From positions 17,559 to 81,558 of IMG/VR virus record IMGVR_UViG_3300033148_003055: a stretch of DNA of 64,000 bases. One strand, written 5' to 3'. The position numbers and the translations under genes are program-made. The DNA comes from a virus. Positions 1-64,000 of the stretch are shown here, one piece after another (positions within the stretch are counted from its first letter, which is position 1; the number at the start of each line of letters is the position of its first letter). The notes beneath the pieces are model-generated. The model saw only the letters and a program-made list of their open reading frames with translations. It was not told the origin of the DNA and did no database searches.

Positions 1-2484
1 CGGGCCGTCGTGGACCCAGTACTTCCCGCCGTGCCACAGGTTCACCCAGCGAGGGGAGCCTTGAGGGAGGCCCGCCGCGATCCATTCCTCGAGGCCAGTC
101 CAGATTTCGTCGCCGTCGAGGAGGAGATGATAATTGCCTTGGAGCTTCGAGGTACCCCACGCCCGCATGGCCTTCTTGTTCGGCCAGACGTCGCGGACCT
201 CGAGTGTGATCTTGTTGTCTGGGTCGGGGAAGGCGCGAAGCCGGTCGAGGCTCCCGTCGTCGATCTCCGGAGCGAGGCGCACGCGCCCGAATGCGATCTT
301 GATCTCGTCGACGTGGGGGTAGATGGACTCGAGGCTCTGGGGGACGAAGCCCCAGTACGCGATCATGTGTGCTGAGACGTGACGCTCCCGGACGCCGAGG
401 AACGGGATGGCCTCGAGCTCGGCTCGCATCGTCGCGTGCCCGAACTTGGCGACGTGGGGGGCCGGGTCGATTACCTTCTTAGGCCGGGTGGCGTACTCCC
501 TGACCTTCTCGGTGAAGGCGTCTTCGTCCCCCCACGCCACGTACTCGAGCACGTCGCCGTACTCTTCCCTCATGACCGGAAGGTCGTACACGAGCGCGGG
601 CGTCCCACTGCACAACGCTTCCATTGGGACCATCCCGAACCCCTCGAACTTCGACGGCGCCAGCGCCATGTGCGCCGCGCGGAGCAGGGCGTACTTCTCG
701 ACATCCGGGCGGTTGGGGTAGGTGTAGAGCTTGTGGAGGGCGGTCTCGGGAAGCTTGCAGTTGGGGTGCCCGAAGGTGACGATGTCGAACGGAACGTCCA
801 GAGCCCAGATCGCCTTCATCGCAATGTCGCCGCCCTTGTACTTCGACGGCCTCGCCGACCAGAGGGCGAACGGGCGGGTCGGCAGCTCCACGTCCGCCGT
901 CTTCGACATCTCGAGGGCGTACGTGTTGACCTTCGGCGCGTTGACGTATACAGGCTTGTCGGTCTCGAGCCATTTCTGAAGGTACCTGCCGGACTCCCTG
1001 GAGTTGGCGATGAGAGCGTCCGCGTCGGCGAAGTTCTCCTTCTCCTGCCCGCCGAGGGCGACGGCGTAGTCGGGGAGGAACTCGTGGACCCAGTTCGGCG
1101 TCTCGAAGTTCACGCAAGCGAACGGCCGTCCGCGAGCCTCCGCCCACTCCTGGGCCTTCTGCCCGAAGCCAACCTTGGAGTCGGTGATGGCAACGTCGAT
1201 GTCCTCAGGGATCGGGTCGACCCCACTGATGATGAGGTGGATGCGTTCGGTGGCGGCGTAGTCCTTCGCCCAGCGCGGAGCCCCGCCGGTGATCAGGAAT
1301 ACTTCGGCCCCGAGGTCGGCCGCCCAGGTGATCGCGTCCTGGTACATGTGAATGCGCCCGCCCGAGTAGCTGCCCGAGTTGGCGAGCCAGATTCCGAATC
1401 GTTTCGTGAACGTCCCGGCGAGGTCGCTGAAGGTATCCTCGAGCGCGTTGTCGTCGTCGAGGAGGAGGCCCTTCCGGGCGCGGAGCTGGTAGCGGTAGGT
1501 GTTGGTGCCCTGCTTCGCGGCCATCTTCGTCGACATGGAACTCTGCGTCCGACGGCACCAGGCGAGCCTTTGTTCAAGGGCGACGATCTGCCTCCCCTCC
1601 GTGGCCATCTCGAACCGCAGGAACATCGCGCAGTCGCCCGCGGGGATTTCCTTCTCTCTCCAACCGCCGACGTAGTCGTACAGGCTCTTCCGGTACGCCC
1701 GCACGCCGCACACGTAGCAGCCGTCCGATAGGATCGACCCGGAGCGGTAGAGAGGTTTGTCGAAGCGACGGAAGGCGAGGCCCTCCCCGACGGATGCCTG
1801 GTCCTCCTCGACGAACCAGTCCTCCGGTTGGAAGTTGGGGTGGAGGTGGTCGGCCGCGGCAAACATCATCGCCCCGCCATACACGAAGCTGTTCCCGGCC
1901 CGCATCGCGTTACGCATGAGACGCAACGCTCCGGGGCAGAGCAGGTCGTGGTCGTCCAGCTCGACGACCATCGCCTCGTCGGGCACGTGCGCCATCCCCG
2001 TGGTCCTCGGGACGTTCGGTGCGCCGGTGTGTTCAGGCAGCCCTTCCACGATGACCTTCGTGGTGATCGTTGAGCACGCTTTCTTCACGATCTTTGTGAC
2101 CTCGTCCAAACCCTCCGGCCCGTCGTTGATCACAACGATGCCGGCTGGCTCGAGGTCCTGGGCGACGAGAGACTTGAGGCACTGTCCAAGGTGGAGGCTA
2201 CGGTCGAACGTCGGAATCACAACCCAGATCGGGCCGGGGTCGGCCTTCGCGATCTTGTACTGGCCCGACGGCCGGGACGAACGCTTGGGTGTCGGGGTTG
2301 GGGTCGGGGTGGCAGTCTCGAGTTGCTTGCGACGGTGTGGGTCGACGCCACATTCGACCGCCTGCTTATTCGCGAGCAGGAGGTTGGCGTCGTCGTCAGT
2401 AATTCTACCAGGGGACCGAAGGACCGCGCCGACGGCGTAGGATTCGCCACCGACCTCGCAACTCTCGATGAGCTTGACTAGCAC
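1..2484 (-). CDS. Multi-domain glycosyltransferase (GT2 + GT4 + second GT-A domain), 3' end beyond the window edge
   Basis: Not in the ORF track because it has no stop in the window. Manual translation from GTG 2484 (RBS GAGGAGG) is open to base 1: IWVVIPTFDR...IVVINDG...ELDDHD (GT2), PSKFEGFGMVPMEAL (GT4 EX7E), LESIYPHVDEI...DDGSLD...LLDGDEIW (GT-A). Confidence 0.85.
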   Translation of the reverse strand, partial: MLVKLIESCEVGGESYAVGAVLRSPGRITDDDANLLLANKQAVECGVDPHRRKQLETATPTPTPTPKRSSRPSGQYKIAKADPGPIWVVIPTFDRSLHLGQCLKSLVAQDLEPAGIVVINDGPEGLDEVTKIVKKACSTITTKVIVEGLPEHTGAPNVPRTTGMAHVPDEAMVVELDDHDLLCPGALRLMRNAMRAGNSFVYGGAMMFAAADHLHPNFQPEDWFVEEDQASVGEGLAFRRFDKPLYRSGSILSDGCYVCGVRAYRKSLYDYVGGWREKEIPAGDCAMFLRFEMATEGRQIVALEQRLAWCRRTQSSMSTKMAAKQGTNTYRYQLRARKGLLLDDDNALEDTFSDLAGTFTKRFGIWLANSGSYSGGRIHMYQDAITWAADLGAEVFLITGGAPRWAKDYAATERIHLIISGVDPIPEDIDVAITDSKVGFGQKAQEWAEARGRPFACVNFETPNWVHEFLPDYAVALGGQEKENFADADALIANSRESGRYLQKWLETDKPVYVNAPKVNTYALEMSKTADVELPTRPFALWSARPSKYKGGDIAMKAIWALDVPFDIVTFGHPNCKLPETALHKLYTYPNRPDVEKYALLRAAHMALAPSKFEGFGMVPMEALCSGTPALVYDLPVMREEYGDVLEYVAWGDEDAFTEKVREYATRPKKVIDPAPHVAKFGHATMRAELEAIPFLGVRERHVSAHMIAYWGFVPQSLESIYPHVDEIKIAFGRVRLAPEIDDGSLDRLRAFPDPDNKITLEVRDVWPNKKAMRAWGTSKLQGNYHLLLDGDEIWTGLEEWIAAGLPQGSPRWVNLWHGGKYWVHDGP

Positions 2485-2502
2485 TAGACCCCTCCTCGCT
2501 TA

Positions 2503-2538
2503 GGGGTGGGCGGGGCGGCGAGATTGCCGCCCCAACCC
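2503..2538 (-). terminator. GC-rich hairpin after major capsid gene
   Basis: GGGGCGGC...GCCGCCCC inverted repeat just downstream of the capsid stop; no U-tract, so function uncertain. Confidence 0.4.
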
Positions 2539-2557
2539 AGGTTTGCTACATCACGGC

Positions 2558-3703
2558 TTAGACGCCCGTGATGTCCTTGCCGAGCGCGAAGGCGTCTTCG
2601 AGCGCGACCTTTCCGTCGAAGCGGCCGACCATCTTGACGCCGGTCGTGCCCTGCTCCCAGAAGCGTCCGCCGGACTCCGTGGAGAAGTCGAGCTTCATGC
2701 GGTCGAACCACATGTAGGACATCAGGTCACCGAGGTAGAGGACGTCGGTGGCGAAGTCGTCCTGACGCGAGTAAGCGAATCCTGCGATCGTTGCGGGCTG
2801 ACCCTCAACGATACCCCGCTCGAAGATCGGGCGGTTCTGAAGGTCGACGAGACCTGCGATCTCATCGATAACGCTCGTGTTTCCGATCCAGCGAGCATTC
2901 TTCCGGTACTTGGCCGGAAGCTTCTTCTTGATCTCGATCAGGCCAGCATACGTGATGCTGTTCGAGAGCGAGACGGACTGGGTGATCGTCGCCGAAGCGA
3001 TACCGGTCGGCTGCGTGGTGCCAGCGCCGATTGCGACCATCTTGTCCTGTTCCTCGATCAGTCCCTGGGTGAAGAGACGCGTGACGTCGGCGATGACGTT
3101 GATCGGGGAATCCTGCAGGAGGTAGTAGGAAACCTCGGTGAACAGATAGCACTCGTACGCGGTGAACGTGATCTGGCCGTAGGCCGGATCGCTCGCCGTG
3201 TAGGCAGCTGCCTCTGTGCGGTTCCAGCGCCGCGTTACCGCGGAGCCTTCCTTGGGGACCGTGCCCGTGTCGCTCGTCACCGGAACCCGGCGAACGTGCG
3301 GCATGAGCTCGGAGAAGTCTCCCGCCTTCTCGATCATCTGGGCGATGTACTCGACGGGCGTGAGGTCCGCTCCTTCGGTGCTCTCTGTGAGGGCCTTCTG
3401 GCGAATGTCCTCGACGTACGGCAGCGTGCTGTTGAGCCACGACTGCTTGGCGAGCATCTGGGCCTTGGCGATGTGAACCGCCTGGTCCGGGCCCTGCTTG
3501 CCGGCGAGCACCTTGTAGAGGTACCACTGGCCGAGCAGCTGCTCGGGCGTCAGGTCATTGATGCCCTTCTTCTCGGCACCGAAGACCATCTCGACGCGCT
3601 TGTCCTTGTTCATCGCAGCTGCCTTCTTCTCGATCTCGCTCGCCACCATCTTGGGGATGGAGTCTGCGATCTCGCCGAGCGCTGCCTTCAGCTTCTCATT
3701 CAT
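2558..3703 (-). CDS. Major capsid protein, HK97 fold
   Basis: 381 aa; GADLTPVEY, GAGTTQPTGI, YRKNARW, LVDLQNRPIF, LYLGDL, GRFDGKV motifs; follows protease and portal. Confidence 0.93.
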   Translation of the reverse strand: MNEKLKAALGEIADSIPKMVASEIEKKAAAMNKDKRVEMVFGAEKKGINDLTPEQLLGQWYLYKVLAGKQGPDQAVHIAKAQMLAKQSWLNSTLPYVEDIRQKALTESTEGADLTPVEYIAQMIEKAGDFSELMPHVRRVPVTSDTGTVPKEGSAVTRRWNRTEAAAYTASDPAYGQITFTAYECYLFTEVSYYLLQDSPINVIADVTRLFTQGLIEEQDKMVAIGAGTTQPTGIASATITQSVSLSNSITYAGLIEIKKKLPAKYRKNARWIGNTSVIDEIAGLVDLQNRPIFERGIVEGQPATIAGFAYSRQDDFATDVLYLGDLMSYMWFDRMKLDFSTESGGRFWEQGTTGVKMVGRFDGKVALEDAFALGKDITGV

Positions 3704-3791
3704 GTCGGGTCCTTCCGTTCTCCTCGCAAGTTGTTGTCGTCGTCGGTGGCCTGCGACTTTCAGCCCGGAGGGCCTGCGCCTTTCAGCCTTC

Positions 3792-5336
3792 TTAGTCGAG
3801 CACGCGACCGAGGTGCTTGTCGATCTCGCGCTTTACCGTCTCCACGATCCGCTCCTTCAGGTCCGCGGCGAACTCCTTGGCCTCGTCGTCGGTGACCTCG
3901 TCGTCGTCTTCCGGTTCCTCGTGTCCGGCATCCTTATCGGTTGCTGGGGGTGCCTCCTTCAAGCCGATCTTGTCACGAAGTTCGACAAGCCTCTCGAGGG
4001 TCTCGGCCGTCTCCTTCATCTCGTCCCGCAGTTCGACGAGCGCGACCTTGGCCTGGGTGGTGTCGAGCTCGAGTTCGGCCTTGATGACTGCGACCCGTTC
4101 GTTGACCTGATCTTCGACGTAGTCAATGATCGCATCGGCAGCTTCGTCGCTTACACCGAAGGTGTCCTGGAGGCCCTGGCGAAGTGCTTCCTCGGCGTCG
4201 TCTTCAGCATCGCTCCCGTCGTCGGTCTCCTCGTCTTCGCCATCGTCGTCGTCTGCTTCGGGCTCGTCGACCGTGTCGCCGTCGGCGGGCTTCCCTTCGT
4301 CCTCCGGGTCGGTCTCAACCGCACTGTCATCGGACGCGGGTTCCTCAGGCGCGGCTTCGCCTTCGTCGTCCCCCGCGTCCGTTTCCCCCTCGGAGTCCTC
4401 GACCGGTTCGGCGGACCCGTCGGCCTCGTCGCCTTCTGCGGGAGCTCCATCGCCACTGGGCGCGGGGGTCGCGTCGGGAGTCTCCTCGGGGGTGCCACCC
4501 TCATCGGGCTCCGGCGCATTGGTCTCTTCCGGTGTCTCTATGACGTCGTCGGCATCCTTGCCGGTGCCGGGGCGCTTCGCCCTCCGCATCTCGCCACCGC
4601 ACTCCGGGCACTCGATCTCGCGGCAGTGTTCGTCGGACGACATCTTGTGCCCACAGTCCAGGCACTCGCATTCGTACTTCATCTCCTCGTCCTCCTCGCT
4701 CTTGATCCCCTTCTCTCTCATCTCGTGCGCCCAGTCAGCGACGGACTTGACGACGTCCGCCGTTGTGCCGGTATGCATGGCGTTGGTCAAGGCGCTGGGG
4801 CAGGCGCCGACGGTGACGGCGGACAGCTCGAGGAGTTCCCACGACTTGATGTCAACCGGACCCCACAACTCTCCGTCACTGTCCTTGTCGCCTTCGATGG
4901 CGTCCCACTTGAGCGGGATGAAGCCGATACTCCAGGCGCTCATGAAGCCGTTCTTGTACAGGTAGAGGAGTTCCATTCCGAGAGCGGTCTCGGCGAACTT
5001 GACCTTGGCGGTCACAGAACCGGCACCCTTCTTGATGGAGCCCTTAACGACCTTCCCGACGGCGGGCAGATCGTTGCGGTGACCGAAGAGGACCACCGAG
5101 TTCTTCCGGTAGTTCTGGAGCTTGGCTCCGCTGGAGCGAACGATGTCGCCGTGGCGGTCGGTCTCGGTCGCGGTCATGGTGACCTCGATCTCGTCCTCCG
5201 CCAGGCCCGCGCCCTTCGTTCGAATCGACGGGGTGATCGTCATTGCGATCATGTCCGGACCGCGGTGCTCCGCCCCCTTGCACTCCCGCTGGAACCGGGC
5301 GACCAGCTCCTTGCGTTCCGTCATGTTAATGTCCAT
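3792..5336 (-). CDS. Prohead maturation protease (HK97 type) with Zn-ribbon and acidic scaffold-like extension
   Basis: DRHGDIV, VVLFGH, AWSIGFIP, ELLELSAVTVGACPSA; then CxCxxC...CxxC and a D/E-rich linker. Confidence 0.9.
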   Translation of the reverse strand: MDINMTERKELVARFQRECKGAEHRGPDMIAMTITPSIRTKGAGLAEDEIEVTMTATETDRHGDIVRSSGAKLQNYRKNSVVLFGHRNDLPAVGKVVKGSIKKGAGSVTAKVKFAETALGMELLYLYKNGFMSAWSIGFIPLKWDAIEGDKDSDGELWGPVDIKSWELLELSAVTVGACPSALTNAMHTGTTADVVKSVADWAHEMREKGIKSEEDEEMKYECECLDCGHKMSSDEHCREIECPECGGEMRRAKRPGTGKDADDVIETPEETNAPEPDEGGTPEETPDATPAPSGDGAPAEGDEADGSAEPVEDSEGETDAGDDEGEAAPEEPASDDSAVETDPEDEGKPADGDTVDEPEADDDDGEDEETDDGSDAEDDAEEALRQGLQDTFGVSDEAADAIIDYVEDQVNERVAVIKAELELDTTQAKVALVELRDEMKETAETLERLVELRDKIGLKEAPPATDKDAGHEEPEDDDEVTDDEAKEFAADLKERIVETVKREIDKHLGRVLD

Positions 5337-5343
5337 CTTCCCC

Positions 5344-7506
5344 TCAACCTTCCTGCTCTTGGATGAGCTTATCGAACGCGGCGAGCTCCCGCTTGCCCTG
5401 ATCCCGGAATGACTTCGACATGGTCGTCTTCATCGAGGCGTAGCCTCTGCTCTGCACGCCCTCCGCGATGACGGCGTGGGCGAACTTGACCTCGTACGAG
5501 GCGCCCTTGTTCTTGTAGACCCCGAGGGCGGTGCAGTTGCAGTTGACCGTCTCGGCGGGCGAGCCGCTGAAGTCGCCAGGCCTGAACAGCACTGAATCCC
5601 CTACGTTGAAATAGCCGTCGTTCTTCACGACCTGACCGTTCGCCGAGGCGTGCGTGTCTCGGGTGTTGACGAAGATCGCAGACCACTCCTTGTACGGCAC
5701 CTTCATAGCCGTCCGCACGTCCTGGCTCGCGGCGTTCTGGGCGTCGGTGGCCTCGGTGCGCGCGATGCGGTCGGCCCGGTAGTCGGACTGGCCCTTGTAG
5801 ACCTCCTTGACCCTGTCCCTCAACTGTTGCCACGTCTCGCCAGCCTCAAGGCCCTGGGCGAGCGTCGCGGACAGCTTGGCCCGCGTGGAGGCGAGCAGGT
5901 CGTCGAAGTACTCCAGGTCCTTGCCCTCGAGGTACTCCGTGATGAACGGGTCGAAGTCGGGGATGTCCTCGGCCCCGGGGACGTTCGCCATCTCGAGGTC
6001 CCAGCCGCCCTTGAAGACGGTGCGGTACCGAGGCGTCATGACCCCGGACATCGTCGCCGCCTCTTCGGACCAATCCAGCGAGCCCGCGACCCAGACGTCC
6101 GGGCGGAAGCCTCCGGCGGGATCGTCAAGGCCCTTCTGTTGCTCCGGAGCGTTGGTTGCTCCGGAGGGATTCGAACCCCCGTGACGCGGTCCAGGGCCGC
6201 GCATCTTGCCGCTAGATGACGGAGCAACCGTCGTCTCTGTCTCTTCCGGTATCCCGGTGTCTGCGATGGGGATGAGCCGGTTGTTGACCATGAGCGCGTC
6301 GGCGTTCTCATCCTGCGACGGCTCCACTCCGATCTGCTCACGGGCCTCGTTGCGGGAGATGATCCCGGCGTCCACATCCTCCTTGCGGCGGGTGTGCATA
6401 GCCTGCTCGTCAAGTGGGATGACCGAGTCGAACTCGCAGAAGAGGCGCTCGTCGAACGCCTGGCACACCTCGATGGTCAGGAGGTCCTGCCACTGACGGA
6501 GCAGGGGCGTGACCGTGTTCGACTTGAAGCCGTAGTCGGCGGACGCAGACGACGCCCGGTTGGCGTCCTTCAGGATGCCGAGGATCGCCTCCGACACTCC
6601 GTACACCCCGAGCAGCTCTTCGCGGTTCGCCTGGCTCGACTCGAGGTAGTTCATTTCCTTCGGCGACATGCGCCACGGCGTAGCCGTCAGGCCACCACCC
6701 AGGAGCAGGGACTTGCCGGCGTTGGCCGAGCCCTCGTACTTCGCCCGGAGCTGGGTGCGGATACGCTCGATCTGCTCCTTGCCGAGCTCCTGTTCGGAGG
6801 TGATGAGGAGCGACGGGTCGGCGCCCTGGGAGAAGGTCTTGTCCTGAGACTCGTGGATGGCCCGGTGGACGTTGACGGCCTCGGTGGCGGCCTGCAACGG
6901 ACTGACCCCGTACACCTCACTCTGCGGATCGGGGTAGAGCCCGTGTCCTACCTGATCGGCGTCGAAGGTCTTGCGGTTCCCGAAGCTGATGTTGTACTGG
7001 AACTGCGGCTCCCCGCCGACGCCGACGGAGATGTCGACCTTGTCGGGGAGGAGAATCCAGAGCTTGTCGATCCGCCCGAGCCCCTCGCGATCCTTGAGGA
7101 AGTAGCAGTCCCCGGTGAGGTCGAGGTAGACCTGCTGCTTGTATATCCACTGCCACCACGTCTGGAGCGGGTTGGGCCGATTGAGAAGCTGAACGACGCG
7201 CCCGGCTCCGGCTTCGTTCGCCACAACCTCGCGCCGGTCCCCGTCCGGGAGGCGGACGTAGACCCGCAGCTTGGCCTGGGCGACGGCGGTGGCACGGGCG
7301 TTGACCGCGGCGTATATCCAGTGCTTGAAGTGCTTGAGTTGCTCGGCGGGGTCCTGGTTCTCTGATAGGCGCGTGCCAGAGTTCCCGCTGAACGCCTCGA
7401 GGAGCCCGGCCCCAGGACCGCCTCCCGTAATGCTGGTGACCGCCTTCCCCTTTGCGTCAACCCCCCGGAGGTAATCGAGCGCCCTGCGGATGATCGACCT
7501 CGGCAT
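5344..7506 (-). CDS. Portal protein (HK97 family) fused to a Mu gpF/SPP1 gp7-like head morphogenesis domain
   Basis: LLNRPNPLQT, LDLTGDCY, YGVSPL, ISRNEAREQIG; C-terminal RADRIARTE, KEW, TRDTH, ETVNCNC; ATG 7506 overlaps the upstream stop. Confidence 0.9.
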   Translation of the reverse strand: MPRSIIRRALDYLRGVDAKGKAVTSITGGGPGAGLLEAFSGNSGTRLSENQDPAEQLKHFKHWIYAAVNARATAVAQAKLRVYVRLPDGDRREVVANEAGAGRVVQLLNRPNPLQTWWQWIYKQQVYLDLTGDCYFLKDREGLGRIDKLWILLPDKVDISVGVGGEPQFQYNISFGNRKTFDADQVGHGLYPDPQSEVYGVSPLQAATEAVNVHRAIHESQDKTFSQGADPSLLITSEQELGKEQIERIRTQLRAKYEGSANAGKSLLLGGGLTATPWRMSPKEMNYLESSQANREELLGVYGVSEAILGILKDANRASSASADYGFKSNTVTPLLRQWQDLLTIEVCQAFDERLFCEFDSVIPLDEQAMHTRRKEDVDAGIISRNEAREQIGVEPSQDENADALMVNNRLIPIADTGIPEETETTVAPSSSGKMRGPGPRHGGSNPSGATNAPEQQKGLDDPAGGFRPDVWVAGSLDWSEEAATMSGVMTPRYRTVFKGGWDLEMANVPGAEDIPDFDPFITEYLEGKDLEYFDDLLASTRAKLSATLAQGLEAGETWQQLRDRVKEVYKGQSDYRADRIARTEATDAQNAASQDVRTAMKVPYKEWSAIFVNTRDTHASANGQVVKNDGYFNVGDSVLFRPGDFSGSPAETVNCNCTALGVYKNKGASYEVKFAHAVIAEGVQSRGYASMKTTMSKSFRDQGKRELAAFDKLIQEQEG

Positions 7507-7628
7507 TACTTCTTCTCCTTGAGGTCGCGGATGGCCCTGTAGATCAGCCACATCATCGCGACCTGGACGAACGGGATAAACGGCGAAACCGCCGCGACCA
7601 TCATCTCGAATAGCGAGGGCTGGGGCAT
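7506..7628 (-). CDS. Small single-TM membrane peptide
   Basis: MPQPSLFEMMVAAVSPFIPFVQVAMMWLIYRAIRDLKEKK; coupled to neighbours. Confidence 0.5.
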   Translation of the reverse strand: MPQPSLFEMMVAAVSPFIPFVQVAMMWLIYRAIRDLKEKK

Positions 7629-7807
7629 CACTTGAGCATCACCCTTCGGGGCTCGCGATCGGGATCGGGGCGGACCTCGCCAGACCCTCGGTGGCAGACC
7701 GAGCACGTCAGGATGCTGGCAGTCTTCGTCGTGACCAGGGTCGTCTTCCCACCGCAGAAGCGACAGGTCCCGTTACGATGGATCGTTGCTACCTTCGGGT
7801 TCGTCAT
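7628..7807 (-). CDS. Small Zn-ribbon protein
   Basis: CRFC...CSVC motifs. Confidence 0.45.
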   Translation of the reverse strand: MTNPKVATIHRNGTCRFCGGKTTLVTTKTASILTCSVCHRGSGEVRPDPDREPRRVMLK

Positions 7808-8099
7808 CCGGTTCTCCAATCACGTCTCGCTCGATGGCCTGGAACTGCTCGAACCCCTTCCGCGTCATCGACGGCTCCGCGCCTGTGACGATGTCGATGA
7901 GGTGGTTGGTCAGCAGCGTGTCGAATTCCTCCAGGTCTACGCACTCGACCCACCCGTCGGTGAGCCCGAACACCCGGCCGCTGTAGCCGAGCATGTAGAT
8001 ACGCCGGGGTCTGTCTTCGTCTTCCATGCGCTCGTTCACGCGGAGGACTTCGACGGACTCTATGCTGGCGAGCTCTGCGATGAATTCGCGCTCGGTCAT
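7773..8099 (-). CDS. Hypothetical protein
   Basis: 108 aa with RBS and phage-like composition. Confidence 0.6.
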   Translation of the reverse strand: MTEREFIAELASIESVEVLRVNERMEDEDRPRRIYMLGYSGRVFGLTDGWVECVDLEEFDTLLTNHLIDIVTGAEPSMTRKGFEQFQAIERDVIGEPDDEPEGSNDPS

Positions 8100-8191
8100 A
8101 TCACCCCCTTATCGGTACGGGAGCGATTTGATTTCAAGGGGTTTTACGAAGCGCCCCCGACCAGGACGATCGGGGGAGTGGGGTGATTCTA

Positions 8192-8377
8192 CTATCGGTT
8201 CGAGATTGCCGCTTCGATAGCGGCCCGAACCTCCTCGTTCTTCTCTTGATCCAGGCTCATGTTAAAGCACTGCCCCCGTTCCTTGCCCTGGTCGTCCGTC
8301 CAGAACAGGGTATAGAAGTAGCGCCCGGTCCCGTCCGGCCCTCTATGAATTTCAGCGCGGATTGTTTTCTTACGCAT
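8192..8377 (-). CDS. Hypothetical protein
   Basis: 61 aa, GAGGA RBS. Confidence 0.55.
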   Translation of the reverse strand: MRKKTIRAEIHRGPDGTGRYFYTLFWTDDQGKERGQCFNMSLDQEKNEEVRAAIEAAISNR

Positions 8378-8386
8378 TTGGTTTCC

Positions 8387-8647
8387 TCACATCATGACGG
8401 TGATGGTTTTCACGCAGTCGCCAAGGTCGCTAACGGCCTGCTTCGGCAGCTGGACGCCGAGTCTGCGCGCCGACTCTACGGCGTCCAACACTTCCTCGAA
8501 GGCCTTGGTCAGTCTGGTCTTGGCCGTCTCGCGCATAAAGGAGGAGTAGCACTTGCCGCAGATGCTATCGTGCATTCCTTTTTCGCAGGCAGCCAACTTG
8601 ACGCCACACGTGCTGCAGGTCTCTTCGGTCTTCGTCTTGGTCGTCAT
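8387..8647 (-). CDS. Hypothetical protein with CxxC pairs
   Basis: CSTC...CGKC; GAGGAG RBS. Confidence 0.6.
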   Translation of the reverse strand: MTTKTKTEETCSTCGVKLAACEKGMHDSICGKCYSSFMRETAKTRLTKAFEEVLDAVESARRLGVQLPKQAVSDLGDCVKTITVMM

Positions 8648-8723
8648 GGTTTTGTTCTCCTCAGCGTCCCACCACGGGCCGCCACTCCCGACCCCCCCTT
8701 CCAGAGGGGGCGGGGTGGGGGTC

Positions 8724-8942
8724 CTAGATGGTGATGGACTCGATGGCCTTCTCCACGGCCTTGGAGGCGCGGTGGCAGGTGCTGCGAGTGGCGGGGTCGA
8801 GCTCGGCAGCGTCGGCCTTCATCTCGGTGTAGTCGTTGACGATGAACTTGAGAAGGAGGATGTCCTTGGCAGTGAGCGTCACGTTCTTCGTTACGTCGAT
8901 CATGATTCCGGTCTCCTTGGTTGCGGTCGTTGTGTTGTTCAT
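8724..8942 (-). CDS. Small early-type hypothetical protein
   Basis: 72 aa directly downstream of a sigma70-like promoter. Confidence 0.6.
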   Translation of the reverse strand: MNNTTTATKETGIMIDVTKNVTLTAKDILLLKFIVNDYTEMKADAAELDPATRSTCHRASKAVEKAIESITI

Positions 8943-8965
8943 TTCTCTGTCCCCTATCTACTAGT

Positions 8966-9025
8966 AATATACACCATCTATCGGCGGATGCAAGGACAAA
9001 ATCCACGGATTCTGAAAATAATTTT
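8966..9025 (-). promoter_or_regulatory. Sigma70-type promoter (repeat copy 1)
   Basis: TTGCAT-16 nt-TATATT with AT-rich upstream element; homologous to 53681-53740. Confidence 0.7.
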
Positions 9026-9151
9026 AATGGCCCGTAGACCCCTGTACGAGGCATTCTACGGGGGTCACGGCCTGAGGCCCTGATGGGGAATCCGTGGACT
9101 CCTCACGATGGGGGCGTCTCGGGCGGTCATCCGGACGCCACGCCCGGGACC

Positions 9152-10510
9152 TCAGAGAAGGACGGCCTGCGGCTTCGGGGGAGGGGGCTTCGGCGGGACG
9201 AACGTGAGGGCGAGAGCGTCGGCGTGGTCGGGCGAGCGGCCGACCCGGGCCTTGACCTTCTCCTTGGCCTCGAGCTGGATACGGCCCTTGCCGTCGAACT
9301 TCTTGGAGATGGCGGCGAGCTGCCCGCCGAGCGCGGACCCCGCTCCCTTCAGCGAGAACTCCTCGTCGCGGAGGGCGAGCATCAGGTTCCAGTACATCTC
9401 GGCCCGGACGTTCTTGAACTGGTCGGGGTCGGTGGCGGACTCGGAGAAGATCACGGGGTTGACGTGGATGTCCTGCTCTTTGAGGATGTCGACTGCGCCG
9501 CCACCGTACCCTCCAGTGTTGTCGACGTTGACGTTGGTCGGGTCGAGCTTCCAGTCCTTGATCAGGTTAATGATCGTGCCGGCGGTCTCGGTCTCCCGCA
9601 TCGAGCGGTGCCCCTCGACGTGAAGGACGCCGCCGTTGTCCCGGACGATGAAGACGTTCTCGTCCCCGCCGAACCGGGCGGTGTCGACTCCCATCTTCCT
9701 GGCGCCACCCTTGGCGTGGTCCCTGGCCTCGGCCTCTTCGATCAGCGACAGGGCGATGAGCGCGTCGACGGCAGCGTCGGGGAACTCGCCCAGGACTCGG
9801 CTCTGCCACGCCGGGCTGCCCTCGCCCCACTCCTTCCGTCGCAGTTCGATCCACGCTTTGTCAGTCAGACCAGGGACGCCATCGGGTAGGTCGAAGGCGC
9901 TGATGTGGAGGTGATCCCACTCGTCAGCGATCTTCCCACGGAACGCTTCGTAGAACGGACCTGAGGGTCGAAGAGGGTTGCCGGAGTAAATGAGGACGCA
10001 GTTACCGGACGACATGTTCCCCTCGAAGGCCTCTGCCATTCCCGCAGTGAGGCCCGACGATTCATCGACGATCTGGAGTACGTGCGGAGCGTGAAGGCCC
10101 GACGCGCTGTCGGGTCGGGCTGGCGACAGAACGTGGGCGAACCACTTGGGCCCGAGTTGCCATCCGGTCTTCTGCATATCCCCGCCTAACCGCTCCTTCG
10201 AGTTGGCGTGCAGTCGGCGGACCTCGGCCCAGACTGTGGTCAAGGCCTGCTCCCAGGTGTTGGCGGTGACGACGGCGATGGAATCTTCGTGGCAGGCAGT
10301 GAACCAGAGCAGGAGGACTGCTAGGCACCAGCTTTTCCCAGAACCGTGTGAGGATCGCACCGCCAGCCGAACCGCTCCCTCTGGGTTGGAGGCAGCGAGC
10401 CGGAGGATACGCTGTTGCTTCCCCCACGGCTCGACCCCGAGGATGTTGCGGGCGAACCAGACTGGGTCGGTGGTGGCTTCTTCGATTACGAACTCGTCGC
10501 CCTTGATCAT
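9152..10510 (-). CDS. terL: Terminase large subunit
   Basis: Walker A SSHGSGKS, Walker B LQIVDES, GNP, nuclease GVDTARFGGDE and SPDHADALAL. Confidence 0.95.
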   Translation of the reverse strand: MIKGDEFVIEEATTDPVWFARNILGVEPWGKQQRILRLAASNPEGAVRLAVRSSHGSGKSWCLAVLLLWFTACHEDSIAVVTANTWEQALTTVWAEVRRLHANSKERLGGDMQKTGWQLGPKWFAHVLSPARPDSASGLHAPHVLQIVDESSGLTAGMAEAFEGNMSSGNCVLIYSGNPLRPSGPFYEAFRGKIADEWDHLHISAFDLPDGVPGLTDKAWIELRRKEWGEGSPAWQSRVLGEFPDAAVDALIALSLIEEAEARDHAKGGARKMGVDTARFGGDENVFIVRDNGGVLHVEGHRSMRETETAGTIINLIKDWKLDPTNVNVDNTGGYGGGAVDILKEQDIHVNPVIFSESATDPDQFKNVRAEMYWNLMLALRDEEFSLKGAGSALGGQLAAISKKFDGKGRIQLEAKEKVKARVGRSPDHADALALTFVPPKPPPPKPQAVLL

Positions 10511-10830
10511 AGCTTCTCTACCTCGGACAGCCCGGGGACGGCCGCGTCCTGCAGGCGCTTGACCTCGGCTTCAAGCTCGGCGATGCGGAGGCGCTTCCGC
10601 TCGATCGTCCTGCACGCCTGGCTGTACGCCCAGGCAGTCGGGTACGGCTGCCAATCGTGTGCGACGGCCAGGTCACGCTCCTCCTTGACCCGAATGAGTT
10701 GAGCCTCGAGTTCCTGATACTTGGACATGGCACCCTTCGGTGGGTCGCCCAGCTTCCGGTCGGTCTCAGGCTGGTACGCCCGCGGCCACCCAAACTCTAT
10801 TCGCCCGACCTTCATGTCGTCGCCGCTCAT
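10507..10830 (-). CDS. Hypothetical protein
   Basis: Coupled ORF ending RIAELEAEV. Confidence 0.55.
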   Translation of the reverse strand: MSGDDMKVGRIEFGWPRAYQPETDRKLGDPPKGAMSKYQELEAQLIRVKEERDLAVAHDWQPYPTAWAYSQACRTIERKRLRIAELEAEVKRLQDAAVPGLSEVEKL

Positions 10831-11135
10831 AGTTTCACCTCGCTCTCGTTAAGGGCGGGGGCAGTGATAAGCGCCTTGAGCCGTTTCACTTCGGCGATCA
10901 ACGCTGGCACGTCCTGACGAGATTGGGCGATGAAGTCGAGGTCGGCCTCGCACTGCTTATGATGCGCCATCCAACGCATGGCACACGCCGCCCACTTGAA
11001 CGGATTGAGCCTCCCCACGATAGTCGTCGGCATGATCGGGTTGCCGGTCCACACGATGCCACAGTCGCCATGCCACGGCCCAGCAGTTGCCGCGTCGCAC
11101 CTCTCCTTGATTGCTTTCAGATCGTCGTCGCTCAT
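10827..11135 (-). CDS. Ead/Ea22-like phage protein
   Basis: AATAGPW...DLDFIAQSRQDVPALIAEV pattern common in phage accessory proteins. Confidence 0.55.
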   Translation of the reverse strand: MSDDDLKAIKERCDAATAGPWHGDCGIVWTGNPIMPTTIVGRLNPFKWAACAMRWMAHHKQCEADLDFIAQSRQDVPALIAEVKRLKALITAPALNESEVKL

Positions 11136-11482
11136 ATCCCACTCCCCTCCTTCTGCTCATCGGGGTCGTCCTCCGGCCCCGGGCCCATCACACCGATCCG
11201 CAGACCATCCTCGAGGATGAGGACTTCGTGGTTCGGGAAGACGTCCTTGAGGTGGTCGATGATCCGCTCGCTGTTGGCCTGACCGAGACGCTTCTCTGTG
11301 ATGATCACCACCGTGTCACCGGGCTCGAGCCGGACGCGCTTCAGCTCCGTCACCTCGATCATGTCCTCCGGGGTCGGTGGGGTCTCGGCGACCTCGGCGC
11401 CGTCGTGACTGAAACTGCCCGGTGACGTGCAGCCGGTGCGCTTCACGCCGCCTGTCTTGAACGAGTCCTTGGTCATTGCCAT
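11132..11482 (-). CDS. Hypothetical protein
   Basis: 116 aa, GAGGAG RBS. Confidence 0.6.
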   Translation of the reverse strand: MAMTKDSFKTGGVKRTGCTSPGSFSHDGAEVAETPPTPEDMIEVTELKRVRLEPGDTVVIITEKRLGQANSERIIDHLKDVFPNHEVLILEDGLRIGVMGPGPEDDPDEQKEGSGI

Positions 11483-11497
11483 GTCGCTCTCCTCAGT

Positions 11498-11574
11498 TGG
11501 TAGCGGGAGCAGGATTCGAACCTGCGATCTCCGGCTTATGAAACCGGTGTGCTAGACCACTGCACCATCCCGCC
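11498..11574 (-). tRNA. tRNA-Met (CAT) (Ile2 not excluded)
   Basis: Cloverleaf, loop TT-CAT-AA, TTCGAAT T-loop, encoded CCA. Confidence 0.9.
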
Positions 11575-11587
11575 CGCTACTCTCCAA

Positions 11588-11661
11588 TGGGGTGACCGGT
11601 GGGGGACGATCCCACGTCTGCTGGTACACAGCCAGCTATTCTTCCGTTGAACTACGGCCAC
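11588..11661 (-). tRNA. tRNA-His (GTG)
   Basis: Loop CT-GTG-TA, C73, CCA; atypical T-loop, no encoded G-1. Confidence 0.8.
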
Positions 11662-11667
11662 TATTAA

Positions 11668-11763
11668 GGGTCCTCGACCAGGATTCGAACCTGGATTACC
11701 GGCGGACCGGTGTTCCGACCTACCGCCGTCGCGCGCAGCACGGCTATTGGAAGACCGAGGACC
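11668..11763 (-). ncRNA. tRNA-like RNA with aberrant D and anticodon arms
   Basis: Acceptor stem and perfect T-arm CCAGG-TTCGAAT-CCTGG, but GGCGG/CCGCC encloses 17 nt instead of a 7-nt loop. Confidence 0.55.
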
Positions 11764-11774
11764 ATTCTCTTCTC

Positions 11775-11849
11775 TGGCGCCCTGACGGGGTGTCGATCCC
11801 CGCTCTCCCGCTAGACAGGCGGGTGTTCTGGCCGATGAACTACCAGGGC
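11775..11849 (-). tRNA. tRNA-Asp (GTC)
   Basis: Loop CT-GTC-TA, G73, CCA. Confidence 0.88.
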
Positions 11850-11861
11850 GCGCTGTGTATC

Positions 11862-11937
11862 TGGCAGGGCAGGAGGGATTCGAACCCCCAATCGCCCGGT
11901 CCGTAGCCGGGTGCCTTATCCGTTGGGCCACTGCCCC
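11862..11937 (-). tRNA. tRNA-Arg (ACG)
   Basis: Loop CT-ACG-GA, canonical T-arm, CCA. Confidence 0.9.
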
Positions 11938-11939
11938 GA

Positions 11940-12015
11940 TGGTCGGTGGGGGAGGATTTGAACCTCCGCCTTCACGCTTATCAGGCGCGTGCTCTGACCC
12001 CTGAACTACCCACCG
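11940..12015 (-). tRNA. tRNA-Ile (GAT)
   Basis: Loop CT-GAT-AA, CCA. Confidence 0.9.
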
Positions 12016-12026
12016 ACTCGTCGTAC

Positions 12027-12114
12027 TGGAGGAAGGCGGAGGACTTGCACCCCACCCCGTGAAGGGCGAACTGTTTTCTAAACAGGCCCGGCACGCTTGA
12101 CCGGTTCGCCTTCC
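12027..12114 (-). tRNA. tRNA-Ser (AGA)-like, 8/4 fold with long variable arm
   Basis: 8-bp acceptor GGAAGGCG/CGCCTTCC, 4-bp T-stem, loop TT-AGA-AA, U73, CCA. Confidence 0.7.
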
Positions 12115-12122
12115 AGTTACTA

Positions 12123-12198
12123 TGGCGGGCCGCACAGGGGTCGAACCTGCACCCTCCTGATTTGGAATCAGGCGCTCTACCCTCTGAGCTTCCGACCC
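12123..12198 (-). tRNA. tRNA-Trp (CCA)
   Basis: Loop TT-CCA-AA, CCA end. Confidence 0.88.
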
Positions 12199-12206
12199 TC
12201 GGACGC

Positions 12207-12282
12207 TGGACCGGACGGAGGGACTTGAACCCTCACCTCCAGCATGGCGAGCTGGCGTGCAGCCGTTGAACACCACGCCCGG
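12207..12282 (-). tRNA. tRNA-Gly (GCC)
   Basis: Loop TC-GCC-AT, U73, CCA. Confidence 0.85.
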
Positions 12283-12293
12283 TCGAATACTTT

Positions 12294-12369
12294 TGGTGGA
12301 GACGGTCGGAATCGAACCGACCACACGGACCTTGCAAGGGTCTGTCGCCCCCTTGGAACATGCGCCCCC
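12294..12369 (-). tRNA. tRNA-Ala (TGC)
   Basis: Loop CT-TGC-AA, G3:U70 identity pair, A73, CCA. Confidence 0.85.
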
Positions 12370-12380
12370 ACTCTCGACTA

Positions 12381-12456
12381 TGGTAGGACTGGTGGGCTTC
12401 GAACCCACAACCGTCAGATTAAGAATCTGCTGCTCGTCCACTTGAGCTTCAGTCCT
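12381..12456 (-). tRNA. tRNA-Lys (CTT)
   Basis: Loop TT-CTT-AA, CCA. Confidence 0.88.
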
Positions 12457-12464
12457 CTCGTTCC

Positions 12465-12558
12465 TGGTTGGGCCGCCTGGACTTGAACCAGGAACCTCCC
12501 GATTTCGGGTGCTCTGCCTCGCGAACTGGTACCCCAGCCGCTCTGAACTACAGCGCCT
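12465..12558 (-). ncRNA. Anticodon-less tRNA-like RNA with expanded D-loop
   Basis: T-arm CCTGG-TTCAAGT-CCAGG and ACCA end; anticodon arm reduced to CCCG-AAAT-CGGG; extra hairpin inside D-loop. Confidence 0.6.
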
Positions 12559-12566
12559 TCGTATCT

Positions 12567-12641
12567 TGGTCGGCGTGGCAGGGATCGAACCTGCGACGTC
12601 CTGCTCCCAAAGCAGGCCCCCTACCGCTGGGTCACACGCCG
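12567..12641 (-). tRNA. tRNA-Pro (TGG)
   Basis: Loop TT-TGG-GA, C1:G72, CCA. Confidence 0.9.
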
Positions 12642-12862
12642 ACGATCATGTCCCCGGTCCTCCCGCACGCAGGGCAGACGACAGCGTAGAAGCTCGACGT
12701 CTGCCCAATCTGCAGGCGACCGTCCACGTAAAGCATCGGCGCACCACATCCGGTCTTACTGCACAGCACCCCGGCCTCCCTCTTTGTGGCCTCCTCTTGG
12801 GCGTCCTTCGCCCGCCTCATCGCCGCTCGGTTGTGGTCCGCCAACGTTTCCATCTCACCCAT
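12632..12862 (-). CDS. Small Zn-ribbon protein inside tRNA array
   Basis: CSKTGC...CPAC. Confidence 0.5.
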   Translation of the reverse strand: MGEMETLADHNRAAMRRAKDAQEEATKREAGVLCSKTGCGAPMLYVDGRLQIGQTSSFYAVVCPACGRTGDMIVGV

Positions 12863-12877
12863 GTCGCTTCCCCTATC

Positions 12878-12952
12878 TGGAGCCGGCGGAGGGTCTCGAA
12901 CCCCCGTCTGCACTTTACGAGAGTGCTGCTAAGCCAACTCAGCTACGCCGGC
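12878..12952 (-). tRNA. tRNA-Thr (CGT)
   Basis: Loop CT-CGT-AA, CCA. Confidence 0.87.
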
Positions 12953-12962
12953 CCTTGTGAAC

Positions 12963-13031
12963 TGGTGGGCGGGGGCGCCCCATCGGCAAACAGCGGATTC
13001 GCCGTCGGAGTCTCGAACGCCTCCCCCGCCC
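12963..13031 (-). ncRNA. CCA-ended mini tRNA-like RNA A
   Basis: GGGCGGG/CCCGCCC terminal stem plus ACCA, internal hairpin, no canonical T-loop. Confidence 0.45.
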
Positions 13032-13038
13032 CTTCCTA

Positions 13039-13099
13039 TGGTGCCGGCCTCCCGTCAGTCCGGGGCCCCGCGTGCTACACGGGGGTGCTAGCGGCCGGC
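13039..13099 (-). ncRNA. CCA-ended mini tRNA-like RNA B
   Basis: GCCGGCC/GGCCGGC terminal stem plus ACCA, two internal hairpins. Confidence 0.45.
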
Positions 13100-13308
13100 G
13101 TCGTTGCCTTATCGGTCCATCATCCCCAGACTTCAATGCCTTGTAGGGCGGCGTGTTGCCTGCATCCGAAGGCGGTGTGGATACTGCCCTTGAACTTCCC
13201 TTTCTGTACCGGGATCGAGGGGCTCCCCTCGAGCGGCCCGAAGCACGCCATGCACACCTTCCGGAAGTCCTGGGTCGGCTTGCGCTTGATCATCTCGTAT
13301 CCACCCCC

Positions 13309-13879
13309 CTACAGCTTCGAGTCCAGGTAATAGATCGCCACCCCGACCGACACAGCGAAGCCCACCCACAGGGTCAGCACCCCGAGCGCGATCCCGAGGA
13401 GGAGCCAGAGGATGGTCATGACTTCCTCCCCCACCTGGCGAGCCGGACGCCAAGCGTAGCCACGGCTTGGAACGGCCAGGTCACTGCACACGCGATCGCC
13501 ACGACCAGGATGACCGCGGCCATCACCGGCCAGAAGAACAGGGCGATGGCGACCAGCTTCCAGTCTTCGTCATCGATCTTCGAGGGAGCGTACCGGAGTA
13601 ACCCCACCCCCGTCAGGAACCCGACCAGTAGGTACCCCACTATCGCTAGGTATATCACTCCCCACCCCCGTCTCTGGGCTTGCACACCGTCGCCAGCCAC
13701 TGTACCGCCTTCGCCCACAACGCCAGTATCGTCAAGAGCAAAGCGATAGGCCAGCCGAAGACGAGGAACACGTTGAAGCCTTGGACCTCCAGCTCCGGCT
13801 GCGGGTCGAGCCAGCGCAGGTAAACAACCGCGAACACCGACCCGACCAACAGATACCCCACCACGTATACGGCGATCAC
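13309..13879 (-). CDS. Three consecutive small membrane proteins (about 13309-13419, 13416-13658, 13655-13879)
   Basis: Coupled hydrophobic ORFs; two share V.GYLLVG...WP motifs. Confidence 0.55.
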
Positions 13880-15531
13880 TCCCCACCCCCCGTCTTGCGG
13901 ACCACGTCGCACTCCGTAGGCGCCAGCGGCATACGCTTGAGCGCAATCTCTGCGGCGACCCGGCTCTCATACCGACCCAGCGGCCTGAGGGCATTCATGC
14001 ACCACACCTCCCAAGGCAGCGGCGCGGGGCGGGCCATCACCCGCTTGACCTCATCCACGAGCGTCGGCGTGCCGTGGAAGCCCTTCGAGCCGAGGACCTT
14101 GTGCGCTTCGTCGATCACGCTCATCCTGCGGTCGGCCCTAGCCCTCAGGTCCTCCACCCTGTGGACCAGACTGTCAGGACCCCACTCTAATACCCCATAC
14201 ACTCCGAGGGCCTTGGCGATCCGGTTCTGGTACTGCCTGTAGACGTCGTTGAACTTGAGGTCGTACTTGAGCCGGTCGACCTCGTCCTGGGTCTTGGCGG
14301 CGATCACGACCATCTCGTCAAGCTCCCTCTCCAGCTGCCCGATCATCATCTGGGTGCCGGCCTCGGACCTGCGCTTGAGCTCGATCCAGTCGTGCTGCGA
14401 CTTGACCGCGTTCACGAGGTAGTCGACGTCCCACGGTTCCACGCCGTACACGTCCAGGGCCTTGGCTACCCCGACCTTGAAGTCGTCGAGCTTCTCCTCG
14501 AAGGTGTCCCGCTCCGTCCTGGTTTGTGACGCCCGCTCGTTCGCCTCGGTCAGCTTCGTCTCGAGTTCGACCCGCTTTTCGCGGATGAGTCTGACCTCGT
14601 CGACGATGTGGTCATCCTTCCCCCCGCTCAGGCTCCAGCCGAGGATGTTAAGCAGCGAGCCCCGCAGGGCGTAGTACCGCTTGTCCAGAGCGGCGTAGTT
14701 CTTCTTGAGCTCGTCCCGCCCCCTGATCGTCCTGGCGAGGGTCTCGCCGGTCACGGCGACGCCAGCCTTGTAGGCCTTGGTGTCTCGCTCTGCAGAATCC
14801 CGGTCCTCCCTGGCCTTGTGCGCCTCCACCACCCAGGCGTTGGCCTTGCGTTCGAGCTGACCGATCTTCTCCTGGTACCCGCGTACCTTCTCAGCTACGT
14901 CGATGAGGCTGGGTTGGACATTCGCCCCGATGAACGACATCCACACACTGTGAGCGCCGTCACGGATGCGAATGCCACCCATCTCAATGTCGACACTCCG
15001 GCCGAAGCCAACATCCTTCGTCGGCGGCTTCGGTGCGGTGACGGTGTTGGCGTTCATCCCGGTACATGCGCCGCAGTTGACGGGCACGTGCCCTGGACTG
15101 GCTACCGGGAACCTCACCCCGCACTGCTTGCATAGACTCGTGGTCACCCTGCGCTCGATGCGGAGACCATCGAAGTCGTCGTCCTTGGCCTTCGGCTTCC
15201 CCCGCTCACCGTAGCAGTCGCGGCAGACCATGCCGTCGTTCGCCACGACCATCGCCGCCCTGTAGTACATGAAACCACAGTCCAGGCACGGGACCTCGGG
15301 CTTGTCGGGGAACTTCTCGCCGTCGAGGATACGTTCGACTGTGTCCACAAGCCTGGCGCCCGCGTTGTCGTCCGGCTCGCCGAACATGTCGATGGTCCCG
15401 AACGTCTTCCAGTCGTCGTCGACCTTCAGCACCTGAACCGCGTCGTACCCCAGGTACGTCATCGCGGACATGAAGGCCATTGCCCTCTGTTCAGTCCGAT
15501 GGGTCACCTTCACCGTCTTGATCATCGCCAC
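13876..15531 (-). CDS. Coiled-coil protein with CxxC pairs
   Basis: 551 aa, four CxxC pairs, repeated AKALxVYGV..W..D.LV segment. Confidence 0.7.
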   Translation of the reverse strand: MAMIKTVKVTHRTEQRAMAFMSAMTYLGYDAVQVLKVDDDWKTFGTIDMFGEPDDNAGARLVDTVERILDGEKFPDKPEVPCLDCGFMYYRAAMVVANDGMVCRDCYGERGKPKAKDDDFDGLRIERRVTTSLCKQCGVRFPVASPGHVPVNCGACTGMNANTVTAPKPPTKDVGFGRSVDIEMGGIRIRDGAHSVWMSFIGANVQPSLIDVAEKVRGYQEKIGQLERKANAWVVEAHKAREDRDSAERDTKAYKAGVAVTGETLARTIRGRDELKKNYAALDKRYYALRGSLLNILGWSLSGGKDDHIVDEVRLIREKRVELETKLTEANERASQTRTERDTFEEKLDDFKVGVAKALDVYGVEPWDVDYLVNAVKSQHDWIELKRRSEAGTQMMIGQLERELDEMVVIAAKTQDEVDRLKYDLKFNDVYRQYQNRIAKALGVYGVLEWGPDSLVHRVEDLRARADRRMSVIDEAHKVLGSKGFHGTPTLVDEVKRVMARPAPLPWEVWCMNALRPLGRYESRVAAEIALKRMPLAPTECDVVRKTGGGE

Positions 15532-16129
15532 TCTCCTCGCTTAGAGCTTCCGATCCGTTAGAACCCTCGGGGGGAATATACCCCACTTCCGAGGGGTCGT
15601 CAACCTTTTTCTTTGGAGAATCTGGATTCGTTGCCTTGACCTCAATCGTCTTCACCTTCGCGGCTTCGAGTTCCTTCCGTTTTTCTGCAGACAAGGCCTT
15701 GACCAGTTCCGTGAACGCCGGGACCTCAAGCCTCCCCTTGACCTCCACGCTCCTGGTATCTTGCCAGCCGCCTTTGTTAATCAACACGAAGACTTGGGCG
15801 CCGAAGTGGCCCATCCCGTCCTTGTCACCGTAAAGCGCCTTCCGGTACAGAGCATGCTCGACCTTGACGATGAGGTCGTCCTTCGCTTTGCGGATCGCCT
15901 CGGCGAACTCGGGCTTCGATTCCATCCACCGGTAGAAGGTTTGCTTCGAAATCTTGGCGGACCTGCATGCCATCTCCACGGTAGAGGCATGGCCGATCGC
16001 GTCGATCAGAACCTCCTCCTTTTTACGCGTCGCTTTCGTCACGTCTTTGCTGTTACTATTTGGTTTCTTTTTCGTAGCCTTTTCCGTAGACGTTTCAGTA
16101 GCCTTTTCCGTACCCTTTTTCTTACCCAC
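15491..16129 (-). CDS. terS: Terminase small subunit
   Basis: HTH ACRSAKISKQTFYRW, VEHALYRKA, AQVFVLINKGGWQD. Confidence 0.8.
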   Translation of the reverse strand: MGKKKGTEKATETSTEKATKKKPNSNSKDVTKATRKKEEVLIDAIGHASTVEMACRSAKISKQTFYRWMESKPEFAEAIRKAKDDLIVKVEHALYRKALYGDKDGMGHFGAQVFVLINKGGWQDTRSVEVKGRLEVPAFTELVKALSAEKRKELEAAKVKTIEVKATNPDSPKKKVDDPSEVGYIPPEGSNGSEALSEESGDDQDGEGDPSD

Positions 16130-16201
16130 TTACGTACCTGCTTCCGTGGTGAATTACATACACGATTACATACACGCTTACGTACCCTTATCGGTAGACA
16201 C
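16070..16201. repeat. Eleven degenerate 12-bp units spanning the terS start
   Basis: In-phase units with core TT(A/C)CGTA, e.g. TTCCGTAGACGT, TTACGTACCTGC, TTACATACACGA. Confidence 0.7.
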
Positions 16202-16798
16202 TACCGTCTCCTTCAAGGCCTCCGCGTGCTCCTTCTTCAGCCGCGCGATCGTCGCGTCGTTCATCTTGCAGACCTTGTGCGCGGTGTCCCTCTCCTGCCG
16301 GGCAGCGTTGCGTTGGATCACGACCGCCGCGGTCTCCCGCTGGGCCTTCGCCACGTTATCCCGACAGGCGTCCCGTGAAACGGTCAACTCGTCGATTGCC
16401 AACGCCCGGTCCGCACACCCTGGACAAGCACCGACTTCATCACCGATCGTTCCCTCGTGGTGCTTCAGGTCGTTCAGCAACCTGACGACTTCCGATTCTG
16501 CGGTCGCAAGCCGCTTCTTCAGCTTCACATCCATGCCGGCCTTCTTCTGTCTCTCGACGGTGAGCTTCCGCTCCATGTCCCGAGCGGAGTGCTCTGCCGC
16601 GGACGCCCGCGACTCTGCCGAGGCCACCTGGCGTATCTTCTCGAGGTCGGCCTTCCGCTCTGCCTGGAGCTCGGCAACCAGCTTCTCCGATTTCCCCAGG
16701 TCCTTCAGCACGGTCTCGACCTTCGCCTGCTGCGCTTTGAAACCGGCCTGCGCGTTGTCCCGTTCCTTCCGTGCCTGTACCAACGCATCACTCATCAT
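16178..16798 (-). CDS. Coiled-coil hypothetical protein
   Basis: 206 aa, heptad-rich. Confidence 0.65.
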   Translation of the reverse strand: MMSDALVQARKERDNAQAGFKAQQAKVETVLKDLGKSEKLVAELQAERKADLEKIRQVASAESRASAAEHSARDMERKLTVERQKKAGMDVKLKKRLATAESEVVRLLNDLKHHEGTIGDEVGACPGCADRALAIDELTVSRDACRDNVAKAQRETAAVVIQRNAARQERDTAHKVCKMNDATIARLKKEHAEALKETVVSTDKGT

Positions 16799-17297
16799 CG
16801 ACTCCTTCCAGGTCCAGTCGGACCCTCAGTTCCTTGATAGCCTCCTCAACGATCTGGCCCACCCGGGCCTTCGACACCCCCTCCACCTCCGCCACCTCCG
16901 CGAGGGTCCACCCCTCCCACATCCGCCACACCAACACCCGACGCTGCCGCGGGGTCAGCATCTTCAGCAGCGACTCAGCCTCGCCTCGGTCGGACAGCAG
17001 CTCGGGCACCCCCACCCCAGGGGCCTCGATGGTACCCGGTAGCATGTCCAGCCGGATTACTGGCTCCTCCAGTAGTCCCCGCGCATAGTCCGTCATCGCT
17101 CCCCATGCTACGGTCCGGACGTAGGTGCCGCGAGTCGATGCTCCGTCCCGGAGCCTCGACCGGGCACGAAGCATGGCTTCGTACCCAGGCCACATCAACT
17201 CATCGACGTCGAACTCCACGCCCGACCACCTGGCCCGCACACCCTTCGCAATTCGCTCCAGCATCCGCCAGTCAAGCGGGTCGATGTCGTCTCTCAC
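16788..17297 (-). CDS. RNA polymerase sigma factor-like protein (late transcription candidate)
   Basis: Region 2-like VDELMWPGYEAML and region 4 LTPRQRRVL...TLAEVAEVEGVSKARVGQI. Confidence 0.8.
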   Translation of the reverse strand: MRDDIDPLDWRMLERIAKGVRARWSGVEFDVDELMWPGYEAMLRARSRLRDGASTRGTYVRTVAWGAMTDYARGLLEEPVIRLDMLPGTIEAPGVGVPELLSDRGEAESLLKMLTPRQRRVLVWRMWEGWTLAEVAEVEGVSKARVGQIVEEAIKELRVRLDLEGVDDE

Positions 17298-17302
17298 TGC
17301 GC

Positions 17303-17458
17303 ACTCCAAAAGGTAAAACGTTCAAAATTACATTCTAACAATAGGGGGGGGGTGGGGGTCTCTTTCTTTAAGAGTCATATATAACTTTTTAAATATTACC
17401 CTTAAGATGGGTACCACACCCCCCCCTGTTATTGAAGTGTAATTTTGGGCGTTTTTAC
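17303..17458. repeat. Long imperfect palindrome with AT-rich core, copy 1 (origin or recombination site candidate)
   Basis: CAAAATTACA..G-tract / C-tract..TGTAATTTTG arms; homologous to 48837-48978. Confidence 0.75.
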
Positions 17459-17527
17459 AATCTACCATGTAAGTCCTATCTCCTAGGGGACTTAGATTTT
17501 CAGTCCAAACTCATCAATTTCACCTTC

Positions 17528-18196
17528 TCACCTAATCGAAGCTATTCGGTAGTCGAAAACGACCGGAAGCCACCGATCTTCAGTCGCTTCCAGGTCTTCG
17601 GCGAGCTCGATTCCTGGTGACATTCCGTCTTCCTGGTACACCATTCGGTTGGCGGAGATCATTTCGATGTCGTGATCGTCATAAATTTCACCGAGCGCCG
17701 CAACAAATGCTTTGCTCATCCCGGCCCAAAAGATGATATGTGGGTTCAGGTCCGTCGAGAATTTGTGGGTGCCATCCGAGTCGATGCCGGCGTCGTCTAA
17801 CTCCCTCGCCATCTCAACGAACGAGACGCCAGTCCCCATTCTCCGGAAGAGTTTCAGTAGTACCTTCTTCGCCATCTGGGCAGCTGTCAATACTCGCATA
17901 AACAACGGCTGTGCAACGACGGCAACGCTACCATCGTACACACTTTCCAACCACAACAAGTACTTCTTGTCATCATCGTCAAGCCTGAACCACTCCCCTC
18001 TTGCCCTCTTCTCTTTGAACCTCCAGTGGAGATCGGTCTCGATATCGTACTCGAAGAGCATCCACAAGCGCAGTTCCTGGGGCTGTGCCCCCTGCAAGTT
18101 CCTAAGCCTGCGTGTGACGTTTGCCGTCTTCCCTATCTTACAAAACCCCGTCCCAACCTGCTCGATCACGTAGGTGAGCATGACGTCGTCCCCCAT
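17528..18196 (-). CDS. GIY-YIG (T5orf172/MUG113-like) protein with extra C-terminal domain
   Basis: YVI...KIGKT...RRLRNLQ...ETDLHWRF...RGEWF; lower GC than flanks. Confidence 0.75.
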   Translation of the reverse strand: MGDDVMLTYVIEQVGTGFCKIGKTANVTRRLRNLQGAQPQELRLWMLFEYDIETDLHWRFKEKRARGEWFRLDDDDKKYLLWLESVYDGSVAVVAQPLFMRVLTAAQMAKKVLLKLFRRMGTGVSFVEMARELDDAGIDSDGTHKFSTDLNPHIIFWAGMSKAFVAALGEIYDDHDIEMISANRMVYQEDGMSPGIELAEDLEATEDRWLPVVFDYRIASIR

Positions 18197-18572
18197 AACA
18201 AAAACGACTCCCCTAACGGTTGGACAGAACTTATCCCGGAAGCCGGGGTTCACCGCTAGGGGAGCCGTTATCGTTAACACCTTAGCAAGTCCTGTCCGCT
18301 TACTTATCGGTGCTCTGGAGGAAGTTTTCAAGCCATTCACGAGCACGGTTTCTCCTCGCACCCCGGACACAGCACGTTGGGATCGGAGCAGGCATCCAGC
18401 CTCTTGGTCATCGAGCGCGACGGTACCGCATCCGGTTCGACCCACCCGTCCTCGCAGTCGGGGCAGGCCGCTAATGCCAGCTCGCCGTCATCGCAGAGGC
18501 GCTCGACCTTCTGGGTCCCCCCGCACGTCGGACACCTCCTGCGGCCACACTTGAAACAGCGATCGCCGATCA

Positions 18573-19049
18573 TCACTCTAACCCTCCAGGAGTCCTCGAT
18601 GGCAGATCGTACACGTAAACGTCAGCCTCCACGATCTCGTCCAGCACATCCTCCACCCTCGCCCACTTCCCCCCCGCGAGCCCGCATCCGATCCTGGGCA
18701 TATGGATCGACGCGTCGAGGGCATCAGCCATCGCTTCGACCTTCAGCAGGCACGTGCGCAGTGCCTCGTACCGAATCGGCGCGCGCCCCTCACGACTTCG
18801 ACGCGTGCCGTGCTGCGCAACCATGTTCGCGACCCACAACTCGTCTTCCACCCTGACCAGCTGGACCTTCCCGAGCTTGAGCTTGTACTTGCGCTTGAGC
18901 CTGAACACCTCCTCCGGCTCCGGCCACCTCCGTGACACCGCCAGCACGAACCCTTTACCCCACGCCCCGATGTCATTGCACACGTGCGCGATGATCGCCG
19001 GCCCTCGCCCTTCCGGTCTCGTTGCGTCTCCGCAAAGATACGTCGGCAT
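18573..19049 (-). CDS. Macro domain protein (Poa1p/DarG-like ADP-ribose hydrolase)
   Basis: GDAT, IAHVCNDIGAWGKGF, VANMVAQ, IHMPRIGCGLAGGKW. Confidence 0.88.
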   Translation of the reverse strand: MPTYLCGDATRPEGRGPAIIAHVCNDIGAWGKGFVLAVSRRWPEPEEVFRLKRKYKLKLGKVQLVRVEDELWVANMVAQHGTRRSREGRAPIRYEALRTCLLKVEAMADALDASIHMPRIGCGLAGGKWARVEDVLDEIVEADVYVYDLPSRTPGGLE

Positions 19050-19484
19050 CAGCTACCTCCCAACAGTTCCTTCGCCGCGGCCACCTGGGCGCGCAGCGTG
19101 CCCTTCGACTTCTTAACCTCGAGTTCGAGCTCCGCGATCCGGTCGTCCCGTTCGAGCAGGGCCGCGTCAATCTCTGCGGCGAGCGCCATGACCTCGGCCT
19201 CCCCGTCGTCGACTACAAGCATCCACGCCTTCGCGAACCTCCGCAGCTTCCCCTCCAGGCACCTCCGGTGATACGTCCAGCACTTCTCGTGATGCGTCTT
19301 CGCGTCTACACTCATAGCAGGTACTCCACAACAGCGAGCCCTGCTGCAACGGCACCAGCGGCCAACGCGATGACGAGGGCGTATCCACCCGCACCCCACC
19401 CGTCGGGGTAGAACAGATTGTCGTAGAGTTCCAACCCATCCTCGCAACACCCCCGCTTCACCAGCTCCTCTCGCGTCACGGTTA

Positions 19485-20663
19485 TCATCGTTTCGCCTCC
19501 TCGTCGATAGCCGCCTTCAGCGTGTCGATCATGCGCCGCTGGACATAGCCGACGTTCGGGGCGAGGTACAGGTCGGCAAGCACCTTCTCCGCCGCCGTCC
19601 GCAACCCCTTCGCGTCGTCCCGCGTCTCGAGGTTCACGTCCATCACCGGTATCCTCGACCCCGGCAGGAGTGCCGGGAAGTCCGGCGACCGGACGACGAA
19701 GACGACCACGTCCGGCACCGTCGGGTCCTGGAAGCACCGCATGATCTTCGGCTCGCTCACCGGGTCCAGGATTTCGGATGCGCCAGTCCCGCGTTCGAGG
19801 ACCATCGCGAACACCTCGAACGACACCTTCACCAGCTTCAGACGGTCGTCCAGCTCCGCCGGCAGATCGTTGGCGAAGCACCTCCGCCAGAGGTCCTTCA
19901 GGTACCCGTGCATCTCACGGGCCTTCTGGCGAAGCTCTTCCATGTCCTCCTCGTCGGCGTCCCCGTCACACTCTTCCTCGATCCGATCCCGAACCGCTGA
20001 CCAACGTCCGTAGACGGTGTCCTCGCCGCAACCCTGCCCGTCCCGCTTCAGCAGGCAGTTCTTGCAGCCTTCGTCGTCGGAGTCGACCGCATCGCACACG
20101 TCGCATAAGGGCTCGTCCATCATCGGGTCCTCGATCAGCTTTGCCCACTTGCTATGTATCGACTGGGAGATGGCATCCTTGACCGCCTTGGGACACCTGT
20201 GCGTCGGCTTGCCGTCGAGCACCGACGGGATCGGGTCCGCCGCCGGCATGATGTCCGGCGGGTCGACGGCGCAGTTGTAGACGTGCAGGTCCCCGAACTT
20301 GACCTCACCCGCCTTCAGCTTCGGGTTGAGCAAGACTGGCTTCCCGAACAGCATCTGCTCCGTCTCGATCACGCACCGGTCGCGAAGACCCCGGAAATAG
20401 TCGAGCACCTTCCCGATCGCCACACCGGTCCACTCCGCCTCCGGATACGAGACGGCCATGTCTCTGCAACCTCGCCTCCCGAGGTCCTTATGAACCGGGC
20501 AACGGTCGTCGCAGTCGCCGAGCATCTCGTGATACGCTATGCAGAGCGGAACGTCCTCGTTAGTTCGTGCCGGGTCCTCTACCCTCGTCGAGAACACTTC
20601 GATCGTCTTGACCAGAAGGTCGTACGCCTCCTGCGTCACGGTTATTCTGCTAAGGGCCATCAC
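19485..20663 (-). CDS. Cys-rich hypothetical protein
   Basis: 392 aa with repeated PLC..C...C..CP modules. Confidence 0.65.
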   Translation of the reverse strand: MMALSRITVTQEAYDLLVKTIEVFSTRVEDPARTNEDVPLCIAYHEMLGDCDDRCPVHKDLGRRGCRDMAVSYPEAEWTGVAIGKVLDYFRGLRDRCVIETEQMLFGKPVLLNPKLKAGEVKFGDLHVYNCAVDPPDIMPAADPIPSVLDGKPTHRCPKAVKDAISQSIHSKWAKLIEDPMMDEPLCDVCDAVDSDDEGCKNCLLKRDGQGCGEDTVYGRWSAVRDRIEEECDGDADEEDMEELRQKAREMHGYLKDLWRRCFANDLPAELDDRLKLVKVSFEVFAMVLERGTGASEILDPVSEPKIMRCFQDPTVPDVVVFVVRSPDFPALLPGSRIPVMDVNLETRDDAKGLRTAAEKVLADLYLAPNVGYVQRRMIDTLKAAIDEEAKR

Positions 20664-21322
20664 AGCACCGCCTTCCAGTCGAAGCCGAGCTTGCCGGCCG
20701 CCTCAATGTCGAGCGGGTACGCGGTCGAGTGCTTACTAGCGTAACAGAGACCCCACCGACGATCACCGTCCGCGTTCACGGGGATGAGCGGTGTGTAGTT
20801 CGTGCTGTTCATCCCTTTCTCCCACACGGAATCCTTCTTCACCCGGATGTAGACCACGTCATCGTCGATCCCCATCAGAGTGAACGGCTGACCGAGGGGC
20901 ATCCCCCCGACCGTGATCCTCTCCTTCTTCAAGACCAGCCGCTTCCCGAGGGCCCGCAGGTAGTCGAGTTCCCGGCCCTTGTTCTCGGCGGTGGGGTTCG
21001 CACGTGCGTCGCGGAACGGGGTGCCGTAGCACTCGTACTTTCCGGTGTCCGCCATGATCGGGCAGTCCTTGCAGGTGTTGCCGCCGTCGCCGCTGGCGTA
21101 CTTTTTCTTTCTCCCGAGAACGCAGTACGCACACTCCTTCATACTGTCCCACCCCTCTTCCTTCACCCGCTCCTCCCACATGGCCTCGCTCGCCTTATGC
21201 GCGTCCATCGTCTCCTGGTCCACTTCGATCTTCGTACTCATCTCGAACTCCCTCGCTTTCTTGATCGCCCGTTTCAATGCCGCACATAACCTATCCGTGC
21301 TGGCCGTGAATACACACGTCAC
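20660..21322 (-). CDS. Cys-rich hypothetical protein
   Basis: CAYC...CKDCP...C module similar to the neighbour; start uncertain. Confidence 0.55.
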   Translation of the reverse strand: MTCVFTASTDRLCAALKRAIKKAREFEMSTKIEVDQETMDAHKASEAMWEERVKEEGWDSMKECAYCVLGRKKKYASGDGGNTCKDCPIMADTGKYECYGTPFRDARANPTAENKGRELDYLRALGKRLVLKKERITVGGMPLGQPFTLMGIDDDVVYIRVKKDSVWEKGMNSTNYTPLIPVNADGDRRWGLCYASKHSTAYPLDIEAAGKLGFDWKAVL

Positions 21323-21657
21323 CCCCGCACCGCCCTCTCCGCCTTCCGCCCGAGCCGGTCGGCTTCTCGCTCCTCCATCTCCACCCCAGGGAAGGTGAGG
21401 CCGTCCGCCTCGATCCTGAGGTGGCCGAGTTCGTGGGCGAGGTCTTTGGTGTGCGCCCTGGGGAGCCAGACCGTCGCCGCCTTGTCGTCCTCGTCCGCTA
21501 CTACCGCCGCCTCCGCCCCCGGGAAATCCCTGGGGTAGACGTGAACCTCGACCGTCCAGTCCGTCAGCCCCAACGCCTCGAGCATCCGGTCGCACAGGCG
21601 CCGGAGCTTCGACGTCGGCATCTCGTCCAACCGTACCCGGTAGACGGTCGCGCTCAT
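21319..21657 (-). CDS. Small HEXXH metallopeptidase-like protein
   Basis: LAHELGHL...EEREAD. Confidence 0.6.
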   Translation of the reverse strand: MSATVYRVRLDEMPTSKLRRLCDRMLEALGLTDWTVEVHVYPRDFPGAEAAVVADEDDKAATVWLPRAHTKDLAHELGHLRIEADGLTFPGVEMEEREADRLGRKAERAVRG

Positions 21658-21911
21658 TCCGTCGCCTCCTCTTCCACCGGAGGGTGGTAGTACGAATTCC
21701 GGGGGGTAACGGTAACTGCCAGGTAGCCCATCTCGACGGCTTTCCTCAGGCGACGACGCATGGTCGACTCGGAAATGTCCTCACCCTCCGCCTGCTTCTC
21801 CAACCGCGCCTCCGTGACCGTCACTGAATCGGGCGGACGATGCCCCGGCGACGCCGGGTTCGCTTTGTCAAGAGTATTGTCCAGGTCCCAGCTTCTTCCC
21901 TCACTCATCAT
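21654..21911 (-). CDS. Winged-helix-like small protein
   Basis: ISESTMRRRLRKAVEMGYL. Confidence 0.5.
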   Translation of the reverse strand: MMSEGRSWDLDNTLDKANPASPGHRPPDSVTVTEARLEKQAEGEDISESTMRRRLRKAVEMGYLAVTVTPRNSYYHPPVEEEATE

Positions 21912-23049
21912 CGCCTCCGATCGGATCGACCACGGGTTCCCGCGTCGGGGTGTAGATGCCCGTCTCGGGGTCCGGTTTCAGGATGGGTACGTCGCCCAGG
22001 CGTATCTTGTACTCGGCAGTCAAGCCCTGCTCGTGGTGCATGAACCAGACCGTCTGGCTCGGGGTCATGGCAGCCTTGAGCACCTGCACGCTGAAGTTCG
22101 TCGGGCCCGGCCACGAGCCGTTGACCATGAGGGTCTGGTCCGGACCGATGGAGATGCCGGCGGTCTGGTGGTGGTGCGCCCGTAGGTGGAAGTGGATCGG
22201 GAAGCGGAAGATGCCGAGAGCCTTGAGCCCGTCGCGCTGCAGGCCGTAGTACGGCAGCCCCATCCAGCCCCGCGTCTCGTCACCGTGGCTGATGACGAAG
22301 CCCCACTTCTCCTGTATCTGTACGGCGGCGAAGCCGGGGTGGCAGTGGTGGATGCGTACACCCTCGACCCGGCAGAACGCCTGGGCCAGCCCAAGGATGA
22401 AGAAGTCGTCGAGGTTCGCCTTGATGACCCCGCGCTTGCCGAGGCGCCCGTGGTTGCCGGGTACGGCGATGAGGTCGATGCCCTCGTTGAACTCCCCCTC
22501 GATGTAGAGCCGGTAGATGGCCTTGGCGGTGACCGCGGTGCCCCATGCCACCTGATCGAAGCCGTCCATGTCGAGGTGCCACGCCTGCCCAGGGAAGATG
22601 TCCTCGCCCTCGACGTAATCACCGAGGCCCCAGATGACGAGCTTGTTCACCGGATGGTCCGCCCGCTGCACCTCGAGGATGCGAAGCTTCTTGTCCACCC
22701 ACATGTCGAGGGCCTTGAGGTAGCTGTCGCGGTTCCACCCTCCCAGCCCCGACGTGTTCACGGCCTTGGCCTTCGTCCCGATCTGGGTGTCGCTGAATGC
22801 GCTGTGCATCTCCTCGGCGCTCGACTGCGGACGCTTGGACTTGCGGCGCTTCCTCGGCGTCCACGGGGGCAACGGAGTGTAGACCTCCCGGATCACCCGG
22901 TCGAAGGTGGCGTGGGCGGACTCCAACTTCCGGACGTTCGCCTTCAGTATCTCGTTTGCACGGATGAGGTCCTCAAAGCTCGGGGGCTCGTCCTTCTTCG
23001 CCGCCTTGTCCAGGGCGTCTTGCACGCCCTTCGGTATCTTCTTACCCAT
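21901..23049 (-). CDS. Calcineurin-like metallophosphoesterase
   Basis: SDTQIG, LGDYVEG, PGNHGR, SHGD, AHHH motifs. Confidence 0.85.
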   Translation of the reverse strand: MGKKIPKGVQDALDKAAKKDEPPSFEDLIRANEILKANVRKLESAHATFDRVIREVYTPLPPWTPRKRRKSKRPQSSAEEMHSAFSDTQIGTKAKAVNTSGLGGWNRDSYLKALDMWVDKKLRILEVQRADHPVNKLVIWGLGDYVEGEDIFPGQAWHLDMDGFDQVAWGTAVTAKAIYRLYIEGEFNEGIDLIAVPGNHGRLGKRGVIKANLDDFFILGLAQAFCRVEGVRIHHCHPGFAAVQIQEKWGFVISHGDETRGWMGLPYYGLQRDGLKALGIFRFPIHFHLRAHHHQTAGISIGPDQTLMVNGSWPGPTNFSVQVLKAAMTPSQTVWFMHHEQGLTAEYKIRLGDVPILKPDPETGIYTPTREPVVDPIGGDDE

Positions 23050-23387
23050 TATTCAGGTCCTCCGCCAGTGACGATGTAGTCGCCTTTCCTTCGGTCTATC
23101 AAGTTTCCAAGGGCGCTACGGTTCCAGTTAGATATACTGCTGTAGTAACCAACTATTCTGGTCATGTGGTCGATCACCTTCACGGCCTCGCGACCCTCGA
23201 AGATCGCTTCGAGCGTCCGCCAGTCGTTCTTGGCGACCGCGTCCGGGGTGATCCGCCACTTTGCCCCGGTCTTCGGATGGTCGACGCGGATGTACCGCAC
23301 ACCCTCATCGAAGTCGGGTTCCGTGACACCGACGTACTCGAGTTCCTCGTGCTCATCTACAGCGTCCCAGAAGTCTTCGCCCTTCAT
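23049..23387 (-). CDS. Small protein carrying an NrdD-type glycyl-radical C-terminal motif
   Basis: MTRIVGYYSSISNWN...DRRK. Confidence 0.7.
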   Translation of the reverse strand: MKGEDFWDAVDEHEELEYVGVTEPDFDEGVRYIRVDHPKTGAKWRITPDAVAKNDWRTLEAIFEGREAVKVIDHMTRIVGYYSSISNWNRSALGNLIDRRKGDYIVTGGGPE

Positions 23388-23653
23388 ATCCACACCGTCC
23401 TCTCGTGGTTGTCTGGGTCGGGTGTCCCCAGTTTCTTGGTCTCCGAGTCGTACACCCAAGGCATCCGGTTCGGGTCCAGCCCCGCCGTCGCCCAAGAGGC
23501 CAACGCCTCCGCCGCCAACATCCGGTGCTCCGGCGGTACGAGCATGTCGTACACGACGACTAGCCGATCCCCGTACTCCTTCTGCAGGACGGGCAGCCAG
23601 GTCTGGCAGTACCCTCCGATCACGCAAGCCCCCGTCGTAAACAGGTAGGCCAT
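23384..23653 (-). CDS. Glutaredoxin/thioredoxin-like small protein
   Basis: YLFTTGACVIGGYC...VVVYD...MPWV; atypical Cys spacing. Confidence 0.45.
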   Translation of the reverse strand: MAYLFTTGACVIGGYCQTWLPVLQKEYGDRLVVVYDMLVPPEHRMLAAEALASWATAGLDPNRMPWVYDSETKKLGTPDPDNHERTVWI

Positions 23654-23778
23654 GACGTCTCCGACTTCCCTCTCCTCGATGGTGTCAACTCGACCACGGC
23701 ACCGCACGCGGTCCGCTTCCTTCCTCAGGTCCCCGTGCCGGTACCCCGCCGGCGGTATCTTGGATCGCTTGCGCTGCA

Positions 23779-24300
23779 TCACCGAGCCTCCTGCTCGCAC
23801 TCGCGTTCGTATATCTCAAAGTGCCGATCCCCCTTGTTGAGATCATAGACGACCGCCTCGTCGGCATCCTCGTCCCATTCCTGCCACAGGTCTTCGCTAA
23901 CCGAGGTTCCGTGAAAGCCGATAGCTTCGGCGCTGGACGCCTCTATTAGGTCGGCCCACGCCGGGACGTGATCGACGCTGCCCGATGGGGCTGGGTTCAG
24001 CGCCACGAACCCACGCAAGTCTGCCGCCACCTTGCCGAAGTTCTCGCGGCGGATGATCGCGTAGTCAAACGTAGCCAGCATCGTGATTCTCTCACATGGC
24101 TCCAGCTTCTCGCTGGTCGCCAGCGCCCACAGCTTCGTTTCGTAGTCCATCAGCCAGGAGTCGTACTCCTTGGCGGGGTCTTTCATGTACTTGTCATAGA
24201 GCGAGGTCCAGATTCGCGCAGCGCCTCCCCACGAGTTCGGGAACTCCGCATATGTATCGGGCTTCCCGTCTTTGAACTCTATCACGTAGCACCTGCTCAC
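23779..24300 (-). CDS. Hypothetical protein
   Basis: 173 aa coupled ORF. Confidence 0.65.
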   Translation of the reverse strand: MSRCYVIEFKDGKPDTYAEFPNSWGGAARIWTSLYDKYMKDPAKEYDSWLMDYETKLWALATSEKLEPCERITMLATFDYAIIRRENFGKVAADLRGFVALNPAPSGSVDHVPAWADLIEASSAEAIGFHGTSVSEDLWQEWDEDADEAVVYDLNKGDRHFEIYERECEQEAR

Positions 24301-24489
24301 GCCGTCACCCCCTCCTCGGCCGGCAGCGCCATCGGCTCTAGGCCCTTGAGCTTCTGGTTCTCGATCATGAAACGGCGGATGATCCGGTCCGCCTGCTTCG
24401 CCCCGGACTCGAGCTTCGCAACGCGGGTCTCCAGCCGGTTGACCTCGCCCTTGAGTTCCCTGATCTTCGTGTCCTTCTCTGCGCTCGTT

Positions 24490-24861
24490 CTACCCACGGT
24501 CCACCTCCTGCTTCGACTCAAGTGCGTAGGCCATGCCCATCATCGGCCACTGGTGATTCGCATGAGCGTCACCGAAAGCGAACACGGCCCGTTTCTCTGC
24601 ACACCGGAACCGGTCCTCGCGGTCCTTCATGATCGCCGCCGGGAACATCAGGACCTTCCCGCTCTCGATGCAGCGTTCGCTGTGCAGACGACCCGCAGCG
24701 ATCGCGCACCCGCGCTTGCGGTTGAAGTTGTCGAGCGGGGAGCAGACCGCGGTCGCCACCCCGTACTGCCCGTCCTCACGTTCCTCCACGGCCACCGTCA
24801 CGCCTCCCCGGGCGATCCCCGAATCCAGCCTCAGCCTGAAGTGATAGAACCAGATCATCAC
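24490..24861 (-). CDS. Conserved phage hypothetical protein
   Basis: AVCSPLDNFNRKRG..IA.GR motif common in phages. Confidence 0.6.
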   Translation of the reverse strand: MMIWFYHFRLRLDSGIARGGVTVAVEEREDGQYGVATAVCSPLDNFNRKRGCAIAAGRLHSERCIESGKVLMFPAAIMKDREDRFRCAEKRAVFAFGDAHANHQWPMMGMAYALESKQEVDRG

Positions 24862-25175
24862 CGTCTCCTCTTCTTCTTTGGCGCCGGCGCGGGAGTCATC
24901 GCGAGCTCCCTCACCACCTTGTCCAGCGCCTCACTCTCATCTTCCAACCAATCCCGTAGTTCCTCGATCGACCCGCCGAAGCAGACCACGACGCTGTGCC
25001 GCTTCCCTGGGGGGAAGACCCGAACGTCAACGTTGACCCCGTGGGCCACCCGCCTTCCTATGACGATCGCCTTGTGACCGAACCGCGCTGAGAAGTCCAG
25101 CATGTCGGTCCCAGAAACCTTCACCGGCTTGGCCTGAGCGACAGGGCGGCGCTTGATCTTACGCTTCGTCGGCAT
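24858..25175 (-). CDS. Hypothetical protein with basic termini
   Basis: MPTKRKIKRRP...KKKRRR. Confidence 0.6.
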   Translation of the reverse strand: MPTKRKIKRRPVAQAKPVKVSGTDMLDFSARFGHKAIVIGRRVAHGVNVDVRVFPPGKRHSVVVCFGGSIEELRDWLEDESEALDKVVRELAMTPAPAPKKKRRR

Positions 25176-25866
25176 CCCGCCTCCTACGCTTCACCGAGCG
25201 CCGCATGACCTTCCGCTCCCAGGAGTTCATCTTCAACCACTCGTCCCCGGTGTCGAGGGGGAGCATGTACCCGATCGCCCGCTGGCCCGTCTCGACCCCG
25301 ACGCTCCGGACCAGGAAGCCGTCGGTCTCCGACTCCCCGAACTCGATGAAGGCCGAGTTGTCCGGGTTCGGGCAGGCCGACTCCATCGCCTGGAGCAACT
25401 TGATGAGGGCCTTGCGGTCGACGCAGACACGATGCTTGCACGCCTTCCGGGCACGTTGGAGGACGGGCCTCCATTCAGAGAACCGGCGGCGGGAGAGCTG
25501 CCCCTCCACCTTCAGGTTCTTGTTGAGGTCCGTCGCTGTCAACTCGATCGTCCCATCTTCTTCATTATACCCCGTAACCGCCACGAATCCAAGCTCTAAT
25601 CCGAGATTTCCTTTGGGGATATTCCGGAGGGCCTCGGTCACGATCTCAGGGGGAATACCGGCCCCATCCTCCCCTACGTCGGTCTCGGTCTTGAAGTCGG
25701 GCATGGCCGCCGGGCGGTCGTCGATGGGCTCCACCGCCAGAATCGCGGAGCCGTCAGAGGCGACGGTGGTCCCGTCAGCCTCAACCCGGAGTTGGTGCAG
25801 GACTTGGTCCCGCTTGTCCGCCCCGGCCACCTTGATCGGGGCCAGGTTCGCTTTACTCAGTAACAC
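25159..25866 (-). CDS. DNA polymerase beta-clamp-like protein (two domains)
   Basis: VLHQLRVE...VASDGSAILAV, RFSEWRPVL, YMLPL. Confidence 0.6.
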   Translation of the reverse strand: MLLSKANLAPIKVAGADKRDQVLHQLRVEADGTTVASDGSAILAVEPIDDRPAAMPDFKTETDVGEDGAGIPPEIVTEALRNIPKGNLGLELGFVAVTGYNEEDGTIELTATDLNKNLKVEGQLSRRRFSEWRPVLQRARKACKHRVCVDRKALIKLLQAMESACPNPDNSAFIEFGESETDGFLVRSVGVETGQRAIGYMLPLDTGDEWLKMNSWERKVMRRSVKRRRRDADEA

Positions 25867-26022
25867 GGCGCCTCCTGATCTTCCGCTTCTTCTTCCCGCG
25901 GAAGGGGCGGACCACGATGGAGTGGTGGTCCTCTTCGGTGTAGGTCCACAGCGGGATCACCTCGACGGCGAGGCCGCGCTTCTGGAGCGAGGCCACCGCT
26001 TCCCTCAGCTGGCGCTCCGACC

Positions 26023-26382
26023 TCACCACATCAGACTCCGGAACCGCGTCACCTTCTTGACGCTCATGTTGCTGGTCTTGAGCAGCTTGACGGCGGCCTT
26101 CCACTCCCGGACGGCGACGTCCTTGATGACCCACCGGCTCTTCGTAGCATTCTCCCAGGACTTCTTGCTGCCGTGCCGGATGATCCGCCGGTCGGTGTCC
26201 CGGTCGGCGCAGCAGCTCTTGACGGCCTTGATGGCGGAGAGCATGTCCCCCTGGAACCGGTCCGGCCCCCCGACCATGACCTCCCCCGGCCCTTTGTTCG
26301 GCTCCGGTGGTGTGAACACCAACCCGAAGACGAACGAGTCCTTGTCCCCATCCTGTGCACGTAGGATGTACTTCTCTCTCAT
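26023..26382 (-). CDS. Hypothetical protein
   Basis: Coupled ORF. Confidence 0.5.
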   Translation of the reverse strand: MREKYILRAQDGDKDSFVFGLVFTPPEPNKGPGEVMVGGPDRFQGDMLSAIKAVKSCCADRDTDRRIIRHGSKKSWENATKSRWVIKDVAVREWKAAVKLLKTSNMSVKKVTRFRSLMW

Positions 26383-26609
26383 GTCCTCTCCTTCGCTTTC
26401 CGAGACCACGTCACCCACCCGTAAATCGCAAGACCCGCGTAGACGAGGAACAGGGCCGCCTGCGGGTAGGCCACCTTGTAGACGCTATACCCCGTGAACG
26501 CCAGGTTCGTCGTGATCCAGATCGGGAAGCACCATATCTTCTGCTTCGCGTTCGCGATCGTCCCGACGATCGCCGCCACGGTCACGCACCACATCACTGC
26601 CTCGATCAT
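26379..26609 (-). CDS. PnuC-like small membrane protein
   Basis: WCFPIWITTN...Y...AIYGWVTW. Confidence 0.6.
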   Translation of the reverse strand: MIEAVMWCVTVAAIVGTIANAKQKIWCFPIWITTNLAFTGYSVYKVAYPQAALFLVYAGLAIYGWVTWSRKAKERT

Positions 26610-27145
26610 CACTCCCCCTCCCATAACTGGTTGAACCTATCAAGGAAGTCCGTGGCGATCGTTGGCGGGTCCGCTCCGATCACGGCGACGTTGCTGTACG
26701 GCTCCGGCAGAGGTTGCCAGTCGAACGTCGCCGGCGCCATGAGCTGTTGCTTTTCCGTCGCACACATCCGTTGGTCAACCTCCTTCACCCGCGGGTCTGG
26801 TGGCCAAGGGAGATTGAACGCCGCGGCGACGGCGGTCTCGATCGCAACGAATATCTCCCGGACGTCGTGCGAGGTCTCGAAGAGGAGCTTCTTGAAGTCT
26901 GCCTGCACATCCGGCGTGTAGGCCTCCGCCGCATCGTGCATGAGCCCCTGCAAAGCGAGCTCCGGCGGGACCACCCGGCTTACGAGGATGCTATGCTCGC
27001 CCACCGAGTAGAACCGGGTGCAGGCCCCGTTGAACCGGCACGTCTTCGAGAGGTGCATCGCGATGTCAAGGATGTTGATGGACTCCGGGTCGGTGTTGAC
27101 GAACTCGAACTTCTTCCCCGTATACGTCTGCATCTTCGCGTTCAT
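26609..27145 (-). CDS. HD-domain 5'-deoxynucleotidase (YfdR-like)
   Basis: DIAMHLSKTCRFNG, FYSVGEHS, LMHDAAEAY. Confidence 0.88.
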   Translation of the reverse strand: MNAKMQTYTGKKFEFVNTDPESINILDIAMHLSKTCRFNGACTRFYSVGEHSILVSRVVPPELALQGLMHDAAEAYTPDVQADFKKLLFETSHDVREIFVAIETAVAAAFNLPWPPDPRVKEVDQRMCATEKQQLMAPATFDWQPLPEPYSNVAVIGADPPTIATDFLDRFNQLWEGE

Positions 27146-27687
27146 TCCCAGCCTCCTTCCATCCACGTCGTCACGCAACGACGGGTCTCCTGCTGAAGCC
27201 AGTCGATCGTGTTGACGTTTGACAGCTTCACGTCACACAGCTCCAACGTCTCGCCTATCGCCGTCTCGGTTGGGTCGTCGGCGAGGTCGCCTTCGAGCCC
27301 ACCGCGATCGATGATGCCGATGAGGATGCCGCCCTTCGCCTTGACCCAGTGCGCCTCGACGGGGAATCGGATGTTCGGGATGTAGTACCCATCGGGGGGC
27401 GCAAGGATACCGTCGATCTCCAACTGGAGCATGCGGCCCCACATCTTGTCAAGCCAGAACGTCGGGCGCTTCGCTCTCCCGAGGTTGCCCGCCTCCTGAA
27501 AGCGTGCACGGGTCTCGGGGTCCGCGGTCCGCAGCTCATACGGCGCCTGCCCGAGCAGCATCCCAACGAGCACAGCGATCTCGTCCGCGACCCCGGCCCG
27601 GTAGAAGTTCCGGTCGAGCAGCGCCTTCCCCGCGGTGTCCTTCCCCGAGCGGGCCTTCCCCACGAATCCAATGATCGGCTTGTCCAT
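27142..27687 (-). CDS. Deoxynucleoside monophosphate kinase
   Basis: IIGFVGKARSGKDT, NIRFPVEA. Confidence 0.85.
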   Translation of the reverse strand: MDKPIIGFVGKARSGKDTAGKALLDRNFYRAGVADEIAVLVGMLLGQAPYELRTADPETRARFQEAGNLGRAKRPTFWLDKMWGRMLQLEIDGILAPPDGYYIPNIRFPVEAHWVKAKGGILIGIIDRGGLEGDLADDPTETAIGETLELCDVKLSNVNTIDWLQQETRRCVTTWMEGGWE

Positions 27688-27689
27688 GA

Positions 27690-28076
27690 CTACTCCTTCG
27701 TCTCGCGTAGATACGCGAAAGCACGGTCCAGAGCCGACTCGATCTCTCCGATGTACCACGTCACGTCCTCGGACGGATACCCGAACATCGCCCCGCGGAA
27801 GGCCGCGTCCTCAGACTTCATGCAGGTCACGAAGGACTTCACCATCCGCCGCCGGAGGCTGGCCGGGGTGTCCGGTGTGCAGGCGAGAACCTGCCAGTGG
27901 GGAAGGACGTCGAGGACTTCGAGCTCTTGCTCCCTGAAATACGCAACGATCCCCTCGCGAGTCTCATCGTAGCCGATGCTGGTCCAGACGAACTTCCGAG
28001 CGTGCTCGGGGTCGACCGCCTCCGCGACCTCGCTCTGATAGTCGTCGTCGATGGTCCGCAGCTTATCGTTCATCAC
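27690..28076 (-). CDS. Hypothetical protein
   Basis: 128 aa, GAMFGYP. Confidence 0.6.
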   Translation of the reverse strand: MMNDKLRTIDDDYQSEVAEAVDPEHARKFVWTSIGYDETREGIVAYFREQELEVLDVLPHWQVLACTPDTPASLRRRMVKSFVTCMKSEDAAFRGAMFGYPSEDVTWYIGEIESALDRAFAYLRETKE

Positions 28077-29131
28077 ACCTTCCTCCTCTTGATTTTCTTA
28101 CGCGGGCGATCAAGGGTTTCATGAATTGCTGACGCGACGGTCCGTATCATGAACGGCGGGACGGCGTTGCCCAGTTGTTTACCGGTACTCAATAAGCTGG
28201 AATCCGCCCACCCAAACTGATCCGGAAACCCCATCAACCGTGTTGCTTCCCGGAAATTGATGTATCTCGGATGTTCCCAGTGGAAAATTCCTGTGGTTCT
28301 TGCCCCACCTTTTCCGGGCAACCGCTGAATAGTCGGGGAAGGTTTCATTGGGTCCAGTTTTCGACATGAAAACCAATGGCCGTCCGGATGCACGGAGTCA
28401 AAACCTTTCCCGAGTTTGCATCGAATCCAAGTAGACATTATGGCATTACTGGTAATTCCTTTCCTTGTGTCTTCCGGCAACCCAGTGAAAGCTTCGGCTG
28501 CCGTAACGACCTTCCCGAACGGCCGTGGGAATTCGAAATCCAACCGCAGACCTTTCCTCGTCCCCACGAAAATCAACCTCTGACGCGTTTGCGGAACCCC
28601 ATAATTTGCGGCGTTCATGATCCTGCACCGGACGTGGTAACCGCACCGTTTCAATTCGGTCATGATGGCGGCGAACACGATCCGCATTCTGCCTTTCACC
28701 ATCCCGACGACGTTCTCCATCACGAACGTCTGCGGTTTCACCCCGATCAACAGTCTACAAAATTCTTTGAACAACGTGTTGCGTTCGTCCCCGATCTTAC
28801 GTTTCCCCGACGTGCTGAACCCCTGACATGGTGGGGAACCGTCGAGCACGGTCAGCTCACCCTTTGCCAAACCAATCCGCCGCAGTAACTTCTTCGCATC
28901 GATGTTGGTGATGTCGTCCTCGCACACGACCATGTCGTCGAAATTCAACCGGAGGGTGTCACACGCGTCGGCATCCCATTCCACCGCCGCCAATTCACGG
29001 AACCCGGCCATTCGATACCCCAACCCGGAACCGCCGCAACCTGCGAATGTTGAGACCACGGTCGGTGCGTTTTTCCCTCGGGGTCGTATCGACGCTGACC
29101 ATGCCTCATTCAGTTCTTCCGTGTACTTCAT
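28073..29131 (-). CDS. DNA (cytosine-5) methyltransferase
   Basis: FAGCGG, GSPPCQGFS, MENV, QTRQR, QLGNAVPP. Confidence 0.95.
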   Translation of the reverse strand: MKYTEELNEAWSASIRPRGKNAPTVVSTFAGCGGSGLGYRMAGFRELAAVEWDADACDTLRLNFDDMVVCEDDITNIDAKKLLRRIGLAKGELTVLDGSPPCQGFSTSGKRKIGDERNTLFKEFCRLLIGVKPQTFVMENVVGMVKGRMRIVFAAIMTELKRCGYHVRCRIMNAANYGVPQTRQRLIFVGTRKGLRLDFEFPRPFGKVVTAAEAFTGLPEDTRKGITSNAIMSTWIRCKLGKGFDSVHPDGHWFSCRKLDPMKPSPTIQRLPGKGGARTTGIFHWEHPRYINFREATRLMGFPDQFGWADSSLLSTGKQLGNAVPPFMIRTVASAIHETLDRPRKKIKRRKV

Positions 29132-29730
29132 CACTTCCCCCACTTCGGGATGAAGTGATTCCCACACTCCGGGCACTTCACTTCCGCCATGGATTCGTCA
29201 ACGTCTTTTTCGTCGTACACCTTTTTGGGTCGGACGAACCCGTCTATTTCCAGTTGACTGAACCCTGTCACTTTCTCGAGCTCGGCCACCTCAATCTTGC
29301 GGCGGGACTTGAACATCTTCGCCAGCTTGGCGTGATCCCAGTCCGCGAACTCGCCCGCCTTGTTGTCGGACAGGGCGAACTCCTCGGCGGCCTTCCGAGT
29401 GTCGAAGGTCCTCCAGTGGACCCACACCGTCTCGGCCTGCTCCCACCCCTCCTTGCGGAGCTGGAGCAGGGCCTTGTATCGCGTGTTGCCGGCCCAGATC
29501 GTTCCGTCGGGTGTGGCGACGATCGTCCCGGCGAAGCCGTGTTCCTTGATGAGCTTGGCCACCTTCGGGACGGCGTCCTCGTTGAACCGCGGGTTGTCCG
29601 CCCACGGCGTCAGGTCGTCGAGCGACACCTCCTGATACTGGGCCTTTAACCGTGCCCGCTGGAGCTTGGTGTGCCCCCAGGGGGACGGCTCCGCCTTGAT
29701 CGGGCGGCGTTTCACCGTTCGCTTCGCCAT
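29131..29730 (-). CDS. ParB/Srx N-terminal domain protein
   Basis: LTPWADNPRFN, IWAGNTRYKA, LSDNK, C-terminal CPEC. Confidence 0.85.
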   Translation of the reverse strand: MAKRTVKRRPIKAEPSPWGHTKLQRARLKAQYQEVSLDDLTPWADNPRFNEDAVPKVAKLIKEHGFAGTIVATPDGTIWAGNTRYKALLQLRKEGWEQAETVWVHWRTFDTRKAAEEFALSDNKAGEFADWDHAKLAKMFKSRRKIEVAELEKVTGFSQLEIDGFVRPKKVYDEKDVDESMAEVKCPECGNHFIPKWGK

Positions 29731-31985
29731 TACTTACTCCTCGCATTTTGGATACGATCGTTCGCTATATCACACGACTCTTGATCCTTCTCGAACCCCA
29801 AGAATGGTCTGTCTTCCAACACGCACGCCACCCCTGTCGACCCCGACCCTGCGAATGGGTCGAGCACGAGCCCACCGGTCGGCGAACTCAGGAGGGTGAG
29901 CAGGTACCGCATCAGCTTCAACGGTTTTACCGTAGGATGGCCATTCTTAGTGCCAGCAGGCAGACCCGCGTTGCGTTCCGCCTTGCTGGCCTTGGCGCAG
30001 TAGAAGAATCGCGACGCGCCTCCCGTATCACCATAGCAAGAGTCACTATCATAGCGACCGCCTCCGAAAGCAGCATTACTGCTATGCGTCGGTACTTGCG
30101 GATGACTGCCGGGGCATTCACCGCTCTGCTCATCGAGCATCGCTCCGGCTTCCTCATCCAGAATCAGATTCGCGGGCCAGCGGCCAGCTTGGCACCTCGT
30201 GCTAATCGACGGTTTGGGAGTGCTGCCCTGGCTCCCCCAATTACAACCATTAGATTGCCCGCGATCTTCCCTGAAATTACCGCCATCACCATCGGCAATC
30301 TTTATCCTCCCCCCATCCACGTTCAGCCCTGCCACGCCATGCTCTTGCGCATTCGCAGCGTATGTCCCATCGAGCGGCTTCATGGCAAGGATGATCGGCT
30401 CCCAGGCTGGCTTCAGCGCCGTCCCCCAGCCATCCCACAACTTGGCGGCGTCGGTGGCGGGGGCTGTGACAACAGCTTCGTGACTCGGACCTAACCTCTT
30501 ATTGTTTGGGTCTGTCGTAGCACCAACTGGGAGATTGCCCTTTCTGCCCCGATCTGCATACTTGCCCTGACCTACCACTGCCCGCTCTGCCCCAGCCGCC
30601 TTGTCTATCGCCTTGCTGATATCATGTGACTTCGGGAAACCCGAATTGCCGGTGACAAACACTTTACCGTTACGGCGAGCGACGAATGCCCCCGTTGGAA
30701 CTTTCACACACCAGACCTTTCCGACGTAATGAAAGGGACTGATCCTCGCCAGATCGGTTCTGGTGTGCCGTGTGCCTCGAACAGTTTGTGGTCCCGGTTG
30801 CTTCTGAACAGTGCTAGGTTGCAAAGCCGGTTGTCCTGTGGCTTGTGATTCATGTGATGGACCGTCTCGACCCGTTGTAGACATCGCCCTAATGCTTGCG
30901 CTACAAGAAGTCTGTGCTCCATCACGTAACCGTCCTTGCGGGCCATCGCCCGGAATTCCTGCGGGCATCTGACATACTTGATCGCCGGATAATTCCCGTG
31001 CTTCCTGAAGTACGTCACCCCGCCCTTCCATGCAGGATTGTTTGGCCCCATCATCTTTTTCCTGTAAGACTCCATTGATGTTTCCGTCCACCCGGCACGT
31101 CCTTTGTGTCCGTGCTTGCCCCATTCTTCCCCGCGCAACTTCCCGTTGCACTTTCGGGAGCAAGTCGGTTTTGCTGCTCGCACAAGGTGGCTCGGCGCAC
31201 GGTGAAACCGCTTTCCGCACACAGCGCAAGTCGCGTTCAGCTTCGCCGTTCGTCTCTCTGGCCGCGGACCCATTATCGCTTTTGCCGCACACGCTTTCCC
31301 GCATGTCTTGTTCCGTGCCGCCTGCTCCCTCGTGCGACAAGGGAAAGGCTTGGAGCAGACCTTGCACATCTTCCAGAACGGGTACACGCACTTGGCGTTT
31401 GCGTGCGGCTTCTTCAGCAAGCTGGAATACGAAAGCTCCGCCTTGTTCAACAAGGCAGCGATGATTTCTGGAGACGATCTGGTCTGTAGAATCCGATTGA
31501 ATTCTGAACGCGGTATCGTCGTAGTCGTAAACATACAGGGCCTCAATTTCTTGCCATGAGTACTCATCTCTGACATTATTATAGCATAATGCGAGACGCC
31601 CTGTCAAGGCTTTATTGTAAGGCTCCCACCGCCCGTCTACAAGAATCTCTGTGTCCTCACTCAGACATCCGTACAACCACATCAGACAATCGCGTATCTC
31701 CCAGCCCGCGTCCTCGATAGCGCACATCAGCCGGTGATGGGTTCGCGTGCCGCCGAAGGCCAGCATCATGGCTCCGGGCTTGCAAACACGCAGGGCAGCT
31801 TCCCAGAACTCGACACCGGGTACGCCCTTATCCCAGCCCTTGCCCATGAACTCCAGACCGTATGGCGGATCGGTGACGATGAAGTCGACTGACTCGGCCT
31901 CCATCTCGGCCATGCCTTCACGACAGTCCATGCACTGAACCGGAAGCGGACGTCGTTTGATAATTCGACGACGCTTGACCATCAC
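29730..31985 (-). CDS. DNA N6-adenine/N4-cytosine methyltransferase containing an intein
   Basis: TDPPY, HPTVKP, LDPFAGSGSTG; WLYG/SGFPKS interrupted by an insertion. Confidence 0.9.
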   Translation of the reverse strand: MMVKRRRIIKRRPLPVQCMDCREGMAEMEAESVDFIVTDPPYGLEFMGKGWDKGVPGVEFWEAALRVCKPGAMMLAFGGTRTHHRLMCAIEDAGWEIRDCLMWLYGCLSEDTEILVDGRWEPYNKALTGRLALCYNNVRDEYSWQEIEALYVYDYDDTAFRIQSDSTDQIVSRNHRCLVEQGGAFVFQLAEEAARKRQVRVPVLEDVQGLLQAFPLSHEGAGGTEQDMRESVCGKSDNGSAARETNGEAERDLRCVRKAVSPCAEPPCASSKTDLLPKVQREVARGRMGQARTQRTCRVDGNINGVLQEKDDGAKQSCMEGRGDVLQEARELSGDQVCQMPAGIPGDGPQGRLRDGAQTSCSASIRAMSTTGRDGPSHESQATGQPALQPSTVQKQPGPQTVRGTRHTRTDLARISPFHYVGKVWCVKVPTGAFVARRNGKVFVTGNSGFPKSHDISKAIDKAAGAERAVVGQGKYADRGRKGNLPVGATTDPNNKRLGPSHEAVVTAPATDAAKLWDGWGTALKPAWEPIILAMKPLDGTYAANAQEHGVAGLNVDGGRIKIADGDGGNFREDRGQSNGCNWGSQGSTPKPSISTRCQAGRWPANLILDEEAGAMLDEQSGECPGSHPQVPTHSSNAAFGGGRYDSDSCYGDTGGASRFFYCAKASKAERNAGLPAGTKNGHPTVKPLKLMRYLLTLLSSPTGGLVLDPFAGSGSTGVACVLEDRPFLGFEKDQESCDIANDRIQNARSK
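30645..31667 (-). mobile_element. Intein (341 aa) in methyltransferase
   Basis: Starts CLSEDTEIL, block B VSRNHR, ends VWCVKVPTGAFVARRNGKVFVTGN followed by Ser. Confidence 0.88.
30704..31576 (-). CDS. HNH homing endonuclease nested out-of-frame in the intein
   Basis: CKVC/CAVC zinc fingers, NPAWKGG, YVMEHRL...VHHMNHKPQDNRLCNL; exact start uncertain. Confidence 0.85.
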   Translation of the reverse strand: MSEMSTHGKKLRPCMFTTTTIPRSEFNRILQTRSSPEIIAALLNKAELSYSSLLKKPHANAKCVYPFWKMCKVCSKPFPCRTREQAARNKTCGKACAAKAIMGPRPERRTAKLNATCAVCGKRFHRAPSHLVRAAKPTCSRKCNGKLRGEEWGKHGHKGRAGWTETSMESYRKKMMGPNNPAWKGGVTYFRKHGNYPAIKYVRCPQEFRAMARKDGYVMEHRLLVAQALGRCLQRVETVHHMNHKPQDNRLCNLALFRSNRDHKLFEAHGTPEPIWRGSVPFITSERSGV

Positions 31986-34075
31986 TCACTCCTCTTCTTG
32001 GAAGGCCTCTTACGTTTCACACTCGCCTTCGACTTGAGCCAGTTCTCGTCCTGGGAATACAGTCCCAACGGACGCATCATCCGAAGCAAAGTCCTGCTCA
32101 GGCGCCACCGCTCCCCGCCGTACCCGCGTGTCTTCTCCGGGTCCTTCTGGAGCGTCCGTAGGAGCTCGAGGTCCTGAAGCAGGGAGAGCACAGTGGGCCG
32201 TGGCAGGTTGCAGGCCTTCGCGATCTCCGACGTCTCCATGTAATCGTCCCGGGCGTTGAGGTAGACCTGCTTGACGACCTCCTCGACCTTGTCCGGGATC
32301 GTACTGCGGGCGACGTCGACCACGACCCGGTAGGCGGTGTCGTTCACTGTCTTGGAGCCGTGGAACATCGCCACGCCCATCCCGAGACGGGCGAACTGCT
32401 TCGCCAGGCGGGTCGCCTTCTCCTGGGTCGGCTTGAACTCGACCTCCCTGGTGTACCGCTCCCGGCGGACGATCCCCCGGAGCACTGCCACCCACTGGGC
32501 GAGCTGGAGAATCTTCAGCCGGACGTCCCGGGTCATCGTCGGGGGCTCTGTCGTCGAGACCGCCACGTTGAGCGCCTCCCGTGCGGTGTCCCGGAGGTCC
32601 TCCCGCATCTTGGTCTCCTTGCCGATGTTGGCAAGGGCTCGGTCGATCAACTCCCGGTCCGCCTTCAGGTGCCCGGACTGGGGGATGCGATACTTGAGGA
32701 ACCGCTCGCCGAGCATCGAGCTCGACGCGCCGAACGATTCGATCACGGGGGTGACCCCGCCGATGATCCCGAAGGTGGACTTGTAGAATCGCTCGAGGCC
32801 GTTCCCGTATATCTTCTTCGTCTCCCCATCGTAGGCGTCCCGCAGGATGCCGAAGATTTCGTCCCGCTGGATCGTGGGCAAGGCGAGGATCGTGGTGAAG
32901 TCCTTGATCGTGAGGACCTTGCCGTCCAGCTTCGGGATCAGGCTCGGGTCCTCGTTCCCCTGGTTGGGCATCCCTGAGATCAGGGCGTGCGGTGTGAGCG
33001 AGGTTGTGCTCACGATGAGCGGGGCGTCATTCAGGCTCATGATGAGCTCGGACTTCATCCCGCCAGGCGGGGCCACGAGGAAGAGCCAGATCGGGTCGCC
33101 GTCCAGCCGGTTCGCCAGGACCGCCCCGAACATGACGGACAGCACCTCGGCGTTCGGCATGTACAGCCACTTCCGGTACCGCTCAACGACCTCGGCCACC
33201 GAGAGGCCGTCGCCGTCGAAGGAGGGGGAGTCCTCCCCTAACTCCCCCTCCCCGCCGTCCACCCCATGAATGGTCCCCGGGGCGAGCGGCTGCATCAGCT
33301 TCTTCAGGACTACGATCGTCTTCTTGCCGCGCTTCCCGTAGAGGTCCCGCACGTCATAGCCGTCGGGGAACCGCTCGGGCCAGTGAACGAACTTGAGGTC
33401 CTTGGCGATCCCCTTCAGCATGTTCTGGATGCGGACGCTGCCGCGCTCGCCGCCGTCATCGTGGTCGAGGCAGCAGAACACCCGCTTCTTCTGGAAGTAG
33501 GGGAGGGCGTGCTTCGGGAATGTGTTCGCCCCCGGGACGACGACGACCGACCCGTGGGCTCCGTTCTCCTGGAGGCATTCCCAGAGCGCCATGCCGTCCC
33601 ATTCTCCTTCTGCGATGAAAACGACGTCGGTGTCCGGGTCGTCGATGCCAATCAGTGATACGTTCCCACCGGTAGACCCGAGCATCTTCCGGCCGATCCG
33701 GTACCGGCGGAGGTCGTACGTCTTCCCGCAGAAGTCGACGGGGATCGTGTAAGACTCACCGTCCCACCCGACCCGCCAGGCCCGCAGCGTCTTGACCTTG
33801 AGCCCACGGCTCTTCGCCAACTTCTTCGCGATGGTCCCCTGGAGGTTCTCGGCGTTGATGATGGCGCGCTTCTCGAAGAAGGTCTTGACGTTTCCTGACT
33901 CGCCACACTTCTTGCAGTCCCACTGACCGGTCTTCGTGTTCAGGTAGAATTTGTCGGCCTTCCCGCAGAACGGGCAGTCGCCCCTCGCGTGTCCGGACCC
34001 CGCCGGTTCGAGGTAGACGTTGTGCTGCCGGAAGGTGTCGATCGGCCCCTTGGCCTTACTTTTGCTCGACGCCAT
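31982..34075 (-). CDS. Primase-helicase (Zn finger, TOPRIM, AAA+/MCM-like helicase)
   Basis: CPFC...CKKC, AEGEWDG, DHD, APPGGMKS, IKDF, ERFL. Confidence 0.85.
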   Translation of the reverse strand: MASSKSKAKGPIDTFRQHNVYLEPAGSGHARGDCPFCGKADKFYLNTKTGQWDCKKCGESGNVKTFFEKRAIINAENLQGTIAKKLAKSRGLKVKTLRAWRVGWDGESYTIPVDFCGKTYDLRRYRIGRKMLGSTGGNVSLIGIDDPDTDVVFIAEGEWDGMALWECLQENGAHGSVVVVPGANTFPKHALPYFQKKRVFCCLDHDDGGERGSVRIQNMLKGIAKDLKFVHWPERFPDGYDVRDLYGKRGKKTIVVLKKLMQPLAPGTIHGVDGGEGELGEDSPSFDGDGLSVAEVVERYRKWLYMPNAEVLSVMFGAVLANRLDGDPIWLFLVAPPGGMKSELIMSLNDAPLIVSTTSLTPHALISGMPNQGNEDPSLIPKLDGKVLTIKDFTTILALPTIQRDEIFGILRDAYDGETKKIYGNGLERFYKSTFGIIGGVTPVIESFGASSSMLGERFLKYRIPQSGHLKADRELIDRALANIGKETKMREDLRDTAREALNVAVSTTEPPTMTRDVRLKILQLAQWVAVLRGIVRRERYTREVEFKPTQEKATRLAKQFARLGMGVAMFHGSKTVNDTAYRVVVDVARSTIPDKVEEVVKQVYLNARDDYMETSEIAKACNLPRPTVLSLLQDLELLRTLQKDPEKTRGYGGERWRLSRTLLRMMRPLGLYSQDENWLKSKASVKRKRPSKKRSE

Positions 34076-35100
34076 TATATTCCTTTCCTTATCCGCTCCC
34101 GTGCCAGTGCGCAGTAATCAGCATTCAATTCTATCCCGATGAATCTCCTGCCTTCCACCAGAGCCACAGAACCCGTAGTTCCAGAGCCCATGAATGGATC
34201 GAGAACGATTCCACCTTCTGGGCATCCTGCTAGAATGCACGGCTCGACCAGCTTCGGAGGGAACGTAGCGAAGTGTGCACCCGTATACGATCGCGTCGCA
34301 ATCGCCCATACGTCACGACGATTGCGTTTGAGTGCGACCTCTTTGTCCGTTCGCTTCCGGTTCCCTGCTTGATCCGTCTGCCCCGGTGATGAGTTTCCAC
34401 AACCCGTGGTGTCGTGATGATTCCTGCCTACGGTCGGTTCCTTCACTGCTTCATGATCATAGTAGTACCGCTTGCTCTTGGCCATCAGGAATAGGTACTC
34501 ATGAGCCTTGGTGGGGCGGTCTGTAACCGACTCCGGCATGGGGTTCGGCTTGTGCCAGATGATATCCGACCTCAACCACCAGCCGTCGGCCTGGAGGGCG
34601 AAGGCGACACGCCAAGGCATCCCGACGAGGTCCTTGGGCTTCAAACCTTTCTGCGGCATTCGGTTAGGCTGGGTCCTCGGTCCCATCGCCTTGAGCGACG
34701 GACCATGCTTCCCAGAATTCTCCGCAGTGTGCGTACCGCGGTTTCCCTTCCACTTAGCTCCTTGCCTTCCACCCCCCGGGTGATCGCCGACCTTGCCGGC
34801 TCCGGTAGCATAGCAGTCGCCGTAATTGAGCCAGAGCGTCCCGTCCTTCCGAAGCACCCGACGGACCTCGGTGAAGACCTCCACCATCCTCTTGATATGT
34901 TCTTCATACGTAACCTCGATGCCGAGTTGCCCCTCCACGCCATAGTCCCGAAGTCCCCAATAGGGTGGGCTTGTCACCACGCAATGGACCGAATCGTCAT
35001 CGATCTGCCCGAGGCCGGTTAGAACATCGGCGTTGATGATCCTACATTCCTCAGGATCAATAATTCGTCGCCGTTCAATCTTACGACGTTTCGCGGCCAC
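34075..35100 (-). CDS. DNA N4-cytosine/N6-adenine methyltransferase
   Basis: [28 protein letters not shown]. Confidence 0.93.
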
Positions 35101-35238
35101 GTCGGCCCCCCTTCCCGGCGACCATCGCCGCGAGCACCCGCTCGAGTTCCTGCTTGTCGAGGTACGTGTAACTCGGCCGCCTCCGTTCCGGAATCCCTGC
35201 TTCCTTGCAGATCGCCTTGATGAGGTCAAGTCTGTAAA

Positions 35239-35880
35239 TCATTTGCGTGCCTCCTTAACCGCAGGCAGCATTGTCTCGAACACTGCCTGTGCAAATCCAC
35301 GAGGGGTGATAGACCCTAGCTCTGGTCTGTCTTTCCCAGACAAATAGTGAATGAAGTTCGGGTCCGTGATCTCTGTTTCCTTCTGAGGGGGTTGCTGGAA
35401 ACCTGCCCCGCACCATATACAAGTCCTCTTCGGGTACCCATCCACCGGTGGGTCGAAGTATCCCCCGTACTCCCAAGGATGGAAGGTCCAGTCGGGCTTC
35501 CTCCATGCTCGCGTCAAGCGCCCTACGGGGTTCTCCAACATCCACGGGGCTCCGGCGGCTGTAAGCAAGTCACGGCAGCGGAAGGCGAGATGGGTCGCCT
35601 CGTGGTAGACTGGGGCGCCCTTACCTTCCCACCACCTAGCCCCGGACCCGGCTAAGTCGGTACACGGCGGGAACGCGAATCCGATCGCGACGCGTGACAA
35701 CGGGAACGGGGGCGCCCAAGTTAGAACATTGGCTGCCACCCGCATTATACCGTCGGCCCCAAAACCTCGGCTGGTCAGGGCCGAGTCAACTATCCAGCAG
35801 TCGAAGCCTTCCTCAACCCACGGCCTTACCATGATCCCGGATTTATCACAGAGACTCAGTACGATCCGGCGCCCTTTCAC
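35239..35880 (-). CDS. Short phage-type DNA cytosine methyltransferase
   Basis: VLSLCD.SG, AFPPCTDLA.SG, LENPVG, SITPRGFA. Confidence 0.8.
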   Translation of the reverse strand: MKGRRIVLSLCDKSGIMVRPWVEEGFDCWIVDSALTSRGFGADGIMRVAANVLTWAPPFPLSRVAIGFAFPPCTDLAGSGARWWEGKGAPVYHEATHLAFRCRDLLTAAGAPWMLENPVGRLTRAWRKPDWTFHPWEYGGYFDPPVDGYPKRTCIWCGAGFQQPPQKETEITDPNFIHYLSGKDRPELGSITPRGFAQAVFETMLPAVKEARK

Positions 35881-37643
35881 TTCGGCACCTCCACTTCGCG
35901 TTTGCGTTCCCAGCTGATGGTCGACAGCTCCGCCTCGATCTCGAGGGGAACGTCGAACATCGGGAAATCAATCATCAGCACACGGATGTCCTTCAGATAC
36001 CCCGGCAGGTCGCGGAGCCGGGCCCGTGGGTACTCGATCACGATCTCGTCGTGGATCGGGAGCAGGATACGGACCTCACCGCCGGTCGCCTGCTCGTTGT
36101 AGCGGTGGACCCGGTTCTGCGCCCGCTTCAGGATACCGGCCGCCGTCCCCTGGACGTAGTAGTTCGTGCCCATGTAGGCCTTGTCCCTGGGGACGTAGAG
36201 CCGGCGGCCGAAGGCGGTCGTTACGTAACCCTGCGCCTTGACGATCTCTGAGATCGTATCGCAGAGCCCGGTATACTTCGGGAACCGGGCCCGGTACGCC
36301 TGGATGCCGACCCGTGCCGCCTTGCCGGACAGGCCCAGGGTCACCGCCAGCTTCCGGTCGGTGGCTCCGTAGGGCGCGGCGAAGTTCGCGTTCTTGGCGG
36401 CGGTCCTGAGGGTCTTCCGCATGGCCTTCTTGGCGTCCTTCCATCGTCCACCGTAGACGTAGAACTCGGACCCGGCGAGGGAGTGCATGTCCCCGTCGCC
36501 GAAGTTGATGCACTTCAGCATCTCGTCGTCCCTCGACTCGTGGACGAGGATGCGAGCCTCGATGCCGGCGTAGTCGACGTGGATGTTGACGTACCCGGGG
36601 CGCGGCATGAATGCCTCGCGGGCCGGGACCGTGAACGGGTTCAGGAGCACAGAGGACTTCGCCACGTTCTGGAGGTTGGGGTTCTCACAGCTCTGCCGCG
36701 AGGTAACCGCCGCGCAGGTGTTGATCGTCGGATGGATGATCGCGTCGTCCCCAGCGAGCTCGAGGTACTTCTCCAAGGTCGTGGCCCCCTTCGAGAAGGT
36801 CCGTATCTTCATAATGAGGTCCAGGGCCGGGTGCGCCGTCTGCTCCCGGAGTTCCATGAGGACGAACTTGTTCGTCGACGCCTTTCGGTCCTTCTTGGTC
36901 AAGGCCAAGACCGGCATCCCCAGGTCCCGGTAGAGGAATTGGCGTAGCTGCGGTGGGCTGTCGATGTTGAACCGGCGTCCGGCGATGTCGAAGAGATCGT
37001 CGCGGAGCGTCTCCGTGTCTGCGCTGAGTACGCGTATCATCTTCTCGGTCCGCTTGCGGTTGACCATCAGGCCACGCTCTTCCATTCGCATCGTCGCCCA
37101 GATGAGTTCGATCTCGGTGTTGTAGCATTCCACCCACCGCGGGTCGGCCTGAATCTTTGGCCAGAAGAACAGGTACAGGAGCATCCCCCGCTCGGCATCT
37201 GCGTGCTGGTACTCGGTCATGATATGCTCGGGGACCTTGTGGTAACCTCCGCACTTGTTCGCCATCTTCTTGACCGGGGAGTCCACCTTCGGATACTCCG
37301 CCAGTTCCCAAGCGAGGTTGTCGAGCGAGTGACCGTAGTGATGGTTCTGGAGCAATTTCGACATCATGAGGGTGTCGTGAACGGTGTGCTCGTCGAGCCT
37401 GCGCCCTAGCCATTTCTCCGTCATCTGCGCGTCGAACTTGAGATTGTGGCAACACTTCGCCACCGACGTGTCGGACCAGAACTTCGCCAGCCTCTTCTTC
37501 CCCTGAAGCTGGCGGAGCGGTCGCCCGTCGAGCCGCTGGACGAATGTTTTCCCATCCTCATCGCACGTGCTGTACGAGAACATCCCGGCGCCATGATGGG
37601 CCCGGAGTCCCGTCGTCTCTGTGTCGTAAGCGATGGTCTTCAT
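35877..37643 (-). CDS. polA: DNA polymerase family A with 3'-5' exonuclease
   Basis: DTETTG, HNLKFD, PNLQN, DYAGIEAR, AKNANFAAPYG, PIHDEI. Confidence 0.95.
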   Translation of the reverse strand: MKTIAYDTETTGLRAHHGAGMFSYSTCDEDGKTFVQRLDGRPLRQLQGKKRLAKFWSDTSVAKCCHNLKFDAQMTEKWLGRRLDEHTVHDTLMMSKLLQNHHYGHSLDNLAWELAEYPKVDSPVKKMANKCGGYHKVPEHIMTEYQHADAERGMLLYLFFWPKIQADPRWVECYNTEIELIWATMRMEERGLMVNRKRTEKMIRVLSADTETLRDDLFDIAGRRFNIDSPPQLRQFLYRDLGMPVLALTKKDRKASTNKFVLMELREQTAHPALDLIMKIRTFSKGATTLEKYLELAGDDAIIHPTINTCAAVTSRQSCENPNLQNVAKSSVLLNPFTVPAREAFMPRPGYVNIHVDYAGIEARILVHESRDDEMLKCINFGDGDMHSLAGSEFYVYGGRWKDAKKAMRKTLRTAAKNANFAAPYGATDRKLAVTLGLSGKAARVGIQAYRARFPKYTGLCDTISEIVKAQGYVTTAFGRRLYVPRDKAYMGTNYYVQGTAAGILKRAQNRVHRYNEQATGGEVRILLPIHDEIVIEYPRARLRDLPGYLKDIRVLMIDFPMFDVPLEIEAELSTISWERKREVEVPK

Positions 37644-37686
37644 GTCCTGACTACGCCCCTAATGGTGGGGGCGGGGTGTCCCGCCC

Positions 37687-38056
37687 CCGGTCGCTCTGCA
37701 AGTTTGATTCTCTCAGCCCGGATGGCTCGCTCATGAAAGATGGTTCTCTCTCCGTCCGTGGCTCGCTCGTACGTTATGGTTCTCTCGTAACGTTTGGCTC
37801 GCTCTGCGTCGCTGGTTCTCTCCGGCACTTTGGCTCGCTCGAACCGCTTGGTTCTCTCACAAAGAATGGCTCGCTCGCGGACTGTGGTTCTCTCGAGGGC
37901 GGTGGCTCGCTCTGGCAACGTGGTTCGCTCATGAGCAATGGCTCGCTCCGGCAACGTGGTTCTCTCCGAAGGTCTGGCTCGCTCTTCAATTCTGGTTCCC
38001 TCGACGGTAGTGGCTCGCTCCTTTGCATTGGTTCTCTCAAGACAAATGGCTCGATC
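37687..38056 (-). repeat. TIGR-like dual-repeat guide array: 21 repeats, 20 spacers of 8 nt, 36-nt period
   Basis: Minus strand alternates GAGCGAGCCA and GAGAGAACCA every 18 nt with variable 8-mers; ends in a GC hairpin (about 37667-37688). Confidence 0.88.
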
Positions 38057-38061
38057 TCTCA

Positions 38062-38958
38062 TTACTTTGGCTCGATCACATGCACGTGGTCACCGTGGGC
38101 GATCGGGTACGGCAGCGGAACCGGAAGGCCCAACTGCTCTCGCCCCACCTGCCAGTAGTGCGAGATGAAGAGCTTGACGGCGTACCGCTTCGCCCTCGAC
38201 TGGATGTGACCCGGGGGCAGCATCGGTGTACCCTCCCCCACCTCCAGCTTGGTCAGCTTCTTCGCCCAGTCGGAGGGGGCAAGCCCTTCCATCCTGAGGG
38301 CCTTCACATCGTCACCGTTGAATCTGGCGGCGTACCACGGGTGGGCGTCGGTACTCTTGCCAACGCGGTCCGCCCCCGCGGCGGCCTGCTCGGAGTAATC
38401 GCCGACCTCGTTCTTGGCCGCCTCGTAAGCCTTCCGCTCCTGGTAGTACCGGGCGTAGGTGGCCTTGTCATTGTTCGAGACTTTGACGAAGCTCTCCCCG
38501 ATCTTCCAGCAGAGCACCTTCAGCTTGGCATTCCACGGACGCTTCTGCCCCTTCGCCCACACGGACGAGGGGTCCAACCCCGCGAACCGCCAGACCGCGC
38601 CCGCCGTCTGCGCCTTGTGGATGTCGATATGGGCCAGCAAACCGGCGGCGATCACGGGTCCGATCCCGAGCTGCGACCGCGCCCACTCGCCCAGAGGGTT
38701 CGATTTGCTGTACTTGTCGAGGGCCTTCTTCACCTCGTTCTCCAGCAGCCGGGCGTTCTCGCCGAGCCACCCCACGACCGTATGCGGCTCTTCACTCTTG
38801 GTGAGAGCCCTGACCTGATTCTCGGCCCGCTTTCGGTTGTCCTGCATCTGGTAGTAGGAATCGACCAGATACCGAACCTCCTGGGGCGACAGGGTCGTGG
38901 CTGCGTTCCGTATGTCCTTGGTCATCTTCTGGGCCGCTTCGAGTTCTACACTCATCAC
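38062..38958 (-). CDS. TasA-like protein (IS110/Nop RNA-binding domain, no nuclease domain)
   Basis: Coiled coil YYQMQDNRKRAENQ, GIGPVIAAGLLAHID, VWRFAGL, WNAKLK, RAKRYAVKLFISH; no N-terminal DEDD RuvC; abuts the array. Confidence 0.8.
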   Translation of the reverse strand: MMSVELEAAQKMTKDIRNAATTLSPQEVRYLVDSYYQMQDNRKRAENQVRALTKSEEPHTVVGWLGENARLLENEVKKALDKYSKSNPLGEWARSQLGIGPVIAAGLLAHIDIHKAQTAGAVWRFAGLDPSSVWAKGQKRPWNAKLKVLCWKIGESFVKVSNNDKATYARYYQERKAYEAAKNEVGDYSEQAAAGADRVGKSTDAHPWYAARFNGDDVKALRMEGLAPSDWAKKLTKLEVGEGTPMLPPGHIQSRAKRYAVKLFISHYWQVGREQLGLPVPLPYPIAHGDHVHVIEPK

Positions 38959-39032
38959 ACTCTCCTTTCGAAGCTACGGCTTCGGGGTGGGCGGTGTCCT
39001 TAGTCCTGCCCACCCGTCAGCCGCTCCCCTCG

Positions 39033-39341
39033 CTACGTTGATGCCCTCACGGCCCTCGACACGGGGCCGTACCATATCGTCGCGATCACCAGCAGGATGA
39101 TAGCGGGCTCCGCTACGCGGACCCAGTTCTCCATCTGCCGGTACGCCTGAATGCGGGCGTACCCGTCCCAGTCGTCCACGAGCTGGGAGACGGCTTCGGT
39201 CTGTATCTCGTCAACCTCAGCCCGCAGGATGTGCTGGCCGAGCGCCGCGACCACGGCCACGAGCGCCGTCGTCAGTAACACCCGAACCCCCAGGCCGAAC
39301 GGCGAGTCCGTCTTCGGTCTCTCCAGCTCCCCGTAGATCAC
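39033..39341 (-). CDS. Two-TM membrane protein
   Basis: Two hydrophobic segments. Confidence 0.55.
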   Translation of the reverse strand: MIYGELERPKTDSPFGLGVRVLLTTALVAVVAALGQHILRAEVDEIQTEAVSQLVDDWDGYARIQAYRQMENWVRVAEPAIILLVIATIWYGPVSRAVRAST

Positions 39342-39398
39342 TCGTCACCTCCTTCCGACCGGGGGCGTTAGACCTCGCCCCCGGCCTAGCCGCCGTGG

Positions 39399-40289
39399 CT
39401 ACTTCTTCGTCTTCTTCTTCTTCTTGGACTTCTTCTTCTTCTTGTCCTTGGCCTTGGGCTTGTCCTTGGACTTCTTCTTCGCCTTGGCCTTCTTCTTGGA
39501 CTTCGGCTCGGGCTCCGGCTCCGACAGCTTGATGCCGTGCTTCTCACAGAGCTCGACCTCTTCCTCGACCAGCTCGCTCGAGTCGTACTCGAACTTCTTG
39601 AGGCGCTTGACGAGGGACTCGACGTCGTCGTCCTCCTTGACCTTGGCCTCGAGGGTCTGGGCCAGGGCGATCAGCTCGTCCAGGTCCTCTTCCTCGTCGT
39701 CCCCGCCTTCGTCCTCGTCCTCGCCGTCCTCGTCTCCGTCGGAGTCGTCGCCGTCCTCATCGGCGTCTTCCTCTCCGTCCTCGTCCCCATCGTCGTCGTC
39801 CGCGTCCCCGTCCTCTTCGGCATCCTCATCCTCGGGCTCGCCATCGTCCTCGCCACCGACCACGGCAGCGTCCCCGTCGAGCAGGCGGGTGATGGTGATG
39901 TTGGTGAACCCGTCCTTGCTGGTCTTGACCTTGACCATGACGATCGGGTTCGCGTCGGCGATCTCTTCGATGACTTCCTCGAGGTCTGCCATCTGGTCGG
40001 GGACCTCGCGGCCGAGCTTCTCGATCCGCTGCATCGCGAACTTCCTAGCCCAGTCGCTCTCGCTCTCGAGCTGCGAGTAGTCGCGGATGTTCTCCCCGGC
40101 CATGTCGCCCTCGAGGCAAACCCATCCCCACTTGATCATGAGCTTGCTGGTGTTCTGGGACTCGACGAGCTCCGCGTCCTCAAGCTGGAGCTTGTAGATT
40201 CCGTCCTCGAACTCGGTGCCGCCCAGCGACTTGCTGGACTCCCAGTTGCCCTGCATCTTGCCAAGGCGTTTCCCGAAACTGCTACCCAT
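39399..40289 (-). CDS. ssDNA-binding-like protein (DUF669-like) with acidic linker and Lys-rich tail
   Basis: EFEDGIYKLQL...MIKWGW; downstream of Sak4-like ATPase; AGGAGG RBS. Confidence 0.65.
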   Translation of the reverse strand: MGSSFGKRLGKMQGNWESSKSLGGTEFEDGIYKLQLEDAELVESQNTSKLMIKWGWVCLEGDMAGENIRDYSQLESESDWARKFAMQRIEKLGREVPDQMADLEEVIEEIADANPIVMVKVKTSKDGFTNITITRLLDGDAAVVGGEDDGEPEDEDAEEDGDADDDDGDEDGEEDADEDGDDSDGDEDGEDEDEGGDDEEEDLDELIALAQTLEAKVKEDDDVESLVKRLKKFEYDSSELVEEEVELCEKHGIKLSEPEPEPKSKKKAKAKKKSKDKPKAKDKKKKKSKKKKKTKK

Positions 40290-40315
40290 TCCCGTATCCT
40301 CCTTCTGGTAAATGA

Positions 40316-41302
40316 TTAGAGAGCACGTCGCCCGACCTTCCGCTTCCCTCCCTCCTTGGATTTCTTCTTGGACTTCCTCCTGGGCCGACGCGCTTCTTCC
40401 TTGCCCGCCTTCCTGAAGAACTTCTTCACCACAGAGCTGGCCGTCGCCGTCGGCACCAGAGTCTTCGGGTCGAGCCCGACGTCCTCCCCGTTGAAGGCGG
40501 CCTGCAGAATCTCGAACCCTCCCTCCTTGGTGAGCGGTATGAACCGCGGCAGAGGGGCTCCGATCTCCCGGGCGCCCGCCCAGATGACCTCGTCCCCTTC
40601 GGTGATGATGACACGCTCCGTCGTCCCTGCGGACGAACGGATGTACTCGACGTAGAAGAACAGGTCGACCAGAGCCTCGACGACCCCGCGTGCCTGTCCG
40701 CTCATCGTCGGCGTGATCCGGGTGTACTCCTCGCCGCCCTGGGGTTTGATACTGACCTCCTTGGCGTGCGAGGTGAAGCAGAGACCCCGGCCCGTCTGGA
40801 GGATGCGGTGGACCGTCGTCATGAACTCGGACCTGACCGCCGCCCACCCCTTGCCGTACGCCTCTTCTGACGGGTGGTCGATGCCGAGCTTCTCCCGGCA
40901 GATGTACTCCATGCACATGTCGTACGCCCGGTCGACCGTATCGATGACGACGGTCTTGAACCGGTCCGTCTTCTCCAGGAGATCGACCGCCGCCTTGAGC
41001 AGCTTCCAGTTCTTGCACCCACCACTCTCGTGGTTGTACTCGAATATCTCAAGGCCTTTCGTCCCCGGCTCCGTCGTCAGGAACAGGGTGTCCGGGTACG
41101 ACGACAGGAACGTCGACTTCCCGATCTTCTCCCGCCCGTAGAGCAGGAGCGTGTACTGGAGCAGGTCCGTGATCGCCTCCTTCTTCTCGTCCGGCAGCTC
41201 CGGGGGCGGTGCCGGCTTCGCGAATTTACGCTTTCCTCCTTTTGACTTTGCGCTTTTGCTTGGCCGCTTTTTCTCCACCTTCTCCACTGCCATCGTCATC
41301 AT
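40316..41302 (-). CDS. Sak4-like AAA_24 ATPase
   Basis: LLYGREKIGKST, TVVIDTVD, YGKGW, FTSH. Confidence 0.85.
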   Translation of the reverse strand: MMTMAVEKVEKKRPSKSAKSKGGKRKFAKPAPPPELPDEKKEAITDLLQYTLLLYGREKIGKSTFLSSYPDTLFLTTEPGTKGLEIFEYNHESGGCKNWKLLKAAVDLLEKTDRFKTVVIDTVDRAYDMCMEYICREKLGIDHPSEEAYGKGWAAVRSEFMTTVHRILQTGRGLCFTSHAKEVSIKPQGGEEYTRITPTMSGQARGVVEALVDLFFYVEYIRSSAGTTERVIITEGDEVIWAGAREIGAPLPRFIPLTKEGGFEILQAAFNGEDVGLDPKTLVPTATASSVVKKFFRKAGKEEARRPRRKSKKKSKEGGKRKVGRRAL

Positions 41303-42230
41303 CCTCCAATTCGCGGAACAGTTTGCGCGTCTGCGCGAAGCCTACGTTGTCACCCGATGCACACATGTCCAGGAACTCGCACGACCACATCCCGACGCAC
41401 GCCTGTCGGCGACGGTAGGTCGGAAGGTCGCCCGCCACCCAGGCGGCGAAGTCCTTCAGGATCGCCTCGAGCTCGTCCTCGAAGGTCTTCACAACCACCT
41501 TCGGGAATGTCAGCTCGAACCGCTTGAAGTAATGGTCGGGACGCTCGTAGGCGTCCTTCCGAATACGGGCGATGAACCCGGTCTCGTCCTCCCCCTTCTT
41601 CTGCTTGAGCTGCGGGTTGCGGATGATGTTGTACAGCGCCCCCTTCACCGGGTCGTCCATCATCGCCTTCAGGGCCGTCAAGTAGAAGAGAGTCTGCCAG
41701 TCAAACGACAGGGACGACGTGAGGGCGTCCTCGGAGATTCTGCCCTTGGTCTTCGTCTCCAGCATCCAGACTGACTTCGCCTTCCTGAAAACCCCGTCGA
41801 TCCTGCCGCGGAGGCGGAACCCACGGAACATCACGTCGAACACCGGCTCGACCGCGATCCACTCCCGCTTGATGTCGGAGGTGTGCTCGTTCAGGTACTC
41901 CCCCAGGACGGCCCGGGCCCGGTTCGCCTCGAGCTCCATCTCCTGGGCTTGGTAGGCGTCCGAGCTGCCGACGATGTTCTTCCTCAGGGATTTGGTGATG
42001 CTCCGCTCGATCACCCGCTCCAGATTCCCGACGGCTCCCCTCCCCATCGCCTTGTATAGTTCCTCAAGTGCGGAGTGGACCATCGACCCAAACCGCATCG
42101 CCGACTTCGAGCTTGTCTTCTTCTCCCAGCCGGAGAGGGTCAAGCCCATCCTCTCCCGGCAGTCGAGGAACGCCGCCAGCATAGATTGCGTGGCGCCGTC
42201 TTCGATAGTGTACCCGGTCTTCCAAGTCAT
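41226..42230 (-). CDS. PD-(D/E)XK (Cas4/RecB-like) exonuclease
   Basis: FGSMVHSALE, LRGRID, LETKT, QTLFY, C-terminal Cys cluster. Confidence 0.85.
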   Translation of the reverse strand: MTWKTGYTIEDGATQSMLAAFLDCRERMGLTLSGWEKKTSSKSAMRFGSMVHSALEELYKAMGRGAVGNLERVIERSITKSLRKNIVGSSDAYQAQEMELEANRARAVLGEYLNEHTSDIKREWIAVEPVFDVMFRGFRLRGRIDGVFRKAKSVWMLETKTKGRISEDALTSSLSFDWQTLFYLTALKAMMDDPVKGALYNIIRNPQLKQKKGEDETGFIARIRKDAYERPDHYFKRFELTFPKVVVKTFEDELEAILKDFAAWVAGDLPTYRRRQACVGMWSCEFLDMCASGDNVGFAQTRKLFRELEDDDDGSGEGGEKAAKQKRKVKRRKA

Positions 42231-42247
42231 TCCGTCACCTCCTTCTC

Positions 42248-42652
42248 TCACCCTACCACATTTCTGGTCCGCCATCCAGCCTGAAAATATCTCGACCCCG
42301 CGCAGATGCGGACGCCCTCGCTGCCCTTATCGTACGGAACGTCCCCCTTGTTGTCTGGCCAAGGCTTGTACGGCATCAGCTTGTCTGGGTCGAACCGACC
42401 GCCGAAGTACGACGGGCGCTTCTCCCTGCCGGTCATGGCCGGGAACACGAACCGCGTCGGGAGCTGGAACGGAAGCTCGAGTTCCCACCGCTCCTCGCAC
42501 CGGGAGCAGAGGCACTTCGCGATCCCGACTGCCAGCTTGCTCTGGGAAGAGTACCCGGTCATCGTCACCTCGTAAGACCCGCACTTCGGGCACTTAGCCC
42601 GCCAGTCCAGCAGGTGGGCGACCACTATGTCCTTCGGCAGGAAACTCATCAC
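42248..42652 (-). CDS. Zn-ribbon hypothetical protein
   Basis: CPKC...CSRC. Confidence 0.55.
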   Translation of the reverse strand: MMSFLPKDIVVAHLLDWRAKCPKCGSYEVTMTGYSSQSKLAVGIAKCLCSRCEERWELELPFQLPTRFVFPAMTGREKRPSYFGGRFDPDKLMPYKPWPDNKGDVPYDKGSEGVRICAGSRYFQAGWRTRNVVG

Positions 42653-42897
42653 CGTGCTCTCATTTCTCGAAGGTTAGCCACCATGTGCCTTCTCTTCACC
42701 AAACACGTCATCGACTCCCCGCACCACCAGCCTATCAACGATGGCACGCAAAACCCCCTCCCGCTCAGCTGTAACGTCGGCGTGCGGGCGAAGGTCGTGG
42801 CGTCGGCATAACTCCCGGTGGATATGGTCTCGCAAGACCTCTAGCATCGTCTGCACTTCCACGCCGCACCTCCTTCACTTGGTAGCCAACCATGTGC

Positions 42898-43194
42898 CTA
42901 TTCGTCCTCGACATAGCCGCCGCACTCGGAACACCGCTTCGTGGACATGTACTCCATGCACCACAGGAACATCGCTAGATTGGCAGTGTCTACGGCCTGG
43001 TCTGGGCAGCCGCGCGCAGTGTCCGCAGAATGGTCGAGCAATGCCTGTTCGAGAACCTGCTTCCGGGAGGGGTCGTCCCATCCTGACCACCCATCACGCC
43101 CCTTTCTCAGCAGCTTGCGCTCCATCTCGCTCCAAAACGCCTCCATCGCGCGCGTCAGCTTCACTCTCTCGTCCTCTAGTGGTCTTGCCATCAT
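42898..43194 (-). CDS. Conserved phage hypothetical protein
   Basis: MERKL..K...GW.GW...VDTANLAMFLW. Confidence 0.55.
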   Translation of the reverse strand: MMARPLEDERVKLTRAMEAFWSEMERKLLRKGRDGWSGWDDPSRKQVLEQALLDHSADTARGCPDQAVDTANLAMFLWCMEYMSTKRCSECGGYVEDE

Positions 43195-43704
43195 GCCCCC
43201 TTGGCGCCATTGCGCCTAAACGATCTGCACTGGTCGCAGTCCATGCACCATCCTGCGGATCTTATTTCGCGCCGAGGCCCCGGGCCGCAAGACTTGGGCC
43301 TTGTGGCACTAGCCACCCGCGCGGGCGCGGTGCACCGGTATATGCCCAGCTTGGTCCTGCGCCGCTTCCTGAACCGGCAGTCGAAACAGCAGCTATTCCG
43401 CGACATCACTCCCCCTCGTCTCTCGAAGGTTGCATACCTTATGCCTCGCTGTCTATGATCTTGAAGTCGTCTTCCTTGAGCCACCAGCAGAGCGCCCACC
43501 GTTTGGCTGCGGACGCCTCAGAGAAGCGGCCCCAGGCCTCGCCGCTCTCCACGTCCACCACCTCCCACCTCAACGCGGCGGTCCTGTGTTCACGGCAGTA
43601 ATTCATCGCCCCGCGCCCCTCAGCGAACTCAAACCAGCAGCCGCAGGGCAGCTTATGACGAACAGCGTTGCCCTCGTGGGCTCCACAACAGTTACAGCGT
43701 TCCA

Positions 43705-44637
43705 TCACTCCCCTCCGTTCTGCACGTTTCTGCATGGCTGCATGCCTTGTGCCTTTTCACCAAACGGCATATCCATGAACTCCAGCACCTCGCGCAGCCC
43801 CAGCTTGTCCATGCAGTACGTCCAGAGCCTGGGGTGCGTCTCCTTCATGCGCTCAAAGCGGTTAGGACGCCCCTCCATGTGGAGCCCGAAGCAGCAGAAC
43901 ACGCAGCCGGTCCGGCCGTAACCCATGTCGTAGATGTCCGAATACGGCACGTTGTTGTCATTGAGGTACTGCCAGACATCATCTTCGAGCCAGAACGACA
44001 GCGGCCTAGACAGTGGCGTTTTGGTATCGAAGGCGTTACACCCAGTAGCGAGGTAGCGTTGCCGACGGTTATTGGAGTCAGACGCCATTTCCCCGGTGAT
44101 CCCGTGCAGCCCCGACTCCTTCTCGAACTTGTGGAACGGTCGCTTCTTCATCACCGCACAGCATCCCTCGCCAATCTTGAACGGGGCGTCCAAGAGCCAC
44201 TTCCACTTCTCGCTTATCTTGCCCTTCGGGCCATTCGGGAAACCCCAGAGGCGATAGAACTTCTGCACCTCCGACTTCGTGTTGTTGTACCGGCTGATTG
44301 CCATGGCCTGCTCCTTGGACACCACCGGCCACCCGTACTTGTCTATAACCTCACGGAACCGCATCTTCGGCTTGAGCCAGACGACGTTCTCTGTAGCCCG
44401 AACAAACCGCACAACCTCGGGGAACTCCAGCCCGGTGTTGCAGAACACGGCCGGGACGCGTGGGTAGATACTCCTTACGAGATGGAGTAGCGCAGTAGAG
44501 TCCTTCCCGCCAGAGAACGACACGTACACGTCACCCCGCCAATGGTCGTGCCATTCGCGGATACGCCGATCCGACATGATAACCTTGCCGTCAAGCGGTT
44601 GGCCTTGCCGTTGAGCTAGTGTGGCCCTGCTGATCAT
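43705..44637 (-). CDS. PAPS reductase family protein
   Basis: SFSGGKDS, NTGLEFPE, CC..MKK, RTGCVFC. Confidence 0.9.
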   Translation of the reverse strand: MISRATLAQRQGQPLDGKVIMSDRRIREWHDHWRGDVYVSFSGGKDSTALLHLVRSIYPRVPAVFCNTGLEFPEVVRFVRATENVVWLKPKMRFREVIDKYGWPVVSKEQAMAISRYNNTKSEVQKFYRLWGFPNGPKGKISEKWKWLLDAPFKIGEGCCAVMKKRPFHKFEKESGLHGITGEMASDSNNRRQRYLATGCNAFDTKTPLSRPLSFWLEDDVWQYLNDNNVPYSDIYDMGYGRTGCVFCCFGLHMEGRPNRFERMKETHPRLWTYCMDKLGLREVLEFMDMPFGEKAQGMQPCRNVQNGGE

Positions 44638-45192
44638 TCACCCCTCCGTCACATGGTACTTAACCATGTGACTATTCGATCCGCTCCACGGTGATCTTAA
44701 CGTTGCACTTGTCGCCGCCCTTAAGACCGCACGCTTCCTCAAGTGCTTGTCCTAGAGGCCCAAGCGCGTCAACGTGAATGCACCACGGCGACGTGAACCC
44801 GTGCCATAGACCTACTTGGTTGCACTTGATGCCCAGCCCAAGCACGAGCCGCCTCTCTCCGCAACTGGCCGCCATTGCGTCCTTGCCAACCTCGGCCTCG
44901 AAACTGGTCGCCATCATTCCTCCTTGCCGCTCGATGGTTGCGTCCTCATGCCTTTGGCCCGATATGGAAGTCGCATGTGCCGTCAGCCTCACACGCTTCC
45001 GGGTTGCACGGCACCTTAACCCCGGCATGGCAATTGCCGCAATCCTCGCAGCACGTCATGATGTCATTGAGTCCACAGCCGCAGTCCTCGCCGTAAAGCC
45101 CGTCGTAGCCGTTCGCCTTCAGGTACTCATAGACGATCTCGTATACCGTAGGGTTCTTCATCTCGCCTCCCGTTCTGCACACTTCTGCATGG

Positions 45193-46788
45193 CTAGTTAC
45201 CAAGTGCCTCCACCAATCGGAATACGTCCATCAACCCCCGCACGAACATCCGGTATTCGGTGCTCTGCTCCCGGCCACGCCGCAGGATGTATGCGGGGTG
45301 GACGAGGTGAATCGTATCGGGCCAGTGGGTCTTGCAGACCCGTTCGGCCTCCCGGCCCAGGGCGATGATGTAGACGGGTTTGACCGCCCGCTCGATCCGG
45401 TGGAGCCTCGGCCAACAGGCCATCTGCTCCTCCTGGGTCGGGGGGCGGTTGTCGCCGCGCTTGCGATCTGTGGGCCGGCAGTTGTGAACCACCGCACCAG
45501 CCGTGACGAAGTTGTGCGCCTCTTCAACGTCGATACAATACACCAAATCTGGCGTCGCGTCGTACGGTACCACGATCGCCGGTTTGAAATAACTGGTGGC
45601 CGGCTCTGGAGCGTAATACTCTTCGCAGAATTTCACATCCCGGAGGTTGGGCGGAAGCTTGTACTTCAAAGTCGGTGGTACGAGGTGGGCGATCTCAGTC
45701 AAGAAACGCCTCGCGTCTACGGAGCGAAAGTACAACCTCCATGTTGCGAACTTCTTGATCCTAGGGCTGTACCCGCGTCGTTCGAACTCAGCCTTCGCGA
45801 TTTCTGCATTGGCCTCTTCGAGGGGCAGTGCGAACTCAAGACCCTTCGACTGTCCTCCCTTGTTAGCCCGCTGGTGGCCATCGTCCAAGAACCAAACAGC
45901 CAATCCCAACGGACCTAGCTTGCGGAGAGACTCAGGGTGGAACACCTTCCCATGAGGATACCAGGTCTTCCAAAGGTCGCGCATGAACGGGCACAGTTTG
46001 GTCTCGGTACGCAGTATCACGTGACACGGCTCCAGGGTTTGGTGCCGGGCAGAAACCCTTGAATCAAACCCGTCTAAGACTGCGGCCTTTAGACGAAGAT
46101 ACTCAGCTTGTCGTTCGGAATGGGATATTGCAAATTGCCCAAATGAGCTAACGGTTCCATCCCCAAGCATAGAGCCTATGATAATCTGCTCTGCTCGAGG
46201 TCCAGGTGCTGGGGTCCCTGTCGATACCAAATCCCCGTCCCTGATTTCGGCGGCAGGTATCCACCCCCGTGAAGTTGAGACGAGATGATCCTCCGTCAAT
46301 CGAACCCCGGTGAACCCCTTGGGGTTACCTCTTATCCCTTCAAAACTCAAGTGCAGCAACTTCCTACCATCTCTACGAGTTCGGTGCCAGCCTACGATTT
46401 CTCTTAGAGCGAGTTCGCCGTTTGGAAGTACACAATGAACGCGACCAGACCATCGATGTTTCACGATCCAGTTGATCCGCTTTGGGCCTTCTTCGGTCCG
46501 CACTTGAGCATATCCGTCTAAGCACGCTACACTATTTGTTATGAAGTAGGTCGGGGTGAAGTCCACCTTGTCGCCGGCGAGCTCGATAGCTCCGTGGAGC
46601 AGGCGTCCGGACGGACCGACGAACGGACGGCCCATGAGGTCCTCATTCTTCCCTGGGGCCTCCCCGACGAAGAGCAGGTCCGCCGGCAGGTCACCCTCAC
46701 CGAGGACGATCTTCCGGCGGAACTCCGCCAGGCCGCACCGGGTACACGTCCCGAAGTCAGCCTTGAACTTTTTCCCTAGCTTCTTCAT
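45193..46788 (-). CDS. Uracil-DNA glycosylase family 4 with intein
   Basis: CTRC, VGEAPG, GRPFVGPSG, TNSVA/CRP, HPAY. Confidence 0.9.
   Translation of the reverse strand: MKKLGKKFKADFGTCTRCGLAEFRRKIVLGEGDLPADLLFVGEAPGKNEDLMGRPFVGPSGRLLHGAIELAGDKVDFTPTYFITNSVACLDGYAQVRTEEGPKRINWIVKHRWSGRVHCVLPNGELALREIVGWHRTRRDGRKLLHLSFEGIRGNPKGFTGVRLTEDHLVSTSRGWIPAAEIRDGDLVSTGTPAPGPRAEQIIIGSMLGDGTVSSFGQFAISHSERQAEYLRLKAAVLDGFDSRVSARHQTLEPCHVILRTETKLCPFMRDLWKTWYPHGKVFHPESLRKLGPLGLAVWFLDDGHQRANKGGQSKGLEFALPLEEANAEIAKAEFERRGYSPRIKKFATWRLYFRSVDARRFLTEIAHLVPPTLKYKLPPNLRDVKFCEEYYAPEPATSYFKPAIVVPYDATPDLVYCIDVEEAHNFVTAGAVVHNCRPTDRKRGDNRPPTQEEQMACWPRLHRIERAVKPVYIIALGREAERVCKTHWPDTIHLVHPAYILRRGREQSTEYRMFVRGLMDVFRLVEALGN
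45481..46524 (-). mobile_element. Intein (348 aa) with LAGLIDADG endonuclease
   Basis: CLDGYAQV start, LTEDH, IGSMLGDG, VWFLDDG, ends VVHN followed by Cys. Confidence 0.92.
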
Positions 46789-47315
46789 AACACCCTCTGC
46801 ATCGCGAGGCCCATCCCGACCGCGTCTGAAACGTGGTTCCCGAACGCGAGCCCGAGGGCCCTGTCGATCCTGCGGTCGACCGCCTTCTTCGACAGCTGCC
46901 CCTTCCACTCCCCCGGCTTCACGAGCACGACCTCCGCCCCGGCGTCGTACGCGACCTGGGCGAGACGTCCAGTCAAGAACGTCAGCTTGAAGAGGTCCCC
47001 CTTCGATCCCGCCGCCATGCTCGTCGAGCTCCCAGACCAGAGCTCCTGGAACTCGAAGACGACGCAAGTCGGCGACTCGAGGTCCTCGTCCAGCATTGAC
47101 ATGAACGCCTCGACGATCCCGTCCACCTTCGCCCGCCACCCTTTGCGGCGGGATACTATCGAGACCGTTTCGATCGGGGCCTCTTCAGAGCTGATGAACT
47201 GGGCGACGCCTGTCCCCCCGATCCCGGGGTCGACGGTCCAGTAGTACCCCGGCAGCTTCGGCTCCAGGACCTTCCTGTCGAAGTACGGGTGGACGTCGGA
47301 CTTACGCTTTGGCAC
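46785..47315 (-). CDS. RuvC-like Holliday junction resolvase
   Basis: VDPGIGGTG, VFE, P.EWKG, SDAVGMG. Confidence 0.8.
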   Translation of the reverse strand: MPKRKSDVHPYFDRKVLEPKLPGYYWTVDPGIGGTGVAQFISSEEAPIETVSIVSRRKGWRAKVDGIVEAFMSMLDEDLESPTCVVFEFQELWSGSSTSMAAGSKGDLFKLTFLTGRLAQVAYDAGAEVVLVKPGEWKGQLSKKAVDRRIDRALGLAFGNHVSDAVGMGLAMQRVL

Positions 47316-48675
47316 GTCGAGCCTCCCTCTGCTTCTCCATGAGCTTCACGACACGCCCCATGTTCCACTTCTGGCCGTAGACCCGGGCCTGCAGGGAGTC
47401 AAGCATCGCCGTGTCCACCGAGTCCTCGACGACGAGGTCGATGATGAGCAGCGGGCCGTCCTTGTAGACCGCCAGGATGCGCTCTTCGCTTTGGGACCGG
47501 CGAAGCGGACCGTATGGGGGTGAGTAGTAGATCGCGGTGTCGGCGGCTGACAGATCGAGCCCGAAGTCCCCGATGGCGACCTGGAGCAGGAACACCCGGA
47601 ACCCGCCGTCCAGGAACTCGGCCTCAAGCCTTCGCCGGCCTTCTGGAGGTGTGTCGCCCGTCGCCCACTTCACGTCCACCTTCCGCTTCCGAAGGTACTG
47701 GAGGGCATCGTGGAGTTCGGCGTTGTATGAGAACCACACCACCACCTGATCCCGGGCGAGCTCGCCGTCCAGGAGTGACGCCAGCTCGATCAACTTCCCC
47801 TTCCACTTCAACTCACCGTCGACGTACCCGCCGCAAAGCTGGCGGAGCCAGTGCATCTTGACCGGGGCGTACGTCGTCCGCTTCACCTCCGCGCCGCGGT
47901 AGTCGAGGATCATATCCTCCTCGACCCCGTTGTACGCTTTGCGGAGGGTCTTCGGTAGCTCCAGGGTCCGACGCTCGTACACCTTCGGGACGTCGAGCCC
48001 GCACTCCTTACGGGTGAGGACGAAGGCCCGCTTGGCGACCTCCTGCTTGATCATAGTGGCCGCCCCGACCTTGGGCTGCCAATCGTACCCCCACGGTGGA
48101 CACTCGAAATACTTCGCCCGGAACCGCCAGTACGAATCACACCCGAACGCCTCCCCGTCGAGGAAGGCGAGCTGGCACCAGTAGTCGAGATCGCTTTGCG
48201 GATTCGGCGTCCCGGTCAGGACCCAGCGGTGCGGGACGTGGCGGAACTTCTTGAGGTGGAACTTGGTGATCTTGGGCTTAGGCTTGGAAATTGACGTGCT
48301 TTCGTCAATTACGACGGCGTCCCATTTGACGTCGGCGAGTTCTGGGATGGAGAGGTGGGCTTCCTTGTTGACGAGGTTCCACTGCTTCGGGTGGCGGAGA
48401 AGTTCAAGGCGCTGGTCCCGGGTTCCTTGCAGGAATTGCAGGTCGCGACCGAACCCTTCGGTCTGAAGCTCTCTCTCCCATGACCCCAGGGCGGAGTTAG
48501 GTGCGGCGATTAACACCCGAAGCCCCGCCCTGGGGTCCCGCGAACGATAGAGCTCTATCGTCCTGGTGGCGGTGAGCGTCTTCCCGAGGCGCATCTCCAT
48601 GAAGACGGCCGGGTGCGCCGTCCGCCTCGTATAGCGCATCGCCATCCGTTGAGGTTCTCGCAATCGCCGTCTCAT
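47302..48675 (-). CDS. SNF2-family helicase
   Basis: MEMRLGKT, IDES, LTGTP, GLDL, QSEERI. Confidence 0.9.
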   Translation of the reverse strand: MRRRLREPQRMAMRYTRRTAHPAVFMEMRLGKTLTATRTIELYRSRDPRAGLRVLIAAPNSALGSWERELQTEGFGRDLQFLQGTRDQRLELLRHPKQWNLVNKEAHLSIPELADVKWDAVVIDESTSISKPKPKITKFHLKKFRHVPHRWVLTGTPNPQSDLDYWCQLAFLDGEAFGCDSYWRFRAKYFECPPWGYDWQPKVGAATMIKQEVAKRAFVLTRKECGLDVPKVYERRTLELPKTLRKAYNGVEEDMILDYRGAEVKRTTYAPVKMHWLRQLCGGYVDGELKWKGKLIELASLLDGELARDQVVVWFSYNAELHDALQYLRKRKVDVKWATGDTPPEGRRRLEAEFLDGGFRVFLLQVAIGDFGLDLSAADTAIYYSPPYGPLRRSQSEERILAVYKDGPLLIIDLVVEDSVDTAMLDSLQARVYGQKWNMGRVVKLMEKQREARRAKA

Positions 48676-48706
48676 CGCACCCCACTTATCACTCGGGTAC
48701 ATGAGC

Positions 48707-48755
48707 AATATACCCCGCCCAGGGGAAATGTCCACAACTTTCTCAGAATTATTTT
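48707..48755 (-). promoter_or_regulatory. Sigma70-type promoter for the replication operon
   Basis: TGGACA-16 nt-TATATT with AT-rich upstream tract. Confidence 0.55.
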
Positions 48756-48836
48756 CGGGCCTCGGAAGGCCGTTCATCATGAACCGACCGGGGACCCTAG
48801 GGGGCGCCGGCCACCGCCCTCCGGGACCCGAGGATA

Positions 48837-48978
48837 ACTCCAAAAGGTAAAACGTTCAAAATTCCTTTTCGATAACAGGGGGGAGGGGGTGTCCCCTCTT
48901 TTACTCATATAAACTTTTAAAGATTACCCTTAAGATGGTACACCCCCACCCCCCTATTGTTGAAATGTAACTTTGAGC
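48837..48978. repeat. Long imperfect palindrome with AT-rich core, copy 2
   Basis: Shares ACTCCAAAAGGTAAAACGTTCAAAATT and ATTACCCTTAAGATGG with 17303-17458. Confidence 0.75.
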
Positions 48979-49150
48979 AAAATTCCTTTTTGCTACACCC
49001 TAATCCGACGGGCCTTGCCCGTTCGCTCGAGGGCTTCCGCCTCGGAAACTCCGCAGGCAATGACGTTCCCGGCCACCCACCAGCGCCCCCGCCAGTAGAG
49101 GTCGGTGAGCACGTCGAGCTGTGTCGTACGTTCCGTCCTTGTTCCGTATT

Positions 49151-51612
49151 TCATAATGTGTTCCCCGCCTCAACAACGGTGACCCCGTCCTCGCTTACAA
49201 GATACCACGCCAAGTGAGCCTCGACGTCGGCCCATCGTTTCGAGTTCAGAAGTTCGGGGTGATGATCGAAGGCTAGCTCGATGGCTTGCTCCTTCAAGAT
49301 CGCATCGTCTACGATGACCACGATGTCGATCGTATCTCCGTACTCGCACGTGCTCACCGTCACGACCCAGACTCTACTCGTCTCCACAGCTCACCTCCCT
49401 CCACATAAACCGGCGAGCAACCTCGCCAGCGGCCACGACCAGATCAGCGAGACCGCGATCAACCCGACCGCGATCCCCGCCCACCATGCATCTCGGGTTC
49501 CATTTTCCATGTATTACCCCCTCTGGGGATTTCGGGCCATAGATGCTCTCTAAGGGACGATCTCCCGAGACCCCCGTCGGGCGTCGTCTGGGGCCCGATC
49601 GCCGCGTCCTGCCCCGGTTACGTCCCAGGGTCGGGCGCTGGGCGCGCTGGTTCCCCCTCTACGGTCGCGGCCTCCGGAACGTACACGACGACCTTCCCAC
49701 GCTTGTTCACGAGGGGGATGTCCCGCCGTTCGCAGTGGGCCTTGTATCGGTCCTCGAACGGGGCCTCCCAGTACTCGAGCGGGTTACCCCCGACCAGCTT
49801 TTTACTCCTGGGCACGTCGTCCTCCCTTCTTCTGAGACGCGGGCCGCCGCTTGATGTGGCGCCCGTCTCGGCACGTCTTGCAGATGAGACCGCCCCCAGG
49901 GAAGTGCTCCTCCCGGAGGACCTGCTTGCACCGATCGCACCGCCAGTACGTCGTGGTCATCTCTACAACCCTCCGGTGTCTGCCGCCTTCAGGTACCACC
50001 ACTCCGACCGGTGGAGTTCGACGACGATGAACGGCTCGCTCTCGCCGGTAAACCCTCCGCCCGGACCGGTGATCGCCTTCGAGCAATGGGTTACCTTCAC
50101 GACACAAAGTTCGATCCCCCCATCGGCAGCCACGTACTCGCCCTTCCGCGGGACGGCTGTGAATACCTCGGGCCACTTCTCCTTCTGGAACTTGTCCAGG
50201 TTTGTGAAACACGTTCCTTTGATCTGCATGTCACTCCCCTTCCTGAGCCTCCACGACCCAGCGACCGATCACATCCTTGTGGACGCCCGACACCTCCGCC
50301 AGGTGATCCAAGATCGCCTTGGCGTTCACGGTGTGCGACGGGTTCGAGTACAGGAGAGCACTCTCACTCTCCGCATGTGTCGCGACGAAGGTCACTATCG
50401 ACTTGACGAGGTCAATTCCTGAGATGAACATCGTCCCCCTCCAATCCGACGAAGGCGTCCCGGAGCGCCGACCCCATCGTCTGCAGGGCGAGGCGCTGCC
50501 CGACCTCGATCGCCTTGGCCGAGTAGTCACAGCACTGCCGGCCGGCGTCTAGAGCGTCGGCGGCCTCGTCGGCCATCTCTTCCTCCCCTGTCCAGCACAT
50601 GATGTACAGACTGAGGGCCGCCCGTTCGGCGACGGTGCGGTTGGGGTCGTGGAGTTTCCTGGCGAGCTCGAGGACCTCGGGGTCCGTCGTCACGTCGGTC
50701 ATTCTGTTGGTGTTCATTTCGCACTTCCCTTCTTCGCAGGCAGCCCAGGAGGCGCCACATCATCCGCAAGGTTTTCGTCATCGTCATCGTCCTCGTCCTC
50801 GGGTTCGGGTTCCGACTCGACGTCCGGCGGGGATGCCCCTTCGATCTCGATCGCTTCCAGGAGCTCACCCAGTTCCCCGAGGTACGGGTCGATCTTCTGG
50901 TCGAGGCAGTCCTGTATTCTCCGGATCGCTACGTACATGTTTGGGGCGAACCGCAGGAGGGCACGATCCCCAGGCTTCTTGATCTCGATCTCGTATGAGC
51001 CACATCCCGCGTACTCGATGACCTCCTCATCCCCAGGCCCCGAGAGCCCTCCGTAGATTCCCTTGGCCGCGTCGATAACGTCCCGCGGCCACCCAGGGTC
51101 GAATGCCCAGGTCCACGGCACCTTCGTGTGAATCACGCTCCACCTCCCTTCGGGGCGCGGATGCGCTCCCGTTTTCCATTCGGCCAGATCACCCACACCG
51201 CAGGACTCCGGAGGCCCTCTTCTTCCCGCATGCTCGTGAGGAGTCCACGGGCGGAGTCCCTGATCTCGGTACGCGACCCCTCACGGATCGCCCAGAACAT
51301 GACCGGGTCCCTGGGGCGGTCCCGGTAGTTGATCTCCGCGCGGATCATCACTTACCTCCGTTATCGTATCTCTTTGATCTCGACCACGTCGTCCGTGTTC
51401 CAAATCCACAGGCGACCTTCTTCGTCGACGAACCGCGTTACACCGTCCCACGTGTGGTGGTAGTCGTCGGCCCGTAGCACCGTTCCGTTTTTGTGCTTGA
51501 CCATGTAGTCCTTGTCGTAGGCGACTGAATACGCCTTAATGGCGACGACTCCACAGTACACGATCACCGCGAACAACGCAAGCACAAACACCGCGCACCC
51601 GACTTCCGCAAC
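49151..51612 (-). CDS. Cluster of small early hypothetical genes (e.g. 49151-49387, 49618-49815, 49963-50229, 50412-50717, 51133-51351)
   Basis: Short coupled ORFs with RBSs, no recognisable domains. Confidence 0.55.
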
Positions 51613-51626
51613 GTCGTCCCTGCTCA

Positions 51627-52091
51627 TCACTTGCCTCCCATCAGCTTGATACACTCCGGGCCGTACCCCGACTCGATGGACTCGGGGACCGTGAGGCGCC
51701 GGCCACACCGACCGCACCGACCCTCGTGGAAGACCTGAACGTTCACCGGCATCGGCTCCTCCTTCTGGAGCCGGGCCAGAATCCACCGGAAGGCGCGGAC
51801 GCTCGAAGCGTCGTCGGCGATCTTCGACTTTCGCCCGTGAGAGTACGTGCGTATTTTCGGGTACCTCGACGGGCTGACCCAGACGCAGCCCAGGTACTTG
51901 TAATGGGCGCCGTTGTCCGGGCCGGTCAGGACCTTGACGAACCAAGGCCCCCGGGCCGTGGCATCCTTGGCTTTCGTCACCTTGAAGGTGAAGCGGTGCC
52001 CGTTGCTGGAGTTGAGGATCGTGAAGATGGCCTTGCCGGCCATCATGAACTTGAGCGGGTCCTTCAGCCCTGGGACTGTTGTTGCGGTCAT
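51627..52091 (-). CDS. DUF6011-like Zn-finger protein
   Basis: FVKVLTGPDN, HEGRCGRCGRRLTVPESIESGYGPEC. Confidence 0.8.
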   Translation of the reverse strand: MTATTVPGLKDPLKFMMAGKAIFTILNSSNGHRFTFKVTKAKDATARGPWFVKVLTGPDNGAHYKYLGCVWVSPSRYPKIRTYSHGRKSKIADDASSVRAFRWILARLQKEEPMPVNVQVFHEGRCGRCGRRLTVPESIESGYGPECIKLMGGK

Positions 52092-52280
52092 CGACTACCC
52101 CCCATGATGTGGTCGAGGTACTTGTCGCAGGCGCGGTTGGCGAGGACGCTGGTGAAGAGCATGCGCCCCGCGACCAGCTTCCCCCGCGGAAGTACGCCGC
52201 GCCGGATCAGCCCGCGAAGGGCGCCCGGCGTCACGCGCAGCACCTGGGCAAGCTCCTGAGTCGTTATCGTCTGTATCACA
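52088..52280 (-). CDS. Excisionase-like HTH protein
   Basis: TTQELAQVLRVTPGALRGLIRRGVLP. Confidence 0.65.
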
Positions 52281-52504
52281 CCGCACCCCCGATCCATGCC
52301 TTGACTTCGTCCCTCATCCGTCCGTGCATCGTCGGGCTGATCGTCCGGTCCTGCTTCGCCCAGGATAGCATCCGAATCGCTTCGACCACCGCGTCACGGT
52401 CACCACCCTCAGCCTTGACCTTGAGCGAGCGTAGCTCGGCCTTCAGGACGGCTCGGGTCTCCGCCCGATGGCGGTTGCGGGTTTCGCGTTCGACGTCGTT
52501 CACT

Positions 52505-53152
52505 TCACACCTCCTCGGCGGCGGTGAAGGTTCCACCGAGCGACTTACAGAATGTGGCGGCGGTCTTCTGGAACCGCTTGACCTCGGGCTTACCCCAGTC
52601 CCCGACCCGTGCCCAACCGTTCAGGGTCTCCCGGTAATCGACGGTGGCGTCCAGTGCCTTCGACGCGGACTCCATCGTCTTCATCGCCCGGTTCTCCTTC
52701 GGGGTGAACTTGAGAGTGTAGTTGGGGAGCCGGGGGTCGTTCTTCGACGAGTGGTGCGCCGCCTGTTCCATCGTCCTGACCCGCGGGTCGTTCCACCACG
52801 GCTGTTTGAGCCCGGCGGTCCGGGCGGCGGCCTCCTTCTTCTCCGCCTTCCGTATCTTCTTCATGACGGGGTCGGCGTTCATGGACTTCGCCGCTTCCTT
52901 GAGCAGGAACCTGAGTCCGGCTGCGGCTCTGACCCCGGCGCAGTCGGTGCAGAAGACGCCGTCGCCGTGGACAGGCTTCTCGTGGAGGGCAGACGTGGAC
53001 TGGTAGCTGGACCGGGGACTTTGGTAGCTGTGCATGTCATCGCCGCACGCACAACAGTGACCCTCTTCGACCTCCGGCAGTCTCCAGTACAGGCGGCCGT
53101 CCGCGGCCCGCCCCAGGTGTTCGTCGTACCAGTTCTTCGCCTTCTTCATCAC
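52505..53152 (-). CDS. Hypothetical protein with CxxC pairs
   Basis: 215 aa, GAGGAGG RBS. Confidence 0.65.
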   Translation of the reverse strand: MMKKAKNWYDEHLGRAADGRLYWRLPEVEEGHCCACGDDMHSYQSPRSSYQSTSALHEKPVHGDGVFCTDCAGVRAAAGLRFLLKEAAKSMNADPVMKKIRKAEKKEAAARTAGLKQPWWNDPRVRTMEQAAHHSSKNDPRLPNYTLKFTPKENRAMKTMESASKALDATVDYRETLNGWARVGDWGKPEVKRFQKTAATFCKSLGGTFTAAEEV

Positions 53153-53172
53153 GTCCTCCTCGGTTCGATCCT

Positions 53173-53242
53173 CGGCTTACCTCATCAGCGGGTCGGGAGC
53201 CACCCGACTCGGACGGCCTCGAGGGGCGAGGCCGTTTCGGTT
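53173..53242 (-). ncRNA. Hammerhead ribozyme, type II
   Basis: ACC-GAAA-stem III-GUC-stem I-CUGAUGA-GGU; loop I GGCU can pair with downstream AGCC. Confidence 0.85.
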
Positions 53243-53346
53243 GTCTGCTACTCCGGCTTGCCGGGTGACGCCCGCGTCACCGATCCAGCTTCCGGACCGC
53301 ACTGCCTTCGGGCCGTTTTCCCCGGCGCTCCCGGCAGGCTATTCAG

Positions 53347-53397
53347 TTGTCAAAGACCAGGGCACTCGCTCCGGAGCCCTCCGGGGGAGGGCGCCGG
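53347..53397 (-). promoter_or_regulatory. boxB-like hairpin plus boxA-like antitermination site
   Basis: GCCCTCC/GGAGGGC hairpin upstream of GGTCTTTGACAA. Confidence 0.55.
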
Positions 53398-53406
53398 GCG
53401 GGGGTC

Positions 53407-53658
53407 CTAGCTCAGAAAATCCACGATGTCCTCGAGCCCCTCTTGCACATAGGCGAGGTCGCCGGCGAATCCCCAGTTGGTCCTGTCGCCGTTCTTGAAC
53501 GTCTCGTCATGCTCTTCAAGCTTCTTGGCGATCTGCTCGATGAGGCTTTTGACACTGGCCCTGCGCTCTTCGTACGCAGTGATTGCGGTCCTGTGGGCGG
53601 TCGTTTCGGTCGTCATCGTTCTGGCCTCCTGAGTTTGGGTTTCGTCTTGGGTTCTCAT
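53407..53658 (-). CDS. First early gene, hypothetical
   Basis: NWGFAGDL motif; GAGGAGG RBS behind promoter. Confidence 0.7.
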   Translation of the reverse strand: MRTQDETQTQEARTMTTETTAHRTAITAYEERRASVKSLIEQIAKKLEEHDETFKNGDRTNWGFAGDLAYVQEGLEDIVDFLS

Positions 53659-53680
53659 CCCGTCCTCCTCTTTCACCAGT

Positions 53681-53740
53681 ATCTTACCATATATATCGGC
53701 GCGGTCAACGACAAAATCCATGTTTTCTGAAAATAATCCT
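53681..53740 (-). promoter_or_regulatory. Sigma70-type promoter (repeat copy 2)
   Basis: TTGACC-16 nt-TAAGAT; homologous to 8966-9025. Confidence 0.7.
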
Positions 53741-53777
53741 AGTGGTCGGTAGACCCCACTAGGGGGCATTATACGGA

Positions 53778-53802
53778 CCTCTAGACCCTTTGGGTCTAGA
53801 GG
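53778..53802. terminator. Perfect hairpin ending the tail/modification operon
   Basis: CCTCTAGACCC-TTT-GGGTCTAGAGG just past the GT9 stop. Confidence 0.5.
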
Positions 53803-53817
53803 GGTTTCCGTGGATTC

Positions 53818-54807
53818 TCAGAGCTGACCTGCTCGGCCGCGCGAATCCGGGCGGTTCACCTGGGCGAGGATTGCGCGGATCGCGGGCCCGACTGGGAGGT
53901 TTACGAGTCCCGGGCATCCGGCCTGCCGGCAGACGTCCGCGTCCCAGCCGACGGCGCGTTGGTAGTGGCACGGCGCGGTGCAGCCGCCCTCCCGTTCGAC
54001 GGGCTCGGCCTGGACGACCAGGGCGTCGGGATAGTGCTTGCAGATCAAGCGGCCGTCCGTCGGGCCGAACACCGACACGCTCGGCGTCCGTACCGCCGCC
54101 GCCATGTGGAGCATCCCCGAGTCTGCGGTCACCATCACGTCCGCCGCGCTGGCGGCGTAGGCGAGGTGCTCCTGCTGGAGCTCTACGAGTTGGGGGACGT
54201 TCGTCCCGGCGACTTTGCAGAGCCCCACGAACACCGGCTCCAGACCGCCCGCCTTCAGAACGTCGGCGAGTTCCTTCCACTTTTCGAGAGGCCATGTTCT
54301 GGCCCGGCAGGTCGCGTGGGGTTGGAGCATGACGACGGGGCGCCGGGTGTCGACTCTTGCCGCGGCGATCATCCCGCGACCGAAACCATACTGCTCACGG
54401 GTGATCCCGATGAACTGGCACTCCGCTTCAGACACGGGGAGTCCGGCCGCCGCAAAGAAGCAGTCGAGCCGGTCCTTGGTCGGGCGCCCCTTCGTCTCGA
54501 CCTCGTGGTCCCATCCCGGGCAGAACATGTTGACGTACTTGTCACGTCGCCCGCCCCTTGCGAAGTACTCCCGCTCGCGGACGCCCTCCTCCCAGTTGGC
54601 CTTACGCTCATACCGATTATTCCACCTTATAGAGGTAGGGATAGGCCAGGCCTTGTCGACGCCAGCAACCATCTCTGCGAACGGTGCGTAATAGGAGAGG
54701 GTGAAGGCATCGACCTGCCAGCCGGCCTTCTGGAGCTTACGCGCGACCGCCGCGCAACGCAGAACATCACCCAGGCCGCCCCCTTCTCTACAAATCGCTA
54801 GGCGCAT
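53818..54807 (-). CDS. Glycosyltransferase family 9 (ADP-heptose transferase-like)
   Basis: GGLGDVL, RTWPLEKW, VTADSGMLHMAAAVRTPSVSVFGPT. Confidence 0.92.
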   Translation of the reverse strand: MRLAICREGGGLGDVLRCAAVARKLQKAGWQVDAFTLSYYAPFAEMVAGVDKAWPIPTSIRWNNRYERKANWEEGVREREYFARGGRRDKYVNMFCPGWDHEVETKGRPTKDRLDCFFAAAGLPVSEAECQFIGITREQYGFGRGMIAAARVDTRRPVVMLQPHATCRARTWPLEKWKELADVLKAGGLEPVFVGLCKVAGTNVPQLVELQQEHLAYAASAADVMVTADSGMLHMAAAVRTPSVSVFGPTDGRLICKHYPDALVVQAEPVEREGGCTAPCHYQRAVGWDADVCRQAGCPGLVNLPVGPAIRAILAQVNRPDSRGRAGQL

Positions 54808-55459
54808 AACGCTCCAAGATTTCCTTCGCCCACTTCACCATGTCGGAGACTCGCTGGCCGGGGAAGTGAGCGTCCCGTAGGCAGAGCTCGAGATTCTCTA
54901 TTCGGTTGTTACTCCGTATTCCGTTCTTATGATGGACTATCTCTTTTACGGTCAAGTAACGCCCGAGGGATTCTTCCATGACTAACCGGTGCTCTTGCAC
55001 GTAATTGTTGACCGCGTTTGGGTGCTCAGGACGATTGAGATAAACATACCCGTGATCGACTTTTCTTCCACCTGCCCAGGCGGGCCGGCACTTGCCTGAC
55101 GCTCCACAACTCCTGGTCTCGCCCTTAAACAACGAGTGTGCCGCGATGACTTTTTCAACTCCGCAGTCACACCTACAAAGCCAAGTCGCACTTCTATCTT
55201 TGTTGATGCCAACACGTTTCAGAACCAACAGCTTCCCGAAACGATTCCCTGTGATGTCGCGAGCGCGTACCGCGCGAACGCATCCACAGTGGGTGCTTGC
55301 ACCTTTCCTTAGAGCATTCCCGCGAACGAGCTTCTCTACTCCACAATCGCATCGGCACCACCACGCCGGTCCGCGGTTGAGCACCCCACGTCGCTCGAGG
55401 ACCGTCCATTTACCAAACTTTTTCCCGGTCAAGTCGATGTACGTGCCCGGTCTTGCCAT
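54788..55459 (-). CDS. HNH homing endonuclease
   Basis: Two DLTG.KFG...W.CRCDCG repeats; EHRLVME...VHHKNGIRSNNRIENLEL. Confidence 0.9.
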   Translation of the reverse strand: MARPGTYIDLTGKKFGKWTVLERRGVLNRGPAWWCRCDCGVEKLVRGNALRKGASTHCGCVRAVRARDITGNRFGKLLVLKRVGINKDRSATWLCRCDCGVEKVIAAHSLFKGETRSCGASGKCRPAWAGGRKVDHGYVYLNRPEHPNAVNNYVQEHRLVMEESLGRYLTVKEIVHHKNGIRSNNRIENLELCLRDAHFPGQRVSDMVKWAKEILERYAPSDL

Positions 55460-55468
55460 CTGAGTCTC

Positions 55469-56836
55469 CTACGGGCAGCACCCCTCGGTTTTGATACCGA
55501 TGAACCGCTTGACCTCGTCAGGCTCGAGCTCTGACAGAATCCAGAGCGCGTTCTCAATCCACATCTTCTTGATCGCACACTCCACCGGGTGAGGTTTCGT
55601 GAGCGGGTATCCACCGACCAGGGAATACTCGCGACACCCGCCCCCGCACACCCACCGCAGATCACAGTCCGAGCATCCATCCCTGGCGTAGAATCTGTTC
55701 TCCATCCACTTGCACCGGTCTGCCTCGCGCAGACCGTCCCAGACATCACCGATCTTCGTAGGGCCCTCGCGGTGACAGGCGAAGACGTTGCCGTCCGCGT
55801 TCACCGTGACGATCCCGACGCCAGCCCCGCACTCCGTGCAAGCGAACTGCTGAACGGCTAGTCGCCGAACCATATGCTCCATCTGCCGAAAGCCGGCCTT
55901 GTTCCCGTTCTTGATCCGACGGACGACCCACTCAGCGGCATTGTCGTACTGCTCCCTGAACTGACCGACGTTGTCCTCAGTGATGGCTAGGCCGTGCCCC
56001 TCCACCAAGGCGGCGCACCCGTCTTCGGTCAGGTTGACCGGCTCCACCGATACGCCGTCGGCCAGGCCCTCGTCGCAAAGTCCGTTCAGGTACTCAAGAC
56101 GATCTACGAGGTCGACGCCTTCACCCGTGAACGTCCCGCGGAGCGTAATTCCTTTGACCCCATCGAGGCCCTTCAGGTTTTTAAGGCCTTTGAGTACAGC
56201 GGCATGCGATCCGGAACCATCAGGAAAAACCCGGTACTTGTCGTGGTCCTTCGCATCGCCGTCTAGGGAGACGATAAAGGAGAACTTGTGCTCAGAGAGC
56301 CAACGGGCCTTGTCCGGGTTGAGCAATACACCGTTGGTCGTGACATGGAATTGTGCTCCGCAACCTCTCTGGGCCGCAAGCATTTCAACGGTCGCCACAA
56401 TCTCCTGCAGCCGACGCCAGGCTACGAGAGGTTCACCCCCGAAGAAGGAGATTCGCATGGGCGGGTTCCGGTCTGATTTTGGGTTGAAGGGGAAAAAGTT
56501 AAGCGCGCGTCGGGCGACACGCAACGGCATAGTCGGGAACTCATGATCGGGATTGTAGTTGCGGACGAAGCAATAGGAGCACCTCAGGGGGCAACCATGC
56601 GTCACGTTGAAGACGACCTGTCGGACGAAGCCCTTCTGGTTCCCATTGTACTGCGGTTGGAAATCGCACGGAGCGGGGTAGCGGTCCTCAATGACCTCCG
56701 CCGCGAGGAGAGAATTAGCGTCGATCACTAATGACTTGCCCCGCACCGTACATTCGTAAAGTCTCGGTGCGCTCACCGGGACTGTCTTGATTCCCTTCGG
56801 CCCGTCTCCATAACCTTCTAAGTTGAGTCTGCGCAT
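55469..56836 (-). CDS. Radical SAM/SPASM peptide maturase (anSME/ranthipeptide maturase-like)
   Basis: CPLRCSYC, FFGGEPL, TTNG, SLDG, SPASM CGAG...ACH...CSDC...CGGGC; GAGGAGG RBS before MRRLNL. Confidence 0.92.
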   Translation of the reverse strand: MRRLNLEGYGDGPKGIKTVPVSAPRLYECTVRGKSLVIDANSLLAAEVIEDRYPAPCDFQPQYNGNQKGFVRQVVFNVTHGCPLRCSYCFVRNYNPDHEFPTMPLRVARRALNFFPFNPKSDRNPPMRISFFGGEPLVAWRRLQEIVATVEMLAAQRGCGAQFHVTTNGVLLNPDKARWLSEHKFSFIVSLDGDAKDHDKYRVFPDGSGSHAAVLKGLKNLKGLDGVKGITLRGTFTGEGVDLVDRLEYLNGLCDEGLADGVSVEPVNLTEDGCAALVEGHGLAITEDNVGQFREQYDNAAEWVVRRIKNGNKAGFRQMEHMVRRLAVQQFACTECGAGVGIVTVNADGNVFACHREGPTKIGDVWDGLREADRCKWMENRFYARDGCSDCDLRWVCGGGCREYSLVGGYPLTKPHPVECAIKKMWIENALWILSELEPDEVKRFIGIKTEGCCP

Positions 56837-56861
56837 CCTGTCCTCCTCGCTAGAGTTCTCA

Positions 56862-59582
56862 TTATTCGAGTCCCGTCTGGCACTGCCCGGCCTCGCACTC
56901 GACCTCACAGTTACCTTGACACTGGCACTGGCACGTGATGACGCATGACTCCCCGCCTCCGCACCCCTGATCGGAGCAGGCGCACTTAGCCTGGTCTTGC
57001 GTCTCGCATCCAGCCTGGCACCCCGGTTCACATGCATCGGTGCAACTGCTTTGGCAAGAGATTATACACGGAGTATTGCATGAGGTCTCAAGCGCGGTCT
57101 CGGTGCCCGTCGTCGAGCATCCCCAGAGGTCCCCCGTCTCGACCCACTCGCAGTCGTCCGCCATCGCCGCTGTTGCGCAGATCAGCTCTGCCGCGGTAAC
57201 ACAAGTTAGGCTGCACATTCCCTGGGCCGCCGTCTCGCATACCCCCGAGCACGCAGACTCCTGCATCGACGTCTCACACCCGCCCGTCTCACAGAACGCC
57301 TGACACGAGTCCTTGTCCCACCCCCACCAGCCGTTCGCCTTGTAGGTGATCTCGTCCATCTGACCGTCTTTGCCGACGCCAGGGGTGTGGACGACCTCTA
57401 GGATGGTGACCTCAGCGTTGGTCCCGGCGTAGTTGGCGACATCAAGCAGGAGGGTGTCGTTGCGCTGGAGCTCGATCGTGTCCAGGTAGTCCTTCCACTC
57501 GTAGATCGGCAGGACCTCCTTCAGGCGATTGAGCCAGAAGTTCGCAATCGTCTGGACCTGCGGCCTAGACGTCACCGCCCAGCAGTTCATGTCGAGCTCT
57601 TTGCGCCCGAACGCGGCCTCCGCCGTCGCGTCGGTCACGACCAGTTCGTGCTCTTCGTTCTCCTGCATCCAGGTCGCCCGGACCCCGGTGCGAACCTCGG
57701 ACTCGAAGTCGATGCGGGACTTGACGAAGGAGTCCATGAGGCGCTTGTTGTCGGTGATCGTCGCGACGCTGGACTGCGGACCGTTGACGAGCCAGCGAAG
57801 GAACGCCACGCCGTCGTCCCAGTTGATCGACGTCCGGCACTGGAAGGCGAGGTCCTGAGCGATCTGCATGAGCTTGCCTGGACGTGTCAGGGAGAACCCG
57901 AAGACGAAGCCCTCCATCCGCCCTTCGGCGTCGGTGAAGGAGGTGTCGTCGGTCTCCCCGGCGCTCACACCTCCGACCGTCTCGAGGAAGTCCTTGATGA
58001 TGAGGGCCGGGTTGGTGATCACGGTCCCGGAGCCGTCACCGCTATCGTCGATCCCGGCGATGTCCACGAAGAGATCGTCGCTCCCGAAGTCGTACAGACC
58101 ATTGAGGGCCGGGGGGAGCCCGGTGAAGGTTATCGTCGTGCAGTTGTGCCCGAGCTCGGCGGAGAACTGGCTGTCGTTCAGGTCGACCGCGAACATGCTC
58201 GGCTCGATTACCGCCCACCCGTCCGTCTCGTTGCCGATCGCGCCGGAGACCTGAGACGGCGGGGTGAGCCCGGGGTCGACGCCTTCTGCGACAACGAGCT
58301 GTCCTGGCAACATGACCTGAAGTCTGGGCGCCGCCCCGAAGTTCATGAAGCCGTACGACCCGGCGGCGAGGCCGTCCATGTCATCCAGCATCATGTTCCG
58401 TGCACGCCGCTTCCCGTGCCCGAACACCGCGTCCACCCGTTCGCTGGGGTAGTCGTTGACAATGTAGACGTACTCGCCCAGCACCTCGAAGACCTGCTCG
58501 CCTTCCTGATGTGGGGTCGCCTTCGTGACGATGAGGGCGCCGGTGGCCGACGGGACATGCAGGACCATTCCACAGCCGAAGAGGTCGTCTGAGGCGACGT
58601 CGTCGAACTCCCCGACCCACCCCTGGTAGTAGAAGGGCATGTGGACTTCGATCTCGCCGCCCGCCGTCGAGCGGAGAATGCGCCGGGTCTGCCAGCCGAG
58701 TGTGCCGTCGTGCCCCTCGACCTGAATCTTGAGGAAGTAGCCGACGTACTGGCCGTCGACGCCAGTGAAGTTCGTCGCGAAGACGCGGGGGTTGGCGGCT
58801 GTGCCGGAGATGGAGCCGTTGTCAATCGTAGCGCCTCTGGCGGTCGGGGTGAAGGCGCGACCGGTGAAGGTGCCCGTGATGTGCTCGCGCCCGACGCGGA
58901 TCGTGATCTCTGTCGGGTCCTGCGTGAAGTCCTCGCCGCCCTCGATGTAGAACGTCTCGCTGGTGTCGGTGCCGCGAATCTCGTTGAGCAGGCGCCCGCG
59001 CTTCCCGCCCTTTGCCATGACCGTCGGTACCTTCTTCTTGTTCCCATAGACGATCGGGACCATGCGCCCCTCGTGGGCGTTGAGTACGTCGGGGAAGTCG
59101 TCCTTGATGACGAAGTTGGCGAAGTCTCGGTCGTAATGGGAGCCCATGTCGACGACGTCGAACTGAAGCTCGCGCCCGTCCTCGACCCACTGCATCGGCC
59201 CTGCAATCGTTCCCTTGAAGATGGTCGTCAGGTCAGCCTCGACCAGGCCGTCGAAGTATTGGTAGATCGTGACCGTCTTGTTCTCGAGGTCGACCGAGTT
59301 GAGGTTGTCGTGCAGGGCGAGGTCGTTGTCCATGAGGCGGATGCTGACGTCGCCGACCGACGGCTTCGGGTGAAGCGACGTCTTGGCGTAGATGCGTCCC
59401 CAGGAGTTGACGCGGGCCTCCGCGTTGTCCCAGGTCGACGCGTCCCCAGTTCCGATGGTCTGGTCCGAGTACCACTTCGTCCCGACGGCGCCGCCCCATT
59501 CCACCTTGACGATGTTGATGGGCTTGGTGCCCTTGGTGAGGTTCTTCTTCGTCGTGAAGTCGCCTGTTAGTGTGCGGGCCAT
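56862..59582 (-). CDS. Tail tip/hub protein with Cys-rich C-terminal extension
   Basis: VPIVYG, ITNPALIIKDFL, phage tail hub pattern; last 147 aa contain 27 Cys. Confidence 0.75.
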   Translation of the reverse strand: MARTLTGDFTTKKNLTKGTKPINIVKVEWGGAVGTKWYSDQTIGTGDASTWDNAEARVNSWGRIYAKTSLHPKPSVGDVSIRLMDNDLALHDNLNSVDLENKTVTIYQYFDGLVEADLTTIFKGTIAGPMQWVEDGRELQFDVVDMGSHYDRDFANFVIKDDFPDVLNAHEGRMVPIVYGNKKKVPTVMAKGGKRGRLLNEIRGTDTSETFYIEGGEDFTQDPTEITIRVGREHITGTFTGRAFTPTARGATIDNGSISGTAANPRVFATNFTGVDGQYVGYFLKIQVEGHDGTLGWQTRRILRSTAGGEIEVHMPFYYQGWVGEFDDVASDDLFGCGMVLHVPSATGALIVTKATPHQEGEQVFEVLGEYVYIVNDYPSERVDAVFGHGKRRARNMMLDDMDGLAAGSYGFMNFGAAPRLQVMLPGQLVVAEGVDPGLTPPSQVSGAIGNETDGWAVIEPSMFAVDLNDSQFSAELGHNCTTITFTGLPPALNGLYDFGSDDLFVDIAGIDDSGDGSGTVITNPALIIKDFLETVGGVSAGETDDTSFTDAEGRMEGFVFGFSLTRPGKLMQIAQDLAFQCRTSINWDDGVAFLRWLVNGPQSSVATITDNKRLMDSFVKSRIDFESEVRTGVRATWMQENEEHELVVTDATAEAAFGRKELDMNCWAVTSRPQVQTIANFWLNRLKEVLPIYEWKDYLDTIELQRNDTLLLDVANYAGTNAEVTILEVVHTPGVGKDGQMDEITYKANGWWGWDKDSCQAFCETGGCETSMQESACSGVCETAAQGMCSLTCVTAAELICATAAMADDCEWVETGDLWGCSTTGTETALETSCNTPCIISCQSSCTDACEPGCQAGCETQDQAKCACSDQGCGGGESCVITCQCQCQGNCEVECEAGQCQTGLE

Positions 59583-59583
59583 G

Positions 59584-59991
59584 TTATTCCTCGCGTTCCT
59601 CGTCGTCCGGTCCGCCGGGGATATCTATCGCTATCACCAAATCCACCAGGGACACGTAACATGCCGGAGTGCTGAAATGCTTATACGGCACCTCTGGCCT
59701 CTCCGTGTCTAGCACTACCTCGGTTTCCAGCACCTTCCCAAGTGCGGCGAAGTACGCGGGCTGGTGCTCGACCGGAACGGCGTCCTGCCCCTTGTCATTC
59801 TTGTTCCCGTGCGCCCACTCGGTGACAAGTGATGTCTTGACGGCGTGGAATACTTTCAGTTCTGCGTTGACGGCGATTACGAAGCGCGCAATGGCAACGT
59901 GGAACTTGGCCGCTATGTTTGGCGCGTGCGACAATTCCCGCAGGGCCGGTGCCGCGTCTAGCAGCTTCTGATACGTGGTCTCAATCGGCAT
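59584..59991 (-). CDS. Tail-associated small protein (fiber chaperone-like)
   Basis: Position after fiber gene; helical. Confidence 0.55.
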   Translation of the reverse strand: MPIETTYQKLLDAAPALRELSHAPNIAAKFHVAIARFVIAVNAELKVFHAVKTSLVTEWAHGNKNDKGQDAVPVEHQPAYFAALGKVLETEVVLDTERPEVPYKHFSTPACYVSLVDLVIAIDIPGGPDDEEREE

Positions 59992-60014
59992 AGTATCTCC
60001 CCTTGCTAACCCAG

Positions 60015-60230
60015 TTAATCCTCTGCGTGCTTGCGACAATACTCAAGTAGCCAGTTCGCCACGGCCTCTGGCAGTTCCCTGGCCTCGATCTGCAGCGTGG
60101 CCCCTTCGCCATCTGGGACGAGCTTGTACGGGACGTGGATTGTGCCAAGACGCACCGCCGTCAAGCTGTCGCGGGCGACGGGTACTTTCAGCAGCACCTC
60201 ATTCGTCGCGAGGATCGGTTCAATAGCCAT
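60015..60230 (-). CDS. Hypothetical protein
   Basis: 71 aa, AGGAG RBS. Confidence 0.55.
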   Translation of the reverse strand: MAIEPILATNEVLLKVPVARDSLTAVRLGTIHVPYKLVPDGEGATLQIEARELPEAVANWLLEYCRKHAED

Positions 60231-60239
60231 CGTCGCTCC

Positions 60240-63200
60240 TTACCATGCCACTCCCTCAGAGTGGTCAAACAGAGTCCCGTAGTTTGTCGTTCCCCCGGCC
60301 TGACTAGCGACTAGAACGTCGCCGTCATCGCCCTTGCCCGTGCCGTCGGACATCCAGATAACATACTCGCCCTCTGCCGGTTCCGCCGGGTCAGTAGCCC
60401 TCTCGTACCCGGCCATCCCCTCGCGGTTCCAAAGGTAGCCGTTCACGAGTAGCGACTGGTCTGCGGTGGCCGCAGCGAACACCCCGTAAACCAACGCCTT
60501 CACCCGACCGTCAGCCTCGTTCGTGCGCTTGAGAACATCGATGAACAGTTTGGCACCGGCCGTCTCATAGTAGCCCGCCTGGTAACCGATCATTACGCCG
60601 TAGCTGTCAGTCACCAGCGAGTATCCAGAGTCCGCTCCGATCAGTGTGTTGTACTCGCCAGTCGTAAGAGCCCCGCCAGCGGAAGCACCAATCGCGACAT
60701 TGATGTCGCCAGTAGTCAGAGCGTCCATCGCTGACCAGCCTATAGCAACGTTGTATCCCGCATTAGTAAATGCGTTATACATCGCCCGGTAACCTATGGC
60801 GATGTTACTATGGCCGGTCGCGCCGGCAATGGCACCGAGTCCTGCCTGATAGCCAATGCATATGTTGTAGTTACCGGACCCAATATCGCGCCCCGCATTA
60901 TGTCCGACGTAAACACCACCGGCCCCGGTACTGTCTCGGCCAGTGGCCGCACCAACACCAATCGCGAAAGCCGACGTAGCTGCCTGACCGGCCCCGTAGC
61001 CGATGAATACATTATAAGTTTCAATCGTTAGCGCTCCACCGGCATTGTGCCCCGCCATGAGGTTGTAATTGCCAGTGGTGATCGCATCGCCAGCACTAAA
61101 CCCAAGTGCTAGATTGCTATCACCCTCGGTGACCGATAGCAGCGCGTGATAGCCTCCGGCCCAATTATACTGACCATCAGTAAGAGCAAGTAGCGCCGCC
61201 GTTCCCGCCCCCCAGTTACCGTTTCCGGTAAGTGTGAAGTTTCCCGCGAGTGAACCCATGAACAGATTATTGGTCCCGTAGGTGTGGAACACCCTATCCC
61301 CAGCCTGCGTGATATGCCCAGTCGTTGACGAAGTAGCCTCAAGCTCCAAGGTCGCCCCGCTGAAGGCAATCGTCCCGGCAGCGTTAAAGGTAATGAGCTC
61401 GTTGCCGTCGATCCCTAGCGTACCGCCGTCACCCACGAAGAGGTTCGGCACCACAATGTCCTGGTTGAAGGTGACCGCCCCGGTTGTGTCGAAAGCAAAC
61501 GCACCGCCATCCGAGTTGATGGCGTCAATCTGTAGCGTGTCGCCGTCGTGGACGTGGGCCTGCGGGGCGTTATCCCCCGTCACGTCGGCGCCCGCCGCAA
61601 TGGCGTCCAGCTTCGTAATCTGGGCAGCGGTCGCGACTCCCTTCTGCGCGTCCGTTGCATCCTGAATATCATCCGTGCCGTCAACGTGTTCGGCCGCATG
61701 TGCAGTAGGGTTCTGATTGTCTGCCAACTCTCCAGATAGGCCGGCGACGCTCATTTCGTCGCCCCCTGCGTTTTCATGAGACGCCGCGTGAGTCGCGGGC
61801 GGCGCCCACTTGAGGCCAGACGCCTCTCCTGAATCAGCGGTGAGAACATCATCGTCATCGCCGACATTCAAGACCTCGAGGGTGTCATCGGCCGACGCTC
61901 CAAGAAGATCGCCCTTCGCCGAGAAGTCTGACTCTAACAAGGTTCCCGCAGGAGCGGCAGGAGGAGCCCACTTCAGACCAGAGGCTTCTCCTGAGTCTGC
62001 GGTGAGAACGTCGTCGTCATCCCCGACGCCGAGGAGCTCCGGGGTATCATCGGCACTCGCAGAGATCAAGTCGCCCTTCGCGTCGAGATCGGCGTCCATC
62101 AGGGCACCGGCTCCTGCGACGTTCGTTGCGTCGGTTACGTCCGCCAATGCTTCGATGCCATCGAGCTTCGTAATCTGGACGTCGGTTGCAAGGCCGGTCA
62201 GCGCGTCGGTGGCGTCTTGCGTTGCCTCGGTGTGCTCCGCGCTGGTCAGGTGGTAGTATTCGTCCGCCGTCCCGCCCTGCAGACTGCCGAGATCGTTGTG
62301 GACCGTGACGGCGCTGGTAGCGAACGGGGTCTCGAACGGGGTCTCTATCGAGGCGTTGGCCAAGTCCGTCTCGCTCTTCTGTACGATGATCTTGCAGATG
62401 GGCAGCGAGAACTTGTCCGCCAAGTCAGGCAACGTGGCTGGCATCGTAGCAAGTTCCGCCTGTGCGGCGGTATAATTGCCCTGGCCGTAGACCAGCATGA
62501 GGTGGCCGTCGAAGTCGATGAAGCCCCAGTGGACGGCGTAGCGGTTCGCCGTCAGGGCGTGCAGCGTACCGGAGTCGTCGTCGTAATGTTCCACGTCAAC
62601 GTCAACGACGCCGGGGACTTCCGTCCAATCCACCCCGCCGTCTCGGTAGAACGAGCGGAACGTCCTGTCGTGTATGTGCCCGTCAACGGTGGCGTCAGGG
62701 ATCGCCTCCTCAACCTCAATGTCAGTCTCGTCATCGCCTACGTCATACGTCGCGCCCTCGACAGTGTAGACGCCGTCGTTGCCGGTAGACCCATGCACCA
62801 GGATGGACTCGCCATGCACGAAATGGTCTGCGATATCGCCAGATACCATGAACAGCTTATTGCCCTGATCGAGGTCAGTGATGGCTTCGCTGTTGCCGAT
62901 GTCGAAAGCGTCAATGGTGAACGGCGTGATGACCGCGTAGAGCGACCCAGCCGTCACCTGCAGCGCCAAGTCCTCATGCGCGCTCTTGCTGGTCAGCAGG
63001 CCAGACGCTCGGACGATGCCGACCGTGGACCGCAAGTACCGCAACAGCGTCGTGCCGAGTTCCGGCAGGCGCTGCCCGCCGTTCAGGATGTGTATGTGGT
63101 CATTGCCGTTCTTGTAGACCCGGCCCAACCCGATCTCGGTGCGCAGGTTAATCGTCGTCTGGTCGCCTGTCTTGGCAAAGACCGGAGGGGCTGCGTAGTT

Positions 63201-63656
63201 GACGTATATGAAGTTGACCCCGGCGTCCAGTGCGAACGAATCCTCCTTCGCTATGTCGAAAAACTGCGTGGTGCCAACTGCGCTGTCGGCCGTCTTTATC
63301 ATGCCAACGCCGGCCGAGATGTCTACGGTCCCGTCCTGCGCGGCGGCCTCCGTGATCTCGCAGCCCTCCACGATGACCGCACCCTGCGTCTTGTTCACCC
63401 AATCGTGGATGCTGTAGGTGCCGGACAGGTCGCTGAGGAGTAAGTCAACGAAGGTCGGTGTGCTGCCGGGCCCCAGCAGCTGATTGTGGACGGTCCTTTG
63501 CCAGACGGCGGCGCCGGTCGTGTTGTCGGTGCAGACCCACTCCTCAATAAAACTGGACGCGGGGTTGGTGACGATCACCCGACTGCCGACGAAATAGTTG
63601 TTGGCGCGGTCGTGGTTGACGCCGGGTCGACTTTCGCTGAGGCTTGTAAGCGCCAC
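60240..63656 (-). CDS. Tail fiber/adhesin protein
   Basis: 1138 aa; duplicated KGDL..ASADDT...VLTADSGEASGLKWAPP; C-terminal N.AIG..A beta-roll repeats. Confidence 0.8.
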   Translation of the reverse strand: MALTSLSESRPGVNHDRANNYFVGSRVIVTNPASSFIEEWVCTDNTTGAAVWQRTVHNQLLGPGSTPTFVDLLLSDLSGTYSIHDWVNKTQGAVIVEGCEITEAAAQDGTVDISAGVGMIKTADSAVGTTQFFDIAKEDSFALDAGVNFIYVNYAAPPVFAKTGDQTTINLRTEIGLGRVYKNGNDHIHILNGGQRLPELGTTLLRYLRSTVGIVRASGLLTSKSAHEDLALQVTAGSLYAVITPFTIDAFDIGNSEAITDLDQGNKLFMVSGDIADHFVHGESILVHGSTGNDGVYTVEGATYDVGDDETDIEVEEAIPDATVDGHIHDRTFRSFYRDGGVDWTEVPGVVDVDVEHYDDDSGTLHALTANRYAVHWGFIDFDGHLMLVYGQGNYTAAQAELATMPATLPDLADKFSLPICKIIVQKSETDLANASIETPFETPFATSAVTVHNDLGSLQGGTADEYYHLTSAEHTEATQDATDALTGLATDVQITKLDGIEALADVTDATNVAGAGALMDADLDAKGDLISASADDTPELLGVGDDDDVLTADSGEASGLKWAPPAAPAGTLLESDFSAKGDLLGASADDTLEVLNVGDDDDVLTADSGEASGLKWAPPATHAASHENAGGDEMSVAGLSGELADNQNPTAHAAEHVDGTDDIQDATDAQKGVATAAQITKLDAIAAGADVTGDNAPQAHVHDGDTLQIDAINSDGGAFAFDTTGAVTFNQDIVVPNLFVGDGGTLGIDGNELITFNAAGTIAFSGATLELEATSSTTGHITQAGDRVFHTYGTNNLFMGSLAGNFTLTGNGNWGAGTAALLALTDGQYNWAGGYHALLSVTEGDSNLALGFSAGDAITTGNYNLMAGHNAGGALTIETYNVFIGYGAGQAATSAFAIGVGAATGRDSTGAGGVYVGHNAGRDIGSGNYNICIGYQAGLGAIAGATGHSNIAIGYRAMYNAFTNAGYNVAIGWSAMDALTTGDINVAIGASAGGALTTGEYNTLIGADSGYSLVTDSYGVMIGYQAGYYETAGAKLFIDVLKRTNEADGRVKALVYGVFAAATADQSLLVNGYLWNREGMAGYERATDPAEPAEGEYVIWMSDGTGKGDDGDVLVASQAGGTTNYGTLFDHSEGVAW

Positions 63657-63659
63657 GAG

Positions 63660-64000
63660 TTACTCCCCGCGCTTGTTCAACTCGAGCCGGACCGATACCG
63701 ACCAGAGGTTCTTAGCCTGCTTCTCGAAGGGAAGCTCCGGGTCGAGGAACCGGGCGGTGTACTCGACGGCGCCGGTGTCAGTGTAGGTCCAGGTCGTATT
63801 GACCCCTGTGACCGTCGTGTTGAAAAAAGTCTCGAGGGTGTTCTTCTGGGTGTCGGAGAGCGTGTCGAACCTGAGGACGGCCTCGTACTTCGTGACGCCC
63901 TTGTCGTAGGAGTACGTCACACCCCCGGCGGTCTCGCCGAGGGCCTGACGCTTCTTGGTGATCATCGTGGAACCGGGGAAGGGGCCGGGGAGAGTGATGT
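63660..64000 (-). CDS. Distal tail/minor tail protein (5' end probably outside window)
   Basis: GGVTYSYDKG...LETFF...TWTYTD...ARF pattern; frame stays open toward the window edge. Confidence 0.6.
   Translation of the reverse strand, partial: ITLPGPFPGSTMITKKRQALGETAGGVTYSYDKGVTKYEAVLRFDTLSDTQKNTLETFFNTTVTGVNTTWTYTDTGAVEYTARFLDPELPFEKQAKNLWSVSVRLELNKRGE

Follow-up and report, generated by a model that had tools for sequence, protein, structure and literature searches.

A phage-borne dual-repeat TIGR-TasA system with SpTIGR-type repeats and a predicted nuclease-less TasA

Organization of the locus

The window, by which we mean the whole 64-kb stretch of DNA that was analysed, belongs to an 81.6-kb uncultured phage whose DNA polymerase shares only 25–29 per cent identity with those of the closest cultured phages. 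Within the replication and recombination module of this genome lie a gene, tasA, and an array of short repeats downstream of it (Table 1). The tasA open reading frame is genuine and encodes 298 amino acids if read from GTG 38958 or 297 if read from ATG 38955; the latter codon stands one codon after the former, is preceded by AGGAG, and gives the form that is present in a public protein collection.

Table 1. Features of the tasA locus (positions are those of the window)
Feature	Coordinates	Strand	Basis or remark
tasA, predicted nuclease-less TIGR-associated protein	38062..38958	minus	homology to solved Tas chains
Dual-repeat TIGR array, ten 36-nt units	37687..38056	minus	18-nt period and comparison with the SpTIGR array
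GC-rich hairpin closing the array	37667..37690	minus	overlaps the truncated last edge repeat
Stable hairpin	38985..39015	minus	within the 74 nt that separate tasA from the 102-aa gene upstream
Extra copy of the first edge-repeat variant GATCGAGCCA	38068..38077	minus	within the last tasA codons (..IEP..), 3 nt out of phase

The array begins 5 nt past the tasA stop codon and consists of 21 ten-nt repeats that run on the minus strand from 38056 down to 37687 with a strict 18-nt period, enclosing 20 spacers that are each 8 nt long when read in phase from 38056. Every unit comprises an edge repeat (GAGCGAGCCA), spacer A (8 nt), a loop repeat (GAGAGAACCA), and spacer B (8 nt). Eleven repeats are of the edge type and ten of the loop type, three of the latter being single-base variants. 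The first edge repeat (38056–38047) is itself a variant, GATCGAGCCA, and the eleventh and last (37696–37687) is truncated, keeping 6 of its 10 bases and running into a hairpin. All 20 spacers are distinct, although spacer B of unit 3 and that of unit 4 differ at the last base only. Exact matches to GAGMGARCCA number 17 in the 64-kb window, all of them on the minus strand between 37723 and 38038, against a shuffle expectation of 0.80 (sd 0.82), and none of 100 shuffles attained 17. Tandem Repeats Finder (TRF) returned periods of 18, 36, and 72 over the array, and no second array of this kind was found elsewhere in the 81,558-bp genome. The strict period and the shuffles bear out the original prediction of 21 alternating ten-nt repeats, 20 distinct 8-nt spacers, and ten 36-nt units closed by a GC hairpin.

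The SpTIGR array served as the reference for telling edge from loop repeats, together with covariation at repeat positions 3–8 and 4–7 in relatives. Both repeats end in CCA (box C) and both would allow pairing of G3 with C8; the edge repeat has C4 and G7, the loop repeat A4 and A7. Their box D is AG, the same as in SpTIGR and not the UG of TasR. Among 42 distinct repeat pairs of relatives, 32 have exactly one class able to pair at positions 4–7 (C–G in 22, U–A in 9, and U–G in 1), and positions 3–8 pair in 30 of the 32 repeats of that pairing-capable class, a pattern consistent with the published edge and loop structures. In relatives, the nucleotide sequence of the repeats is conserved while the spacers vary.

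In CRISPR-Cas loci, identical repeats of 25–36 nt alternate with spacers about as long, and cas genes are present. Such an identity was rejected here, the repeats being 10 nt long and of two kinds, the spacers 8 nt long, and no cas gene lying among the neighbours. Rfam holds no family for the array, the sole match in 37000–39500 being a chance lncRNA at E 0.17.

The closing hairpin has a folding energy of -30.4 kcal/mol (z -3.79; fold of 37644–37704(-)), with none of 200 shuffles equally stable, and the polA start codon follows it at 37643. No U-tract follows the hairpin and the terminator scan does not call it; it is nonetheless terminator-like and may serve to end the transcript. The hairpin upstream of tasA is likewise stable (-35.4 kcal/mol, z -4.16; fold of 38959–39032(-)), and no sigma-70-like promoter was found in 37400–39500. 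Neighbouring genes are seldom shared with relatives: a homologue of any window neighbour is encoded in 4 of 80 viral loci, and stands beside tasA as in the window in one, so that tasA and its array are best counted as a self-contained cassette.

The TasA protein

TasA has a coiled-coil region at the N-terminus and an RNA-binding domain of the Nop/IS110 type, with a variable insertion of ~66 residues between residues ~183 and ~248 that has no Pfam match; the length variation among relatives is located at ~210–245. In phmmer searches of the single sequence against the PDB, the protein matched the 331-aa chain 9mty_A, which we take from its length to be TaTasR, at E 5.1e-19 and the SpTasH chain 21kl_A at E 4.1e-16. 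A profile built from 58 TasA homologues reached E 9.9e-26 for 9mty_A, 7.3e-18 for SpTasH, and 7.8e-5 for IS621, in keeping with the homology that had been anticipated for 38062–38958. Homologues of TasA at E <= 0.001 make up 5225 of 7238 candidates.

Pfam's sole match to TasA is the IS110 C-terminal domain (PF02371), below cutoff. The protein also matches phrog_4285 (E 7.5e-49), which PHROGs labels 'transposase'; the label is a family name and not a test. Identity as an IS110-family transposase was rejected, the C-terminal domain alone having been detected, below cutoff, with no DEDD domain.

Neither RuvC nor HNH has a Pfam match in TasA at E <= 10. In the 58-homologue alignment, TasA profile position 38 falls at TasR residue 124, which leaves only ~37 residues where TasR has its RuvC domain; the protein appears to have no room for a RuvC or HNH domain. 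Judged from its sequence, the phage protein is thus a Nop-domain Tas protein predicted to lack both an HNH and a RuvC nuclease, as had been proposed. Two residues near its C-terminus, Tyr284 and His291, align with Y289 and H296 of SpTasH; among the 58 homologues H291 is invariant and Y284 at least 90 per cent conserved. A Tyr/His pair is stated in published work to be typical of dual-repeat systems, and Tyr284/His291, the counterpart of the pair that matures pre-tigRNA in SpTasH, is the predicted processing pair of the phage protein.

Proposed mechanism

The homology to TasR and TasH and the dual-repeat anatomy support the earlier proposal of a TIGR-Tas system in which a TasA without a nuclease uses about ten two-spacer guides of 36 nt. 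The locus very probably represents a dual-repeat TIGR-TasA system whose ten tigRNAs would direct DNA binding without cutting. Under this mechanism tasA and the downstream array would be co-transcribed from the minus strand, and a TasA dimer would bind the repeats at their ends, CCA (box C) and AG (box D-like), while the C-terminal Tyr284/His291 loop would cut the precursor inside every edge repeat to give ten tigRNAs of 36 nt. The two spacers of a tigRNA would pair with opposite DNA strands over adjoining stretches, so that a target site would consist of the spacer A sequence and, directly after it, the reverse complement of spacer B (A+rc(B)), 16 bp in total; this tandem-spacer rule is described as established in published TIGR-Tas work. 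Bound to its site, the TasA–tigRNA complex may bend the DNA and act as a roadblock to transcription or replication, and, since TasA appears to have no nuclease domain, it would not cut.

RNA-guided DNA binding and reversible, guide-dependent transcriptional repression have been reported for MbTasA (Xu et al. 2026). The published repression is that of a stem-loop protein, not of a dual-repeat TasA.

Guide targets and alternative readings

A lead to the natural targets of such arrays comes from a cultured relative. Acidobacteriaceae bacterium KBS 96 carries a prophage TasA array whose repeats are the same as those of the phage array, and in A+rc(B) geometry one of its guides matches 16/16 and another 14/16, which none of 138 control pairings does. 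The two sites fall within the early leftward operon of a separate element, 10.2 kb long and integrated at tRNA-Glu, which carries capsid and protease genes in addition to an integrase, two Xis/AlpA-like genes, and a cI-like repressor. These matches, from a single genome, hint at conflict between mobile elements. In Halomonas sp. NO4, whose array has a sixth unit with a 7-nt spacer, the other five guides gave no exact match and four one-mismatch matches in a GC-rich genome. From the KBS 96 lead, in one relative, the targets of the present system are most likely rival mobile elements in the same host, and on that reading the phage's ten guides would serve likewise against competing phages. The wider proposal, that SpTIGR-like TasA-clade arrays are weapons against rival mobile elements in a shared host and that their natural targets can be read from complete genomes, is tentative and leans towards the doubtful.

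For the phage's own guides, the targets of two units were sought in public viral contigs. Seven contigs match the unit 7 target, with flanks that are unrelated save for one homologous pair. The unit 3 target has 90 matches, of which 80 were examined; 33 of these 80 come from one redundant phage lineage, and the flanks of the others are mostly unrelated, except in a few small sets of nearly identical contigs. These matches were read as chance, and none of the ten guides was assigned a target. A single contig of an abundant HK97-type phage lineage carries an exact match to unit 7 along with looser ones to unit 3 (one mismatch) and unit 4 (two mismatches). When this lineage was expanded to 80 loci and set against 188 control pairings, 3 of the 10 real units matched at <=1 mismatch against 1 of 188 controls, and 4 of 10 against 43 of 188 at <=2 mismatches (p ~0.07, an estimate that allows for how the lineage was picked). 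With near-matches to four of the ten guides, the lineage may be regarded as a weak candidate target. Spacer pairs of relatives gave nothing further: 1158 pairs had 0 exact matches in the phage genome (controls 0.15), and 1231 pairs had 0 in 487 kb of related loci (controls 0.4).

It might instead be supposed that the same system aims its guides at host chromosomal genes and silences host functions during infection. Host gene silencing is among the possible roles named by Xu et al. (2026), who report that a redirected TasA silences an E. coli chromosomal gene, and one KBS 96 guide does match 15/16 over the start codon of a PLP-dependent enzyme gene. However, the number of one-mismatch matches expected in KBS 96 by chance, estimated from genome size, is ~0.75 over five patterns (0.9 over six), and the only exact (16/16) match in a host genome falls in a mobile element and not in a housekeeping gene. 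We consider host genes an unlikely, though not a far-fetched, class of target.

That TasA recruits a host or phage nuclease in trans, which would cut the target DNA in the manner of TasH and TasR, seems considerably more improbable. A PD-(D/E)XK exonuclease gene does lie 2.3 kb upstream of tasA in the window, and one lies upstream of tasA in KBS 96 too, but tasA has no nuclease gene as an immediate or a conserved neighbour, a homologue of the window exonuclease occurs in 0 of 80 viral loci, and TasA RNPs are reported to show no cleavage (Xu et al. 2026).

Regulation of the phage's own genes, with the guides acting as a life-cycle timing switch, is very improbable. Xu et al. (2026) do name control of the viral life cycle among the possible roles, but the ten cognate pairs have no A+rc(B) site with <=2 mismatches in the 81,558-bp genome, and three-mismatch sites number 3.3 per cognate pair against 2.5 for 81 control pairings. 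When both geometries, both registers, and gaps of 0–2 were allowed at <=3 mismatches over the whole genome, no cognate pair rose above the 81 control pairings.

We give practically no credence to the absence of a guide array, whether as a repeat protein (one frame is open over the whole array, a 140-aa ORF of ER[AT]xxx repeats whose start overlaps the tasA stop as TAATG) or as a decayed IS110-family transposase with junk repeats (as the PHROGs label and the lone Pfam match would suggest), since 40 of 41 long arrays of relatives have stops in all three frames, the 140-aa ORF has no Pfam match, an open frame is expected ~15 per cent of the time given about 40 free codons, it is the nucleotides of the repeats that are conserved while the spacers vary, and the DEDD domain is absent. 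The arrays of relatives also uphold the earlier view of the spacers as guides rather than protein repeats.

Significance

Read as a TIGR-TasA system that binds without cutting, the locus adds one more phage-borne, predicted nuclease-free RNA-guided DNA binder to a family described in 2025–2026. Its seemingly nuclease-less TasA uses a guide scaffold practically identical to that of SpTasH, a nuclease that has been studied in depth, and given this shared scaffold and the kept RNA-processing residues, the biochemistry of SpTasH should transfer directly to the phage protein. The natural targets of TIGR-Tas systems are stated in two papers, one of them Xu et al. (2026), to be still unknown. If the lead from KBS 96 is true, its sites would be the first natural targets described for such a system; the bacterium is cultured and its sister array is apparently aimed at a second integrated element, so natural TIGR targets could be tested there at the bench.

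Comparison with known systems

By its sequence features the locus belongs to the dual-repeat TIGR-TasA systems, and its repeats are of the SpTIGR type. Arrays of the dual-repeat kind are defined in published work by two repeats of 8–12 nt that alternate, with short spacers between them, in 36-nt units beside tas, a pattern to which the phage array conforms. Systems of the TIGR-Tas kind were published in 2025; that of the phage is genuine, yet not new. The catalogue of tas loci is given as 20,096 so far, and in a family described in 2025–2026 with ~20,000 loci catalogued the present one is ordinary. The suggestion that its 8-nt spacers and near-identical repeats might mark a distinct subtype did not hold: the SpTIGR array, which has been studied by experiment, shares the layout and has nearly the same repeats, and the 10+8+10+8 arrangement is present in 69 of 80 viral relatives examined.

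The closest parallel in guide architecture is SpTIGR-TasH of Salicola phage CGphi29 (PDB 21kl, 9w03, and others), which also has 36-nt units of 10+8+10+8 nt and hence guides with 16 variable nt (2 x 8), as in the phage. The edge repeats of the two systems differ at the first base only, both loop repeats are A-rich and end in CCA, and in SpTIGR, too, tas precedes the array, whose final edge repeat is truncated and fused to a hairpin. The proteins diverge further, with an identity of only 28 per cent over 78 per cent of the query, and SpTasH (354 aa) bears an N-terminal HNH nuclease and cuts DNA, whereas the phage TasA appears to have no such domain.

FpTasA of Flavonifractor plautii is another solo Tas protein of the Nop-domain kind; it too has a dual-repeat array, and is reported to bind 36-nt RNAs running from mid-edge to mid-edge (Faure et al. 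2025; PMC12045711). Compared by description only, its guides have 18 variable nt each, corresponding to 9-nt spacers against the 8-nt spacers of the phage. TaTasR (9mty) is the best match among solved structures, its coiled-coil and Nop regions aligning over profile positions 38–301, and it shares the CCA of box C and the edge/loop pairing logic of the phage repeats. TasR differs in its N-terminal RuvC domain (residues ~1–120), its 9-nt spacers, and its UG box D, the phage repeats beginning with GAG.

The stem-loop TasA proteins MbTasA and PlTasA are described in preprints (Xu et al. 2026; Guan et al. 2026) as nuclease-less, as is predicted for the phage TasA, but they are of the stem-loop type, while the phage system is of the dual-repeat type and keeps the Tyr/His pair. 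More remote are the IS110/IS621 bridge-RNA recombinases, whose RNA-binding domain (PF02371) is distantly homologous, as the IS621 match indicates; by contrast, the phage locus lacks a DEDD/RuvC-like catalytic domain, a bridge RNA, and element ends. Finally, PAM-requiring guide systems with a single long spacer, carried on mobile elements, likewise hinder rivals by binding without cleavage, as the phage system may do, although their proteins are unrelated to TasA.

The TasA protein

The true start of tasA is likely the ATG that lies one codon inside the 298-aa ORF, behind an AGGAG, which would give a product of 297 aa, a form already present in the public protein collection. Pfam returned only an IS110-type C-terminal domain, with a score under its cutoff, and PHROGs placed the protein in phrog_4285, a family named 'transposase' (integration and excision), a label that will lead phage annotation pipelines to give TasA genes wrong names. 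Against the sequences of solved structures TasA had two matches only: the 331-aa chain 9mty_A (E 5e-19), taken to be TaTasR, a TasR with RuvC, from the residue count in a figure legend of Faure et al. (PMC12045711), and SpTasH of the characterised dual-repeat system of Salicola phage CGphi29 (E 4e-16). A profile of 58 homologues matched the same two (1e-25 and 7e-18) and also the recombinases IS621 (8e-5) and ISCro4 (1e-3). Its alignment with TasR begins at TasR residue 124, past the RuvC domain, and the ~37 residues that remain at the TasA N-terminus leave no room for a nuclease domain, which TasA is predicted to lack. Residues 183–248 (~66 aa) are without counterpart in TasR or TasH and are found in about half of close homologues. 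Maturation of pre-tigRNA in SpTasH is reportedly catalysed by Y289 and H296, and such a Tyr/His pair is described as a mark of dual-repeat systems (Xu et al.); the aligned residues of TasA are Y284 and H291, the former at least 90 per cent conserved and the latter invariant among the 58 sequences.

The array and its boundaries

The array starts five bases past the tasA stop codon and keeps a period of strictly 18 nt, with spacers of 8 nt in 20 of 20 cases. [quoted passage not shown] The repeats, spacers, ten 36-nt units and closing GC hairpin described in the original prediction are all confirmed. The degenerate repeat has 17 exact matches across the 64-kb window, all within the array (0.80 expected from shuffles, with 17 reached in 0 of 100), and a second array of this kind was not found elsewhere in the 81,558-bp genome. 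The GC hairpin, continuous with the truncated last repeat, has no U-tract downstream, and 24 nt beyond it lies the start of the DNA polymerase I gene. Another stable hairpin separates tasA from the upstream 102-aa gene, and no sigma-70-like promoter was seen in 37400–39500.

Units 3 and 4 (37903–37966) have B spacers that differ at the last base only, unit 4 has a loop repeat a single base away from the edge repeat, and TRF reports a local 18-nt sub-repeat over the same interval. This segment looks like the trace of a duplicated unit, and arrays may grow by such duplication.

A 140-aa ORF across the array (37640–38062, minus), with an ER[AT]xxx motif recurring every six residues and a start ATG overlapping the tasA stop (TAATG), was rejected as a gene. 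It has no Pfam match, and since the arrays of relatives are full of stops (in all three frames in 40 of 41 arrays with at least 20 repeats), the frame is taken to be open by chance.

Features of the locus, near-matches to its guides in the HK97-type lineage, and the second element of KBS 96
Feature	Position	Strand	Remarks
tasA ORF, 298 aa	38958 to 38062	minus	
TIGR array	38056 down to 37687	minus	21 ten-nt repeats, 20 spacers
GC hairpin			-30.4 kcal/mol, z -3.8
Hairpin upstream of tasA	38959–39032	minus	-35.4 kcal/mol, z -4.2
Module order		minus	PAPS-reductase-like, PD-(D/E)XK exonuclease, AAA_24 ATPase, acidic/lysine-rich protein, 102-aa protein, tasA + array, DNA polymerase I, methyltransferases, primase
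Near-match, unit 7	terL		0–2 mismatches
Near-match, unit 3	portal start		1–2 mismatches
Near-match, unit 6			one contig, 1 mismatch
Near-match, unit 4			2 mismatches
KBS 96 second element, 10.2 kb	G001:C1:6321951–6332130		integrated at tRNA-Glu; flanked by 26-nt direct repeats of the 3' end of tRNA-Glu

Surroundings and relatives

tasA lies within a minus-strand replication and modification module, and no parB adjoins it in the window. Upstream of it are the PD-(D/E)XK exonuclease and AAA_24 ATPase genes (40316–42275), and PD-(D/E)XK-like and AAA_24 genes are likewise found upstream of tasA in a prophage of the Acidobacteriaceae isolate KBS 96 (L183 96–2027). In a Halomonas prophage (L179 2560–2700) the array stands before tasA and directly after a gene ending ..DDDIPF, a frame end that we take to be typical of SSB. 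On the basis of these three cases only, placement of tasA in a recombination module may be recurrent.

TasA homologues at E ≤ 0.001 numbered 5225 among 7238 candidates, the closest 61 per cent identical. A relative is encoded in 96 of 107 viral stretches, and 80 were kept for comparison; the same kind of array occurs in 69 of these 80 loci. Chains lie on the tas strand in 99 of 100 cases, either upstream or downstream of the gene, and gaps between repeats are 8 nt in 1891 of 2189 instances from viral relatives. The window's neighbour genes are common to relatives in only 4 of the 80 loci, and judged by these neighbourhoods the cassette of tasA and array moves between phage backbones. Bacterial and archaeal assemblies contributed 35 loci spread over many phyla.

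Proposed mode of action and targets

By homology, the precursor would be cut within each edge repeat to give 36-nt processed guides (tigRNAs), each held by one TasA dimer, and the two spacers would base-pair with neighbouring DNA segments, each on a different strand. TasR cuts reportedly leave 8-nt 3' overhangs, so that one DNA strand must read spacer A and then the reverse complement of spacer B; we infer the same 16-bp geometry, A+rc(B), for the targets of TasA. Lacking a nuclease, such a complex would be expected to work as a roadblock, and reversible, guide-dependent repression is reported to have been demonstrated for the stem-loop MbTasA.

The window's guides have no self-targets in the phage genome, and the guides of relatives have no matches in this phage or in one another's loci. 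Exact-match scans of public viral contigs with two units gave matches mostly with unrelated flanks, the exceptions being a single redundant lineage and a handful of small groups. Near-matches to 4 of the 10 guides occur in or near the terminase and portal genes of an abundant HK97-type phage lineage (~36 kb, 60 per cent GC; IMG/VR contigs L084, L227–L306); with p ~0.07, an estimate after allowing for selection, this lineage is a weak lead as a target.

The KBS 96 prophage encodes a TasA 48 per cent identical to that of the window, and its array (L183 2986–4011) has the window's repeats in six guide units. The whole genome (6.69-Mb scaffold) was searched for the six A+rc(B) sites and held a single exact 16/16 match, at 6329962–6329977, and a single match with one mismatch, where a PLP-enzyme gene starts; the remaining four sites were without match. 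Exact matches expected by chance are ~0.003 per pattern and ~0.03 over the six KBS 96 and five Halomonas patterns (uniform base model), and in Halomonas sp. NO4, the one further isolate of the set, 5 guides were without an exact match. A second element has two HTH_17 (Xis/AlpA-like) genes transcribed divergently from an integrase and a cI-like HTH_3 gene, and the exact site lies at the 5' end of the second HTH_17 gene. This element also encodes an HK97-type capsid and prohead protease, and its capsid gene shares 71 per cent DNA identity with that of the tasA prophage. A second guide matches at 14/16, its two mismatches falling at the spacer A 5' end, in the following gene of the early operon that holds the exact site, 0.9 kb away from it; the chance of such a match given the exact one is estimated at ~0.035, and 0 of 138 control pairings matched the element at two or fewer mismatches. 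In one genome, and from a search designed after seeing the data, this element is a candidate natural TIGR target, a lead and not a result. Natural TIGR targets are described as still undetermined by Faure et al. (PMC12045711) and Xu et al., and our literature searches turned up no paper that reports them. With its two elements, KBS 96 is a cultured strain in which the aim of TIGR guides could be studied.

Comparison with known dual-repeat systems

Among 42 distinct repeat pairs taken from relatives, positions 4–7 are pairable in exactly one repeat class in 32 (C-G in 22, U-A in 9, U-G in 1), in both classes in 8 and in neither in 2, and positions 3–8 pair in 30 of the 32 repeats of the pairing class. 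Published repeats are described as having box C/D pairs in both classes, with a further covarying pair in the edge class and a loop rich in A, and the pattern that these sequences display across relatives is that published picture.

The 8-nt spacers and the two repeats had been suggested as a possible mark of a distinct subtype, but this was not borne out. In the CGphi29 record the SpTIGR array has the same 10+8+10+8 layout, with 16 variable nt in each guide (as described in Faure et al., PMC12045711); its edge repeat is identical to the window's but for the first base, its loop repeat is A-rich with a CCA end, and its last edge repeat, again truncated, runs into a hairpin. TIGR-Tas identity itself is upheld by the Tas protein homology, the dual-repeat array and the SpTIGR-like scaffold. 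By its sequence, the locus belongs to the dual-repeat TIGR-TasA kind already published, with a scaffold essentially that of SpTIGR.

Follow-up and report, generated by a model that had tools for sequence, protein, structure and literature searches.

A radical SAM/SPASM enzyme paired with Cys-repeat tail proteins in wild phages, and the probable thioether cross-linking of a tail-tip module

In many wild phages, a radical SAM (rSAM) enzyme and a Cys-repeat tail protein form a conserved pair, and because this pairing recurs in many phages, part of the host-contacting tail is probably cross-linked. Judging from the sequences, cross-linking of the RiPP type would here probably be applied to virion tail proteins; in the literature, we found no description of such tail-protein cross-linking in phages or virus particles. 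The window analyzed, a stretch of 64,000 nucleotides, is part of a complete 81.6-kb uncultured phage genome. We consider it fairly likely that its rSAM/SPASM enzyme installs thioether (ranthionine-type) bridges in the Cys module of a tail-tip protein resembling lambda gpJ, and that the product is a rod-like distal structure. The enzyme would act on the module of the phage's own tail-tip protein, most likely inside the infected host, ahead of tail assembly or in the course of it. The gene anatomy, the family affinity of the enzyme, its co-occurrence with the module and the rules of the repeat are direct observations, from which the identity of the substrate, the thioether product, the i/i+5 pairing and the structural role are inferred. 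The features concerned are as follows.

53818..54807, minus strand: 329-aa GT9 (heptosyltransferase-like) glycosyltransferase (Pfam PF01075, 63.5 bits, cut-off 22)
54788..55459, minus strand: stand-alone HNH endonuclease, encoded between rSAM and GT9 (Pfam HNH_3, 42.9 bits; PHROG HNH families)
55469..56836, minus strand: 455-aa radical SAM/SPASM enzyme, predicted maturase of the Cys module (Pfam, NCBIfam, PDB 5WGG)
56837..56861, minus strand: intergenic spacer of 25 nt, with a GAGGAGGA ribosome-binding site before the rSAM ATG
56862..59582, minus strand: 906-aa tail-tip protein whose core (residues 1 to about 750) is lambda gpJ-like and whose C-terminus is a Cys module
56865..57305, minus strand: Cys module (residues 760-906), 147 aa with 27 Cys that form a degenerate C-[E/Q]-x-x ladder, its last residues being C-Q-T-G-L-E

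The tail-tip protein

The core of the 906-aa protein resembles that of lambda gpJ by profile. It matches lambda "Tip attachment protein J" (PDB 8iyk, 9e7m) at E 9.4e-5, a weak and partial match limited to about 170 residues (query 510-676 against chain 328-499), and its likeness to phrog_31 (central tail fiber J) is also weak, at E 7.9e-4. The protein is classed here as lambda gpJ-like from this profile similarity, weak and partial as it is, together with its position in the tail module; a tailspike-like gene (PHROG) lies upstream. The C-terminus of gpJ is its receptor-binding domain, whereas in the phage protein the Cys module takes the place of such a domain. The J-like family comprises 2814 cluster representatives at E<=1e-3. 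At one locus (L007), a 645-aa ORF, judged tape-measure-like by eye, precedes the J-like homolog.

The initial annotation had counted 27 Cys in the last 147 aa, and a recount in the ORF gives the same number, with 4 further Cys in the first 759 aa making 31 in total; the string that it quoted, CNTPCIISCQSSCTDACEPGCQAGC, is found at residues 835-859. Its description of the spacing as mostly CxxxC was somewhat generous, since 12 of the 26 Cys-Cys intervals are 4 residues long, 3 are 5, 3 are 8, and the rest have other lengths. This density is not a product of chance, because of the 938 ORFs that the complete genome contains at a length of 25 aa or more, the tail-tip ORF alone reaches 9 Cys per 30 aa (the next best has 7). 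With no comparably Cys-dense ORF elsewhere in the 81.6-kb genome, the module is thus the only candidate substrate; nor does the enzyme have a small Cys peptide encoded nearby. Across 5 homologs, with identity down to 33%, fourteen Cys columns do not vary, and the DNA under the module shows no tandem repeat except a trivial 15-nt hexamer repeat (56920-56934). E/Q occupies the +5 position for 16 of the 27 Cys, a number that none of 20000 shuffles reached (5.8 +/- 1.9), and for 2 more it is found at +6, after a 5-residue spacing; the module is degenerate in that the other 9 have E/Q at neither position. No leader-like element was seen for the module.

The enzyme and its nearest families

The rSAM gene begins 25 nt past the TAA stop of the tail-tip gene, and this spacing, a CxxxCxxC motif and a SPASM Cys set bear out the earlier statement that a radical SAM/SPASM gene lies 25 bp downstream. 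C82, C86 and C89 of the CxxxCxxC motif are invariant in 47 relatives, in which the SPASM-type Cys (C274, C336-x17-C354, C388-x2-C391-x5-C397-x3-C401 and C420, including C336..G349-x4-C354) are invariant or nearly so. The enzyme belongs to the radical SAM superfamily (PF04055, 48.1 bits, cut-off 29.5). Pfam reports only Radical_SAM and Fer4_12 on it, and not the SPASM model PF13186; its placement in the SPASM subfamily (seven Cys, two auxiliary 4Fe-4S clusters) comes instead from the Cys motif and from the C-terminal alignment to PDB 5WGG, which extends through residue 435. This is the best solved structure (E 6.9e-44 with the single protein, 6e-86 with the family profile), residues 66-435 aligning to its residues 91-450; under the database title "Radical SAM domain protein", it is presumably CteB. 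In four relatives, the rSAM gene itself contains inteins.

The best NCBIfam matches are PapB (NF047865; 186.7 bits, cut-off 340), the SCIFF maturase (TIGR03974; 180.3 bits, cut-off 425) and QhpD (TIGR03906; 162.4 bits, cut-off 453), with the CXXX-repeat maturase (TIGR04115; 81.8 bits, cut-off 350) and TIGR04463 (52.9 bits, cut-off 525) scoring lower. The enzyme thus lies below every curated NCBIfam cut-off and falls outside each of these families, and no SCIFF-like precursor of about 45 aa adjoins it. Since the three best matches are all thioether-forming, and 5WGG points the same way, formation of thioethers is the reading that gains support. We regard it as unlikely that the enzyme modifies the module by another chemistry, that is, other than by thioethers from sulfur to the beta or gamma carbon; S-to-alpha-carbon bonds (sactionines), inter-chain links in a trimeric fiber, or Cys conversion, possibly as a handle for the GT9, are the options. 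An enzyme under the cut-offs of all characterized families leaves room for them, as do weaker matches to sactipeptide and sulfatase maturases (RumMC, 95 bits; anSME, 75 bits; PDB 4k36 with the family profile), but these matches cover mainly the N-terminal rSAM core, whereas the best full-length matches are to the three ranthionine-forming families and 5WGG.

The comparison with the SCIFF maturases (CteB/ScfB) is instructive in both directions. The rSAM triad and the SPASM Cys are common to both, and the SCIFF substrate, like the candidate substrate here, is Cys-rich with CxxxC spacing. However, the phage enzyme is only 27-33% identical, and in a quick tree the phage clade stands apart from its cellular SCIFF-like counterparts, a separation partly built in by defining the clade through similarity to the window enzyme; moreover, the candidate substrates here are virion proteins, mostly >200 aa, whereas the SCIFF peptide is about 45 aa long and has six Cys. 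Likewise, the targets of the CXXX-repeat radical SAM system are built of CXXX repeats, as here, but the tail protein gives no match to an NCBIfam target family. An RRE, which it had been suggested to look for in the N-terminus of the enzyme, was not detected: the first 80 aa contain no Pfam domain, only about 65 residues there are unaligned, and residues 1-90 of 5WGG have no counterpart. It is possible that an RRE has diverged too far for detection.

Conservation of the pairing

The enzyme clade is represented by 25 distinct viral loci, 23 of which are assessable (at least 1.8 kb visible upstream). Upstream ORFs on the same strand reach 10 or more Cys per 60 aa in 20 of the 23, with 16 to 151 Cys per protein, and such an ORF lies downstream of the rSAM gene in none of the 25. 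The exceptions are one locus with its module about 10 kb upstream (L030) and two whose modules are short, with 8 (L017) and 6 (L031) Cys per 60 aa; once short or more distant modules are counted, Cys-repeat tail proteins accompany the enzyme in 23 of 23. As a control, an equally Cys-dense ORF of at least 200 aa lies within +/-8 kb in only 4 of 79 cellular SCIFF-type loci. Two tail scaffolds unrelated to each other, the J-like and the Tail_P2_I one, carry the module, and among the 150 closest J-like clusters, at least 68 have it.

Co-occurrence across phages had been proposed as a check, with a Cys tail lacking an rSAM neighbor as the case that would speak against a functional connection. All 9 J-like module carriers with visible downstream DNA (the window, L002, L094, L093, L088, L089, L032, L091 and L097) keep the rSAM neighbor, and the contrary case is absent among them. 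In L002, the tail protein is 59% identical and has 43 Cys, and the rSAM, 57% identical, overlaps the tail-gene stop. The reverse situation is seen in G001 (99% complete), where the J-like protein has no module and there is neither an rSAM nor a repeat pattern; it is the sole near-complete control lacking both, the other module-less homologs being on fragments or without placed context. The co-occurrence of module and rSAM, and the lack of both in G001, support the link between enzyme and substrate. Co-occurrence is silent on which bond forms, which keeps some weight on the other chemistries.

From another perspective, the module could be an ordinary disulfide-rich or metal-binding element, with the rSAM and GT9 acting elsewhere, for example on a cofactor, a small molecule or part of the host envelope. 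That the enzyme meets the tail protein is deduced from gene neighborhood and sequence, GT9 enzymes normally act on lipopolysaccharide, and iron-sulfur or metal sites are known in phage tail tips, such as lambda gpL; moreover, L017 has an rSAM-GT9 fusion yet only a short Cys module. We nevertheless judge this quite improbable, given the tight, strand-specific adjacency on two unrelated tail scaffolds, the agreement of the G001 control with a functional link, and the fact that across 26 neighborhoods, wide conservation is limited to the Cys-rich tail proteins, the rSAM and the GT9, with no other family to serve as substrate.

Rules of the repeat

Repeat statistics were taken over 37 carrier proteins with 1734 dense Cys, and the family-wide repeat is C-[E/Q/T]-x-x. 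Cys spacing is 4 in 74.6% of intervals, and the residue after Cys is E in 45%, Q in 30% and T in 12%, with K, R, H, P and W each below 1%. The boundaries of Cys runs are asymmetric. At run ends, E/Q is found at +5 in 46 of 61 cases without further Cys nearby (7-20% at +3, +4, +6 and +9), whereas at run starts, E/Q follows at +1 in only 18 of 67 cases, compared with 82% for internal Cys, and -3 is at background. A further 62 J-like representatives repeat this asymmetry, with E/Q in 53 of 80 cases at run ends, in 20 of 91 at run starts and for 84% of internal Cys. The run boundaries therefore suggest Cys(i) and Glu/Gln(i+5) as the functional pair. This pair is compatible with overlapping thioether rings, although the rule could instead reflect a non-covalent structural or metal-binding unit. 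For disulfides, an asymmetric boundary rule is unexpected, and the repeat has next to no His; its conserved E/Q/T are not typical metal ligands. The same partner position suits the side-chain acceptors of QhpC, PapA and SCIFF, the last of which uses Thr as acceptor, and this counts against the other chemistries. In the thioether model, the likely reacting pair would be Cys(i) and the Glu/Gln five residues downstream, the bridges would be non-reducible sulfur-to-carbon bonds, and the outcome would be a chain of overlapping six-residue rings, hence a covalently braced rod.

The carriers are 72-1999 aa long, mostly >200 aa, and the largest module has 151 Cys in 735 aa. The initial annotation had left two uses open for a modified tail, a stapled structural element or a peptide released from the virion, and the former is now favored. 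In the latter, the C-terminal module would be a true RiPP core, cleaved off as, for example, a toxin or signal. Such a layout fits the 27 of 37 carriers whose module is C-terminal, and distant viral rSAMs (L039, L040, L043) do lie behind peptides of 68-119 aa with 17-20 Cys, the classical RiPP arrangement. Against this, 7 of 37 carriers have the module in mid-protein, with 213-622 aa after it, the size of the largest module is far outside that of RiPPs, and the conserved core runs straight into the module, with no cleavage motif noticed by eye. In the 26 neighborhoods, no conserved protease, transporter or separate RRE gene was seen, and the system departs from RiPP systems in general, its carriers being mostly above 200 aa and no RRE, leader or conserved protease having been seen. 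We give a released peptide very little credence. A structural role, in contrast, is supported by the internal modules, by the presence on two scaffolds, and by three Tail_P2_I-like proteins in which the module directly precedes collagen-like Gly-X-Y repeats. These repeats form trimers, and inter-chain staples would make sense beside them, a point for one of the other chemistries. As a stapled element, the rod would form the distal shaft or tip of the tail, terminal in the window phage, and in relatives a stalk that joins the tip core to another domain farther out.

Precedents and meaning

Thioether stapling by enzymes is established in small peptide natural products; the few protein cases that we found, in sources accessible in part, are QhpC and CrpA (2026). 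In the accessible part of PMC12373016, PapB links Cys to Asp/Glu C-terminal to it, at i+1 to i+7, with acceptors restricted to acidic side chains, and PapA (freyrasin) carries six motifs of the CSANDA type, preceded by a leader to which an RRE binds. The i/i+5 rule proposed here falls inside that range. However, no leader or RRE was detected in the phage system, Glu/Gln/Thr replace Asp, the rings would overlap, and the repeats number from tens to >100. Because the PapB acceptors are acidic, as far as that text goes, the Gln (30%) and Thr (12%) need precedents beyond PapB. QhpD, in the accessible text of PMC13692751, makes a Cys-Glu S-C-gamma bond and also a Cys-Asp thioether in a protein subunit, so that there too a SPASM rSAM modifies a protein kept in a larger assembly; QhpC, however, the gamma subunit of quinohemoprotein amine dehydrogenase, is a small enzyme subunit with a leader and three cross-links, without a repeat ladder, a viral origin or a structural role. 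For substrates of protein size, the closest published precedent among the accessible sources is CrpC of Methanococcus voltae, shown experimentally to put ranthionine cross-links into the Cys-rich CrpA (Dieter et al. 2026, PMC13692751). In both systems, a Cys-rich repeat protein is encoded beside a SPASM rSAM gene, but by that account CrpA is archaeal and cellular, with a 17-residue repeat, a C-x-x-Q/D motif and a leader-like N-terminus. The word "phage" is absent from the accessible text of PMC13692751.

Taken to its full extent, the thioether model would describe a previously unknown phage protein material: a fiber segment in which every fourth residue is Cys, thioether-bonded to Glu/Gln at +5; tens to >100 macrocycles that overlap and fuse into a continuous, redox-insensitive ladder, possibly glycosylated by the GT9; and its use, on two or more unrelated tail scaffolds, in organelles of host recognition, where it would form the shaft or tip. 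All three together we advance only tentatively. If thioether bridging is correct, phage tail fibers join the substrates of RiPP-type enzymes, and a large set of unannotated Cys-dense phage proteins is explained. It also suggests how phages might stabilize receptor-binding organelles where disulfides would fail, and the product could serve as a design element for rigid, reduction-proof protein rods. The C-x4-[E/Q] rule with period 4 is directly testable on short peptides.

The GT9 and HNH genes

The GT9 is the conserved third member of the cassette, lying within 5 kb downstream of the rSAM gene in 19 of 26 loci and fused to it in L017 and in 5 of 120 listed homologs. Its family membership is clear (PF01075), the heptosyltransferase equivalogs all score below their cut-offs, and it matches PDB heptosyltransferase I at E 4.8e-7; it probably also decorates the region of the Cys module. 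The HNH gene is probably a homing insertion. Among L087-L096 as listed, the window HNH query has no match at other loci, and in the listed related loci that have a GT9, the GT9 gene follows the rSAM gene immediately or within a few hundred nt.

The tail-protein module and its gene neighbours

The viral record is complete (81,558 bp with direct terminal repeats, the window being its bases 17559-81558), its G+C content is about 62%, and its tail-gene block ends in four consecutive minus-strand genes, upstream of which a 1138-aa tailspike-like protein is encoded:

56862-59582, minus strand: ORF of the 906-aa tail protein
55469-56836, minus strand: 455-aa radical SAM enzyme, starting 25 nt past the tail gene and preceded by the ribosome-binding site GAGGAGGA
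54788-55459, minus strand: free-standing 223-aa HNH endonuclease, right after the radical SAM gene
53818-54807, minus strand: 329-aa GT9 glycosyltransferase

A profile of residues 1-750 of the tail protein matches lambda 'Tip attachment protein J' (8iyk, 9e7m; E 9.4e-5 over about 170 residues), phrog_31 'central tail fiber J' is a weak match, and the family extends to 2814 cluster representatives at E<=1e-3. The protein has no family in Pfam or NCBIfam. For its 156-aa tail there was no Pfam match at E<=10, and residues 745-906 gave no usable feature match in the ESM Atlas and structural neighbours only at TM <= 0.34. Of the 31 Cys in the protein, 27 fall in the last 147 residues, the Cys module, and the density reached, 9 Cys per 30 aa, is the highest in the genome (at most 7 elsewhere among 938 ORFs). 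Tandem Repeats Finder returned a single trivial 15-nt hexamer repeat from the module DNA and nothing more, and recent DNA repeat expansion is thus ruled out as the origin of the periodicity in this phage. Hence the Cys-rich tail described in the initial annotation is a real feature, since the concentration is pronounced, is an outlier genome-wide, and has no meaningful tandem repeat beneath it. The description of that tail as mostly CxxxC needs a small correction, the exact spacing being present in just 12 of the 26 intervals between Cys.

Next in Cys density among the ORFs of the genome is one in the early/replication region (44949-45203, minus strand; 85 aa, 10 Cys, 7 of them in 30 aa); it reads CGCG...CCEDCGNCH... 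and is without a C-x4-E/Q pattern.

Co-occurrence of module and enzyme

Among 50,697 cultured-phage records, tblastn of the tail protein found no match, and the enzyme matches 79, all at less than 60% identity and at no more than 29% where the match is full length. Viral contigs searched with the single tail protein gave no match either; the tail-side search was made with an alignment of the J-like core only, the module left out. The tail-protein homologues at 54-59% identity (database proteins P0002-P0004 and loci L001 and L002) all carry the module, in a longer form (e.g. '...GCETSCQSAGCETVGCETCGCQTCGCETDCQTGCEVSCETGCETSCETECQ...'), and in L002 a radical SAM gene, 57% identical, overlaps the stop of the tail gene. 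At 33% (P0005) and 32% identity (L007), the module lies inside the protein. The tail-side search also yielded L091/L092 (1001 aa, 69 Cys, with radical SAM and GT9 genes downstream) and L090 (58 Cys, where the contig ends), and a planctomycete MAG contig, L097, encodes a 1390-aa J-like protein with 94 Cys, with the enzyme immediately after. Co-occurrence had been named in the initial annotation as able to refute its idea; the pairing proved to be conserved among relatives, in that all 9 of the J-like carriers with visible downstream DNA have the enzyme, at distances from overlap up to 6.7 kb. No enzyme was found in the whole records of L090, L095, and L096, contigs just 14-23% complete. In the 99% complete genome G001, whose J-like protein is without the module, neither the enzyme nor the repeat pattern was found, and this genome is the one absent/absent control, other module-less homologues being placed only on fragments.

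Starting from the enzyme, a search with 47 aligned relatives led to 78 distinct viral loci. Of these, 30 match the window enzyme at E<1e-30, and they reduce to 25 distinct ones. At least 1.8 kb of upstream DNA is visible in 23 of these, and 20 of the 23 have 1-3 same-strand upstream ORFs that reach 10 or more Cys in 60 aa; downstream of the enzyme, an ORF of that density occurs in 0 of the 25. Upstream examples are:

L011: 615 aa, 131 Cys
L020: 735 aa, 151 Cys
L023: 1999 aa, 104 Cys
L037: 1525 aa, 105 Cys

Closer inspection removes the three exceptions. In the 164-kb L030 record, two proteins that bear the module are encoded same-strand some 10 kb upstream, and L017 and L031 have short modules (8 and 6 Cys per 60 aa, respectively) in proteins that are Tail_P2_I-like by an N-terminal LYxLLPxxxR motif, as judged by eye.

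Cellular contigs served as a control. Among the matches listed, 79 of the 80 kept loci are SCIFF-type, and an ORF of at least 200 aa as Cys-dense as those upstream of the viral enzymes lies within +/-8 kb at only 4 of those 79; the remaining locus, L097 (CAIUPP010000138.1, 87.6 kb, locus G+C 66.7%), has the phage-type cassette, is possibly a prophage or a binned phage, and is the sole host clue. A cellular case of a large Cys-dense protein near a SCIFF/PapB-type radical SAM gene is seen on the chromosome of Paenibacillus sp. EC2-1 (L125:1-1035), where an open-ended 345-aa ORF holds 74 Cys (23 within 60 aa) at a distance of about 7 kb from the enzyme.

Repeat rules and a proposed cross-link

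Repeat statistics were compiled from 37 carriers of the module with 1734 Cys in dense regions. Successive Cys are spaced by 4 in 74.6% of intervals and by 5 in 9.1%, Cys is followed by Glu (45%), Gln (30%), or Thr (12%), and the other two repeat positions hold small residues, with Lys, Arg, His, Pro, and Trp each below 1%. Runs were defined as 3 or more Cys at spacings of 4 or 5, with boundaries taken only where 9 residues are Cys-free, and these boundaries are asymmetric. The last Cys of a run is followed by Glu/Gln at +5 in 46 of 61 cases, at +9 in 3 of 46, and at +3, +4, and +6 in 11-20%; the first Cys has Glu/Gln at +1 in 18 of 67 cases, as against 82% for internal Cys, and at -3 at background level (7/66). 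Replication in 62 further J-like representatives unused in discovery gave 53/80 for the ends, 20/91 for the starts, and 84% for internal Cys. In terminal modules, the distance from the last Cys to the C-terminus is 5 or 6 residues for 20 of the 33 proteins listed, typically as C-x4-[Q/E], and the window protein ends CQTGLE (56865-56882). Within the window module, E/Q is found at +5 for 16 of the 27 Cys and at +6 for two more after a 5-residue spacing; shuffled modules gave 5.8 +/- 1.9, and 16 was reached in 0 of 20,000.

The simplest reading is that each Cys would be paired with the Glu/Gln at its +5 position. The Glu that follows the first Cys of a run would then be partnerless and drift, one extra Glu/Gln would be kept past the last Cys, and in the window the partner of the last Cys would be the C-terminal residue E906. 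Two other pairings were rejected. If Cys paired with E/Q at +1, that residue should be conserved where runs begin, but it was seen there in 22-27%. Pairing at -3, as known from NxxC peptides, predicts E/Q before the first Cys, seen in 8-11%, and none past the last, where 66-75% was seen at +5. For the i/i+5 pairing, a repeat period of 4 and a ring span of 6 would make consecutive rings overlap by two residues, from which we infer a continuous ladder of overlapping rings.

Both the order and the distance of Cys(i)/Glu-Gln(i+5) fall inside the range reported for PapB, where the acceptor Asp/Glu is C-terminal to Cys at i+1 to i+7, and a C-terminal residue is also reported as a possible partner of Cys for PapB (PMC12373016); for QhpC, Cys-Glu S-C-gamma bonds are reported (PMC13692751). 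Possibly, a non-covalent or metal-binding unit of the same geometry lies behind the i/i+5 rule. The proposal of the initial annotation, that RiPP chemistry acts on a structural protein, gains support from the comparative evidence, namely the conserved module-enzyme pairing, and we consider it probable that the tail module is a structural element stapled by intrachain thioethers.

One upstream protein departs from the common unit: in L020:1460-3664 (735 aa, 151 Cys), C-T-x-G units (CTSG, CTAG, CTDG) rather than C-E/Q-x-x extend over most of the length, and thus Thr may be the partner residue there instead of Glu/Gln.

Position of the module in its carrier proteins

At least two unrelated tail scaffolds carry the module: the J-like proteins and proteins with a Tail_P2_I baseplate domain, which scores over cut-off in L029 (27.2 bits) and slightly under it in L012 and L018. 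Near-pure repeat ORFs occur in L011, L025, L033, and L035, and of the best 150 J-like cluster representatives, 68 reach a density of 10 or more Cys per 60 aa directly after the core end. The module is terminal in 27 of the 37 carriers, the arrangement that speaks for release of a modified peptide, the second outcome envisaged in the initial annotation; 3 have an intermediate remainder, but in 7 the module is internal and followed by 213-622 aa, distal domains for which Pfam gave no match. Moreover, no conserved protease or exporter was found near the enzyme at 26 loci. What follows the module may be a Pro-Thr linker (L007, L024) or, directly, collagen-like Gly-X-Y repeats of GPS, GDT, or GEQ units. 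The latter are preceded by short modules in three proteins, all Tail_P2_I-like by the N-terminal motif (L177 is the record of L030):

L177:718-2337, minus strand: short module plus collagen-like repeats
L017:312-2117: short module plus collagen-like repeats
L031:117-1574: short module plus collagen-like repeats

This arrangement suggests that a trimeric fibre shaft begins with the collagen-adjoining module. Given the internal modules, the collagen-like and Pro-Thr continuations, and the lack of a conserved protease or exporter, we favour a putative tail shaft or tip element over a released RiPP.

Relation of the enzyme to known maturases

The best NCBIfam scores of the enzyme are to PapB (186.7 bits), the SCIFF maturase (180.3), QhpD (162.4), and the nif11-peptide maturase (157), every one of its scores being under the curated cut-off. 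Its closest solved structure is 5WGG (E 6.9e-44, residues 66-435), which we take to be the SCIFF maturase CteB. The radical SAM/SPASM assignment of the initial annotation stands in modified form: Pfam itself does not call the SPASM domain, so that this part rests on a conserved Cys motif and the alignment to PDB 5WGG. An RRE, which the initial annotation proposed looking for in the N-terminus, was not detected there, as the first ~65 residues are unaligned and the first 80 aa match no Pfam model at E<=10. By homology, the enzyme is related to the ranthipeptide maturases and is predicted to work like them. Since it scores under the curated thresholds of PapB, SCIFF, QhpD, CXXX-repeat, and TIGR04463, and no RRE, leader, or small precursor was found for the window system, we would not place it in any of these named families. 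A quick FastTree of 53 enzymes places the 26 of phage type on one side of a branch with SH-like support of 96 and the 16 of cellular SCIFF type behind another (support 100); because the groups were picked by similarity to the window enzyme, the tree mainly points to the coherence of the phage-type clade.

The nearest published protein-sized substrates are those of QhpD/QhpC and CrpC/CrpA (Dieter et al. 2026, PMC13692751), neither of them viral. The word 'phage' is absent from the main texts of that paper and of the rSAM-RiPP compendium PMC10288494, and the main texts in the literature covered, including these two, PMC12373016, and PMC12801897, contain no description of radical SAM modification of phage tail proteins; the supplementary gene-cluster tables of PMC13692751 and PMC10288494 could list phage-borne cases.

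Other layouts accompany more distant viral radical SAM enzymes. At 25-29% identity, paired small ORFs (68-119 aa, 17-20 Cys) precede the enzyme, the layout of a classical small precursor in viral contigs (L039:7510-7972, L040:4075-4540, L043:7500-7983). About 1.7 kb downstream of an enzyme at 22% identity stand 3-4 ORFs in tandem, 190-277 aa long and with 12 Cys apiece that cluster near the C-terminus (L072:10714-13275, L076:9501-11555), in what looks like another Cys-protein/radical SAM system.

The glycosyltransferase and homing elements

Clustering of the ORFs around the enzyme at 26 loci gave two widely shared groups, radical SAM merged with GT9 (26 loci), the two falling into one cluster because fusions exist, and the Cys proteins (24 loci); the next commonest family is found at 6 loci. 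Within 5 kb downstream of the radical SAM gene, 19 of the 26 loci have a GT9 homologue. By Pfam, L017 encodes a radical SAM-GT9 fusion, and both domains are present in 5 of 120 listed database homologues (P0038, P0039, P0040, P0046, and P0049; 775-794 aa). In the window, the free-standing HNH gene separates the two. Elsewhere, the radical SAM gene itself contains an intein (Intein_splicing/Hint, with HNH or LAGLIDADG):

L035:7911-10448: intein in the radical SAM gene
L037:7962-12422: intein in the radical SAM gene
L030:7809-10394: intein in the radical SAM gene
L027:6720-9146: intein in the radical SAM gene

The phage-clade radical SAM gene seems to have been targeted repeatedly by homing elements.
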